Assembly: GCA_046563655.1 (NCBI GenBank) | Contig: CM102290.1 | Span: 434,001 to 498,000, forward strand | Source: Yuukianura sp. NJ FZ-2021 | Taxonomy: Eukaryota | Length of the DNA: 64,000 bases | Direction: 5' to 3' | Part shown: positions 1-64,000 of the stretch, one piece after another | Layout of the letters: each line of letters begins with the position of its first letter | Numbering within the stretch: position 1 is the first letter of the stretch | Made by a program: the position numbers and the translations under genes | The notes under the pieces: generated by a model | What the model saw: only the letters and a program-made list of their open reading frames with translations | Databases searched by the model: none | What the model was told of the DNA's origin: nothing

Positions 1-1764
1 ACTTTACGTTTGAGATCTGAGACAAAGAGAACGAAGCGTTCGGCTCATCGGCTCAAACGAAACTGATGCGGGTCTCCAGAGAAGCTTGTCTTTCTATATC
101 ACTTTCTCTACTTTTACTTTAAAAAAAACAGGGTTGGAGTAAGGCAGCCGCATAGTAGAAATGTACACGGTGATCCACTTTTGTATACAACGTGGTCCAA
201 AAGTGAACACACAATTAGGAAAATGTACAAGAGAAGCTAGGGTTGGTTGAAGCCGCGAGCGTAATTTCGAAAAGTAGTGAAAGCGAACGTGGGTTACGCG
301 GGAACGTGGAAGAGCTCAAGCCGAAACTAATTCAATTCACAAACTCACCACTTCCCAATTATTTCATAAGCAAAGTTTACCAATTTAAAAAGAGAAAAGT
401 ACATAGAGGAGTTCTATACTCGACACGCACAATTGAGTTTTTGAGTTTTACAAGGTTTTGAGTTCAAAAGGAAACAAACTCTTTTCTCCCGCCAAAAAAA
501 TCAAGTTCAAACAATCAAAAACTCCTAAAATTTCAGAACTATTTTCTGCATATCGCTTGTCATTTTTCCGATTTCAAATTCGGTAACAAACTTTTGTGTT
601 TTTTTACTTTGCAATTTTTGAAAAAAAAATTTTTTTTTTGTTTACGGAATTCTAGCATTTGAGAACTGTAAAAAAAATTTGCACATATACTTTTCATTTT
701 TCAAAAAAAATTTTTAACTCTTGTTGATAAAATGTTACTCAACATTCGCCAAGGTTTTTAAGTTCAACAAATGTTTCGTTTTTCAGATTTTTGTTTATTT
801 TTTTGAAACGTGAAGATTAAATTGGCTCAAAATTTTTAATGAAATGATTGTGGTGGATTAAGCGTTTTGTGTCACACCCTTATTTATTCTGTCGTTTTTA
901 AAGTAGAAAGTTCCTGTTGGTGTTGGCGCCAAAGTTTGAAAAGTGATTGAATAAACTATGGTGGTAGATCCTTAGTAAGTTGGGACTAATTCAATCATAA
1001 TCTCCGTTTGATCGAAACAGCGGCAGTTTTTGAAAACTAAAACCCGTGTTAGGCAGAAAGCACTAAGCCTTTTGAAAAGTTTTTAGGAAACAAGCGACAC
1101 CGTTCCACTTGCACATTTTAATTACCAAACGGCTAAATAAATACTAAAAACACGAATATGGTTCAATAGTTTTTAAAAAGAACTTTTAAAATGTTAACTT
1201 TAGGTTAAGGTTAACCTTATAGGAATTGAGAGGGAGTTGGGGTGGTTTGGAAAGAGAAACAAGGAATCGGATATGCAGAGCACGATCGCTTTAATCGAAG
1301 AGGGAGATTGATCCAAATTTCAATTTCCAACTCTTTTTTGGGAGCGTCTTGGGGCGAAAGAATCGAATTCAAACAAGAAAAGAAAGTAGAGTTAGGATTC
1401 CTTCAGTTGTTAACCTGCATGGCAAACCACCATCAGCACGATGGTCGTACTTTCGAAACACTTTCACCTCAGGCGGATCAAAAGAAGACAAAAAAACTAG
1501 GTTGTGACAAACAATAGATGAAAAAGTGTAGAGAAGACATATGGAAATCATAAGAACCAAAGAAGTTACCGCCAGGCTTCAGAAAAAATTCAATCCACTT
1601 TTATTACAATACTCGACTTTGTTTCCAAAAGTTTCAAAATTTGGAATTTTTGGGTCAACTGAACTAATTTTGAATTTCGAAAGCATTTTATTCGATGTCC
1701 CTTAAAAACTTACCGTTCAGCTCAAATTTGGCAAATCCACTTTCATTTGATTATAAAATTTCTC

Positions 1765-2145
1765 TTTTTCAGTTGAAATTTTGAAAATTTACCTTTCAGC
1801 TGACTTGACTTTCTCTTTTTCAACTGAAATTTTCAAAATTTAGTTTTCAGTTGACCGTGCAACTTTTACTTTTGTGTTGAAATTTTGAAAATCTGCTTTC
1901 ACTCGATTGTCAAATTTCTCCGTTTCAGTTGAAATTTTGAAAATTCAACTTTCAATTGGCTGTTGAATTTCTCATATTTATCAGTTGAAATTCTAAAAAT
2001 CCACCTCTCAGTTGAAATTTTGAACATTTATTTACCGTTGAAGTTCTCTGTGTCAGTTGAAATTTTGAAAATTTACTTTTCACTTTTACAATTGTGGTTG
2101 TCAGTTGTGTTCGTCTCATATAGGTTGGAATTTTGAAAATTCACT
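1765..2145. repeat. Degenerate minisatellite, ~40-45 nt unit with core TCAGTTGAAATTTTGAAAAT
   Basis: The core (t/c)agttgaaattttgaaaat recurs about 8 times between 1769 and 2140 with variable spacers. Confidence 0.8.
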
Positions 2146-3368
2146 TTTAAGTTAACCTTTTACCCCAGGCGCGTGCCGCTTCCGAAAAAAAAGTGTAAAC
2201 TGTTTAAATTTAAATTTGGTGGCATTTGTGCGCATTGCGCAGGATGTTGTTGTAAAGTCGTAAATCCTGTTGAGTTTCCTAAATAATTTGACAGGCCCTT
2301 CTCCCCCTTAAACACTAACGAAAATCACAGCTGGGTTCAGCCTTCTCGTCATTCTGTTTTAAACCCAAACTCAAAATGGCGCCCATTTCAAAAACTAACT
2401 GGAGTTAGCATTCCTTCCAGTTCAAACAGCGCCACTGCCCAACCTTTAACGCTCATCCTTGTCTTTTATGATACGACGACGTTAGCGGCAGAATTTGAAC
2501 TCAAGAACACGAGACATATGCAAGTGTTGAAATCCAAGTTGTGCTCAAGGGAGCTGTTCAATGAGACGGAAAAATGAGATCTTGATCATAAAGGGCCCTC
2601 TAAGGCTCCAACAACTCCAACTATTGACCTGCTTTCTCCTCCCACCAAAAGAACATATAACCTAACCTACGTCCATAACTTGTACTGGTCCACTAACAAA
2701 AAAGCCCGCCAAAAGTCAGAAATTTCGCCAAATTCAAAAATTCAAAGCCCGCCAAACTCAGAAATTCAAAAATTCGAGGCCCGCCGAAACGAAAAACTCT
2801 TTGAAAGCTTAAATTTTAAGTTTTTAGAGCGTAATTGGAGGAAACGGGAGTCAGTACAAAGTGAAAGTGAGCTGGAGAAAGTCAATTTGGTGGAAAAGCT
2901 GTCTTTGGGTTAAGTTAAGGTTAGACTTAAGTTAGTAAAGCGTCGTTTGGACGTGCCTGAAGACTGACTTGGAGAAGTGAGGCTGGTGGAGATGAGTAAT
3001 GGGCCTTGGGGTTCCCTTGCAGGAACTTTGGTGGACTTCATAATGGGGTCTAATGGCCTCCTGTCCAACGACACCTCTTCCACCTGATCTCACACACCTA
3101 CGTTAGGCTTAACCTAACCATACGCTAACACGACACCTTCAATTCACACGGTTTCAAACTACGCGGGCCTTCAAGGGACCCCTTCGACCGGAAAATCAAT
3201 CCACTTTAAACGGCAATTAGCCGCTTCAAAAGGAAATCACAGAGCCTTAACGAGCCTTCAAAATACAATCCTTCTGCAAAAAAAAAAGATACTAAAATTT
3301 TAAAATTTTAAGGTGATTTAGCTAACTGTGGTTTAGTTTAATGTTGATTCGGTTATTTTACGTTTCAG

Positions 3369-3792
3369 CAGTGTTGTTGTATGCTTGAACGTCCAGTGGC
3401 TTAATTGCCACTTTCACTGGATATCCACTGGAAGAAATGCACCGGAAATGGATAAAACTTTTAGTGGATGGAAGAAATTAAGAATTTAGCACAAAATTCA
3501 AACAAAAAATGAAATTTAAAATTACAAAATAATATTTAAAAATAGTTCCTTTTATAGTTAATATTAATTATTTATTTAAAACACATGCAAAAACGATATT
3601 TCCTTTAATGCAACTTAATTGATATTTCCTTTGTTTTGTACCGTATTTTGAATTGTTTAAGCTTTTTGCAGTTAATTAATTCAAACCCCGCTGGCAAGTC
3701 TGCCCCTTTGGAATCATCCGTTTCGTCCATTTCTTCCACTGGATATCCAGCCGTGGACGAAATGTGGAAAAAGTGGATATCCTGCAACACTG
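3369..3792. mobile_element. Old MITE-like element with CAGTGTTG...CAACACTG ends and AT-rich core
   Basis: Terminal 8-nt inverted repeat plus a subterminal inverted repeat: ctggatatccactggaagaaatg (~3417) versus catttcttccactggatatccag (~3729). No target-site duplication (TSD) visible. Confidence 0.45.
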
Positions 3793-5708
3793 AGAGTCTC
3801 ACAGTGTGGAATATGATTTGAAGAAAGTTAGGTCGTAGGATAAGAAAGATTTAGAGACTTTCACTTGAAGCTGAGAATGGCTTTCTTGTTCCATCTCCGT
3901 TTATAGCCTCCAGCCTCCTTCCTTTGGGTCACAGGATTCCAGCCTCATCTAATATTGACATCATCAAGTTGCCCAACTTTGGAGGGGGCCACGAGGGAGT
4001 CATCTGCCCCCCCCCCCTTTCCTCTAAACCCCCCCCCCCCATTGCCACCCCGCCCCCTCCTACAAACATAATTGAAGTTGAAGGGATTATTAATAAATCA
4101 GGATGATGACGGGAGGTGGATGAAATGGAGCCACAGGTAATACTCTCTTCATTGTTTCAGACTTAAACGACTTTCTCCCGCCAACGACTTATCTTTTCAA
4201 AACTTTCTTTTTTAAGAAAATCCTTATTTTGAAAAAAACATGAGCCATTATCACACTTCCTCCCACTAATTTTAAAGTCTAACTTTAAACCTAACCCAAG
4301 AAAGTTTTTAATGAAAGTTGAAAAAGTTTTGTGCCATTTTGTTTATTTAATTATTATCACCAGCCTCCAAATCCTTCCAGCCCACTTTTAATATGCAGTC
4401 ACTATAAATTTAGCGTGATAGAGAAAGTTATACTACATTGTCTTGGGACTAACACAAAGAACAGGGGCTTCTGGAGGCGCCAAAATTCAAAAGAACAATC
4501 TAATCTCATCATCATCTTCTACCCCACACAAACCACTGCCCATCACCTTCTACTGTTCTTTTTTAAATCTCCCTCCAAATTCAATTTAGAACAAGCTTCA
4601 AACTAACTTTTCTAAAATTAAAAAAAGTCAGTTTCTTTTGTTTTTCAAAATTTTGGATTTTGAAGGAAAAAAAAGTTTTTTGAGAAAAACAATAAGCAAG
4701 ATAGACGCCGTTCAACAATTAATTTTTAAATTTTTTTAAAATTTAGGTTGGGCTAATCTAGATGCTATTGAGCGACTTGCTGCTAATTGTCGTAAACTGG
4801 TTAGTAATATTTTTTAAAATTTTGCAAATTTGGAAATTTTTTAGATTTTTTTTTTTTAAATTTTTTTAGGTTGTAAATCAAGAAAATGAGGTATTATTTG
4901 GCAGTAGCCTGAGGGAATGAAATTTACTAAAAGTTAAGATGAGGAAGAATGGGTTTCCAAAAGAGAAAGTGTCCCGCCTCTGGCCATTCTCTGTCTCATC
5001 TTCCCCAAAAGGCGGATGTATTTGAAATCATTTTGAAATAGATAAGGGAAATGAGTTTTTTCCAGGATCAATCCACATTCCGAACTTGATTATCCCGAAG
5101 GTTCTTAAATTTAAAAAAAGAATAGGCGCCAATTTTAAATTTTCAAATAATGGTGGGAAAAACACTCAACCAAAAGGAGTGAAAGTCGGTATCGCTAAAT
5201 AACAGCATTTCAAACTTCCTGCCTTAATATTCAAAATGTCATTTGGCACGAACGAAAAAAAAATGAAAAAAAAAAGCCCAGAATTTGAAATTTTCCTGGA
5301 TACGTCAAAAAATCAAATTAAAAAAACAGTTTTTTTTTAAATTTTGGCCTTTTGAAGAGCGATACGTGGGAAACTGTTTGAAATGGAGAAGATTTGGTAT
5401 GTGGAGGTTCAGTGCGTTCTTTAATTTCAAAGTTGCTTTGACTGGGAATCGAACTCGCGGCTTGACAGAGAGTAGGCTAAAGTGGTGAAAGTGCGGGAAA
5501 GGAAGCCGCAGGGTTCAATTTCTCCATTTGAGTTTTATCTTTCAAGTAATTCAGCCAATCCTTCTTAAAATGGATCAAACGAAACTCGAGAACGCCACTT
5601 TCTCTTTGTCGTTTATTTAAAAAAGACGCGCTAAACAATCATTTCAAAACTCCTACTTTTCTAAATTTAAAATAAACTTTTTCAAAAAATTTAGACCTTA
5701 GACACCTT

Positions 5709-5963
5709 TAAGGTTCCTTGACAACGAAAAGTTACAGGTTGGGTACTACATCACGAAACACGAAAAAAAAAACAAGAATTGGTACCAATTTTAGTACAAA
5801 TCCGAAAAATTGCAACCAATTCGTTTACAAAATTTAAAAACTTCGGCTGTATTTTTATGACTACGATGCCCTGAAATGAAAACTTTTTTTTTTGCAAAAT
5901 GAAAAAAAAAAACATGAGGTATTGCCCAACCTGATAAAGAAAAATCAATGTCAACAAACCTTG
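5709..5963. mobile_element. MITE family A, copy 1 ((C/T)AAGGTT termini, 8-bp TSD; hAT- or P-type)
   Basis: Ends taaggttccttgac...gtcaacaaaccttg, flanked by gacacctt/gacacttt (7/8 match). Clearly homologous to 22181-22375. Confidence 0.8.
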
Positions 5964-6402
5964 GACACTTTGATCTAAAGGAGGACGTTGCTTTTTTTAA
6001 ACAAAGAAAAGTTGAAATAAAAGTCAAAAAGTGGTGGAGGGAGTAACTATTTTTTTTCGTCAAAGAGAAAGCGCGGGTCAATTTGAAGTTCAAAAGTGCG
6101 CGGGTTGTGACAATCAAAAAGAAATTGTGTTTGGCCTTTGACCTTGCCCGTAACAGCTGGTTCCCGACATTGTCATTCCCACGACACGTTTACTTTGAGC
6201 AGAAGGTGCCCCGCCAAAGAACTATGAAATCAAACACTGCCCCACCAAATCAGGCGGCTCAACTGCCACCAAAGAAAAAGAAGAAGACGTTTGCTTCCGT
6301 TCCATCCACAATTGGTAATAACCTTAGGGTTATGTGGCCCTTAAGTGTCAAGTTAGTGATCCTTGTGACTTGGCTAATGTTCCACTTTCTCCATTGTTTG
6401 CC

Positions 6403-6437
6403 CCCTCCTCCTCCTCCTCCTCCTCCTCCTCCTCCTC
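6403..6437. repeat. (CCT)n microsatellite
   Basis: About 11 CCT units. A second (CCT)n tract lies at ~11017-11056. Confidence 0.9.
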
Positions 6438-6754
6438 CGTATGAACATGAAGATTAATCTAGCTGATATTTTGCTCACTCAAATGCTCCATTGCCTCTCA
6501 CAAATTACTTTACCTCCAAGCAAACCCAAGATAAATATTCGACAGAACCAAATAATACTCAGTCAAACTGACAAAATTCGGGGAAAAAAGTTTGAACGGA
6601 GAAATTTGATTTGATTTTGACAAATTTTGCAAAAATTTAAACTAAAGTTGTTCAATTTTCATTCCAATAGAACTTTCTTTTTATTTTTTATTTTATACAT
6701 TTGGATGAGGGATTAGGTTAAATTCAACTCTACGCTGAGCGTGAAGACTTTGTG

Positions 6755-7090
6755 CTGTGGTGGGGAAATTTTTTCTCTTGCTATGGTGGGACTAAATTTT
6801 TCCTGTTGTGGTGGGACTAAATTTCTGCTCTTATTGTGGTGGGACTACATTTTGCTGTAGCCTTTGTGAGACTAAATTTTTACTCTTGCTGTGGTAGAAC
6901 TACATTTTTAGGACTAACTTCTTTCCGGTGGGGACTAAAATTTGTATTGTGGGACTAAAAATCTTCTAAGATGGCAGGACTACAACTGTCGTTTTTTTGG
7001 TTGACCATTCTAATATTATGGCGGGACTTAAGCTTTGCTGTAGTATGGGATTAATTTTTTCTTTTGTAGTGGGACTAATTTTTTTTGGTT
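6755..7090. repeat. Degenerate minisatellite, ~20-26 nt unit with core GTGGTGGGACTAAATTT
   Basis: The gtgggacta core recurs more than 10 times. Confidence 0.85.
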
Positions 7091-10000
7091 GGACTTAAAG
7101 TGGAGTAGGTTGGACGAAAGTTTTGTCGTTTGTGTGGCTGTGCATAAAGGTCTAATGCTCTCTACTATCTTTATCACTTTCACTTTTTCTTAACAAAAAC
7201 AACTATTTGTAGGGCGAGGTTGCGGACTTTCTACGGAAAATAAACATTAGACAAACTTTGAATTTACTCTTAGTTTCCCGCCTTACAAAAAATAACTTTT
7301 TTTTCAAAAAGCATAATTTTTCTGACTGTTATAAATAAGCTTACATAATTTTCCCCCTTGAGCAAACTAAAACAGTCTCAAGCTCAAAAGCCCTTAACTT
7401 TCCACCGGAAACTCCAAACCAAAGGATTCTTCTGTTCAAACTAAAATAGTTACTTCCTCCATCCTCCAAAAACAAATTTAACATCACGGAACAAACAATG
7501 AGTTTTCAAGGTCACGCTATCATTAGGTTATTTTGGCTGACCTAATCTGAAGTGGATTTTGGAAATTCCAAAATTTGTAAAAACAAAACTGCTAACCCAA
7601 AATTTTAGATTAAGTTCAGATTTGAACTCTCCGCCGCGAAATGCAAACGACGGATTATTTCTACGAATATATAATCAATTTCGGTTTAATGTTCGTGAAA
7701 ACGTGACATTTTCAAAATACGTTAAACTAAACCTAAAGCCGTAGGATGAGATGTTGCTTGGAAAAGCAAAATATGTTCTACGGTTAAAAAAAAAGTATGT
7801 GCAGAAATTAAAAAAAAATTCAAAAAGTCGTGTAGATTATTTTGTTCAAATTGTCAATTGTTTATGTAAATTATGTACAAAATTTTTTGCTATAGACACT
7901 TTCACCCCCCCCCCCCCACCTTAATCTTAACCCCCCCCCCCTTGTCACTTTCCTTTTGTTGGAAGTGTGTCTTTTACCTAAAACCGAAAAGTTTTCGTGA
8001 AAGAGCAGGAGGGGGTGTTGTGCCTAACTTTCTTTTTGTTTTCTCCGGTGAAAGCAAGGTTTTTTTTCTAAGAAGGAAGTCGCTTTCCCCAAGATTTATA
8101 GGCCTCTTTCCGTGTGTGTGTTGTGTGCTGCAAAGGGCCCCCCTCGCCCCCCTCCGATTTGACCAAAGTGCCAAACATTTTTCATGAAATTGGACAAGAA
8201 GAGGGGGGACCCCTTCATTACGTACGTCTCACACGTTACTTCACTATATGTGCACCACACTTTGTTGTATATGTGCACAACCTTGGAGAAAGTACACAGA
8301 GGTTGTGACATATGAGCCTGACACTTTTTTTTCTACTGGAGCTAAGATGCGTTTTTTGTCCAAAATGAGAAAAACCTAAATCAAATTGAGATCTATTTTC
8401 GTTTTTTTAGTACTAAAAACAGGAAAAGAGAATTCTGAAAAAGTTGTTTAGGGTTGTCAAAAAATGTGTCTCCACCTTGCTTGTTTTTTTTTTCAAAATT
8501 TGGAATATTTGGATTAAAAAATGGAATTGAGGTTTCTCATGGCTTGGCTCAGGTTCTTTTTTTAATTAAATGAAAGGAGGGAGCGGAAGAGGATTAAATG
8601 AAATGAATTGGAAATCTCGTGGGATTTAAGACACCGCTTGCCGCTTGTTTGAATTAGTTTAAAATAAAAGTGACTTTTAATAATCTTTTTTTCCCATTTC
8701 ATCTCCTGAGAATCTGTACAGATGTGATGCGGAACTAAGGCGGAGAGAGATGCTCAGAATAATGAATTACTAATATTTGGCTTAGAAACTAGAAATTGAA
8801 TTAAATCCTCAAACACAATTCCAAGCACACTACGACCACCACCACAACTCACGTTCACTTTAATTTCACTTTACACTTTTTCACATAACATAACATTAAC
8901 CTAACATAGTCTCATACGATACACAGTTCTTACAAAGGACTATGAAAGAAAATCAGAGTACGACGCAAGAATAACACCCGCTCATGTTCAGAAGTTTAAA
9001 CTAAAAATTTGATGTTTCTACAAGCCACTGAAAACTTTTTTTTTAAGTTTTTTTTTTTGTTTTTGTTTCTGTCCTAGTTTCACAGACAATTCGGACTTTT
9101 CGTAAAGCTGCGGAAAATTTTGATTTCAAAATTATGTTTATATACGGTCTCCATTTTTTTCAAATTTTTGCACGATGGCAGTTTTGTTTTTATTTTTTGT
9201 TGTTGTTTTTTTTAAATAAATTTTTGTTCTAAATGCGGTTGTGGTTTAAAATTTACGGTTCAAATAAGAATTGTCAGTTTTCCGATTTTTTTTGATTTTC
9301 AAAAAAATGGAAAACCGGAAGTGGGACACGAAACTTTTCGCTGTCAGAGAATAAATTGAAGCTTTCAGGTTTAGTATCAAACTTTCCAATTTTTTTGCAT
9401 CGAAACAAAAAGTGAAAGTGGTGCCTCTGAGGCTTTTTTTTTCAAGATCCAGAGAAAGTCTTGTTTTGATGCATTAGGTAAATTGTTCAAATTCAAGCAC
9501 TAAAAAAAGAGCGGGAGAAAGTAGAAAGTGGGATAGATTTGGGAGAAAAGGGGTTGGAAAGGGGAGTTGGACGGAAGTAGATTGCTAATTTCTTTTGGTC
9601 TTGTTCCGAAAATACTATTTCACGTTCCCCATCTCATCTTTTTCTTATTTCTCATGATATTTTTATATTTTCCAAACAATATTTCATAAGTTGGTTCTTT
9701 AGTAGAATGAGGTCTAACCCTCCTCCTCTTTCATCATCCATTATTTGATCCAGTTTTCCCGCCAAAACAAAAAAGGCTGCGAGAAATGGTTCATTCCAAA
9801 AGGTAAAATATAATTTTCCTTCGCTTTCCAACTTTTCCCTCACGGCGCCTCTTTTTTTTTCAACGGGAATCTAAAACAAAGGGGAAAAGAGGAGCCTTTT
9901 CGTTCTTGTTCGTACAAAAACGTGGTTTGAATTGAACATTCCATTTTCACCACTACCATATCAAACTTACCCGCCTTTTTTTGAAAACGGAAAAGAATCC

Positions 10001-13000
10001 AACCCAAACACTTTTACACTCGTAGTATCCTCAACACACAACTAAATTCCTGAGGGGATTCGCAAAATTAATTCTTCGATTCCAGTCAAGAAGGCAATTT
10101 GAACCTGATTGCGCTTCTTTCCTCTTTCTATTCTACTGGAAAAATCGAGAAAAAAAAACTAGCATGAAAAAAAGTTCCACACAAAATTTTTTTGTTGAAT
10201 TTTTGTAGAAATAACAACCGAAGTTTCAAAATTGCGGGAATAATGTACAATTTCTAATAAAAACGACTGCAAAGCGTGTTTTTGTACGTGAACGAATCAA
10301 AACGTTTTACGACTGTCACGTGCACTACAAAAACGTTTCTCAAACGTACGAATGTTGCGTGAAAACGTTTTCTGCAAAAAAAAATCAAGCAATTTGGAAA
10401 TTTTTCTTTTCAACTTCCAAGAGAGGGTGTTTCCGGTTTCGAAATTTTTCCGTTTTTGAAAAATTGGTGTTTTCACCGTTGTTTTAACTGTGAATTGAAC
10501 GTTTTGTATTTTGGGCATGTTTCGTGTTTTGACTGACGCTAAAGTTTTAAATTGATTTTTGAAATGTTACCCAAAGACTAGAAGCTACAAAACAGAAGTT
10601 TTTGGTTACAATGCAGGAGTTTTTGAAGGAAAAGAGCTAAAACCCGGGAGGTTTTGGTTAAACGTAGCGTTTACAAAAGCTGTAGTGATATTTTTGGCGG
10701 GAGGGGATGAATTTAAAACAAAAGGAAGTTGGGAAATAGGGAGAAACTGCCTGTTTGAATCAAAACGTACCAGATTTTAATTAATTTGGGAAAAGAAAGT
10801 GGCAGTCTCGTTGGAAGTGTCTTGTGTCTTGTCCAAATTCGGCAGTTGAAGATGACTGACGAAAGACGGAGGAGAGAAAAGGAAGTTTTGTTGAGTTGTT
10901 AGATTAGTTTTCTCCATCCAGAATCTAATGGGATGTGAATGTAATCTTGATGTTTGTCCTTTAATCGAAGAAACTCATCCGACAACACTCTGCTTGTCTA
11001 CCAAGTCTTGGTTTCATCCTCCTCCTCCCTCCTCCTCCTCCTCCTCCTCCCTCCTCTGCTTGCAAAAAGGACAGGAGAAGCGATTGAAAGCGATTTCCAG
11101 ACGGAACGAAAAATGTCGATTTCACCAACAGCCTTTTCCGTTTCTAATCGCTTTCTTTTTTCTAGTTTTTTCAAGAGCTTGTAGACACGCGACAAAAAAA
11201 GTTTCGTTTTTTCCACCACTTTGTTCAATTGTTGATCCAATTTTGGATCACCCCCCCCCCATCTAAGAGGGGGGGGGTGGCAGGGGGGGGGGAGAAAGTT
11301 AAACAATAAATGACTACGTCCTTAATTGAAACTCAACATTTTAAGAGACAAAGTTTTTTTGGTGGCGGGAGTAACTAAAATTTTCAGAAGAGAAAACTGT
11401 GTTATGTTGGTTTTTTTTTGCTTTGTGCACAAGACTTACGAGGTTTGAGTGAATTCCGTATGCTTTCTCTTCCGGTTGTTGAGAGGATGTTGTTTGGTTC
11501 AAAAATTCCCGCTGCTCATATTTTTTTTTCTTCTGCCGCGAGTTGATTACTGATTCAAAACGAGAGAGAGAAAAAAAATGGGAGGAGGAAGCGCTCAGCT
11601 TTTCAAAAATCTACTCACATCCAACAACTAACAACAAAGCACGTTTAAAAAAAACGAAACAAGATTTTTTTTGTAGGAAAAAAAGAAGCAATGCACAACT
11701 TTCACCAGTTTTTGAATGAACTAAGACAAATTCCTTTGGGTTTATTTTTTGTTTTAGGTTTTAGAAAAAACATACCGGAATTTTATAAATAAAAAAATGC
11801 CAAAAAAAACACTGAATAAGTAAAAAATTTTATTGAGTGAGCCACGGTCCTGTGTGGAAAGTTTTTCAAAATTTTTGACGCAGTTTTGACAAGTTCAAAA
11901 GTGTCAAAAAAAAACTTTCCATTTTTTCGTCAAAACTTGGTCACTTGAAATCAAAAAAGTTAAAACTTTAACAGAATTACAACCACCACACACTTTTGTA
12001 CCCACCGAGTGCCTGCCTTACTGCAACCATTTTTTTTTAAAAGACGTCTCTATTTTGAAAAAAACATTTTTTTTTAAAAAAAAAGAGCAAATGGTTTCAA
12101 CGTAGAGAGAAAGTTTTGCCGTGTTTTTATTGACGCAAGACGCAACTCTTGTTTTTTATTTGCTAAAATGAAGTACACGAAAAAAAGTTGCAAAGAATTT
12201 CAATCAATTCGAACAAGATTTTTTTTCGTCCACAACAAACGAAAGCTCGGACCTTTCACGTTTCACTTCTGAAGGCATCTTTCAAAAAAAAAGAGGGGAA
12301 AAGTTTAATTCACGCAAAGGTCAAGAAATTGTTTTTTGGAACTAAACTACGCGAAAAAAGAATTCCGCCAAAATTTTGAAACCAAACCGCTTTTCAAATT
12401 TTGGCTGGAACACGAAATCTGTCAAACTGAAACTTTTTAATAACGTTACAAATCAGGTCATTCATAGTAACTAAACTGAACCAAAACTTATGCCACTCAC
12501 TTGTCAACATTCGGTGCACTTCTTTTTGCGGGAAAAATAAAAAGTGAAAGCAGATTATGAAATGGAGAGGCGTGAAAGGTCAGTTGTGCAACTTTTTAAT
12601 TACTTTCCCGCTTTTTTTTTGTGTTCACAATTTCAAAAAACTTCGGGCATCCAGTGTATCTAATCTCATAGACTATCGGATAGAGCCTAACAGAACAAAA
12701 AAAACAACGGAAGTTCAGATCACTGCGTCCAACTTTGCCCGCTAAAACTCAAACTTGGCACTTAATTGAATTATTTTTTTGTTTCGAAAAAAAAGTTCCC
12801 GAAATGAAAGAAATCATCTTTCACAACGACGTGACCATCATTCTACTTTCACCACCCTTAAATCACTCAATTCCAAAACTTTTTTTATTTTGGTTCACAA
12901 CAGCCAAAAGTGAAACCGAAATCTTTCACTTTTCACAACACTTTTCATTTATCCACTTTTCAGGCCGACTTTTTTAAATTTTGAGGTGAAAAACCAAAAA

Positions 13001-13469
13001 AAAGTTATTTTGTAAGGGATGATGATGGTACTAGCAATTGGCAAAAAAGCGCGAAAATTTTTATTTGAAAATTGAAAAAGGTCAAAGGTCAAATCATCTG
13101 ATTTGAGTGTTGAGCAGGATAATGGGAATCCATAAAGGATTTTGAGCCGAAATCATCACAATTTTCCTCCTTTTCTCTTTCCATGATTGTAGAATTGAGA
13201 CACGTTTTCACTTTTGGCGCTCTTTTTTTGTGTTTGTAGTATAGTGAGTAGTGGATGAGGGTGGGTTTTAGGTTAAGGCCCCACCGGAAAATGCCCCACC
13301 GAAAAAAAGAATGGTGGAGTGTGGACAAGATGGGCGGGAGGTGATAAGGAATTCAAACCGTGTAGAGACATTCCCATAAAGGAGCCTGAAAATGGGAATC
13401 ACTCCCGATAAATCTCTGCTCTTTGATACTTCCATGCTACCATCATCTCAGAGGAGAAAAACAGAAGCT

Positions 13470-13795
13470 TAACCTAACCGTTAGGTTAAGACCACCCTTA
13501 ACCTAAAAGTTAGCCTAACGCCTCAGTAGACAAGGGAAATGGAAAGTGATACTCCTGCAATCCAGCTCAAATTGATTTAGAAAATGGTCTATGAGAGAGA
13601 TTAGGTTATGGTTAGGCTAAGAGAGATTAGGTTATGGTTAGGCTAAAAGTTTAGCCTAAGTTAGGTTAATTCCAAAAAATGTTGTTGGACTCAGAGGTCA
13701 CAAGAGATGACCTTAACAGTGACTAACGGACTCATTAGTCTGGAAGGAGGTGGTGAAAAGGCATTAGGTTAACATTAGGTTTACGTTAGGTTAGG
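13470..13795. repeat. Cluster of TTAGG/CCTAA-like motifs including a 26-nt tandem duplication
   Basis: gagagattaggttatggttaggctaa occurs twice (13595-13646), with many ttagg/aacct words in both orientations. Confidence 0.6.
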
Positions 13796-14180
13796 AAATT
13801 TACGGACGTGGATTTGGCTCGTTTTAAAGTGAGACGCACGACTGGGTTTTGGTGTTCAATTGGCTTGAAACGGCAATAAACCCAACTTAAACTTCTTTTT
13901 CCTTCGTTTTTAGCCAATGAAAACTGGGAGGTCAAAGGTCACAAATTACGACTTTTTAATTACTGACTTTTACTTTACATAGTTTTACAAAAAGTGGTTA
14001 AAAGTTCGTTTTTCAATGATAAAAACGTAGTTTATGAGATTTATTGAAATGATAGATTAATAGGAAATCGTAGTGAACAAATGCTAGTTTCGTTTGGATC
14101 GAGCTGAATCCAATGCAGGTCAAAGGTCATCGTGTCAAATGACCATTCAAAGGTCAAAGGTCATTTCGTAACGTGACCAT

Positions 14181-15466
14181 TCAAATTCCTTCTTCAGCTG
14201 ATCTTGGACGAATCACTGAAAATTTAAAAAAAAATTCAGCACCAATCAGTCATGCGGCATGACTCATGCCGACAAAATTAAAAATTTTTAAAATGCTTTA
14301 AATGGAACCTCCGCAAATTCGAAATGGAAATTTTTTAAAATTTTACTTTTTCTGACTTTTTTTTTTAAATTTTTTTGTTACCATGTGGAAAGTGGTGCCG
14401 AGGAACAAGTGGAATAGGTTGATGCAAAGCTCTCTGGCGGAGGTCAGTAGCTTGGACCAACAGTGGCATTCCCTGTGACTCGTCTCCTTCCGACTCTGGA
14501 AATGCTGGATGCTGGAATCTGCTCAACCTTGGACCGGATCGCTGGAAGTTCATGAATTGTGTCATGTGAGCGTCTTGACCTTGCGGAATGAAAATTGGAC
14601 CACCAAGACCAAGTTCCTGCACTTGAATTTTGAAATTTGGTTGTTCTTCGGCCGCCTGAAGCAGAGGAAACATCGATTCCAATCCACCCACGGTCCCACC
14701 AACGGCCCCACCAACGGTCCCACCAAGAAGTTCGTTCAAAATGTCTGGAAGGGAGGGGGCAGAGCGTGGGGCGAGTGGAATTGGGCCAATCACTTGGAGT
14801 GGCTCTTGTTCCGAGGCTGAAGTGGCAACAGCAGAGTTTGAATTTTGGCGCCAATTTTGGGGGTTGTTTCTAACGGGGGGTTTTTCGGTTTCATTTGGCG
14901 CCAAATCACAACAAATTGAAATGTTTTCTCCAGAAAATCGGAGACAGCGATCATCAGTTGAAATGTTGAGTGAAAAGAGTGGTGGCAAGGTTCGAGCGCC
15001 ATCTAGCGGACTTTTTTCAAAAGTGCATTTCAGGGGAATCCGCTGACTAGGGTCAGCATCCTGAAAAGTAAAATTTTGAAAAATTATGAAAATTTTTCAA
15101 AATTTTGAAAATTTACCTTAAATGGAATGTTGAGAATTGTGACGACTCCGTCGTCATCTGACCCCTGACCTTCCCCTGAATCTTCTTCCACTGAACTATT
15201 TTTGTCTTTGACTTCCTTTCTCTCGGCCGATTCCAAGTCGTTCATACTCTTAAGGAGAACGGTTTGCAAAAGCTGTTGTGGTGCTGCCAACAATGACTCT
15301 GCCTAAAAATTTCCAAATTTTTGAAATTTTAGAAAATTTTGAAAAATTTTTTTTTGGTTTATACCATAGGTTGATTCCCATGACAAACGGCAGTTGAAGA
15401 TGAAGTGAGCCATGCTGAGAAAATGAGTGAAACTGAAATCATAGCTGCGATAATTATTCCAGACAT
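14181..15466 (-). CDS. Uncharacterised secreted protein (~333 aa, 4 coding exons)
   Basis: Exons 15466-15365, 15302-15117, 15060-14382 and 14215-14181 are all GT-AG, phase-consistent and total 1002 nt. The N-terminus MSGIIIAAMISVSLIFSAWLTSSSTAVCHG is signal-peptide-like. No family recognised. Confidence 0.7.
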
Positions 15467-18204
15467 GGCAATAATTTTCGTAATTTGCACAGCAGTGGTA
15501 GCTGATCTTCCCGCAGTTTTGTAACTCTAAAAAATGAAAAAAATTCTAAAATTCAGAATTTCAAAAAACTTTCAAAATTTCAAAAATTAGTTAAGATTAG
15601 GACTCAAGCCAAGCAGTTTGACCTTCGACCTAGCCCAAAATCATAAAAAAATGAAAATGACCTCGTTTAGACTGCTTCAGCATAATTTTGAAAATGAAAG
15701 CGAGGGAAAAAGTTTTCATGGTTTAAAACTTTTACTTGCACCCCCTACTATGCTTGTAGTTTTTTTTTTTTTTTTTGTGTGTTGAATCGTTACGGGACTT
15801 GGCTTCGTTTCAATTGGACCTCAACAGGCTCAAAAGAGGAAGAAAAACAAATTGAAAAGTGAAGATTCGCATCGAGATGAAGATGACACAGGCGTACTCA
15901 AGCGTTCAAGCGACACAACAAAACAGAAAAACGGAATCGAAAGTGAGAATTTAAGTTTCAAAAAATGAAATAAGCGGTGATCATTTTGCAAAAAAATATA
16001 AAATAAAAGTGATACTCTCCCACAGAAAGTAAACTGTTGTGCAAAAACTATTTTTGACTTGTGTAAAACCTAACTTGTGCAATTTTTGCAATTATTGGAC
16101 ATCACAGTAGGAATTTTCGCATTTACAAAATACCGCCAGCCATAAATTCTCCTTTTGCAATTTAATTTTCAAAATCTTTAAACATTTTTTTTTCAATTGT
16201 CGTCGTTTTGTCAAAAACTTGGCCACGTATTCATTTCTTTTTAGTGGTTTTTACAGCAGCGTCACAAGAAACTTTTTCTTAGCTACAAAAGTTGCGCAAC
16301 ATTTTTGCAACAACTTAAATCTTGCCATTACAGTTGACCTATATAAACACAAAAGTGTGGTGGCCTTTATACATGTATTCAACTGCCACACGCTTTTTAA
16401 TCTTTTCATTTTAGCACACTTCATTATCCTTAAACGTGCAAAATATTTGCAAGTTTTGGCAAAAAATGCAATTTGTGTGCGAAAATTACAAAGTGTGCAT
16501 AGTATATAAATGGAGTTGAGGATTAAAAGTTTAAGGAAGATTTTAAAGTTAAATGCCCCTCCCTTCCTGTGTTGTTTTTTTTAGATCTGCAAAGGATTTT
16601 AACACTTTCTAAATCTTTGTGATGCAGAAATGGAATAAAGTACTCAGACTTTCTAACGTTGATATGTTGATATGTCGTAGAAGATAAAAAAAACTTCAGT
16701 GGGATTCGATCCCACGGCCATTCCTAAAGTAAAGTGTGTACTAGGAACAGTCTATTAAAAATCCTTGAGAAAAAAAAAGACACAAGGGAAAATTCTAATG
16801 CAAAAAGTTGCAAGTTGCAACTCATTCTTGGAATTGCTAAACCACGACTTGCAAATTTTCCGCATCTTCCTCCAATCAGTCAATTGTCAAGTCAGTTGTG
16901 AAAATTACAGAGTGCAATTTGGAGATTGCACATATGTCAATTTTAACAATGGATAGCAGTAGATGTTGCTGTTTATAGCTTGTGACTGCTATTGAAACGT
17001 GTGCGAAATTTCAAAATGTTTCAAACAACACAAGATTTTAGCTAAGAAATTCCAATTTTTCATAGCAATTTCTGAAATGTAAAATTTTAACTCGAAAAAA
17101 AAGGAGCTATTTTTGTCACTATAAAAAATTTAATGTAGATTGCGAATTTTTTTAAAAAATGTTTAGGGAATGAGCATACAATTTATTTTTTTTTGACAAA
17201 TGCATGCTTAAATTTTTCGAAATGTAATGTGGGAATTTTTTTTTTAAAGTGAAGTTAGATGCATCGACATAGAAATAAAAGTTATAGCGGAAGTAATTTT
17301 TTTTTCTGCATGAGTGAGAAATTGAAATGGTTCATTTGGAAAATGACGCTCGAAAAAAAAGTTTCCTAGTGATTAACGACAGGGAAACTAGTACAATTTT
17401 ACATTTACGTTATGTTGTGATGCTTGATGTTGCAAAAAATTTGCACTATGTGAAAAAAGTACATGTACAAATAACCCACCGACGGAAAAGGAGTGATGGA
17501 AATAATTGTTTCTTTTTATCTCATCTATTTCCTACACTTTTACCATAAAAATAAGTGCCTTTAATTAAATTGAGACTAAAGTAAAAAACGCCTAGAGAAA
17601 AAAAAATGCCTAAAGAAAAAACAGAGAACTTAAAAAAAATTAAGGTTAACCTAACAATTTATTTAAAATTTTGATTAATCATGATTAACCTTCTGCTGTA
17701 ATACCAGGAAGATTCTTATAATTTTTTTTATGTTTCCAGCAAATCTTTCAAAATCTGCACACGAAAGGGAAGGTTTTTGGCAAATTTGCAAAATGTTCAT
17801 ATTCATGAGTGGCTCTGGCCTTGTCCAAGTGCCCAATTGCTTAAACAGGCTTTGTGAAGATGTACACAAACCATTTTTGCAGTGTTGCAAAAACATTGCA
17901 AAAGTGCATCCATCTCAGCCTACTTCCTCCTTTGTAATTGCTTTTTTTGTTGTCATTTTCGAAATTTTGGCAAGCAAATTGCTGTTTTTATCAAAATTTG
18001 GGAGACAAAGAGAAGAAAAAAGGACAAAACCAAAGTTAGACAAAAGTAAATCTAAAATTTTTTTGTCAAAGAAAAAAAAATGCGGTAAACTTTTTGCTGT
18101 AAGACATTTTGCGGTAAAGGTTGCAAATTTAAAAACAAAATTGCAAGATGGTGGCAAAAGTAAAAGTTTTCGTACCAGAATTGGCACAAGATTAGAAACA
18201 GTCT

Positions 18205-18410
18205 AAGGATTAGGGCTAGTTTTTTGAATTAGTCTTAGTTTTAGCATAAGCGTTAGTTTTAGGATTAATTTTTGGATTAGCGTTAGTTTTACTATTGTGT
18301 TTGGATTCGCGGTATGACCAGGATTAGTTTTTGGATTAGCGTTAGTTTTAGGATTAGTTCTTGGATTAGCGTTAGTTTTAGGATCAGATTTTGGATTATC
18401 GTTAAAATTA
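18205..18410. repeat. Minisatellite GGATTAGCGTTAGTTTTAGGATTAGTTTTT (~30 nt)
   Basis: About 6 degenerate tandem copies. Confidence 0.85.
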
Positions 18411-19496
18411 GGCTTAATTTGAGCCTAACTTTGAACTTACTGGAGGTGGATCCGGGTAGTCCATGCCCAAGTCCTTCATGATGACCGTCGTCATGGAGTC
18501 ACATGGCTCCCGTTCAGTCTCCTGTTGCTTCTCCATGATTTTCCACAATTCCTTCAACTTTTCGAAAACACGGTTTCCAAATTTTCAAAAACTCTCTTTT
18601 TACACCAAAACCTTGATTGGTTGCCAAAAAAGTGAAGATGGTTTAGGCGTTGGTGGGACACGCGTATTGAAAATTGGATGAAACGTTGCTTTGTACGAAG
18701 TGAGAGGAGAAGTGCAGTTGGGAGTGGAAGGACAAGTGACTTTAAAGTGAAATGGATTCACTGCAGGAGGGGGTTTCCCCCCACTTGGGGGGCGTGTGAC
18801 CCTGTATCCCAGTTGTGTCAAGTGACTTAGCTTATGGTTGCATAGACTATGTTTACTTTGTTCCCACGCAGAGTAGTTTGGAAGGAGGTCAGGAGGGGGA
18901 TGATGAGTTCTTCTTGAATTAAATGCAGTCTAATTGTCATGAGAATCCAAGTACCTCATAAGTGTATCCCTTGCGTGTAACCTTTCCCAAACAATAAACA
19001 ATTTTTAAGGAACTGCTTGAAGGTTTGATGGTCATCAGGAACACAAAACTCAACTAACCTAACTCACAATTTCCTCCGGAGGTGACCGTGACCTAGTCAG
19101 GTCAATTCACAAATTGAAACTAAAAGGAGAGGTCACTTACATTTTGTAACGCTGGAACTCGAATGCAAAATTTTGAAATTTTGGATTAAAAGGACTAACT
19201 TTTGTTTTGCTTTGGATTTGTAGTATAGAAAAGTGAAAGTGAACTGTGTATGGTTGGCTGAAGTTGAGAATTGGAAGTGCGCAGGCGCAGTAGAAAGTGA
19301 GAAACTGAGCTTCTTTTACTAGAGATTCGACCAAGGATGAAACTGTTCTGGAGGCAGTCAGCGTCTGGAAGTCAAGAGGAATTCAACTCTGACAGTTCAA
19401 ATTCAAGTTGAAAAAAGTCACAATTATAAACTTCCTGGAAGGAGAATTTTGGATGTAAAAGTTTTTTGAAATTTTTGAAAAAAGTATTTTGGGATC

Positions 19497-22158
19497 ATGA
19501 TTTCCGGAAAACCGCTTCAGGCTACAGACGACGAAGAGGTAATCTCCCATTTCAAAATTTTCATTTTTCTAATTTTCAACTAAATCCGCTACAATTTAGA
19601 TTTCTCGTCTTTTTTTAAATTCATATTTTTGCAGTTCCACTTTTTATTAAAAAGGTTGTCAAAAATTAGTTGCATGTTTGAAATTTTTGAAAAAAATTGG
19701 AATTGAAGTGCGATGTTTAAATTAGTCTGATTTCAGAGTCGTTAATTTTTTTTTCGTTTTTTTCAGCATTTTTTTCCCAAAATTTTTGTGAAAGATGAAG
19801 TATAGAAACACTCGGATGAACCTTATTGTGTTTTTTTTTTTAGATTTTGACTTTGTATTTTTTGGGCTTATTTATTTTTGATGTCGTAACTAACTGTTTG
19901 CATGCACAACTTTATTTTTTGTGGAAAGTAATTTTGGTGTTTTGTCGTAAGAGGAAGTGTGTAGTGTTGTGTAAAATAATGTATGTATAATATAATATAT
20001 TGGATTCGGCTGATGAGGAAACTGGTGAGGAAGGATAGTGTTTCACTGGTTTATTATTTCGGTTCCAGATCAGATTCCTACCCGGGTTTTCTGTTTCAGC
20101 CTCCGAATGAGAGTCCATGCCAAGTCTCCCCTGCCACCCGATACTCACGGCCCCTCTCCCCTTTCCATTTATAGCTCCAGTTTCATTCCACATACAACCC
20201 AGATACAACCCCCCCCCATCTTCAGGAGGGGGGGGGTCTGGTCAAAGGTCATGGAGCCCATAGGTCCACTGGGCTGACCTGCGACCTTGAGGGGGGAGGG
20301 TCTATATTTCTTAATTTTTTACTAAATTTGAGAATAAACCTAATTTCGTTAATTTTGTTTTCGAGAACGTAGAAATTGTAGCATGGGCAAATTACGTTTC
20401 AAATTTTCGAAATTTTGTAAAAACTATTTAAAATTTACTTGTTTATGATTCTTCATAGGAACCTGTTGAGGAAGTTCTGGATTTGAGGAAATCGTGTCTA
20501 TCGAATCCTGGAAAAGGTGAGTTCGCGAAATGATTAAAAAATTTTAAAACTGAATCTTAAATATTTTGTTAAAACTCTAATAAAATTTTGAAGAATTTTT
20601 TTTTGGTTTTTTTTTAGAAAAGCTGTGTAGTTGGTGTGGAAAGCGTGGGATTTCGTGTCCGAATGGACTCGTAGGTTCCTCTACTTGGACATACTGTTCT
20701 CAACGGTGTTACGAGAAGTTCCGTCGAGCAGTTTTTAAAAAACGGTCTGCATGTCTCTGGTGTAGCAACGTGGCAGGAAGAGCAAGTGACACAACAGCAC
20801 AATCGACGCTGGACGAAACAAAATTCTGCTCAGAATGCTGTTTGACTCAATTCAAACTAAAGCTATTCTGCGACGAAACGACGTCTCATTTACACCAAAT
20901 TAAGGTAATAAATCTTTGTTTCCAATTTTGAACCAATCAGAATCGAGAGAACAAATCTCAGCCAATCAGATTCCAGAAAACTTAAAAATCTCAACTAATC
21001 ACATTAGAAGAAACAATAATTTCCACCAATCAAAATTCAATAAAAAAAAATTAATATTTGTACTAATCAGAATTCAGTAGGAAAATTTATATTTCAAACC
21101 AAGGAGAATTCAATAAAAAAAAATCAAACAGGAAGCTTTTTGAAAAACTAAAAATTAACAAATATTTTAGAATTGGTTGCATAATCTAAAATTTTAAGCG
21201 GAAAAAAAGTCACGTGTTGCGTTACGTTTGTATTTCCTAATTGAATTCTACAGAAGTCCGCGTGTCGTATCGAATATCATCTTATCGAATGCATATTGTA
21301 TTACCGTATCGGAGATATTTTTAATACGGAAACAGGATTAAAAAAGCACGTTTTGAGTCATTTTCTAAATTCGATTTTTGGAGAAACAGAAAATTGGATA
21401 ATTCTGTAACTATTTTTTAGGACAAAGATTCAAATGTTCCTGCCAGCACTGGAACTGCTGAAGTCGGAACTGAATTGATTACACCCGCACTGTGGCTGCG
21501 TAAAGACAGTTCACCTCCTTGGAAAGAAACTGATGTCACTTTTGACCCGATTCCGCAAGGTCAAAGGTCAAAGTTGGACCAAAACCAACAACAAGCAACT
21601 CCAGGACCTTCTTCAACTCAGGTCAATCTTACTAAAGTCAAAATTGAGCCAATAGTTCAACAGCAACAACCCCTACAGCAACAACAGCCTGGAAGTAGCT
21701 GCGGGTTCGAATCCCCGAGGCGGGAAAAAAGAAAAAATTCTATGAAAACATCCATTTGCTCATCGGGAACATTCGGAAAATTGCGAATCAGTAAAGCCAA
21801 TCGGGTTGTTTCGCCTGGGGGCAAATCCGGGTCAATGACCCGGAGAAAAAGAGACCCCATGTGTGAACCCTATAAACCCCACGGGGTCATTGACCTGTAC
21901 CACTCCAAACCTCTGACCCCGCCCCCTGTGAACTTAAGTGTTATTCAAAATCACCAGCATCGCTTGGATAGACCACCACGGCAAGCCACTTCCGCACCAT
22001 TGGCGCGCACGATTTCCGCACCTTCGCAGCAACTCCCGCGAAACGACTCAATTCAAATTTCCCTCGTGCCCATACCGTTCCCCTTTCTATTTCCAGTCAT
22101 CCTCCCGCCACAGATCAGCATACATAAAACATTTGACCCTATAGAAGACTTGGAGTGA
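19497..22158 (+). CDS. Sobp: Sine oculis-binding protein (SOBP/RAI2 family)-like FCS zinc-finger protein (~374 aa)
   Basis: Exons 19497-19538, 20459-20516, 20618-20904 and 21421-22158 are phase-consistent. It has two fingers (CSWC...YCSQRCYEKFRRAVFK and CLWC...FCSECCLTQFKLKLFCDET), then LITPALW and a Pro/aliphatic LVPIPFPFLFPVILPP segment, as in SOBP. The first exon is tentative. Confidence 0.8.
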
Positions 22159-22180
22159 AAAAATTATAGGTCAACTTCAG

Positions 22181-22375
22181 CAAGGTTCCTTGACAACGAA
22201 AAGTTAATTTTCTGTAACAGGTTGAGTACTACCTCGCCTGTTGACAAAAAAAAAATGAAAAAAACAAAAACAAAAATCGGTACCAATTCGTATGTAAAAT
22301 TAAAAAAATTCGGCTGTATTGTTATGATTAGGTATTACTCAACCTGTTAAAGAAAATCAAAGTCAACAAACCTTG
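22181..22375. mobile_element. MITE family A, copy 2, in the Sobp 3' region
   Basis: Terminal inverted repeat (TIR) caaggttccttgac / gtcaacaaaccttg, subterminal acaggttgagta / tactcaacctgt, and a perfect 8-bp TSD AACTTCAG (22173-22180 and 22376-22383). Confidence 0.9.
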
Positions 22376-22986
22376 AACTTCAGGTCAAAGGTGAAATTTT
22401 TGGCAGGCTTTTGTAAGATAAGACAAAAGATATTGTCTACTTTTTCACTTTAAATATCTAAAAGTTTATTTTTCTTAACTGTTCTAAAAACTTTACGGTC
22501 AGTTGTTTACGTGTGCCAAATTTTTAAATCGGTGCACATATCTAAACGAAAATTTTATTGCATATAATTTATTAAAAACAAAACTGATAATAATGAAGCT
22601 GCTGACGATATTATTTTAGTACGACTTTAGGAAGCATTTGAAGGTTAAGGTTAGGCTAGGTGCCTGACCTTATTCACCATAATTAATATTTAACTTTGAC
22701 TATTACAGTTAAATCAGACAGTTAACGTCACACACAGTTTGTAATTTCATAAGTTATGTATTGATTCGTGCGTTGCAAAAGACTCTAAGAGGTCAAATGT
22801 CAATTACTTTCGAAGAATTTAGATGTGGACGACGTTTCTATCGTTATGAAGATGCGATTATTAACTTGACTGTTGAACTCTTGCCTCTTTGACTCGATTG
22901 GATTTGGATTTGAATTTGAATTGCGTTATTTCTTATGGTGTATTGTCATTTTTACGAAGAGAGACGTGCGATTTGAGCAACTGTGG

Positions 22987-24289
22987 TTACTCGAACAAAG
23001 AGTCCCAGAAGTTGTTGCTCAGGAAACGGCGGAATAGAATTCCACTGATGCAGAATAGGATTCCTCCAACGGCAATGTTGAAGAAGGCGTTGCTCATGAG
23101 GTTCTCCGGTCCATCGTCAGGCAAATCATCATCGTCGTCGTCATTATTCTCGTCGTCTGCTGGGATTTGAGCAGTCGTGTCTCCAGCACGACCGTCAAAG
23201 GGAATTCGAATTGGCCCGTTGGGTTGGTTCTGTGTAAGAGTCTCTGGAGGAATGACGACGTTGTCAAATACTTGAGTCGGGTCGTGTGGCAGACGGAAAA
23301 TTTGCTGGGCTTTTGGTGGTCCAGTACTAGGCCCGGCGCAGCGCTGAAAACAACAAAACCAATTGATTCAAATCAAAATTTAAAAACTAACTTTAGTCAA
23401 ATTAGTTAAATTTTAGTAAGGTTAGCTGAACCTGATCTTAACGTGACTTACGTATTTGATGTGAGTGATGGATGGGCCGCATGTGGGACATTCCCAAGTG
23501 AGACTCTTCTTGGCCAACTGCTTGCGACTGTCTGACGGCATTTCGACGGACCCAATGGCTCCGGGACTGTCCGTGCTCATGAACGAGATCAAGGCAACCA
23601 GAGCAGTTCTAGTGCCAAAAAATGAAATGAAAAATCCAAGTATTTGGTAAGCAGTTTAATGCCTTACCGAATGGACCATGATGGACGCCAGGTTTCAGGA
23701 TGATAGGAGGAAATGGACAGGCAAATTTTGGTTCCAGTCTCAAAGCGGCCGTTTGGCTGTAAATAGTTACCGTTAGTGTTGTACAAAGGATATTATAAAT
23801 CATCATTCTGTCTTTGTCAATTGATCAATTATCAATTACTGTGAGCAAGATGATTGATGGTGGTTTCATTGGATATTCCGGTGGGAGAATGATTCGTCCA
23901 TGGTAGACTCCGACAGCGTAGTCACTATCCGGCGGTCCACGAATAGTAAAGTGCCACTCGAACAGGTTGTCCTCCAATGGTCTTGCGTAGATTTGGTCGC
24001 TTGGAGCAGCCATCTCAGCAGCCTCACGAAGCAGTCGTTTCACAGCTGATATCAGAGAAACAAAATGAACATTGAAATTAAAGTAATAACCGTTTTTGGT
24101 TAATTGCAATAATTAGTTACCCGGGTTTCGCAGGTTGTACTGGCTAGTGTCAACTCCAACAGACGATGGACTGAGGTCAACAGCAGGCGAAGTTGGGACA
24201 GAAGGCGGAAGTGGTGGAGATGATGCTGACTCTGAGGTACCGGCAGTGGCTGCCTCCTCACTAGGCGTAGCATTCAATTGGTCACTCAT
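22987..24289 (-). CDS. UBE2J1: Ubiquitin-conjugating enzyme E2 J1 (ER tail-anchored, Ubc6-type)
   Basis: YNLRNP-AVKRLLREA...PLEDNLFEWHFTIRGP...[30 protein letters not shown]...KICLSISSYHPETWRPSWSIRTAL, with a C-terminal hydrophobic anchor before TAA at 22987. Confidence 0.93.
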
Positions 24290-25224
24290 CTTGATAGCTC
24301 TACAAAGAAAGTTAAACATTGCATCAAATTTGTATTATCATCCACACTAACTTTAGTAAATCGATGTCCAATTACCTGATTCCTATACGAAAGTCAATGG
24401 ACAACCGTCCAAGAGCAGAGAATACGCCGGTGCTTTGCCGCCCCGCAACGAAAAGAGCAACCCTTGACCTGCCGTGTCTGTTTACAACCAATTCAGCAGG
24501 TTACTTACTCCTTCCTGTTGTGTGTTGCCAAGACAATACGAAAAGCAGTTGGTTGTGCAGTTGCTGCTGTTCAAAAGTGTGTCACACGTCAACCTAAAGT
24601 ATTCAACTGACGGAATGGTGATGTCAGTATGTCAGCCAATTGTGGAGTAATGCCACTGGACAAAAATTATTGAAGACACTCCTCCCCAATTTTAAAACTT
24701 GTTGTCTCCTCAATTGTCAACTCTTTCTTTTGTTTAGTGTTTTTCTACTCAATTTGATTTGAAAAAAACTTTTCGAATTTTTTTCCCGCCTTATTACAAT
24801 AATTTGGTAAATGTAAAAGACACCTTACTTACTTCTTCAACTCCCAGTTCAGTCATAGCTGGGCAAGCAACCGAGAGGTTCAAATCAAAATCTTTTTTAA
24901 AATGTGTTACAGTTTTTAGTGTGCTGTATTAACTAGCGGCCAAAAAATCACTTCACTAATTCACTGTACAATGACTAATTTTGATTTGATTAATTTCTTT
25001 TCCATTAATCGTTTGTAAGTCAATCATCAGCCGAAAAAAATCGGAGAAAGTGTTGTATTTTGCTTTTATTTTTCTCAAAAAATGTTTTGTTTACATTCAT
25101 TTTCGCGCGAACCATAATTTAAAATAGAGAGATAAGAAACAGCAAAAAAAAAATAGACAAAGAAAGAAGTACTACTGACTTAGATGCCATTGCCATTTTC
25201 AGTTTAATTGTTAACGTTTTTGAC

Positions 25225-26640
25225 ATGATTAATCGACTAATCATCGTTGTTGGTGTTCTATACACCATTGGATGTGGTCGTGGTGTGCACGGATTGGCAC
25301 CGCCGTTGAGTAGGGCTTCCGTTCGTGTCAATGACAATGGCAGCAACCAAAATTCCACTTTACCGATTCTTTTGTGGCATGGGATGGGTAAGAAATACAG
25401 GAAAAACAAGAACGATGTTTTGTATGTGTTTAATAACAATCACGATTTCTAAGGTGACACGGCCGTTGGAGTAAAATACGCCCTTAGGTAACACATTTTC
25501 CTTGCATAGTATGACCTCGGATCCACTCGGATCTGAAAGAAATAAAGATGTGTTCCTTGTTGCTTTTAGATTCATAGCAGATGAACTACCGGGGACGGTC
25601 ATTGAAGCGTTACAGTTTGGATCAAACCCGGCAGAGGTAACAACTGATTGATATGATTCTTTTTATTTGAATAGACAACTTCTTTAAAAACGTTTTTGTG
25701 TTTAAAAGGACGTCAAGAATGGATATCTAATGAACGTCAATGACCAAATCGACAGTGCTTGCAAAAGACTACAGCAGTTGCAAGGTTTTGAAAATGGATA
25801 CAACGCAATTGGACTTTCGCAGGGTGGACAGTTTTTGTGCGTAAACTTTCACCAGCATTTACCTTTATCTCTATGCATTTTCTTTGTAAATATGGTTTGA
25901 ACAGTTTATATTGATTTGGTTCTGAATTCAAGGCGTGCACTTGTGCAAAGATGCCCATCGCCTCAAATGAATAACCTAATCTCCATAGGAGGTCAACATC
26001 AAGGAGTCTTCGGATTTCCAGACTGTTCAGCTCTTGAAAGCAAGTGGTGTGAACGGCTCGATAAGTTACTGTCTACCGCTGCTTACACTCCGTAAAGATT
26101 TACGTTTATGATCACACAATCAACATGAGGGACGACGTTTTTAAACTGCTAAATGTTCTAGGTGGCTTCAAAACCATTTGGTTCAGGCGCAGTACTGGCA
26201 TGATCCGTTGAAAGAAGAGGAGTACCGAAACAAGTCAATCTTTTTGGCAGACATCAACAATGAGAGAGAGATTAACGAAGACTACAAAACTAATTTGCAA
26301 AAATTGGCCAACTTGGTTTTAGTAAAATTCGAGCGGGATACAATGGTGGAACCGAAAGAGTCGGAGTGGTTTGGTTACTACGAACCGGGAAATGACAAAA
26401 AGTTACTCACTTTACAGGAAACTGCTCTCTATAAAGAAGTAAGTTGAAATTAAAAACTTTTTTTTTGTTACATTTACCCAAAAATTTAAACTTACTTTCT
26501 CTATGATTGTGTAGGATCGTCTTGGACTGCAAGCAATGGACGCCGCGAAGAAAATCCACTTCCTTTCGGTTGATGGAAACCATTTGCAGTTTACCAAATC
26601 ATGGTTCAATGACAACATTCTCAATCCTTTCTTGAAGTGA
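25225..26640 (+). CDS. PPT1: Palmitoyl-protein thioesterase 1
   Basis: Signal peptide, WHGMG, nucleophile motif [44 protein letters not shown] (Asp) and GNHLQF (His). Multi-exon. Confidence 0.95.
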
Positions 26641-27149
26641 ATTTTGTTGAATCAGCGAATCAGCGCTTTTAGTCACAAGTACAGGCAGCTCTACTGTGGT
26701 AAAAATTTTAGTCTCAAAATGTAACTCTGCTCAACCTCAAACTTCCTAACAAGGGTGCAGGCAGCTTCATCTGCAATTTGTTCTAATGGATTTTAGATTT
26801 TGAAATCTGAATTTGTTCTCTCCTTTTTTGTGAATATTACTATTTGTGAATAGTACTATTGTTCCAAACAAATATTACTTACATTAAATTGATATTCCAA
26901 GTTTGAGCGGTTGACGTAACAGTTAGAAACATTTTATTCCGATAATTCTTAAGTTTAAAACATTTTTTTAGTCGCTGAAACTTAAACTTTCCATTTGGCC
27001 ACTGACGACAAGTGGGTATTGGGGAAAACCGGAGGGGGCACAAAAACCCAATACAAAGTTCATGACAATCTCGTGACTCCGACATTCTCCGATAATCCGC
27101 ACTTCAGATCTTCGTCGTAGGAGTGTCGAAGATTATAAGGCCGCTCTTG

Positions 27150-27770
27150 TTACTCTCTTCGCACTGGAGCGACGACATACAGATATCCAGACGTTTCAGA
27201 AGCAGAAGTTGCTTGCTTCAAATTTTGCCCGAGTGGCAAATTTTTTAACAACTTGTCACCAGCCATCTTCATGTTTCCTGTTTTTGCCACGAACATGGTT
27301 CCAGTGCGATATCCCTCATCCCATAGACTTGTTGCTCTCTGTTCCGGGTTGCTCGTCGTTCCACTCTTTATCACTCCATAGTTTCGCCCGATTTCATACA
27401 ATTCGGCTTGCGAATTCACATCCTCCAACGGCAAGCCTCGAACATTTGCGCCAACTTTGATCTCTGGGTTTTTAAATCTTTGTCCAATGATAACATAGAC
27501 ATATCCAGGAGATTCGTTGTGATTACTTTTTTCATGGACGTTGTGAAGCCAGTCTTTGATTTCCAAAAGCTGATTTTCAGCTCTCTTCATATTCTGTGTT
27601 TTGGCTATCAGCATCACTCCCCGAAAGCCTCTCCGTCTATAGTCTGCTGCTCTTATCTCCGGATTTTCCGTGGAACCGGCACGAATGGTTCGGGATTGGT
27701 TGCTAGCGCGCTCCAGCAACTCCCCTATAGTTGAAACGCGAATAATTTCCAATTCTGTATTTTCACTCAT
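27150..27770 (-). CDS. Intronless 206-aa protein of two ~105-aa tandem repeats; possible circularly permuted GIY-YIG-like domains
   Basis: ATG-initiated ORF. The repeats align: I(R/K)xG(S/T)TxNPExRA...G(F/Y)R-G(V/T)MxxAKTxNMKxA..LL...N...GY(V/L)YV(I/V). Conservation at the protein level argues for coding. Confidence 0.75.
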   Translation of the reverse strand: MSENTELEIIRVSTIGELLERASNQSRTIRAGSTENPEIRAADYRRRGFRGVMLIAKTQNMKRAENQLLEIKDWLHNVHEKSNHNESPGYVYVIIGQRFKNPEIKVGANVRGLPLEDVNSQAELYEIGRNYGVIKSGTTSNPEQRATSLWDEGYRTGTMFVAKTGNMKMAGDKLLKNLPLGQNLKQATSASETSGYLYVVAPVRRE

Positions 27771-28982
27771 ACTTCAATTTAAGTGTATCTCCTGCTGTTA
27801 AGTTGAGATGTGCGCTTGAGTGTGCGTTTTTTTTTCGTGGGGTGTAGAGGGAAAGTGGCAAGGGTAAGTGGTTTTTAACTTTGGTATGTGGCTTGTGGCA
27901 CTGGTTCTTCGTATAAGTGTCCGGGAAACTTGACAGGTCTTCACGCGGCGGCACCTAAACTTCAACTGAAATGAGAATGGTATGCATCTGATCTTCTAGT
28001 TTAACAAGTCCGTTGTCAAAAACGTTTTTCGACGATATTGCATCAGGTCCCTGACCGGGGGCGGAGTAGGGTGCGGAGATCTTACTCGTTTTGGCACCTT
28101 CTTCCACAATAGGGGACTTAGTGAATTACACTTTAGTGTTCCATGGTGCAAAATCTGGAATCTAAGCAAATAATTCCTTACATGTAAAGTCAGCAATTTT
28201 TGGGTTCGACTAAATGATCGCCGCTTCGATGGATTGTGAAATTATTGAAGTTAATTATTAATAATCAAATTAATTCTTCAAATTTGACGTCGGTACTAGG
28301 AATTAAATTGAACAATTTGCTTAAAGAAACTCAAACAATTGGAAGTTCCAGTTTGGAACTGAATCATTATAAAGTTATGTCGTAATTTTTTTTTCAAATT
28401 AACCGATTAACTTAGCGAATGAAGCTGTTACGAGTTTACGACGCCACTTTTCAAATCCCAGGTTTTCCTTCGTGTTTTCTCCAAGTAACAAGCAAGAGGG
28501 AAAGTGCATAGACTTTTCTTCTCGATTTTGGGATTCTCTCCGCCTGTCCGCCTGCCTCGTCGTGCCATCTTTTTTGTGGAACCTTCTAGAAACCACCGCA
28601 GTTCCCTTGCTCCGTCTAACTTCTCGATCTATACTTCGGACACGACACTTTCCTGGACAAAATAAGAGGACGGTGACATCCATTGACACGAAACTTAAGT
28701 GAAGAAGGGAACGGTAAAGGTAAGGTAAGGGATGCAATTACATACTTTCTAATTGGTGCTACCTGTACTTGTACTAAATCTGACACTCGGGAAATCAATG
28801 GTAAACGGTTGTTTATAACGGAAGCAATCATGGGCCAGGTCTGTTACCGGTTTTTTGATAGTCTTCGTCATTGTAAGCTATTTCTGGTGGTCTCTCTGTT
28901 TAGGAGTCGGTATTTATAGGCTAACGATTTTTGTATGTCGACTTCTTTTCTCTTTCTAGGATCCAATCGTTGGGGTCTAATC

Positions 28983-31673
28983 ATGGATTGGTCGACAAAG
29001 CGAGTGCTGTTATGTCTGCTGCTCAACATCGGGTTGTTACTGACCGGTCCTTGTCAGCTGACTCATGGAAATGTTGACGATTCTGAGGCAGAAGTAAGTT
29101 GGGATGTTGGGAATTGTAAATACAGACTACAGTGTGTTAATAGTCGACGCTGTTTCCCTAATCTTTCCATAGGTTACCGTTGAAAACGATGATACGGAAG
29201 TTGCGGACGATTACACAAGCCCGGAGCCATCTGACCCATCAGCTGTCTACTTCCATGAGAACTTCGACGACGTTGATACCGCCGAGAAGAAGTGGGTTAT
29301 CTCTCGAGCGCAAAAAGAAGATCAACAAGGTGCAAAATACGAAGGACTGTGGTCATTCCAATTGCCTCAACGAGTTCTGTTCAACAATGACCGAGCGTTA
29401 GTGCTCAAGTCGAAGGCAAAACATGCTGCTATTTCTGCGAAGCTGAATCGTCCGTTCAAGTTTACGACAAAGCCACTTTTGGTACAGTATGAGGTTACCT
29501 TTCAAAACGGAATGGATTGTGGAGGGGCATACATCAAACTGCTGTCACAGTCGGACAAGTTCGAGTTGGATAAGTTTACGAACAAGTCTCCATATACCAT
29601 CATGTTTGGCCCTGACAAGTGTGGTAACGATCACAAGGTAAATTATTGACCTCTTACGTCTACGTTTAGCTTATAAATGTGTTAAATCTGTCTTACTAAC
29701 TAACTATGTTTGTTTTTGTTTAGCTTCACTTCATTTTCCGTCACAAAAACCCAATCACTGGTGAGTTTGAGGAGAAACATGCTCCAAAACCTTCGAGTCG
29801 CCTTGAGGAATCTTACACCGACAAGAAGCCACACTCGTATCTCTTGAAATTGGTAACTTATTTTAAAAACGTTTCATTTGTTGACCTTTTTTGATCGATT
29901 TTTCTGTTCTGAACAGTATCCCAACAACAACTTTCAAATTTATGTGGATGGGAACCTCGTTAGCAATGGAAACCTTCTGGAGGACATGTCGCCTCCTGTA
30001 AACCCTCCAGCTGAAATCGCCGACACAAAAGACTCCAAACCCTCAACTTGGGATGATCGAGAGAAAATTCCGGATCTTACGACTACGAAACCAGACGATT
30101 GGGATGAAGATCTGCCTGCCATGATTCCAGATCCTAACTCTGTTATGCCAGAGGGATGGCTGGAGGACGAAGAGGTGAGTCCTACATGGCTTAACTCAGT
30201 TCCTTATGCTGTTATGCTGATCATAAACTTCAAATTGATGTCTTTTCAGCCTATGATTGATGATACGACTGCACAGAAACCAGATGATTGGGATGACAGT
30301 ATGGACGGTGATTGGGAACCACCGAAGATCAATAATCCGCTTTGCGCTAATGCTCCTGGATGCGGTGAGTGGACGCCTGCCCAAATGCCAAACCCAGAGT
30401 TCAAAGGTATTCGGTTTACGATAAAACGAAGTTACTATAGCTGATTTTCAAAATTTTGAAAAACTTCAAATAATTTTTTGAAATTAGGCAAGTGGAAACC
30501 CCCAATGATTCCTAATCCAGAGTACAAGGGACAGTGGAGTCCACGGATGATTCCAAATCCTGCCTATTTTGAAGATAAGGAGCCGTTCAAGATGACACCA
30601 ATTGTAAGCCAATACTTTTTTTAATCATCTGTCATATACACTATAATTACTTTTACTTTTTATCTCCAGGGCGCCCTCGGTATTGAACTTTGGACAATGA
30701 CTGATCAACTTCTGTTTGACAATTTTATCATCACTGATGAAGAGAGCGTTCTGGACCACTGGATCTCTCGAACATATGATCTCAAGCGACGTGTTTTGGA
30801 CAAAGATGCGGTAAGTTTCACTATCACATTACAAAATGTTATCATAAATGACTTTTTAGTGGACAAAACCTTCAGAGTTCTTATTACGGAACGTTGATGC
30901 GGAAAATGAATTACCATGTTGGAGCATGGACTGTGTACTTTTTCTATGTCACTATCCCGCTTGTCTCCTATGCCTTGTACTTGTGGAATCTTTACCTCGA
31001 GGTAACTAATTGGATTCATAACTAATGATTTTTTGTACTTTTGTGCTTTAGGAAAGTGTTGTGAGTCGTATATTCAATTACACGAATGCCCATCCATGGC
31101 TCTGGGCAGTATATTTGGTCGTGATTGCCTTACCAGTAGTGCTCATTCTCACCTTCTGTTGCGGCAGTAGTCAGGTATTTAGTCAACACAGTTGATGTTA
31201 CGCACAGTTTATTAAAAATGTTAGTTTTTAAATCAATTTCTTAGATTTGTAATGATTCTGGTTTGGATTTAGGAAAAACGTGATGCTAGGACCAAAAAGA
31301 CTGACGAGTATGTGAAGGACGATGAGCCGGAAGTTGCTGAAGAAAAAGTGGAGCCCCAAGAACCAACGGAGCCTGTCGCTGCTCATTCCTCTTCTTCGCG
31401 TTCTAGTCGCACTGATCCAGATAAGGAGAAGTTGGAGCTGGACGACGGGGCAATGGGTGACGTTCAAGGCGAGAGCGAAGAGAGTGACGAGGATTCGGAT
31501 TTCAATGAGGCCACCACTGAATCGGAAAACGAAGGGCCAGCAGTACGCAAGGTAACGCGTCAACTAATGGTAGTTAACGTTAACTTTTTAATTTTAACTA
31601 CAATTAGTGACTAATTAACTTTATTCAATTGCAGGGTTCCCCTCCGAAACGTCGGACCCAACGAGCTGACTAA
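28983..31673 (+). CDS. CANX: Calnexin
   Basis: Signal peptide, [41 protein letters not shown]-domain KPDDWDE repeats, WLWAVY transmembrane segment with CC, KKTD and an acidic tail ending RRTQRAD*. Confidence 0.97.
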
Positions 31674-32378
31674 AAATCAAAACCCAACCAGTCCACATAC
31701 ACACTACAATTCGTCAACATCAAACCAAAAATTTGTTTTTCAATGAGTTAATTTGTCGGCCCAAACTTCACTTGAGTATTATGAAGCTTGGCATAAATAT
31801 TTATTTGAATTAGATTTAAACTTTTGCAAATGAGGGACTGTAAACAGGAGAGGTAATGTTTTAGTTAAAAACTAGGGGATGTGTACCCGTTTTCCAATTT
31901 GTTTTTTTGTTTTGAACTTTGGTATAAAAATGTTAGTGTTAAGGTTAGTTAGAAATGCATGGAGTATGAGCAGCTAATGAGTATTTATTGAATATGCTAG
32001 TGCTCATAAGCTGTTTAACTCAAAGGAAAACGTTAAGTTGTTGCCTGGCATTTCTCAATTAGCACCGATCAATCTCAACCTCGTGCATTTCATTTGTTAT
32101 GGCCCCTAAATATGTAATTAATTGTATAAATTAATTAAATTTAACAAATTGTTTCAACAGGGGAGCTGCTCTGGTTCAATTTAACGTTAGTCATACTTTA
32201 GTCAATGTTGGGTCTAAGTTTGTAGGTTATGTTAGGTAAACAGTAAACAGTTCAACTGCATTTGATCTGCAAAAAAGTTTATTTTCGCAGTTTATCTAAA
32301 GTGATTTAGAGTAGTTCTCAGGCGACATTAGTTTAGGAGACAACTTGGCCAGTATTTTTGCTTGATTGTTAAGTTTTC

Positions 32379-34236
32379 CTAAACAGCTTGAGATTCTAGA
32401 GAAGATGCTGGCAGTACTGGCTGATTTTGCTTTTTCCTTAAAATGTTGGTGATGAAGAATTCGCCAGCTTTGTAGGAGCTGCGCACGAGTGGCCCACTGG
32501 CAGTATACAGAAATCCTAGTTCGTCGCCCATCTTGCCCCAGTAAGAAAACTTTTCTGGAGTGACGTACTCGACTACTTTCAAATGTCGTTTCGTTGGTTG
32601 CATGTATTGACCCAAAGTTAGACAGTCAACGCCGACACTTCGTAGATCTGCAAACAACATTCGCAGAATTGCAAATTAAATGTTGCACTATATAGCGAAC
32701 AATTATTGTTGAAGAATTTGCAAAAAATTACCTTTCATGGTTTGCAGAACTTCGTCGTCAGTTTCTCCCAATCCAAGCATGATTGAAGTTTTAGTGAGAA
32801 TCGAAGGCTTGAATTCTTTGGCATGTTTTAGCACACTCATTGTTTGCCTGGACAAAATAAAGTCAGTCAGTTCCGAAAGTGACTAAAATGATCAAAAATG
32901 TATGTCAGATGTGAATTTACCGATATTTTGCACGCGGATCTCTCACAAACGGAGTAAGACGTTCAACTGTTTCAACATTATGGGCAAAAACATCCAATCC
33001 TGAGTCGACTACAGCCGAAACTTGATCGAGATTCCCACGAAAGTCGGGTGAGAGCACCTCCACCAATAGTTTCGGCACGTCCTGCTTCAGATGTCGTACA
33101 GTTTCGGCAACATGTTTCGAACCCCCGTCCGGTAAATCATCTCGATCCACTGACGTTAGAACGACGTAGTCCAGACCCCATGCTCTGATGGCTTCGGAAG
33201 TATTCTTCGGTTCGTTGGGGTCAAGTGGTGGTGGAGCTCTGGAGGTCTTCACGGAACAAAACCGACATCCGCGAGTACAAGTATCTCCCATGAGCTAAAA
33301 ATTTAACACAATCAATTGATTTAGTAAGGCAGAAAAAAATCGACGACTTACCATGATCGTGGCTGTGGCGACATTATGTTCACCACCACCCCAACATTCA
33401 CCGATGTTTGGACAACGAGCCTCTTCACAGACTGTATGAAGGTTGAGACCCCGCAGATTCTCTTTCAGTTTAGCAAAGTTCTTTCCAACTGGAATTTCAG
33501 TTTTGAGCCATGGTGGTAACCTTAGCCGTTCGTAGTCTCCGGGTTCTCGTTTCAGTTTTTCTAAATAACAAAAAATAGCAAGTATGAAACACATTTAGTA
33601 GTGTATAAAAGTGAACATTTTTGAATTTGGGAAGTTGTGAAGTTAGTACGTGGAGGATTTTCGTCATGGACTTCGATGTCAATTAGTGGTTCTCCGACGA
33701 GCGAAATCTGGTCCAAGTCGTAATGAATTTTGCGAACTACTCCGCTATACCGTGACTTCAAAGTTACACAGGAATCTTCACTGTGCACTTCACAAACAGG
33801 GTCAAACTTGGATACTTTATCTCCCTCTTTGACGAACCTAACCAATCGAACAAAGAAAATTCTAAGTTGTAAATATTGTCGTTGTCGTTTTTTGTCTTAC
33901 CATTCTTTGATTCTAACTTGAGTAACTCCTTGGCCAATTTCTGCTAGTTTGAAAGGTACCACGGCTAACCTAGGGGCTGCCGAATGAAAATGCGAATATT
34001 GGTATCTGAAACATGTTCGACTCTCCAGCCTCATATCACTGATTGCTCGGTTTCTAGCTCCAAGTCCTCGCAGTTCTTTACTCAGCACAGTAACCTAAAT
34101 CCAACAAGATTCAAACCAACATTTCATAAAAACTACTTAGATACAAAACGGTTTAAAAATTGATTGAATTTGTTACTGTTCGATGTGCTTGAAGTGTTCT
34201 AGTAGAATTCAGTGCACAGCGGAATATGCAGACCAT
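32379..34236 (-). CDS. LIAS: Mitochondrial lipoyl synthase with an N-terminally fused BCKDH-E2-like lipoyl domain lacking the acceptor Lys (~469 aa)
   Basis: Exons 34236-34177, 34094-33901, 33837-33650, 33560-33352, 33294-32921, 32847-32732 and 32647-32379 total 1410 nt in one frame. Motifs [12 protein letters not shown] (auxiliary cluster), CTRGCRFC (radical SAM) and RSSY are intact. The LIAS identity is secure; the fusion is inferred from splice phase. Confidence 0.9.
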
Positions 34237-34914
34237 TTTGTTGGGGTCAGTCGATCCAGAAAATCTAGATTGTGTTTCAAATCTGTTTAAAATCAATTGA
34301 AAGTGAAATTCATAGGCAATTTTAGTGACTTCTGACTTACGGAAGGTTAACCGGATCAGCTGACGAGATGAAATGCTGGACGTGATGAAAGAGAGTGGAT
34401 TTACACGGCAATGAAGACAGCTAGAAAGTAGAGGTCAAGGGTCAAGTGACCCACACTCTGTATGAAGAAATCATCAGTGTTTAGTGTGTTATCTTTATCA
34501 AGTTTCACTGCAGAAAAGACATTCTAAAAACATTAAATACAAGTCAGCTGATCCGATTTTTTCAAAATGTGGGACGGCGGTTTGCAGAGAACAAAAAAAA
34601 ATCATATTTTTGAGGAATTTTATTTTTAGATTTTATTTTTATTTTCAAAAAAAGAGAAAGTGATTCTTTTTTTGTTTTGTTTATTTCAAGGTCTTCCCTG
34701 TCAGTATTTCGAGGGAGGAATCGATGGAACTCAACATTCGTGGCAATTCTGGAGAGATGTAGTACGATCTACATTGTAAGTATTTGTAAAAGTCAGCAAC
34801 AATTAATTAACAAGTTCAGTGGTAAACTATGTTTTTATGTATTTCGTCTTTAATCTAGGTGACGACTGATGTGCTGTTGAACTGAAGCCCAGCCAGTTCT
34901 TGCAACTTGCTGAA

Positions 34915-36740
34915 ATGGAAAATGAAGTGGAAGCTCTGGGGGTGTTCACTGCCGAATGTCAACAACTTCTATCTCAAATCCAGAATGGTGTCATCAGGAA
35001 CAGGCCACCGGAAGTATCTTCCTCCTCTCCAAGAGTTACTGGAATGTTTAGCAGGGCATGGGACAAGTTTTCACAGACACATCAAAGTTCACCCACCAGA
35101 ACAAACAACAACATTTCCAATCGCTACAACTTCCAACACTACAGAAGCAATCAGAAGAAGGATACTTCCACCGTAGGAAAACTGAGACTGGCAGCACAAG
35201 GAATCACTTTGGCCAAATTAAGTATTTTTCTGAACGTCTTGGAACTGTGCCTCATGATCTCCATGTCTCTGATAATCTTTTACGTGATAATCGTTGTTCA
35301 TAAACCAACTCAAGCCTTAATCTCCAGACACACACAAGATCTAATCTATCCAGTCATGCGTGGACTCAGACTTACTACGTTACCTGTCATTAGAGTATTT
35401 CCCTGGATTTCGGGTAATGCCAATACTTGTTGCTTACTAGTACAGTATTTTCTCGTACATAGTACGCCCTCGCGTGTTTAATACGCAGTTTTAAATTTTC
35501 GTAAAACACTGTAAGTTAACATTAGAAATTAACATGTTACGAATGTAATGAATTTAAGCTTGCTTTTCGCTGAAACAAAAACGTTTTTTATTACATATTT
35601 TCTGAATTTTTGTAAATAATACAGGAATTATGTGCGAGAAAATACGGTATTTATTTTCTTGAGTCTGAAATATCTTTGTTTTTCGTTTCATTCCAGAGTT
35701 CTACGAGGAGGATTGCCTAATCACAAATCCCAACTATTTTAGCAAGAGTTCGTACGAATGCTGGCCCTGCGAGGACTCGAAACAAGTTATTGATGTGACT
35801 GGGATATCCAATTTCTCAAGTATTTTTCAACATGGTGGGATTCCATTCCGTATCCGGGTAAAACCGTTCAACTCGATTACTCCATTTCAGTCTTTGAACT
35901 TATGATGTTTGGTTTTAGCAGAGCACAAAGGAATACGACTTCACGATAATCGAGAAAATCTACTTGGAAAATACACATTTATTTCAATCGGTGACTCTGA
36001 GTTCTAACCAACGCCACATTCAAACTTTTGCAGACATCTTTCCACTCAATCGTACAAAAGTTTTCCGTCGGCATCCTAATCTCCATGTTGCTTGGTAAAT
36101 TTCTTTTAGACGCAACACTTTCGTCAATACTATACTTAATTTTTCCACCAAAACGTCGTTTCGTTCATGTTTTTTTTTTTTTAGGAAAATCAACAAAGTG
36201 GCTTATGCTAGGTATCTTCGGAAGTATTTTTCAAAACCGTACATTATTCCAAACACAACAGAAGTATCAATCCAGCGCTTCCTCTTCCTGGACAATCATG
36301 ACTCGCCACAGTACTCCATCGTTAGTACAACTTTTACATTAGTATTGAGAAATTGAAATTATCGGCTTTTGAGTTCACTGATTTCGAAATCCAGAAAGTT
36401 TCGAAACAGAAAGCACTTTACGTTACACTTTTTTTTGCAGCCATTTACCGAATTTGAAAACGTTTTCCTGTTCCAAGCTGGTGGGCGTCGTCGCATTGTT
36501 CTCGTTCCAACGGAAACTTGTTACAAGAAATGTCGAGTGATCTCCATCGTTCTTCAGCCAGGAGACGTTTGTAAGCAGTTTCATTTAAGTCAATTAACGT
36601 TAGTCAGTTAGTGAATGTAATTACTTTCTATAGTGTTCTACAACTGGCTATACTGGCGACCACAGTCTCTACCAATCAAGTCTTCCAAACTACACTCCAG
36701 TGATAGCATCAGCGTCAGCTACGTCGGTAGTTTCTACTGA
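34915..36740 (+). CDS. C6orf89/BRAP (bombesin receptor-activated protein)-like type II membrane protein
   Basis: A transmembrane segment is followed by LRLTTLP, DCLITNP...CWPC and LVPTETCYKKCRVISIVLQPGDVLFYNWLYW. These match the C6orf89 pattern as I recall it (IRLMSLP; PPFQCRRHC...EPGD...W). Confidence 0.7.
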
Positions 36741-37452
36741 CCTAACCTTAACTTCTAACCAAGAACAAATAAAATCCGGTTATTCCTAAAACTTCACCAG
36801 TATAACGACGACAAAACGTAACACAAACGTTTTGAAAATTGCAATTTTGCTAATGACATACTCTAATTTTCCACCTGAATTTCTAACGTTTTGAAATTTG
36901 CAATTTTGCTTCTAATATACTTACATTCAATGGTTCCAGATAACTCAACACATCACCGCACATATACACACCGCCACATTTTTTAGTATTATAATAGATT
37001 TTTATTAACATTTATATGCATTGCTGGTTTGTGGTAACAGGAAAACCATTATTACTCATTTTTTAATAACGCTAACTTATACGGTTTATCCATAGTTTTT
37101 TTCAAGTCTCGGTGGATATACTTCTAAACTTTCTAAATAATGGAGGTTTTTGTGGGATTTTGGAAGTCATGTTTTAGTTTCTCACTAAATTTTCCCCGGG
37201 GTTCCCTCAAACCCCGGCTGGGGATCAGGGGGATTTGCAGTTAAATTGTGATAGAGGTATACAAGACATTTGACCCTCACGAAAACTAGATACTCGATAG
37301 TTTCTAATCTGACTGGAATTGGAGTTGCCTTTCGAATTTTTGGGTTTCAAAAATAAATATTACCAATAAGAAGCCGGTGTGTAGGAAATTTTATCGTTTT
37401 TCAAAAAAAGTCTTTCTTGAATTTTAGCTTTGAGTTATGTGTCTTGTTCATA

Positions 37453-37558
37453 TTTTTGTGATGAGGGGCCTTTTTTGTCCGTACAACTTTTTTTGTGATG
37501 GGTAGCCTTTTGTGTCCGTACAACTTTTGTGATGGGGAGCCTTTTTGTCGATAACTTT
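37453..37558. repeat. Three-copy ~36-40 nt tandem repeat
   Basis: ttttgtgatg(a/g)g..gcctttt..gtccgtacaac repeated three times, the last copy degenerate. Confidence 0.8.
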
Positions 37559-37902
37559 TCGCGATTTTTGTGACGACTTGTCAATTCGGTTGATTCGGCA
37601 TAGGCCAACATTACACTGGGACAATTAAAATACTAAAGTGATTCTAGGACTGGCGGTGGTGGCTTTAGCTGGAGAAGGAGCAAGGTGATGATGTCCACGT
37701 TGCTAAGTAACCGACTAAAGTTGACATGGGTTGCGACTGTTTTAGAGCAACTGGGCACAGACACTCTGCTTGGTTTGTAGTTGCACTTATTACATTTAAG
37801 TAGAGACTAACGTAAGTCCATCCTGTGTCGCCGTGTACCAGTCAGTATAATACTGGCAAACAGACTCAGATCAGAAGAAAAAGCTGCCTTCGTCCATGTC
37901 CT

Positions 37903-39773
37903 TCATGTAATTTGCTGCTCCAGTTTAGCTGCATGCATTTTTGCTGTTAGAGATCCACTCTTTGGAGGTACTGAGGGCTTGTTTGGTGGGACTGGAGGCG
38001 GAACGCCTCTGCCAAGACTATACTTCTTCACTCCCAACACAGAATTCTTGTCACTGCTGTTTGCTTTTGCCTGAAGAAGTAAAAAAAAGAAGGAGTTAGA
38101 TTATCTTTTGAGTTACAACTTGAACTAAATGTTAATTGGTAAATCAAAGTGAAGTTGGATTACTTGTGGAATGAGGGAGCCTATGTTGCTAGTAGTGGGT
38201 GCTGGTGCAGGGTGCGGAGAGGTAACTGTCGAGTGAACTTGAACTGGAGATATTGACTTTGCGACCCCTGTGGCTACAATTGTTCAAATGATTAGAATAA
38301 TTACTAATTACCTAATTACTAATTACTTGGATAATTGCTAATTAAGTAATTGTAATTACTTGGTTGTGACACGGGGACAGAAGATACAGTGGCAGTAGGC
38401 CGAACGATAATCGTCTGAATGGCACTCTTCTTTACAACAGTATTGCTATTATTCAGTGAAGACTGAAACATTGCCACAGAATGGGCTTCTGCAAGTTGTT
38501 TCCTCAAAGCGTCGTTCTGTTCAGAAAAAAATTTCATGTAATTCAAGTATTTCAAGTATTTAGTAGTAATGGAATTAGATGAACTTACTTCGGCTCGTAA
38601 TTGTGCAAATTGGTTTTCAATTTCTATCCTGTAGCCTTCTTCTACCCGGACTAATGCCGTAAGCCGTTCTCGTTCCGTACGGAAACTACTTGCTTGTCTC
38701 TCCAACTCTGATTCCATATGTAATGCCTATAATGAACACCACAAAAGTTAACTTTTGATTCTTAGTCTCAAATTAATCAATTTGTTAATTACTTTCTGCG
38801 ACTCTTCTTCCAGTCCCTCTGCCATGGCAAGAGCTTGTCGTTTTTCATCTTCGAGCATTGCCAAGAAATCAGCGGATCGCTTCCCTTCTTCTACAAATCT
38901 CCGAATGATTTTTTTCCTTTCCGCTAGCAGAAGAAGAACGATGCTTTTGTGTCGTTGTTTGTCTTCCTCGTGAGCTGTTTGGGCATCTTTCAATTCCTTT
39001 GCCAGTCTTGCTCGAAGTTGCTTCTCAATTTCCAATTCACTGCGCAAACTAGAACCATCTGAGAACAACATGGAGTGAAATAAGATTTAATCGCAGATTG
39101 TTGAACACAAAACATGGGTTACGGAATGTGCTGACAGCTTACCTTTACTTGCCGAATTCTTGGCCTTCTCTTCATCCAATTCGGCAACTACTTCAGCATG
39201 AAGAGCTTGGGAATCAGTTAAAATTTTATTCAAATGCTTCATTGCTTGCCTCTGCCGTCGGACCAAGTTTTGAAAAGAAAGTTTTTGACTTTCCCAAAGT
39301 CTCATAAGCTCCACGTCGTCCTGTTAACCCCACAAAGTAAACATTACGACAACTCCAGGTCATTCCAACTGGGAAACAAGTGGAGTAGGACTTACTTTAC
39401 ATTCCGAAGAGCTCGCTTGCGTTGCAAAACTATCTCGCTTGAGAGCAGCGAAGGGGTCAGAGGTGAGGGAGTACTTATTGTCCGCCAAAAGCCGTTTGAC
39501 TCGTTCGCATCTGAGCGTTGCTATCACGATATCCCGAGCTTGAACTTCCCCTTCAAGATATGATAAGATTTTGAGCAAGTCCCCCTTGCTCAGTTCACTC
39601 GAAGGAGTCGGTTTCTCCTACAAACATAAACCGATTATGATTGCATGTTAGTTAATTCCGACTTGGTTTAGAACACTGAACAGCATTATGAATGATTGTA
39701 CCTTGATGGTGTTTGAATTGACAGTTTTGTCAAAGTATGAAGTCAGAACCTTATCCATATCGTCTGTCTCCAT
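37903..39773 (-). CDS. CTTNBP2NL: CTTNBP2 N-terminal-like protein (CortBP2/FILIP family; nausicaa-like)
   Basis: ELSKGDLLKILSYLEGEVQARDIVIATL...SDPFAALKRD, a long coiled coil (MAEGLEEESQK) and a C-terminal RGVPPPVPPNKP SH3-ligand motif. Confidence 0.88.
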
Positions 39774-40461
39774 GTTCCAATTTGGATCACACCACTCCAC
39801 CTCCTACCCCAAAAAACTAGCGAATAATCCGACTTGTATTTTTGCGTCAGTCAATCGTTGAGGCGCCTGTGATCGTCAAAATGGGGCGAATACCAAGGAA
39901 GCTTCTTTGAAAGCCACCACCTTCGATGGTTATGAACAGTACAACAACTATGTTATACTCGATGACGATGACGATAACGAAAACGATAATAAGACATTTC
40001 AGTTGACGGAAGCCATGTTGCTACAGTACCTGTCCACAAAATACAACTCAAATGAGATCGACAAGACGTAAATGTTGACAAGGTGACTTCAATAAACGAT
40101 GTTACAAAAAGCAATGATCCAACTTACCATAGTTTCTAGGTATCCTTAAAACCGTAAACGAGTCGAGATAACGGTCGCCATTGACCTTCCAGTAGCTGCT
40201 AAGCTGGAATCTTGTTACTCCACTTAACAAACGGCGTGTGCCCTGTTCAAAAGTCAAAATACAAACCGTACGGTATACTTCTATGTAGTAGAAGTTGAGC
40301 CAGAGGTCCTTATAGCCAAATCCCAGAAGAATTTACTCAAGTTCAATCTCTCTGTTCATGCTCTTCTCAAGTTCCGTTCCGTCACAAACATTCACCCGAA
40401 TCGTGCTTTCGTCAGATCATCCAACCATCGGCACTTTTAATCCAATTCAGGTTGCCAGATT

Positions 40462-40709
40462 TAAGGATCCAATTTATTTGGGTTGGGATAATGCTTCAAG
40501 ATTGTAATTGTAATCACACAGAACAGCCTCTTCGCGGCATCAATTTGGAGACTACACTAACCCGCTACTTACGCTGCCACTCTATGTTACCTATGTTTTT
40601 TAAGTTAGAGCGGCTGCAAAAAAGTTAGAGATTGCTTTTTTGGTTGACACCAATCATGGCTACGGAAGTGGCTACACTGTATGGCTACGATTACAATGGT
40701 TAATCCTTA
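40462..40709. mobile_element. Diverged MITE-like element family B, copy 1 (TAAGGAT...ATCCTTA ends)
   Basis: Shares ctacac...gc(a/t)acttacgc(a/t)gccact...gtggctacactgt and the terminus ggctac..a.at.gttaatcctta with 45538-45713. Confidence 0.55.
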
Positions 40710-41800
40710 CCTGACACATCAGAGTTGTTTTCCTGGATTACCATTTGCCAGATTCCAAAAACTGTAGTTTATAAATAGTTTATACCTCCAAAGGTTCTTC
40801 TGAACGAGTTCATTGCATTGGTGGAAATTACGCATGCATTTTCCTAGTCAGAACAAACTTTTAAAGTTACATCGTTTTGTAGACGTTGGCAAATAGTTGA
40901 AGTTAACGTGTAAATGCGATGCCGACGACTGCATGAAGCTTCGAGTAAGGTTATGGTGAATGAATCAATAGAAAACACGGCGACGGAACCACTTCTTACG
41001 TCACGACAAGCTTGTTCAGCACACTGTGTTGATTCATTCACCTTCACACCACCGTCGATGTCATTATTCATCCAAGCGTCCAGGGAGGTCCAACCATAAA
41101 GGAATGGCGCTTGAACAGGGTAAAATACTTTGGGAGGAAAGTTTTTTATGCAATCAATCGATCATTCTTGCAATATTTCGCTGAATTTCAGGAGAATTGC
41201 AACCAAACATGTTTCCCTGAAAGCAACGAATGAAAGGTGGGAAGCCAAATTTCTAAAATGGCGACACTCTGCATGAAGTAATTCTCCGCAGTATGAACTC
41301 AAGTTAGGAAAAATCTAAGAATTTTAGTCAAGTTTTTGTTTTGACTATCGTTAATTGTTTTTGGTACGCTCGTCAGCACTCATGTCACCTAATTTTTGTT
41401 ACAGAAACGTCTCCATCTTTGTCTTTAAGTTGACATGGCCCACAATGGACACATGATGGAGGTTCTTCCAGCATCATTATCAGCTCTTATTGATCACAAC
41501 TCATATTTGTCTATGAATAATTCAGATCTTCTCTGTGTGCATGTTGGACGAAGGAAACGAAGAAGCAGTAAGTGTCGCTTCATTCTTTATGGATGACCAA
41601 CCCCAGAGAGAGTCCAGCAGAAGTTCTGGAAGTCCTTGCGTGACATGTCATGTCTCAAACAAGAATTTGGCCCATTTTCTTTTGTAATCAATCACAAGTA
41701 GCCACGGAGTCTTCATTTGATTGGACAGCTTTTGGTCTTTAGGATTCGGGGTTGGGTCTTGTCCAGAACACTGCAGTTAGGTTTCTAGTTTGAGAGACTT

Positions 41801-44223
41801 ATGGACTCTGGACGTGAACGGAAGACGGAAATGGACGAAAGTGACACCGAAGTTGAACTGTACTCAACTGTTGCTAAGAAATCGGAACCTAGTGACGATG
41901 CCCCGATTTCAAAGAGTCAAGCACTAGTCAACGTGACTCAAAAAGTTGGAGATGGAGAGAATCGTATGAATGTCGCCAATGATGGCGACGTTAAGGAGAC
42001 AGTTGAAGTGTCGGAGGTCACTAAATCCAAGGAAGACGACGTTCCTAAGAAGGCTAAACGACGCAGAAGCACCAAGAAACATGGGCTGGCTGCAGCCATT
42101 ATTTCTGCAGCAACTTCGACGGCTGCCCCTGCTCGGCCAAGGGAGAGCAACTACGTCATTGTTCCCGAAGACTTTAGCGCGGTAAGAAAAGATTTTTTTG
42201 AAAAAGTTCGAAAAAATTTTAAAAAAAAAATTTAAAAAAACCTCATTTTTTAACCTCAGGTCAAAGGTGAGCAGTCTGCAGTGCTGGGAGAGGAAAACAA
42301 GTCTCTTTTATGGTTTCTGATCAAGCAGCTCCGACCGGGAATGGACCTGTCACGAGTCGTTTTGCCAACGTTTATTCTCGAACCGAGATCGTTTCTGGAT
42401 AAGATGTCTGACTTCTACTACCATGCTGACTATTTGTCCAGGTAAGATAACAAGATAAGCTACTTACACATCCCAAACCGCTAGAAACCAAATGACCTTG
42501 ACCTTTGAACTGTTGCAGAGCTTGTGTCGAAAACGATCCACTTCTTCGTATGAAATCTGTTGTCCGCTGGTACGTTTCTGGCCTGTACAAAAAGTCTAAA
42601 GGGCTTAAGAAACCCTACAATCCGATACTGGGCGAAACATTTCGGTGCATGTGGACACATCCGTCGGGGTCCCGGACATTTTATGTCGCTGAGCAAGTGA
42701 GTCACCATCCTCCAATCACAGCGCTCTATGTCACCAACAAGAAGGACGGATTTGTCATCTCGGCGACCATTACTACCAAATCCAGATTCTACGGTAACAG
42801 ATACAACCTTCAATACTTTTCAAAAAACCAAATCTGTTCAGAATCGTTTTTTTTTTCAAAACTTAGGCAACTCAACGACAGCAATGCTGGACGGAGTGGC
42901 GACATTGACGCTACTGGCTCACGGAGAAAGTTATGAAATGACCATGCCATTTGTACACTGCAAAGGAATCGTCCTTGGGAACTTGTCCATGGAACTCGGT
43001 GGGCAAGTGTCCATCGCATGTCCAACGACCGGCTATCTCACGGAACTGGATTTCAAAATAAACGTTAGAGCTTTTTGTGTTAAAAGTTATTAAAATATTA
43101 TTATATTAATTAGTTAATTAAATTAATTAATATAATAAATAATACTGGTTTTAGAGTCTCCTGTCCAGAAGTGACCAGACAAACCGAGTTTCCGGAAAAA
43201 TTAAGTTTGGAACCGAGACGCTGCTAACTGTTGATGGACACTGGGATGACAAAATCACTGTCAAGGGCAAAGGATCGGACGTAAACATTTCAGATTCAGA
43301 CACTTTGTGATCAACTTGACCTCGTGACCTCTGACCTCACATGACTCTTCCAGGTTGAACAAGTGCTTTGGGAGGTTACGGATGAAATCAAGGGGGCCAG
43401 GCTGACTCGATACACGATTCCTCTAGAAGACCAGGCGGACAACGAGTCAGAGAAGTTGTGGCTCAAAGTGTCGGAGGCCATTGGTCAAAATGACCAGGAA
43501 GGTGCGACTATTGAGAAAATGTTTCTGGAAGACAGTCAACGACATGACGCTGATGAGCGGAAGGCAAAGAATATCAACTGGAAGCCGCAATACTTCAAAC
43601 AGGTAGGTCAACTTTTAAAAAAAAATCAAAAACAAAAGAAATTGAGCCTCTCAATCTTGCTTTGACTTGAAGGATGGACAGGAATGGCGCTATGAGCACG
43701 AAGATCTCAGTCCATGGGATGACAACAATGACATCCTTCAGTACGAGCGTCTCTATGTCATTTCTACCCAACGGAAGCGAAGTCCTCAGGGAACACAAAA
43801 TGGATCTCTCGTGTCCATACGCCCACAACAACTGAGTCAAGTAACTGAAACCTAAGCATACTACGCATGTTTGTCCAATTTTGTTTGACCTTTGACCTTT
43901 TGCTTGACATTTAGTATGACCTGTTGCAAGCTGGGTCATCAGACAAGGTCGTTCCGGCATTTCACCAACGTGCTAGCAACCGGCAGTTGGTTGACCTCCT
44001 GCGACAACTCTTGACACGACAAATGGAACAATCTGAAGAAATTGAGCAACTGAAAGAGGCAGTTGCAGAGATTCAGTTGAAATTAAGACCAAAACAGGAG
44101 GATCCTTTCCGTATGACCAGCACAATACTGGCAGTAGTTTTTGGAGTGGCCATGCAAATCTTTGTGATACTGTTCTGGTTCAGTGATGGAAAACTTATTC
44201 CGGTCTACAGAAAACCTTTCTGA
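41801..44223 (+). CDS. OSBPL8: Oxysterol-binding protein-related protein 5/8-like (ORD plus C-terminal TM; no PH domain seen)
   Basis: EENKSLLWFLIKQLRPGMDLSRVVLPTFILEPRSFLDK, KKPYNPILGETFRC, EQVSHHPP, a coiled coil and C-terminal TM (ILAVVFGVAMQIFVILFW). The start codon is tentative. Confidence 0.9.
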
Positions 44224-44717
44224 AATCAGCATCATAACAATCAACAACGGTGAAACATGAAACTAATTGTATTTGTCATTTTTCTGGATTTGGTGTTGCA
44301 AACATTTTGAAAAGTTTTTGAGTTGAGTACTCACTGATGAACACATTTTAAAAATATCTTTAAGTTTGTCTTCACAAATTCAATTTTTCTGTGCAAATAT
44401 GTTTGCGTTTGGTATCAAACATTGAAAAAGTGACGTTTGTTGATACATTAGATGCCACAAGAGTTTTCAGGCACCAGACTATGACATGAAGCGGATCGTC
44501 ACGATTGAAAATTGTATCAAAATAAATTTATAAAAAATGAGAAAGAAAGTGTCGACTTACTGTTGGAGCTAACTTAAGTTTAAAGCTGTCTTCAATTGAA
44601 ATTTAAAGTGATTTTTGATACAGTGTAATTTCGAAATTTAGTGTGATGTATTTGACGATGACTTGACTGGGTGTTGTTTAGTTTGCATATTTCGGGCGAG
44701 TTCTGCTGCTTCGACGT

Positions 44718-45083
44718 TTAAAGTTCGTCGTCGACGACCGACTTGAGCGTAACGTCTTTTCCACACTTGGAAATGATTTCAGTCATGCGAGCGTCTGATG
44801 CCGATCCGCGAATTTTTACCAACTTCATTGGCAAGTCCACTTCGTAGGACTGGACCTCTTGACCTGAGAAAAAATACAACATCAATTAATCTAAATGCAA
44901 TGCATTGGAAACAAAATTTGTTGTAACTGTACCGATATGACGATCCAAGATACGTTTGACGGCTCCAACGCAGCCTTCACATGTCATCTCAACATGGAAC
45001 TCGAAATTCTACAGCCCATAAAAATGTTATTCTCATAAGTACATGTTCTAAGTTTTAAATGCCAGGACACGTACCTTAGGCAT
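44718..45083 (-). CDS. ATOX1: Copper chaperone ATOX1 (76 aa, 3 exons; absent from the ORF track)
   Basis: Exons 45083-45075, 45008-44933 and 44863-44718 give MPKNFEFHVEMTCEGCVGAVKRILDRHIGQEVQSYEVDLPMKLVKIRGSASDARMTEIISKCGKDVTLKSVVDDEL*, with the MxCxxC motif. Confidence 0.92.
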
Positions 45084-45537
45084 CCTCGTAGTGTGTCTTG
45101 TCCTCGTTTCAAACTATGACCAAATTCTTTGTCCAGGAATGTGCCAGCGAAGGTTCCTACAAGTAGTAAGTGAAATTGTTTTAGTGATATGCTAAGGTTA
45201 ACAGCCGATAAGGAATGACATATGTTATGTTCTTATGCAGTCTGTGGCCGCAATTTGACTTTGATGTTACCTTTAGTAGAACAATCTAATCTGGCCGAGC
45301 TGTGGTAGTGGTGACTACTGACTTAAGATTAATCCTTGCTGAAAGTCCAAAGTCGATTACTCAATTAACCAACAAAGAATCAGCTGTTTCAGTTGTCTTC
45401 CTGTTTGTCCGGTTTGGCTCCACTGCTGTCTGTCCAGGGAGCGGTAAATGACAAATGGCACAATTGCCAATTTGAGGTGGGGTAATTGCGGAATTTTTGG
45501 TTGAAGTAAGGTCTAACTTTAACAACTGCAAACTCTC

Positions 45538-45713
45538 CAACAGTGTAGCCACCCCGACATATTTAAGAGCTCCAAATTGGTGGCCACTTTGTGAGGAAAC
45601 CTATGCTGCCACTTTACATCAGATTAGGTTCGCAGAAAGTGGCTGCGTAAGTTGCTACTCAGGTGTAGCCACAAAAATGCGGGTACGGCTACAAAAACGA
45701 TCGTTAATCCTTA
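45538..45713. mobile_element. Diverged MITE-like element family B, copy 2 (partial)
   Basis: The reverse complement aligns to ~40545-40680 and the copy ends in gttaatcctta like copy 1. Confidence 0.55.
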
Positions 45714-46238
45714 TCTCAACCCCAATTTGCTGAGATTCGGAGAACAGTGGGGAAACGTTGCTATGACGTTTTCTAAATCTCTCAGTCTAAAATAGTTGTG
45801 CAATCAATAAATTGTCTTCGCGGAAATGGTTGCTATGGGAATTTAATCAATTATGTTCATGTTTAGTGTTTAGATTCGTTTGCGGTAGTCCGTGAGTCAC
45901 GGATGTTTGGATCTGCCCATGTCTGTGTTGGCATTTAACCAAAGTTCAAAATACCTCTTGACACTGCAGTGTCAAGAATTCCTGGATAAATTGTTTGCTT
46001 CGATTTGTTCATCTGACTGATTTTTGATGCTTTGTTCATCAAAGAGGTAATTATTGGCTATAGTCCTTTTTACCGGTGTGAATTACTGAACTTAATTAAT
46101 GTCACTGCAAGAACAAGTATGCGTAGATATGTGGTGTGTAACAGAGTGACAGGACAGAACGAATGAAAACAAACACGACAGGTCAACATGATTTGTTGAC
46201 TAATCAATTTTTAAACGTTGGTTCTGCTTAGGCCGAAG

Positions 46239-49200
46239 ATGTTGCCATCTTTGTCCTTCTTTCGCAACGATACATGTCCATTCTTCAAGGCTGGACTGTG
46301 CGAACGTCCTCACTGCCCGTTTCGTCATACTCGGAGGTCATCCTCATCGTCTCCGTCAAGTAAGTAACACTAAAAAGCGTATTTCTTGATTAAAACTTCT
46401 GGGGGTACCATAATGACGTATTTTGTTTGGCTTAGAACGTCGTGACGAAAGTTCAAAGGCATCAGAAGCTGTCTATCCAACACCAGACTCTGATGCTGCC
46501 GTGCTGCCATTAGACCCTCCTGAAACGTTAAAAATTAAACCAGACTTGAACGGGAAGAAAGTCGATGTCGAGGATACAACCAAAGCTATCACTAAGAAGA
46601 CTGAATTGGCACAAAATCCACCGGAAAAGTCCGCTCCAAATATCAGCAGCTCATCTGCACCAGCAGATACTGGCAAGCCAGAATTGGATGAACAGCAACG
46701 ATTAGAACAAGAATACGAAAACATTCTTCTTGGCAGCGACGATGAAGATGAAGATGAGGATGTCATCATTGGGTCAGACGTAACCGACCAATTTCTACTA
46801 CCTCAAGATACTGATGCCGAAGATGCAGCTGAACTGGTTGATGCTTGCTACAAAGAATGGCTAAAGTCAAACCAGGAGGAGCCGAAGGCCAAGAGTCCAA
46901 CAAAGGAAATCAAAAAGGATGAACCAAGGCAGCAATCTTTTCATTCGCCTAGCAAGAAGTCTGAATCGGACAGTAGTGCTTCCTCATCTTCTTCTTCTTC
47001 ACCTTCCAAGCGCCGTTTGGCTCATCATGCAGATTCATCCAAGACATTATCTGCTCGACCTCCAGCAGCTCTTCCAAGGAAACAACAACCAACTCCTGCT
47101 CAGACGCTTCAGCGACGTCTGGAAGAAGCACGTAAAGCTAAAGCCGAAGCTGACGCCAAAGTTGCTACAAATCGGGTCGTTCCTGGCAAGGATACACTGC
47201 CGAAGTCTCCAATTTCAAAATCACCATCTCTTTCTCCTAAACGTAAATTAAGTGAAACGGGACTCGGAAGTTATCAAAGAAGCAGTTCGGATCCTGTTCC
47301 TGCTCCGAAACCGGCCGTGACAAAAACAGTTCCTCAAACTAACGAAAAAGGGGCAGCGAGAAAGGCCCACACTCCGGTTCTCACTCCTCCGGTAAGATGG
47401 TTTCAATTACTAGTTGATTCTGACTGATTTATTGACTAACTTATTGTTTATGTTTTTCAGGAAGTACGGCGTACTCCAACAATTCCCGGGGACAGTATTT
47501 TGGCTTCCAAAATTCCTTTCATAACTCGCAAACATACGCTGGAACAATTGTTCAAGGCCTGTGAAAACATTTACGACAGTAACGAAGACGCTTGTCAACG
47601 AGCCGTTTCGGAAGAACTTGCTCTGGCTAAACACAAAAGTAAACCGGTTTACATAGGAGCATCGGCAAACTGCTTGAAACGACTGAGAGACGAAGCAGCA
47701 ACTGTTGTCAAAGAATCCGCAGGTACGAACTGTTTACAACGTTGTTTAAATCGAAATTTTGTTTCTTTTTTCTTATAAGGTTATGCTATAACTCCTTGTT
47801 TCTTGATTTTAAATTTTGTGAATCTCACATCTTCCGCTACCCTTACGCGCTTCCGTTACGTTAGCAATTCGCAATCAAAACGGTAGATTCATATAGCAAA
47901 AGCGTAAAAAAGCGTTAAAAGAAAACAAGATTGGTCCAAAACCTGTTACGGCATTTGTGTAAATGGTCGCTATAGCAACCTTGAACTGTTTAGTAAAGTA
48001 ATTATTGATAAACTAACAATGACTTTGAAGTGTATGTTACTTTCATTCTGTTTTATTCAGGTCAGCTGAATGGTTCTGCCAAGATGCCTTCCAGAGTAGA
48101 CCCAAGACAGGAAGCTGAATTTGTAGAAAAACGATCTCTTTACCAAGCAATGAAGAAGTATTTATTAACTCCTGAGCAATTGACTGACAATGGATTTCCA
48201 AGGACTCATCCCAGTGGAGATCGCGGTAAGTTGCAAGTTTTTGGTTACAAAGTTCAAGTTTTGGGTTTAAATTCCAAATTTTTAAAAAAATAAAATGTAT
48301 ACCTGGTGTTTTTTTTAGGCCGAATTACTACGAAGAGTCGCAAGTTCAAAACGCCTTACAGCGGAGATCCTTCCAAGAGAGTCTGTGATCGCTGTCACAA
48401 GGAATTTACGATTGGTCTGGACGGAACACCCTGCATCAAGGAAATGTGTATCTACCATCACGGTAGAAATTTCAAGCGACGCGGTAAGTTTAGTCTTTCA
48501 CTTTCAGAATTTCATAAGTAAGTTTTTGTGTTTTTGAAATTTTATGTTTTTTTTCAGTTCAAGGAAATTTCGAAGGACGATACACTTGCTGTGACGGTGA
48601 AGCGAACTCTCGTGGTTGTACTGTTGCCAATCAGCATGTTTCTGTTCATCCGTCGGATGAAATTTACGGGTTCGTGGCTGCTGTTAAGGACGCTGGAGAT
48701 GACCTAATGATGGGCAGCGATCCGTGGGATGTTGTGGTACGATTCTGCAATTTTTGGGTTGTCCAACGTAATAATCTTCGTTTTTGACCATGTCCAGGCC
48801 TTGGACTGTGAAATGGTTTATACCACCTACGGAAACGAATTGGCCCGAGCTACCTTCATTTCACTGGACAAAAAAGTGTTGTAAGTAATACCATGAAGTC
48901 AACATTTTTTGAAAAACTTGTTTTTGAAAAAGTTTTTGAAAGTGCTTTGTAAAATTCCAGGTACGATGAGTTGGTAAAGCCAATTCATCCTATCATTGAC
49001 TACAACACAAGATACAGTGGAATCACTGAGGACATGATGAAAAACGTCACCGTGACGCTGACTGACGTCCAAGCCGTGATGCTCACCAGAATTCGTCCAA
49101 ATTCGATCCTGATTGGACACAGTTTGGAGTCTGACTTGATGGCACTCAAAATCAAGCATGACTTTGTCGTGGACACTTCCGTGATGATGCCGCATCGTAT

Positions 49201-49387
49201 GGGGCCTCCTTACAAACGGGCTCTGAGGACTCTTGCGTCGGACCACTTAGGAAAAATTATTCAAACCGGTGAACATGGACATGACAGTGAAGAGGATGCT
49301 GCCACGGCGCTGGAACTCGTCATCTGGAAAGTCAAGGAAGATCGGATGATCCTGGGCTGCGGAGATCCAAAGAGACTCAAGTACTAA
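46239..49387 (+). CDS. REXO1: RNA exonuclease 1 homolog (DEDDh; elongin A-binding protein 1-like)
   Basis: N-terminal MLPSLSFFRNDTCPFFKAGLCERPHCPFRH, Cys/His domain CDRCHKEF...CIYHHG...YTCC, and exonuclease motifs ALDCEMV, IGHSLESDL and GHDSEEDA. Confidence 0.92.
47737..47983. mobile_element. MITE-like insertion in a REXO1 intron
   Basis: Ends caacgttg...caaccttg, flanked by the 9-nt direct repeat AACTGTTTA (47728-47736 and 47984-47992). Confidence 0.6.
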
Positions 49388-49394
49388 AAATATA

Positions 49395-49628
49395 CAGTAG
49401 AACCTCTCATGTCGCAACTTTTAGCTCCGCCTCTCTAGACCGGAGGTGGTAGTTTTACGGTATACTCGTGGTGTACCGTAAAACTTAAATTTATGGCCGG
49501 ATTTTACTAGTTACTGACAAAACGCTTCGGGCGGTCCAATATCTCAGATGGGATAGAATTTAAAGCCATACGGTTGCCGGGAAAACTTTTTTTTTAATCA
49601 ACGTGTTGCATAATGAGAGGTTCCGCTG
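49395..49628. mobile_element. Tc1/mariner (pogo/Tigger-type) MITE
   Basis: Imperfect 24-nt TIR cagtagaacctctcatgtcgcaac / gttgcataatgagaggttccgctg, with TA on both sides. Confidence 0.85.
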
Positions 49629-51253
49629 TACTAAAAAGTACTATTACTTATAGTACGAATCGTCGCTTCTTCTTCACACCAGTAAGTTATTTCAACCGCT
49701 ACCACTACCACCGTATGTACTACTATTAACTTTAGTTTCGCCAACGCTCAAATCATCAACATTAATCTAAAAGTTGCTGATCGCTGCTAATTCTAATTAA
49801 TTGTTGCTAAAACTCTGACTCTATCGTGTTAGACTAAAAAAAACTTTTAGTCGTTGGCCAGTTATAAAAAAAAACGAATAGAATCTGATAATTTTTGTTT
49901 ATAATTTACAAGCTAAGCTAGGTTAAAATGACGAACTGAAAGATAACGACGTATCGAGTAGATTTAAGTCAAATTAATCAAATTTTTAAAATATAAAAAA
50001 GTTCGAAAAACGACAAAATAAAAAGTAAAAGTTGGGTATTTTGAAAACTTTTTTTTTCTCCAAAGATAAAAATCACCATAAATCGTAACGATTGATTTTA
50101 TTGCTCTCAATGTTATTTTTAAACGATTAACAATAGAAATTCGAAACTTTTTTTGTGAGTATGATAGGAGTTCAATTTTTCGTTTCTCGTGTGGTTGGTC
50201 ACTTCAAAGAAAAAATCAAATTGAAATTACCAGAAAACGTTAACTCTGTAACTATAATTGTGAATTTAACAAGTGTGACCTTTGCCCTAATTTTCAGAAA
50301 AAAATTCTACCAGTTTTTTTTTCAAGTTAAAGCGTCCCTGTCATGTCAATTGATAATTAAAGTGATCATCAGTCTCAATTTCACCCTTCAGACGATTTTT
50401 AGCTCAAACTAAAATTCTGACATAAACTTTTGCTCATTGATATGTTAGTTTAGAGCCACAGTTTAACAAAGAGTATAACCTTAAGTCAACTAATTGAACT
50501 AATCAATTCCTTCTGCCAATTCTAGTTGTCGTGTCCATGTCTAGGGTGACTGCGTAACCTTGCTAAAAGTCTAAAGGATTATGTGAATACTGGAACAGGC
50601 TGCCATAAACATACGGCTGATATAAGTTTTCTTTTTAAATTTAAATTTTAAATTTATAAATCTATGGTCTTTAGCTGCACTTTAGTAAAAAAGTCTTTCA
50701 TGATTTCCTACGGAATTCCCGTGTTAACTGACTAACCGACTAGCCGGTTACTAGTAGATAGGTATCATCCCACAAATTAGCAATTTGTTAATGTTACTCG
50801 AACTCTCAAGTTCGAAATTGGAACTTCGAGTTCGAATTGCTCGAAATTTCCCGCCAACGGTTGGAGTGGAGCCCACCGCTAAAAAGAAACACGACTGCTC
50901 AATATCTCTCGACAAGCACAGTGGATTTCTTTGCTCTGAGCTTAAGCAGAAAAGGTTAGCCTACTTTTAGCCTCACCCGCTAAAACCAGGATGACCTTGA
51001 TCTTAAGCTCAATGCAAAAATCCACCATTCTCGTCGCAGGACACATTCACCCATCCGTGTCACTTTAGCTTTAACTAAGGCTCCACTCCAAAACAGAACT
51101 AAAGTAGAAAACCAAACTATAAAAACCCGTCCCAACTAAATAATACTTTCATCTAACGAAACACAAGTCGTGTAGCTGCAGGGAGACGCTGATTCGGATG
51201 CTGTCGTTACCGTCTGCGAAGTTAAAAACGTTCAAGCGATGAAAAACGGAGTT

Positions 51254-53102
51254 TTAGTCCTGTTGATCTACGTCGTCCCAGGAGAAGCGTCGTCCGTTCC
51301 CTTCTCCCAAGTAGTTGTAATGATCGTCAAAGTTGTCGTCCATGTCTTTGAGCTCTTTGAAGCGGGAGTAGAGTAGCTGCTCTGCAAATGAGTACAGTTC
51401 TAGGTCTAAGGCATTCACGGCCCTCACTACTTCGAGTTGCTCAGGCGTGGTTTCTTCCAAAGTGGACTTGGAGTAAGTGTCTTCATTTTGAGTAAAGGGA
51501 GACTTGAACCGAACTCCAAAAGTTTCTTCAAAAACGTATTGCGATATCTGCGGAAATCCAACAAATTATAAATTTTACAATGAAAAACTATATTTTACTT
51601 TGAGTTTTTATAGATTCAGAGACGTACTCTTTGATGTTCCGTCAGTCCCACGAAGGCCATCGATTCTAAATTATGTTTGGCTGAAGCTAGGAGGATTCTG
51701 TTCCGTTCTGATTCCGGCACAGCTGATCTGGAGAGAGCAACAAATTTTAAATTTTACGACTAATTACGACAAATCTAAGGTCAAGTCAGCGGACATACTA
51801 ATTTCCACTCAAATGAGCATGCGAAAGATTGAGCGCTAAAAAAGTGAGTCAACATTCTAACCTGTTATAGCATCCAACGAGGGATAGGTCGGCAAGCATT
51901 CGTGTTTGGCGATTGAATCCCATGTTGTACGGACATGCCAAAAAGTCATTCAGCTTCACCCCTTTCCAACTTCGGCCAGTATAACAACTACCTAGTTCCT
52001 GCAATTTATAATCAAGATTAATGTTAATAACTATGTTGAAAGTGAAATATAGCAAGTATAAAGTGTAACTTACCAAAGCAGAAGCAAATCGTCCATCGCA
52101 ACTATGTCTAGAAGCTTTCCATGTAGCACCTCGTTGGACATGACGAAATTCAGACAGGAAACGGTGTATAGGATCTCGGATCATTGTCATATAAAAGTAC
52201 CTGGAAACAAAAAAATCATGCTAACCTGTAATTTTAAAAGTTTCATAATCTCAAAACTTTGTTTCCGGTTGACTTTACCTCCTTTTGTTCTCTGATCCAT
52301 AAGCTTTGTTCAACTCTGCGTCGACGCAGGTACTCAATTCTGTCCAGTCTGCATGTAGGCCACAAACCCATCCCGTAGCAAATCTACTGAACAACCATGG
52401 CTCGGAACTCTGCTTCGATTTATTGGATCCTGAAATAAGGTCAATCCATAACCAATTTGTTCCGCCATAAATAAAAATATACATAGCCTAAAAGCCAATA
52501 TAGTAAAACTTTTTTTTTTACTAAAAACTTACCACTATCAACGCCTACTTGCGGACGCGGGCATTTGCATCTCTTTCGCCTTTTCCAGCACACACAAGGC
52601 TGTTCCATATCCAGATCCTGTACAATGTGCTTCTCAAAGGACGTTCCGCCGGTTTTCTGAATATGTAGGAGCACGAGCATGTCGGACTTTGAAGCATTAA
52701 ACTTAATCCCTGAGTGAACAATGGCGCGGTAGGGTACAAGGCCAAGGTTAGTTGACCGCTGGGTCAACTTTTCGTGATATGTGATTGGAGATGAGATGGG
52801 TTCCCTGGGCCCATCTTCGGCTGATATTACTTCCAGTTCGGATCCAGTGTACTCGTCATCTTCATCTTGAGGGCCCAGTGACCCTAGACGGACTGGGACA
52901 CGGACGGGAGGTGACGGTGCGAGAACGGTGATGCTGGGCAAGTTATGCCATGGAAGTAGATACAGCAGAAAGAACAGGGTTCCACCACACAGAACCTAAG
53001 GACACAATAAACGGAGTTAATGCTTTGGTCAATTGCAATAAAATCGTTGCTTATTCGTTTCGAAAATGGACAAAAACTTACCAATGTCGAAGGAATTCTC
53101 AT
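51254..53102 (-). CDS. HS6ST: Heparan-sulfate 6-O-sulfotransferase
   Basis: MRIPSTL|VLCGGTLFFLLYLLPW signal anchor, LHIQKTGGT (5'-PAPS site), WLFSRFATGWVCGLHADWTEL, RDPIHRFLSEFRHVQRGATWK, NRQTRMLADLSLVGCYN and NALDLELY. Confidence 0.95.
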
Positions 53103-54934
53103 AGCAAAGTACGGAAGTGTTTCTGTTGTGGAACTTCGCCCATACTTCAATGCCCAAAGTTAGCTGCAAAGTAAGCTGCCAGTAATAAAATGTTCCAGGA
53201 AGCTCTCAAATTGTTATCTGCTGGACAAGTCTTGGATAGTTTAGCTGCCAATGTATATCTGAGTGAGCTGCCTGCAGAACGATATTCACAACCACCGATT
53301 GTATGGAGGGAAGAGTAGTAATCTGTGATAAACGGAGACGACGACAGATGATGTGTCTTCTCTTGCAGAGGAGAAATTGGTAACATCGAATTAGTTACTT
53401 GACGTTAACACACTTAAAGTTCAGCAGAAGGAGTTTTCAACCAATTTAATCCCTTTTGTGCGCCAATTGAATGAAACCTCATACAAAAATTAGATGTAGA
53501 AGTTGTCTATCGACGATGGACGACGAACAACGGACTTGGAAGGATGCGTTGATGTTGCTTCTTTTAAAATATGATGTGATTAATCGCGGCTAATCACATT
53601 CACTGTACTAAAAACTAAAATACAAGTTCACTAGGACTTTTTAGAGAATCCTTACGAACGACTTTATGAAAACAAAGGGAAAATCGTTCACTCCGGAACT
53701 CAATTCCTTCAGCACACAAGAGCTGCCATTAATGTTTTTGGCCAAATGGCCTCTGGTACTACCAGTGGTAGTTGATCCATTCCACGAGGGTTTGCACTTT
53801 CTAAACATACACATAAACTTACAAACGTCACGGAGTCATCGTCACCCCATTAACGTGACTTTCTTACGACGGATAACGCCAAGGTTCGTAGCATGAACAA
53901 ACGTTTTAAGTCTCTCCGACGTTACATAACGTTTAGGAATTCTGAAGACTTCGTTGGGAAGGAAGCATGGAGATCGGGACAATATAATTGATGATACACA
54001 TGAGATCAAAGTACCTCGGAAACCGTGAACCACTGGGTTCGTCTGGAGCCAACCCGTCGGTAGTGTCGTGTCAATACCGGAACCCGTCACGGTACTGAGT
54101 AATGGTACGATTCGATTATTCACCGCAGGCCAGCTGATGCTGATCGCTAATGGGACCAACACGTCCAACTTCTCAGATGAACACAAAGTTCAAAAGCCCT
54201 CGTCGAGACATCGGCGAGGTTGATGAGTCCGATATTAGTTACCAACAAGTTGTAGGTCACCAACTGACCCTAGTCAGTGTAGAGGTAATTTGGCGACGAC
54301 AGTAGAGCTGCCAGTGTACGCAGTGCCTCTCCTCCTCCCAAGACACCAACACCACTAAACTGTTCGTGTGCGAGACACGGAACCAGTTTTTGTGGTGAAT
54401 GGAGGGAGATTACTCGCAAATTCCTCAACTGCATGCTCTGATTTTTTTGCCTTCTCCTTTGTCCTTTCTAAATTTTTGCTTGCATGGGATTTGTCAATTT
54501 GACGAATTGAGATTTACAATTGCCACTTGCAATTCGTGACAAAATTTTGTGGCAAAATCATCGAAAAGTTGCAAATTCGATTTTCTTAGTCAAAATAGCG
54601 TGGTAAATTATTCCTTAGAACTCATGTTTTGTACGAAATTTTATGTATTGTTATGTAGCTTATTTTATTTCAATATTAGTGAAACTCACTTCGTTTTAAT
54701 AAGTCAAAACTTCTAACTATATGGGGGGAGGGATATTGTGTTGTTGAAGTCCCTGAACAGGTTTTGCTTTTCCAATTTGTACTATTGACAAACCGGCAAA
54801 CTTTGTAAGTGTAACTGCTTAAATCCAAGACGGTAATAAAAATGTTTCCAAAATATATAAACTGAAATTTTTGCAGTAATTGAGTGCCTAAAATTAAAAA
54901 GATAGGAAAACAGTTCTTGCTGTTTCATAGATTT

Positions 54935-55000
54935 GCAATACAAAATACAAAAACGCAAAAACAAAATGCAGAAATGCAAGGTGCAAAGTGCAAAGTGCAA
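54935..55000. repeat. Degenerate 7-mer tandem repeat (TGCAAAA/TGCAAAG-like)
   Basis: caaaata caaaaac gcaaaaa caaaatg cagaaatg caaggtg caaagtg caaagtg caa. Confidence 0.6.
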
Positions 55001-55154
55001 CACAAAAAAGCTCCTCCCTTTGCCCTCCGCATCTTCACATCTGATTCTCAGTCGCATCGCATCTATTCGTACATTGGTAATCAGCTGAAACGGAACTGTC
55101 AACTAAAAAGACTAAACTATTTACTAATTGAAATATTAATTGATTCGGCAAGAC

Positions 55155-57076
55155 ATGGAGTTATTGCGACCAAGTCTGGGTAAGAGATAAACCTTACAAT
55201 TGACTTGCACAAATTCCAGGTTGAAACTAATGATAAATTTAATTAGGTCGAATCGGATCCCGCATCTTCAAATGCAACTTTCCAGTGAGCACAACACTTC
55301 GTATACCCAGTCGATCCGTATCCGTCCTTCCAGATTTGCCAGAAAGTCATGAAATGCTACGGAAAACTTGCCGAGACTTTGCTGAAGGAGTACTCAAGCC
55401 AAATGCTGCCAAATGTGACAAGGAACATCTCTATCCGAAGGAACAGGTTAGACACTAACTCGCCATAGTCACGATTGACGTTAGTACGTAAAAGTTATCA
55501 ATGATGGATTACTGTATTTTTCAACTTGTCTTCCAGGTTAAGAAAATGGGCGAACTTGGGCTGATGGGTATTGCCGTTCCGGAAGAATATGGAGGTGCCG
55601 GCCTTGATTATTTAGCCTACGCAATCGCAATGGAAGAGATATCACGGTACGACTCCAGGACTTAAGTCCATAACGTAACTAACTAACTAACTACGTTGTG
55701 AACCTAGGTAAAACGTCGTAAAAACGTTTTTTTTTTCTGAACAACTGTAGAGGATGTGCCACAGCCGGAGTTATCCTAAGTGCCCATAATTCCTTGTACC
55801 TCGGTCCTATCAAAAACTTTGGAACCAAGCAACAAAAGGAAAAGTTCCTCACAGGCTTTACCGATGGCTCAAAAATTGGCTGTTTCGCACTAAGTGAACC
55901 AGGTTCGCCACTTTAAATCAAAAGTCCATCTATTATTATCATGTCAGTAACTCAGAAGTTAGTCCATTTTGATTCGAAATATCACAGGAAACGGGAGTGA
56001 TGCTGGGGCAGCATCTACGATGGCCAAGGACACCGGCTCCTCTTTTCTCATAAACGGAACAAAGGCTTGGATAACCAACGCATTCGAATCAGAAGGCGCC
56101 GTTTTATTTGCCACTACGGATAAATCACTTAAACACAAAGGAATTTCTGCTTTCGTTTTTTCTAAACCTGTCAAAGGTTATTATTTTCTACTATCGTTTG
56201 TAACCTAATAACTTCCTTATTAGTTAATGTTAATGTTGGCAATATTATGACTCTGAAAATCCTTGATTCCACAGGGTTATCCTTGGGTAAAAAAGAAGAC
56301 AAACTAGGAATACGTGGCTCATCTACTTGCAACTTAATCTTTGAAGACTGTGAGGTTCCCAAGGAGAGTATTCTTGGTTCTCCTGGAATGGGATTCAAAA
56401 TTGCAATGAAAACACTGGGTGAGTTGATGCTGGACAGTTTTTCAAATTAAACTTTTACAAAAGAGAATAATTTAACTTAATTGCCAAATCTTAATAATTA
56501 GAAATCACAGAAACTATAAATTAATTGTAAATTATTTAGATGAAGGGAGGATTGGGATAGCAGGTCAAGCCCTTGGAATTGCACAAGCCTCCTTGGACTG
56601 TGCAATGAGTTATGCTAGAACCAGAACTGCCTTTGGAAACTCCATTCTCAAATTACAATCTATTCAACAGAAAATAGCAGACATGGCCACAAGAATCAAT
56701 GCTTCCAGACTCTTAACATACCATGCGGCTTCTCTTAAAGACAACGGGAGGCCGTTTACAAAGGTATGACTAGTTAATAGTTTTTTGGACTATGTTAGTT
56801 CAATTAATCTGATTCTAGTTAGTATTAATTCCTTCCTGTCTCTTTTGTGATGAACAGGAAGCAGCCATGGCTAAACTATTTTCTAGTGAGACGGCAACAT
56901 TTGCTGCCCATCAAGCCATCCAGATCTTGGGTGGCATGGGCTACGTTTCAGATATGCCGGCAGAAAGACACTACCGAGATGCCCGCATTACGGAGATCTA
57001 TGAAGGTACTTCTGAAATTCAGCGCCTCGTCATTGCAGGGAATTTAATCAAGGAATACGAAGCTATGACACAATGA
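55155..57076 (+). CDS. ACADS: Short-chain specific acyl-CoA dehydrogenase, mitochondrial
   Basis: [62 protein letters not shown] and [39 protein letters not shown]. Confidence 0.96.
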
Positions 57077-57230
57077 CGAAGAGCTTCTCTTGTGCCTTGC
57101 TCCAGAACAAAGCTTCTCTCTTCTTGTGAACTTTAAATTTTCTCTGTATCTTTTGCTAATAAGAGATGCAAAAAAAAGGAATAAAGGATAAATTACTGGT
57201 GTGTAAGGATTTCGGTAAGTGACCAGTTGA

Positions 57231-59088
57231 TTAGTCCGTTTCCGCACGCGTTCCGCGAACTTCTCCTGTACGACGAGCCTGTCAAAGTTAACAATTCATT
57301 ACTACAAGGTTTAAAAATTTAGATTAAAAAAAATTCAGTAATGCACTCCTATTAGTATGTTTGGTAAGCTGCAACTTTCGCCCGTTATTCTAATTTTTTC
57401 CGGTGCGATTATAATTATTACAGTCAATTCATAACTTAATTTCCTAACAAGGAAGAAGATGACTGTTTATAGACTTTTAGCGCAATAACGAACTAATTGC
57501 ACGCTGACAGTGTAACTGGTATTGGTTTATAGCAATTCAATTATCCTTAGTACTGCATGACCTAAATTGGCATGCTAGAAACACGAATTAATTATAGACT
57601 TTGACTCATCTCTAACTTTCCCAATATGCAATTTTCCAATTGACAACTATCAAATATGAATATTTACATGAACAACAAGGACACCAAAATTGTAGTTCTA
57701 AATCCGCGCGGCGCAAAGTTAAAATTAAAAACGTTGACCTAACGTAAGTGAAGTTAACTGGCCAACTAACCCCGTCCTACCTCGTTTGTCAATTTGAGTA
57801 AAGACGTAAAAGTGAATACTATTTGACTTACCTTCTCCAGTTCCTCTCGAACACGATCCTCTAATGCTCGAATATCCTCCAGTGTCATTCCATGCCATCG
57901 GTCAATCCAGCAAAAAACTTGCCTGAAAAAAAAATAAAAAGTTGTAAACAGTATGCTTGTTATCCTTTATTCGAAGGAGGAAGTGCTGTCATTAAAAATT
58001 GATTTGATTCGATTTCTATAAGTTGAGGAATTGAAGTGTACCTACCTGTGGAAATTGGTAAAGAGGCGTCGTTCTGCTCGTTGAATAAAGTTTTCAACAC
58101 GACTTTGGAGTCCAAACCATTTGAATTCAGCAGTTACCAATTTGTAGCATGTCATCACAGGTTCAGACTGTCAAGACAATATGAATTAGATTTGAACTTA
58201 TCAATCAATCATTATAGTAATCACTAGTTAGTCATGTATGAAGTTACAATGCTTGAATTTGAAATTAACAACGTACACGTGAGATCCAGTTGCCAGTCAA
58301 AGGACCACGACCGGTTTTTACGCTTGTAAATCGACTCGGATCCTCAGTCTGCTTATAGTCGCTGCTTGTAATTGGATCCGAAGCGATGTCCACCATAATT
58401 ACTTCCCGCAACTTTAGTTTATCCGCCGTTAGTTCATGGACATTATGCTGGTCTCCCTTGTCTTGCAAATGGAGAGACTCAATGATGATAAAGAAGTTGT
58501 CCTTCATGTATCCCGGATTCTAAAAATGAGTCATCAAATTCAATTTATCATACAAACCCAATCATAACGTCACTCCATTCACAGTACTCTGCAATGATAA
58601 AGTGTTCTGAGGTGGATATCTTACAGAAATGACTGTTTTACAATAAGGGTAGGCGTTCCAGGCCTCTTCATGGATTTCCATGGAACCTTTTGGTGCAAGA
58701 ATACGGATGAATGCAGGGACTTTACTGGCGAGATGATACTTCTTATAGGTGTATTGACCCCGACGATACCGTCCGCCCAACAATGGTACATTATCAAATG
58801 GCTCATTCCGAATGACCTCTACTCCCTCCCCTCCCCCGGTTTCATTTTTGCTAGCCTCGGCCACAGAGTAGAGCTGACCGATTTGGTACTGGAATAAAAA
58901 ACGAAGATGTCAAACAGCTGATAACGACAATTCCAGAGTCCAGAGTAAGTTTAGAAACTTTGTCTTACTTCATCCACCGTGAGGGGCATCACAACACGGC
59001 TACAATTGAAACATCAATTAGAACCTCATCTTATATGATTAATCAAGTAATCCGTTAATCGTTCGACTTACAATTCCTTAATGAGCAT
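57231..59088 (-). CDS. Class I phosphatidylinositol transfer protein (PITP alpha/beta; vibrator/giotto-like)
   Basis: [60 protein letters not shown] and [17 protein letters not shown]. The last exon is [15 protein letters not shown] (57278-57231). Confidence 0.95.
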
Positions 59089-60416
59089 TTTGATTGAGTT
59101 TAGTAAGACCGAGTGCGATCAGTGGCCCAGACCAGTTCCTGAAGATTATTCTGATGAATCCGGATGATGTAGGTTGTCACCGGACGTTCTGGACGATCTC
59201 TTGGTTGCACTGACAAGGTGTAGTGACAGGAGTGACTAATTTCCGACGACCCCACTCGTATAATTGGTTCCTATTGACTGATTTTTGATTAATTTTGGAT
59301 TAAGAGAGAGAGGTGCTGGTTAGAAGTCTCCCTCCTCCTCCCAACTTTTACTCTGTGCTCTTCAGTTCAATCGAGAAAAAAAAGGAGTGGCTTCATGCGC
59401 GCCGATATTCAAATCAACCTTCACCTCCAGAGACGACGACGCACGTCACCATGACGACGCAACGTCAATCCAACGCCATAACGCAATGCATCACTTATCT
59501 CATCGTACGCTAAATTAATTAACATGAGAAAATTTCCCCAGATGATAAAATTTTCCTGCTAAAATTTCCCTGCTAAAATTTCCCTATATGATAAAATTTC
59601 CATCATCCGGCTTTATCCCCGCCGTCAAATAGGCGTATCCGCCGATAAGTTAGCAGCGATTCCTCATAACGTTTCCCTAACGTCACACATTCCATGGAGT
59701 CACATGGCGTCATTCCTTTCTTCTAATTACCAAAGAAAACGTTAACGTCAGATCTCTGCAAAATGGCAGTCAGCAGCATCATGTGTCTACCCTGAGGTTA
59801 GTAATCTCTCCCGGCTGATTGCTATATCTTACTGATTGACTGCTAATTGCTGATTGCTAATAACTGATTAGTACTTTTAACAGTTCCCAATTAAGCACGA
59901 ATCGATAAAAGATTAAAATTGCAGACAGATTTTGGGATTATCGTTCAATTGCCAATTTCATAGCCGTGGGAAAGTTAGTATCTAGTTATGCAGAGCAGCA
60001 TCGCTGAGAGACAACGCTGAAACAATGTCATAAAAATTCAATACGAGTCAAGAAGTGTCATGTTCATCCCCACATCAAATAGAATTGTATTTCATCACTC
60101 CACAATGTAGATCCATGTGAACTCCACATGTATCCCACTTCAAACACAGTTACTCAATCCATGTCTCTCACGCCTAAAACAATCAACCATAGTAACCTAC
60201 TACTCAACTTTGATTCTGGAAACAACATTCTGCCTTAACTGGAATGAAGAGTCAAGTTTCGAGTCCAACAAACTTAGCACGAATGATCTCATTTCAAAGG
60301 CGTTAAATACAAACAAACATTTTCGCATGGACATGCCAAACTTGCTTCCTGCATTTTCCTTTTGTCTTGTCTCTGAACAATTTAGTAAACTTAAGTTAAG
60401 AAGACCATCTTCAGGT

Positions 60417-63400
60417 TTAACTTCGTAGGATATTTTCATATGCCTGGTAAACTCCTGCCGTAACATCCACGGCCACAGATTTGAGACTCAACTGAAAAAA
60501 GATAAAATAAAAACATGTTGGAAGTCTTCAAAAAAGTTGGTAAAAGTTTCAAAAAATGTTCAATGTCAAAAAAGTTTATTCAGTCTTACCGTATAATTGT
60601 TGCTTCCTGATGGGACTTTGACTTCAATGAGAACCCATACATTGCTAACCAATTTGACAGACTGATACAACATATCCTGCCCCTCCACATTACGTTTTGC
60701 AATCGTAAAAATGTTGTTCTGCTGTGCCTTTTGAACAAGAGTCTCTGAAAAACATTTCAAGATAAATAGAAATTCAAACGTTCTAAAAAAATTCCCCACC
60801 AAACTATAGTAGTAAAACTCTAGAATTTCAAACCAAAAATTAAAAAAAAAGTGTCACCTGATGGATACGGAATATTTGCTAGAGTAAACTGGACTTCGTT
60901 CTGGGTTGGAATTTCCTTCCAAGTGGACAGGAAAATCCTCTTGTCCATTTCCCCATCTTCAGCAAAGTAAACGTTCATGGGAACTTGACACGCAAAGTAG
61001 AGAATGTCAACGTTGTTTTTCACCGCAACCTGAAAGTATCACAACAAAAATACGAAAAATTACTAACGTTTTTCATCCTTCATAACATCAGTATTCGAAA
61101 ATGCCCAGGGCAATACTACTTTTTTCCAACACAGTGGGAAAAACCGGGAAATACTCCCAGGCAATACTACTACTTTTGCCCAACCCAGTGGGAAAAACTG
61201 GGAAATTCCGGGAAATACTGTCCAATACTGTTATTTTCCAGTGCGAAAAAACCCGGAATTTCCCACTAGTATTGCCCATAGAATTTCCCATTTATGAGCA
61301 CTTTGTAACATGAAGGTTAAAAGACGAACCTGAAGGTTATTGATAGGGTCCATTTTCTGGATAGGTCCAGTCGTGTTCAGCAGTAAGGACACGTCACAGA
61401 CTTGATTTGGAGCCAGTGGCGACGGAACTTGCAGGGGCTGGGCAGGGATTAAGCCAAAACTGTTCTTGTTGAACTGAATTGCAAATCCAGTCATGGGCTG
61501 CATTGCTTTGTTGCAGAACTTCATCTCCATGTAAATCTGTCCATTTCTGTGTAACATTCGAACCAATTAGTTAACTAGTAAGTGACTTCAAACTGTTAGC
61601 TCAGTTTGTGATTACCTCCTGGCAAAAGTTCCAGAAATCTCCAGTCCCTTGCCCTTGACTGCCGCTAACCAAAGTATTTTGGGTGCGACATAAATCGTTT
61701 CTGCTGGTCCGAAGATATCTCCGAGCAGTCCACCGCCTCCACCCATCGGAACTGTGGGTTGAGCAACAGGAGGATTGTTGGACATTCCAAATCCAGTTCC
61801 ACTCGGCATTCCCACATCGAGCTGTCGTTCAGAAAAAGTCAAATTAGTGTTATGTGATTTGATTAATCACAATAAGGTAATCATAAATAGTCGCTTATTA
61901 CCAAAATGTCAAGTCCGGAACCCATCAGATTCATTCCAGAGAACGCCGGTTGTGAAGGCTGAACTAATTGAGGTGGATTGAGGTCCATTCCTAGCAGATC
62001 AGCTGTTAGCGAATCCTGTGATGGAATAACTGCAGTAGCAGCGGGAACAGCATCCGGTACTCCGACTCCTTCACCCCTAATGTAAAAAAAAACCAAAAAC
62101 TGAAATTTTGAAACTTAAAAAGTGAAATTTTGAAACTTAAAAACTGAAATTTTCGAACTTAAATTCTTGTGATTTGTGTTCTTAGCATGGTAGCTTACTT
62201 TGCGGGTAGGATTTTGCGTAGTCCGGATTTCCCTTCGACGAATGCGCTTGGTGGCTTATGATAAACGGATGCGAGGCTGGCAATGTGACAAATCAGTTCA
62301 TCTAGCAAAGTAGGTTCCAGCAGATCCGTTTCCTCTGAAATCAATGGCTTCTCAGCAAGAACAACTTCCTTGGCAGCACCAGGATCCGTTGACAACAGAC
62401 GCCAGTAAATGTAACCACGATCTCGCAGATCAGGGTTGTCCGAATCCTAAAATTAAAAGTAATGTGAAGTTAACAACTCATTGATTAGCTAAAACTTGAT
62501 GTTTCGTACTTGTGTAGCCAATGAAAGAACTTGCTGGACCAACTCCTGTGTGTCCGCTGGTCGTTTCAAAAACAACTTCACAATTGCCGTCAGAAGTTGG
62601 AGCTGCACTTGGCTATTTTCATCGGCAAACCCTTCCAGAAAACTCTCCAACAGCTCATCAGCATTATCAATTCTCTCAGCATATTCTCCAATAATCCAAA
62701 TCATAGAAGCTCTACGAACAATTTCAAAAAATTACAAAAACAGTAACCAGAAATATGAAATTTTGATAAAAATTTGACAAAATTGTGACACTAACCTTGC
62801 TTCAGGTTCGTCCAAAGTGTCCAGATTTTCACAAAGTGTAGAAATGATACTTTCGTATTTGTTCGGATACTTCCTGAAGATGTCCTTAATTACGACAATG
62901 GCTTCTTGCACGACATAGTTGACCTTGAAATTGAACACAATGACATTAACTTTTTGATCTTGTCGAGGTTAAAATCAACTTACCTTGGTTTGAATTAAAT
63001 CCAGCAATGTAGCAACACATCTCTCAGCTGATTGTTCCACTTTGATAGCACAACGTCCAATGGCCCTTACAGCTTTCCGAACGAAATCGACGTCCACTTC
63101 CGTTGCATATTCTTTGAGTTCAGACAGAACTTGGGCAATATTTGCTTGAGAAGCCAATCGAATCATTATGTCCAACTTCTCAAGTTTGACGTAAATAGGG
63201 TCGTTGTACTTGACAAAGAAAACTTTCATTTCGTGCTTCAAGATGTCCGGTCTTTTCTGGACAATCAGGTTGATGTTTCTGAGGGCAACGTATTGAACCT
63301 GAAAAAAAAACGTTTTATGAACGACATTTTTTCAAACAGGAAGTTATTTTAGTTGTTACCTCAGGTTCAGACGACAGCAGTGTGACCAAAGGTGGAGCCA

Positions 63401-64000
63401 GTTTTCGGGTGAGAACACTCACAAATTCAGCGTCTCCGATCATCTCCATGTATTTCATTAAAACTCTAACAGCTGATAGCACTACGGCAGCGTTTGCATG
63501 AGCCAACCGCGGTGTGATTCGTTCACAGATACTGGAAAGACGAGAAATCAAGGAATTGAGATCAGTTTCAAACAAGTTACTAAATAAAAAGTTAAACCAA
63601 TTACCTTTGTGCTTCCCGCTCATCTTTGGGGTTGTAGTTGGACAAAGAGTCCAGAATGAAAACTTGTCCCCACTCGGTACATTCGTTCAAAGCAGTCAAT
63701 AGTTTATTGACTGTTGGTGCATTCATCTCCACAAGTGGTACTCCAGTTGGACTGGACTCATTCACTTCTGAGAGAGCTGCAACTGCATTGGCAACGACCT
63801 GGAAGCCATAAAATATCACTACCAACCTTGTACTTGTCGCTTCGTTAAAATTATTTCGGACTTACCATAGGATTAGAATCACTGAGCAAGTCCTTCAGCT
63901 GATCCAAGAATCCTTGGTCCTCCACTAGCTGAGCATTGATATCATACAGCTTGGCAACACAAACGGCAGCAGTTTTTCTGACATATGGATCTTCGTCCTT
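60417..64000 (-). CDS. AP-1/AP-2 complex beta subunit (beta-adaptin); 5' part lies outside the window
   Basis: [63 protein letters not shown], ear domain [11 protein letters not shown] and MLYQS; stop at 60417. Confidence 0.97.
61089..61303. mobile_element. MITE-like insertion with internal tandem repeat in a beta-adaptin intron
   Basis: Imperfect ends cagtattcgaaaatg / catttatgagcactt, two ~50-nt internal repeats (ggcaatactact...cagtgggaaaaac(c/t)gggaaat) and flanks cataacat/tgtaacat (6/8). Confidence 0.55.
62096..62162. repeat. 21-nt intronic tandem repeat, three copies
   Basis: aaaa(c/g)tgaaatttt(ga/cg)aactta three times. Confidence 0.85.

Follow-up and report, generated by a model that had tools for sequence, protein, structure and literature searches.

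A probable chimeric lipoyl synthase gene with a lysine-less, DBT-type lipoyl-like domain in Yuukianura sp. NJ FZ-2021

Lipoyl synthase (LIAS) is highly conserved and present as a single copy, and the animal enzyme needs a mitochondrial presequence. Its substrate recognition, the hand-over to the E2 complexes, and the way in which its sacrificial iron-sulfur cluster is protected are subjects of active inquiry. For the human protein, a structural study describes an active, crystallised construct comprising amino acids 65-372, a belt formed by residues 66-110 that surrounds and binds the H protein, and three motifs, CX4CX5C, CX3CX2C, and RSSY, that ligate the two clusters, with CX4CX5C and the RSSY serine serving the auxiliary 4Fe-4S cluster (PMC12246082). 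The second described system to which the locus reported here can be compared is the lipoyl domain of the branched-chain ketoacid dehydrogenase E2 (BCKDH-E2, encoded by DBT), represented by the structures 1k8m and 1k8o. We consider it reasonably likely, from the arrangement of its exons, that the locus is a single chimeric nuclear gene in which DBT-type 5′ exons precede a LIAS core, with a predicted junction at 33650/33560.

The locus lies in a stretch of 64,000 nt from the Yuukianura sp. NJ FZ-2021 assembly (GCA_046563655.1, CM102290.1, positions 434,001 to 498,000), here called the window, and all coordinates are window positions. The best named matches were from springtails, with Orchesella dallaii giving the one for LIAS and Allacma fusca (54%) the one for an exon of the adjacent, calnexin-like gene; other arthropods came close behind.

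Seven exons on the minus strand, from 34236 to 32379, summed to 1410 nt and formed a single frame of 469 codons followed by TAG; on recomputing the exon model, the coordinates, phases, and one-frame total that had been claimed in an earlier, sequence-only reading of this DNA proved correct. Exon 1 (34177..34236) opened with an ATG at 34236 and contributed the first 20 codons, which form the basic, acid-free start of the putative presequence, before a phase 0 donor, GTAACA. Exon 2 (33901..34094) carried the remainder of the leader as well as the opening strand of the lipoyl-like domain, and ended in ..KEW, the Trp codon being split TG|G, while exon 3 (33650..33837) encoded the main part of this DBT-type domain together with a short linker. 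Beyond the proposed intron 3 (33561..33649), exon 4 (33352..33560) encoded the LIAS N-terminal domain, exons 5 (32921..33294) and 6 (32732..32847) the first and second parts of the radical-SAM core, and exon 7 (32379..32647) the C-terminal part and the stop codon TAG. The first AATAAA hexamer after the start codon was located 96 nt beyond the stop (32278..32283, minus strand), and from 34236 to 32379 this strand contained neither AATAAA nor ATTAAA.

All six introns of the model were of the GT..AG type, with lengths of 57-89 nt. The third, at 89 nt, joined exons 3 and 4 in phase 1 to form a Gln codon (C+AA), had the acceptor TTTAG, and contained a branch-like TACTAAA motif approximately 35 nt ahead of that acceptor with a T-rich tract after it, so that the phase 1, GT-AG gap at 33649-33561 with a TACTAA-like site and a pyrimidine tract was present as it had been described. 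Its GC content (0.27) was in the range of the other five introns (0.26-0.33), the exons having values of 0.41-0.50, and it had a motif in common with the RNA-confirmed intron 4, TACTAAAT. Its donor read GTACTA, and the remaining five donors of the gene all read GTAA; in the neighbouring gene, four of the five donors that we read by eye were GTAA and one was GTAT.

Exon 3 matched the Pfam Biotin_lipoyl profile (PF00364) with an E-value of 2.8e-9 and a score of 37.1 bits (cut-off 22.1), and its best match among solved structures was the human branched-chain E2 lipoyl domain, 1k8m (E 1.1e-18). Additionally, the end of exon 2 (last 20 residues) aligned with residues 4-23 of 1k8m, a match that is weak when taken alone (E 1). 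The two exon 3 matches bear out the earlier assignment of the domain to the DBT (BCKDH-E2) type. When exon 3 was searched exhaustively with HMMER against 1.84 billion representatives, 843 proteins were recovered at E ≤1e-3, and the best 150 of these 843 shared at most 61% identity with it. Regarding the boundary between exons 2 and 3, no intron was seen at the KEW|F position in a eukaryote-like E2 locus (L001), and a 45-nt, in-frame, intron-like insertion was seen in another (L003), this comparison comprising two loci only.

The domain departed from its relatives at the residue that normally carries the cofactor, a point absent from the sequence-only reading. In the alignment with 1k8m, the lipoyl-lysine of the tip motif was paired with an Asp in exon 3, whereas lysine occupied the acceptor position in 150 of 150 best segments, and in 173 of 173 aligned segments, from the best 150 of the 843 relatives. 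The hairpin tip read H-S-E-D-S-C here versus Q-S-D-K-A-S in the relatives, and a Thr located six residues downstream of the tip had been replaced by Lys, which none of the 150 relatives had at that position. Overall, at 11 positions the domain differed from a residue shared by 80% or more of the 150 relatives, and these departures clustered at the hairpin, while the positions that build the fold were kept, namely the invariant Gly plus Asp, Phe, Cys, Glu, Val, Ser, Arg, Tyr, and Pro. With Asp in place of the acceptor lysine and the whole hairpin tip remodelled, the domain can be neither octanoylated nor lipoylated at the canonical position, and it is no tethered substrate. The proposal of a 'substrate-like module' in the sequence-only reading thus stands for the fold, as seen in the Biotin_lipoyl and 1k8m matches, but not for the role of substrate.

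The leader ahead of the lipoyl-like domain was 64 residues in length and contained 11 K+R and 3 D+E, with 4 K+R and 0 D+E in the first 26 residues. Its composition fits that of a mitochondrial presequence, from which we infer import. This leader, which comes from exons 1 and 2, was the sole presequence-like leader found for LIAS in the window.

Turning to the downstream exons, exon 4 matched the Pfam LIAS_N profile (E 1.4e-23) over profile positions 52-96 of 96, and the Radical_SAM profile was matched by exon 5 (E 4.8e-14) and exon 6 (E 0.0044). A profile check, as had been proposed for this protein, therefore recovered Biotin_lipoyl (exon 3) plus LIAS_N and Radical_SAM (exons 4-6) on the exons of one model. 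Exon 4 also aligned with human LIAS (8tsk_A, E 3.1e-32), beginning at chain position 66, and the motifs CX4CX5C (exon 4), CX3CX2C (exon 5), and RSSY (exon 7) were all present in the translation; together with the profile matches, these agree with the LIAS core that had been claimed for exons 4-7. If chain position in 8tsk_A equals residue number, the catalytic core would be complete here, and the DBT-type exons would have displaced just the presequence and a stretch that catalysis in vitro can do without. Judged against the active human construct, this N-terminal segment of LIAS is probably dispensable.

Several observations bear on the connection between the two halves. Close LIAS relatives, specifically P0004 and the Orchesella dallaii protein P0008 (85% and 82% identity, respectively, over exon 5), have a canonical N-terminal segment, which ends just ahead of the point that matches the start of exon 4, and tblastn searches of the 64-kb window with five LIAS proteins did not find a canonical LIAS N-terminal exon. 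Likewise, when a 510-residue E2 (P0002) was compared with the window by tblastn, only its residues 37-151 were matched, all other segments having E >0.4, and E2 subunit-binding, acyltransferase, or further E2 domains were absent from the window. The exon model and these searches agree with what had been claimed earlier, that the gap has no separate LIAS leader and that no E2 continuation follows. Of the GT dinucleotides located between 33720 and 33562, the one at 33649 was alone in joining exon 4 in an open frame, and the two other phase 1 GTs created a TAA. On these grounds of frame and layout, we infer that intron 3 is spliced.

Other ways of producing a LIAS from these exons were considered as well. 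If exon 4 is joined directly to exon 1 or exon 2, stops result. Trans-splicing, or an operon-type downstream LIAS, was ruled out by the LIAS frame, in which no in-frame ATG exists between 33560 and the CX4CX5C motif of the auxiliary cluster.

The LIAS half is constrained and expressed. Two metatranscriptome contigs, with 100% identity, skipped introns 4, 5, and 6 with borders identical to those of the model: an X7 contig covered 33499-33352 and was spliced to exon 5, and an X8 contig joined exons 5, 6, and 7. These RNA contigs, from small shares of two metatranscriptomes, covered 33499-32611 in part, within exons 4-7 only, and the one nearest to the 33650/33560 junction ended at 33499; for exons 1-3 this coverage carries no weight in either direction. 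In run X1, six of six exonic variants in the LIAS half were synonymous. An X5 difference in exon 6 changed Ser to Asn.

For the upstream exons, evidence came from DNA variants. A 579-nt contig from run X5, which carries a different organism label and belongs to a different study, covered 33493-34071 with 0 gaps, from exon 4 to exon 2. It had 11 differences from the window, of which nine were listed and two, near the contig ends, were left unclassified. Among the nine listed, one was in intron 3 and eight were in exons 2-3, and all of these eight were synonymous in the frame of the model (1/1 in exon 2, at 33954, and 7/7 in exon 3). The same eight sites were synonymous in only one of eight and zero of eight cases in the other two frames, and with a chance synonymous share of 0.23-0.29, eight of eight would arise with p ~7e-6 to 4e-5. 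Because all eight classifiable differences are synonymous, exons 2-3 are, by this substitution pattern, translated in the model frame and under purifying selection.

Alternative explanations can be weighed against these data. An assembly artefact that joined the 5′ end of DBT to LIAS, which the earlier reading had considered, has nothing in its favour: a 9091-nt DNA contig from run X1 spans 33125-34800 through the junction, and although X1 may be the source sample, the X5 contig, which also crosses, is independent, making an artefact extremely improbable. The lipoyl-like exons might instead be a decaying DBT fragment without a role in any protein, at most the donor of a 5′-UTR or leader, with the working LIAS elsewhere or an upstream leader exon undetected. 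The loss of the acceptor lysine and the 11 departures from widely held residues would suit such decay, as would an arrangement common to no relative found. However, decay sits poorly with a frame that is open across 148 codons, with the retention of invariant fold-core residues while changes concentrate at the hairpin tip, and with the wholly synonymous differences in exons 2-3. Moreover, the LIAS copy at this locus is expressed, correctly spliced at introns 4-6, has kept all of its cluster motifs, and shows exclusively synonymous X1 polymorphisms. We therefore regard decay as quite improbable.

A further explanation is that the locus gives two products, that is, a stand-alone, lysine-less lipoyl-domain protein of ~176 residues from a truncated DBT-derived gene, and a LIAS beginning at the ATG at 33594. 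The LIAS would then depend either on a promoter internal to the locus or on a dicistronic message that retains the intron, and the fused form might be a second isoform. Several features count against the fusion and toward this alternative: the donor of intron 3, GTACTA, is the weakest in the gene; the unspliced lipoyl ORF ends at a TAG (33563-33561), so that two separate or alternative products are formally possible; and the LIAS frame is opened by the ATG at 33594, which lies within the proposed intron and directly behind a stop codon. The RNA contigs also end short of the junction, at 33499, and purifying selection on exons 2-3 would equally fit a stand-alone domain protein. On the other hand, a LIAS begun at 33594 would have a hydrophobic N-terminus with 0 K+R in its first 12 residues and 4 acidic residues in its first 26, unlike a presequence, and there would be a 34-nt overlap between the two ORFs. 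The low GC content of the 89-nt segment is intron-like rather than coding-like, no poly(A) hexamer precedes the LIAS coding exons, and the X5 difference at 33623, albeit a single site, would be non-synonymous in the read-through frame (Gln to Glu). Taken together, we consider two products unlikely. Should the splice be unused, the locus would still encode a lipoyl-like protein that stands alone, lacks the lysine, and is constrained, and this would be unusual in itself.

We therefore favor a chimeric LIAS with a pseudo-lipoyl domain, which is probably real and lineage-restricted. A chimera of this kind could have arisen if the 5′ end of a DBT gene, comprising its promoter region, mitochondrial presequence, and lipoyl-domain exons, was duplicated and captured ahead of LIAS, where it would have replaced the LIAS presequence and N-terminal segment. 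The donor that once followed the lipoyl domain in DBT (33650) would now splice to the acceptor at 33560, and the product would be a protein of 469 residues consisting of a presequence, the lipoyl-like domain, a linker of ~7 residues, and a complete LIAS catalytic core. Following capture, the domain would have kept its fold while losing its acceptor lysine to Asp and having its hairpin tip remodelled, and the exons that encode it would supply the import signal.

The role of the captured domain can be approached from its constraint and its placement. Because it is constrained and lies ~7 residues from the carrier-binding belt, the most economical guess is a docking or pseudo-substrate role, and the domain would most likely act as a non-modifiable module beside the N-terminal carrier-binding belt of LIAS. 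That an animal LIAS has taken up a lipoyl domain without its lysine to serve as an integral pseudo-substrate or docking module is nevertheless a tentative idea, and one that we advance with some doubt. If correct, the domain could gate the active site, either to inhibit the enzyme itself or to protect the sacrificial cluster, or it could dock the synthase to E1, E2, or lipoyl-transfer partners able to recognise lipoyl domains and thereby shift the distribution of lipoate among mitochondrial complexes. It would be the first cofactor-building radical-SAM enzyme found in nature to carry, in cis, an inactive copy of its client domain, and it would offer a natural probe of how lipoyl folds dock on the synthase as well as a test of pseudo-substrate control in cofactor assembly. 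From an evolutionary perspective, the locus would represent a clean case of arthropod gene birth by exon capture, in which the promoter, import signal, and first domain of the donor replaced the N-terminus of the acceptor, and in which the captured domain lost its original chemistry yet stayed under selection.

Searches for the same arrangement elsewhere recovered its parts separately. Among the 120 close LIAS proteins listed, none had PF00364, and none of the nearest lipoyl-domain proteins (best 150 of 843) had LIAS. A metagenome scan with exon 3 gave 596 pattern matches and 52 confirmed loci, with a best identity of 55%, all of which were ordinary E2 lipoyl domains; none of the 52 was fused to LIAS, and in two bacterial loci LIAS was located 3.7-4.1 kb away. 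In a word-based search of longer proteins with exon 3, two of seven candidates matched, both being ordinary E2 proteins (50-56% identity). The literature searched, consisting mainly of abstracts, contained no description of a natural fusion of lipoyl synthase and a lipoyl domain. The earlier statement that such a fusion is undescribed is consistent with the protein, metagenome, and literature searches, although such searches cannot prove absence.

Comparison with the two known systems separates what is familiar in this locus from what is not. With respect to DBT, the leader is of DBT-like length (as compared with P0139), and the domain is like the DBT lipoyl domain (1k8m/1k8o) in its best structure match, its above-cut-off Biotin_lipoyl score, and its fold-core residues. 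It is unlike that domain in its changed tip motif and in having Asp where all of the best 150 relatives have the acceptor Lys, and unlike the whole DBT protein in that neither a subunit-binding domain nor a 2-oxoacid_dh acyltransferase core follows the lipoyl domain. With respect to LIAS/LipA (human 8tsk/8ugo), exons 4-7 are alike in aligning from chain position 66, in having CX4CX5C, CX3CX2C, and RSSY, and in sharing 82-85% identity over exon 5 with the closest LIAS proteins among those listed. In contrast, the usual presequence and N-terminal segment, which P0004 and P0008 have, are replaced here by the DBT-type lipoyl-like domain. As judged from these likenesses and differences, the LIAS core appears to be bona fide, and the lysine-less, lipoyl-like N-terminal domain would be the novel part, so far found in one lineage.

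The chimeric gene, a predicted seven-exon minus-strand LIAS gene (34236-32379) in which exons 2-3 encode a DBT-type lipoyl-like domain and exons 4-7 the LIAS core, was compared with DNA contigs from run X5, labelled as belonging to another organism and study (organism B). Exon 3 (188 nt) had seven synonymous differences in the organism B contig, at sites within 33651-33798, while only four differences were present across the covered parts of introns 2, 3, 5, and 6 (309 nt). Synonymous divergence in exon 3 thus looks several-fold higher than intron divergence. This excess could mean that the haplotype is old or that the sites lie in a conversion tract, or it could have arisen by chance. Variation was also seen within run X1, possibly the window's own source sample, in which two 151-nt contigs with depths of 97 and 124 covered 33004-33154 in exon 5 and differed at five sites, all synonymous. 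These paired contigs look like two haplotypes, from either a heterozygous individual or a pool.

Both flanks of the gene had neighbors in opposing orientation. On the 5′ side, a 203-codon open frame (34870-35481, plus strand), for which no Pfam match was found, was arranged head-to-head with the chimeric gene, beginning ~630 nt from its ATG, and the two may share a bidirectional promoter region. The organism B contig carried 8-nt and 1-nt insertions in this flank, at 34572-34592. On the other side, arranged tail-to-tail, was a calnexin/calreticulin-family gene (29173-31614, plus strand) with two exons matching Pfam Calreticulin (8.4e-45 and 3e-52), the best named relative being from the springtail Allacma fusca (54%).

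In tblastn comparisons of related LIAS proteins with the window, alignment began 7 nt 5′ of the proposed intron-3 acceptor (33561-33567), where the LIAS frame reads Y-L-E preceding KLKRE and the relatives have Y-K-G. This Y-L-E stretch is possibly left over from an ancestral exon that extended further, or it may have arisen by chance. Finally, in the E2 encoded at 162-1055 of the AT-rich metagenome contig L003 (GC 0.36), 15 additional in-frame codons break the lipoyl domain directly after the Trp that matches the window's intron-2 position. This insertion is possibly an intron whose position coincides with that of intron 2 in the chimeric gene.

Follow-up and report, generated by a model that had tools for sequence, protein, structure and literature searches.

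Introduction

Lipoyl synthase is a costly enzyme, and one of its own clusters is destroyed per turnover. To our knowledge, the mitochondrial control of lipoyl synthase is poorly understood and the role of its eukaryotic N-terminal segment is unclear, and we know of no lipoate-pathway enzyme with a built-in acceptor decoy. Attachment of octanoate or lipoate to a lipoyl domain requires the hairpin lysine exactly at the turn, and E1 and the lipoylating enzymes recognize lipoyl domains chiefly at this lysine turn. Lysine-less lipoyl domains are found in the periplasmic adaptor proteins of tripartite efflux pumps, where the lipoyl fold serves as a cofactor-free structural module; these domains are bacterial, very distant in sequence from the one described here and unrelated to lipoate metabolism.

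The described systems closest to the locus analyzed here are mitochondrial LIAS/Lip5 and the lipoyl domain of DBT, the E2 of BCKDH. According to a report on human LIAS, its structures were made with residues 65–372, residues 66–110 form a belt round one side of the H-protein interface, the Ser of the RSSY motif ligates the auxiliary cluster, and LIAS in eukaryotes probably acts on the H protein only (PMC12246082). In plant plastid acetyl-CoA carboxylase, the BADC proteins, which are relatives of BCCP that carry no biotin, keep a biotinyl/lipoyl-fold carrier without the modified-lysine motif and are reported to act by partner binding, as an inhibitor or as ‘glue’ (PMC11926652). Among carrier domains that lack a cofactor, are retained by selection and function through binding, BADC may be regarded as the closest precedent. 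Unlike the predicted protein described here, in which a dead domain would be fused to a cofactor-making enzyme, BADC is free-standing and belongs to the biotin branch, and the likeness is an analogy of principle between members of a shared fold family only.

Results

Structure of the LIAS gene

The window, a 64-kb stretch analyzed at its full length, is eukaryotic DNA with short AT-rich introns. A minus-strand gene at 34236–32379 was modeled with seven exons, all with GT-AG introns, and one 469-aa frame. The model was compared with two DNA runs, X1, which may derive from the source sample, and X5, which belongs to a different study and a second organism, and with two metatranscriptome runs, X7 and X8. 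The features of the gene are as follows.

34177–34236, minus strand: exon 1 (predicted), ATG at 34236 and 20 codons, basic presequence; GT donor after 34177
33901–34094, minus strand: exon 2 (predicted), remainder of the presequence and first lipoyl-type strands; from translation, tblastn and AG/GT borders
33650–33837, minus strand: exon 3 (predicted), main lipoyl-type domain and 7-residue linker; from Pfam and 1k8m
33774–33776, minus strand: acceptor-position codon GAT, Asp106; from alignments, unchanged in X1 and X5
33756–33785, minus strand: remodeled hairpin, exon-3 residues 18–27; from the conserved-column comparison
33561–33649, minus strand: intron 3 (predicted), 89 nt, GTACTAAC...TTATTTAG; join of the putatively DBT-derived part and LIAS, phase 1 on both sides
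33352–33560, minus strand: exon 4, LIAS N-terminal belt and Cx4Cx5C auxiliary-cluster motif; LIAS_N E 1.4e-23, 3′ border RNA-confirmed (X7)
32921–33294, minus strand: exon 5, radical-SAM core, CTRGCRFC; Radical_SAM E 4.8e-14, both borders RNA-confirmed (X7, X8)
32732–32847, minus strand: exon 6 of LIAS; both borders RNA-confirmed (X8), tblastn
32379–32647, minus strand: exon 7, RSSY motif and stop codon 32381–32379; 5′ border RNA-confirmed (X8)

The LIAS part is intact, and exons 4–7 are expressed and spliced: introns 4, 5 and 6 (33295–33351, 32848–32920 and 32648–32731) are spanned by spliced RNA contigs of 100% identity. As in mitochondrial LIAS/Lip5, the whole core crystallized from the human enzyme (8tsk, 8ugo, 8trw) is encoded by exons 4–7, with both cluster motifs and RSSY. 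The radical-SAM cluster motif CX3CX2C is present as CTRGCRFC in exon 5, RSSY is present in exon 7, and the Cx4Cx5C cysteines align to C106, C111 and C117 of human LIAS, in the numbering of PMC12246082. Identity to arthropod-type LIAS over exon 5 is 82–85% (P0006, 85%; P0010, from the springtail Orchesella dallaii and the nearest protein with a named source, 82%).

The LIAS homology begins abruptly. Exon 4 was aligned to human LIAS residues 66–131 (E 3e-32), with the second residue of the exon opposite L66, so that the join falls at human LIAS 65/66 and the upstream domain would be tethered by seven residues to the start of the substrate belt. This linker is HDENPPQ, with HDENPP in exon 3 and the Q split over the exon 3/4 junction (C|AA). 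The match to Pfam LIAS_N (PF16881) covers profile positions 52–96 of 96, and positions 1–51 are missing; these positions are dispensable for the crystallized core, residues 65–372 (PMC12246082). The usual LIAS N-terminal segment was absent from the whole 64 kb in tblastn searches with three LIAS proteins and in six-frame motif scans. Unlike in LIAS, this eukaryotic segment is replaced in the predicted protein by a DBT-type presequence and a lipoyl-type domain. With 11 R+K vs. 3 D+E, the N-terminal 64 residues are basic, as expected of a mitochondrial presequence, which we predict them to be. Exon 2 ends in phase 2, and a Trp codon (TG|G) lies across the exon 2/3 junction. The splice phases match in the 469-aa model, in agreement with a sequence-only reading of this locus that had taken the domain to be fused to LIAS, here across a predicted junction. 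We consider it very likely that the lipoyl-type domain and LIAS form one fused gene.

A lipoyl-type domain with Asp at the acceptor position

Exon 3 matches Pfam Biotin_lipoyl (PF00364) with E 2.8e-9 and 37.1 bits (cut-off 22.1). When it was compared by phmmer with 1k8m, the lipoyl domain of BCKDH E2, an ungapped alignment of 56 residues was obtained (E 1.1e-18), and the fold-determining columns of the DBT lipoyl domain (1k8m/1k8o) are kept. Taken by itself, exon 3 is short of the junction Trp and of two strands of the lipoyl-type domain; a full-length E2 of 510 aa (P0004) aligns by tblastn over 34064–33669 (E 6e-21). Unlike in DBT, the lipoyl-type domain is not followed by an E3/E1-binding domain or an acyltransferase core in the window: a tblastn search of the 64 kb with P0004 revealed the lipoyl part only, with neither the peripheral-subunit-binding domain nor the acyltransferase core.

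The sequence-only reading had proposed that the acceptor Lys of this domain was replaced by Asp. The minus-strand interval 33794–33770 encodes C-E-V-H-S-E-D-S plus one base, and its codon 33776–33774 is GAT, which encodes Asp106 in the spliced model. In the phmmer alignment to 1k8m, Asp106 is placed opposite the K of SDKA, and its column is K in 173/173 related lipoyl-domain stretches taken from the best 150 of 843 representative matches. The replacement is thus present at GAT 33776–33774, where 1k8m and all the related stretches have K.

A Lys codon in the raw reads would have contradicted the proposal. None was found: the contigs of both DNA runs keep GAT, and codon 33774–33776 is identical in X1 (depth 214) and X5 (depth 4.7). 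Because X1 and X5 match the window at these positions, a Lys codon masked by assembly error is unlikely. The description of the domain as a DBT-type lipoyl domain without the acceptor lysine agrees with the Pfam Biotin_lipoyl match, the 1k8m alignment and Asp106. Judged from its sequence, the domain is a homologue of the E2 lipoyl domain, yet it is predicted not to be an acceptor. With Asp in place of the acceptor Lys and a rebuilt turn around it, the domain would no longer accept octanoate or lipoate.

The remodeled hairpin and the kept scaffold

To define conserved columns, agreement of at least 90% among the related stretches was required, and 21 columns were obtained in all. At hairpin positions 18–27, five of the seven conserved columns are altered, vs. 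none of the 14 elsewhere (Fisher P = 0.001). The alterations are D to E, K to D, A to S, I to L and T to K. Unlike in the DBT lipoyl domain, SDKA is SEDS, and the next strand carries the I to L and T to K changes. The surroundings had been described as still well conserved, and this holds for all 14 columns of at least 90% consensus outside the hairpin. The change is focused on the hairpin rather than being part of a general decay, and the fold scaffold appears to be kept.

The turn became two charges more acidic by the change from SDKA to SEDS. The notion of a strongly acidic hairpin segment, which was considered, had to be softened: the net charge of positions 18–27 is −1 vs. the usual 0 (133/173 relatives), and it is only −1 because T27 became K.

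Selection on the domain and divergence between runs

The X5 contig at 33493–34071 has 11 differences from the window, of which nine passed the listing rule and were used; eight of these fall in exons 2–3 (one in exon 2 and seven in exon 3). All eight coding differences are synonymous. The probability of this outcome by chance is P = 3.4e-5, since it was reached in 6/200000 simulations in which the same types of change were placed randomly. The frame of the domain is therefore under purifying selection, and the expectation that the domain is retained by selection, as opposed to evolving neutrally, is upheld. These differences indicate that the frame is translated and constrained, at least across the short distance between X5 and the window; the conservation is documented between two very close organisms only, by one independent DNA run (X5, depth 4.7). 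For the proposed conservation of the Lys loss the outcome is mixed: Asp is kept in X5, but no other relative with SEDS was found in our searches. In the LIAS exons covered by X5 there is one non-synonymous difference, S346N, and the allelic differences of X1 in exons 4–5 are all synonymous (6/6).

The X5 differences are unevenly spread. Exon 3 holds 7/14 of the listed differences vs. 12% of the covered bases (P = 7e-4). Eight listed differences, seven of them synonymous changes in exon 3, fall within the 176 bases of 33623–33798, and the flanks of this block are nearly identical to the window. Either a divergent haplotype block or gene conversion from another copy with an identical protein product could account for it.

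Local divergence was also observed within X1. At 33004–33154, two X1 contigs of 151 bases (depths 97 and 124) differ from the window at three and two sites, respectively. All five differences are synonymous and lie in LIAS exon 5, a pattern that suggests two haplotypes diverging by ∼3% in local pockets. The cluster of differences in exon 3 looks like mosaic haplotype divergence rather than a domain-specific feature.

Search for relatives

When 1.84 billion cluster representatives were scanned with HMMER, 843 matches to the domain were obtained. Among the best 150 of these, identity is at most 61%, the best relatives are E2-type (55–61%), the SEDS form is absent, all having K, and no LIAS motifs were found. 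Conversely, not one of the 120 nearest LIAS proteins listed carries PF00364. When longer homologous proteins of the domain were sought, two matches were obtained among seven candidates, both ordinary E2s, and the search for homologous proteins of near-equal length gave no candidate.

In metagenome contigs, 52 loci match the domain, the best with 55% identity. The SEDS form is in none of the 40 alignment rows available for these 52 loci, and the E2-type rows keep K. In the best relative, locus L001, the lipoyl domain lies in one uninterrupted frame, and this locus is uninformative on the intron positions of the parent gene. LIAS was seen in only one of the 52 loci, L008, where a LIAS end (1–291) and a lysine-bearing lipoyl domain (4001–4162) are separate matches ∼3.7 kb apart. 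The arrangement in L008 looks like an ordinary neighborhood rather than a fusion.

P0010 and P0006, the nearest LIAS relatives, keep ordinary LIAS N-termini (DGPDL..DF...YKG), which suggests that the fusion event is recent. No second species sharing the domain-LIAS architecture was found in the protein, representative or metagenome searches, and no natural LIAS/lipoyl-domain fusion was found in the literature. The predicted protein would give a known enzyme a new architecture, one limited so far to two very close organisms.

Proposed origin and fate of the domain

The locus is probably a real, lineage-restricted chimeric gene with a predicted exon 3/4 junction. The explanation that we favor, and to which we give an even chance, is that (i) a lineage-restricted chimeric LIAS gene arose by capture of 5′ exons of DBT; and (ii) the dead domain is an inert, non-modifiable cap. 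A duplicate of the first DBT exons, with the start codon, the basic mitochondrial presequence and the lipoyl domain, would have replaced the 5′ part of LIAS and would be spliced in frame onto the exon that starts at the H-protein-binding belt. The DBT part would then supply both the translation start and import, and the mature enzyme after import would consist of a folded lipoyl-type domain, the 7-residue linker and the complete LIAS core. The lysine and the recognition turn would have been lost after capture because, next to two Fe-S clusters, an arm on LIAS that could still be modified would draw off lipoyl groups to no purpose or even with harm. The domain, which must still fold, would remain at the N-terminus next to the substrate belt as a stable cap that cannot be modified, and any catalytic effect that it has would run through H-protein docking.

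We infer the exon-capture origin, the import and the role of the domain from these features, and the inert cap is the default reading: an active role of the domain would explain the strictly conserved amino acids equally well. If the domain is inert, the locus would be a tidy case of chimeric gene birth with limited reach, in two very close organisms only. As proposed, it would be a clean example of how a new gene can form: exons would have been captured at the 5′ end, and the domain that they encode would then have been disabled in a targeted way. A LIAS whose N-terminus has given way to a selected acceptor look-alike that cannot be modified, placed at the substrate belt, would also be a natural experiment on how acceptor docking is governed.

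Alternative explanations

An active role in cis was suggested by the sequence-only reading, in which the domain was a pseudo-substrate that could plug the enzyme. The tethered domain, mimicking the H protein in cis or acting as an autoinhibitory pseudo-substrate, would occupy or gate the acceptor-binding surface of LIAS and tune lipoate synthesis. The join exactly at the beginning of the H-protein belt, the specific rebuilding of the hairpin in a kept fold and the strict purifying selection on the frame are what such a role would lead one to expect. The turn, more acidic by two charges, would face a LIAS surface that is positive where it meets the mostly negative H protein, as stated in the structural report (PMC12246082). 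Over the whole of segment 18–27, however, the net charge is just one unit below that of most relatives. In addition, that report describes human E2 lipoyl domains as being without helices α1 and α5, which the H protein uses on LIAS, and their loops as clashing with the radical-SAM domain (PMC12246082). Both features weaken a simple DBT-type pseudo-substrate plug, though not other contacts. We think that a cis-acting mimic is unlikely. The narrower proposal of a belt-tethered acceptor decoy, whose acidic turn would gate or compete with H-protein docking as a built-in cis-regulator of lipoate synthesis, is distinctly unlikely, and the new way of regulating lipoate synthesis that had been envisaged may exist as a possibility, not as a finding.

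The second alternative denies the fusion. The DBT-like exons would be a separate small gene or a transcribed relic ending in intron 3, and LIAS would start elsewhere, at an ATG at 33594 or in an unseen exon. The RNA contigs reach only 33215–33499 and 32611–33023 (X7 and X8). Because they leave exons 1–3 and the exon 3/4 junction uncovered, we infer the join solely from gene structure, and a separate upstream gene would be compatible with this coverage. Intron 3 has a weaker donor (GTACTA) than the other introns, and its retention would yield a 176-residue product; both features would suit a gene that ends there. An ATG at 33594–33592 on the minus strand lies within predicted intron 3, 34 nt upstream of exon 4 and in the same frame. 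Translation from this ATG would place 11 mostly hydrophobic residues before the LIAS belt, and the product would have neither a basic presequence nor LIAS_N positions 1–51, which speaks against it as the start of LIAS. The ATG may be a possible minor internal start that gives a domain-less product.

The structure of the gene argues for the join. The splice phases of exons 3 and 4 match, and the sole AG between 33650 and 33561 is the one that precedes exon 4. The composition of intron 3 is intron-like, with a GC content of 27%: the three predicted introns are 63–89 nt long with 26–30% GC, and the RNA-confirmed introns are 57–84 nt long with 28–33% GC. The GC content of exons 1–3 is 43–44%, and that of all seven exons is 41–50%. 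When exon 3, exon 2 or both were skipped, translation stopped after 84, 26 or 22 residues, respectively, so that a LIAS product from ATG 34236 needs the domain exons. A free-standing relic, moreover, would not give 8/8 synonymous differences. We regard the absence of a fusion as quite improbable, and the fused gene remains the preferred reading.

Very improbable is a docking module, in which the domain would bind the partners of the DBT lipoyl domain (BCKDH E1, LIPT1, E3 or the kinase) and localize lipoate supply: the conserved fold and non-hairpin surface (14/14 columns), the purifying selection on the frame and the partner-binding biotin-less BADC proteins, a precedent described in PMC11926652, would fit it, but the lysine turn, the part that is recognized, is exactly what changed, and the earlier suggestion of docking to lipoylation enzymes or E1 loses ground for the usual mode, since it is precisely the hairpin that was altered.

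Neighboring sequences

An ORF with a weak, sub-threshold match to the RNase_T exonuclease family (E 7e-4; 20.6 bits vs. a cut-off of 24) is located at 48953–49384 on the plus strand. A plus-strand ORF of 203 codons at 34870–35481, with no Pfam match, begins ∼630 bases upstream of the LIAS start codon and could represent exon 1 of a neighboring gene with divergent transcription. If this ORF is a gene, there is little space for additional upstream LIAS exons. At the other end, a calnexin/calreticulin-family gene lies at 29173–31600 on the plus strand, with two exons that match Pfam Calreticulin (E 8e-45 and 3e-52); exons encoding an acidic tail come next, and the gene runs toward the 3′ end of LIAS in convergent orientation.
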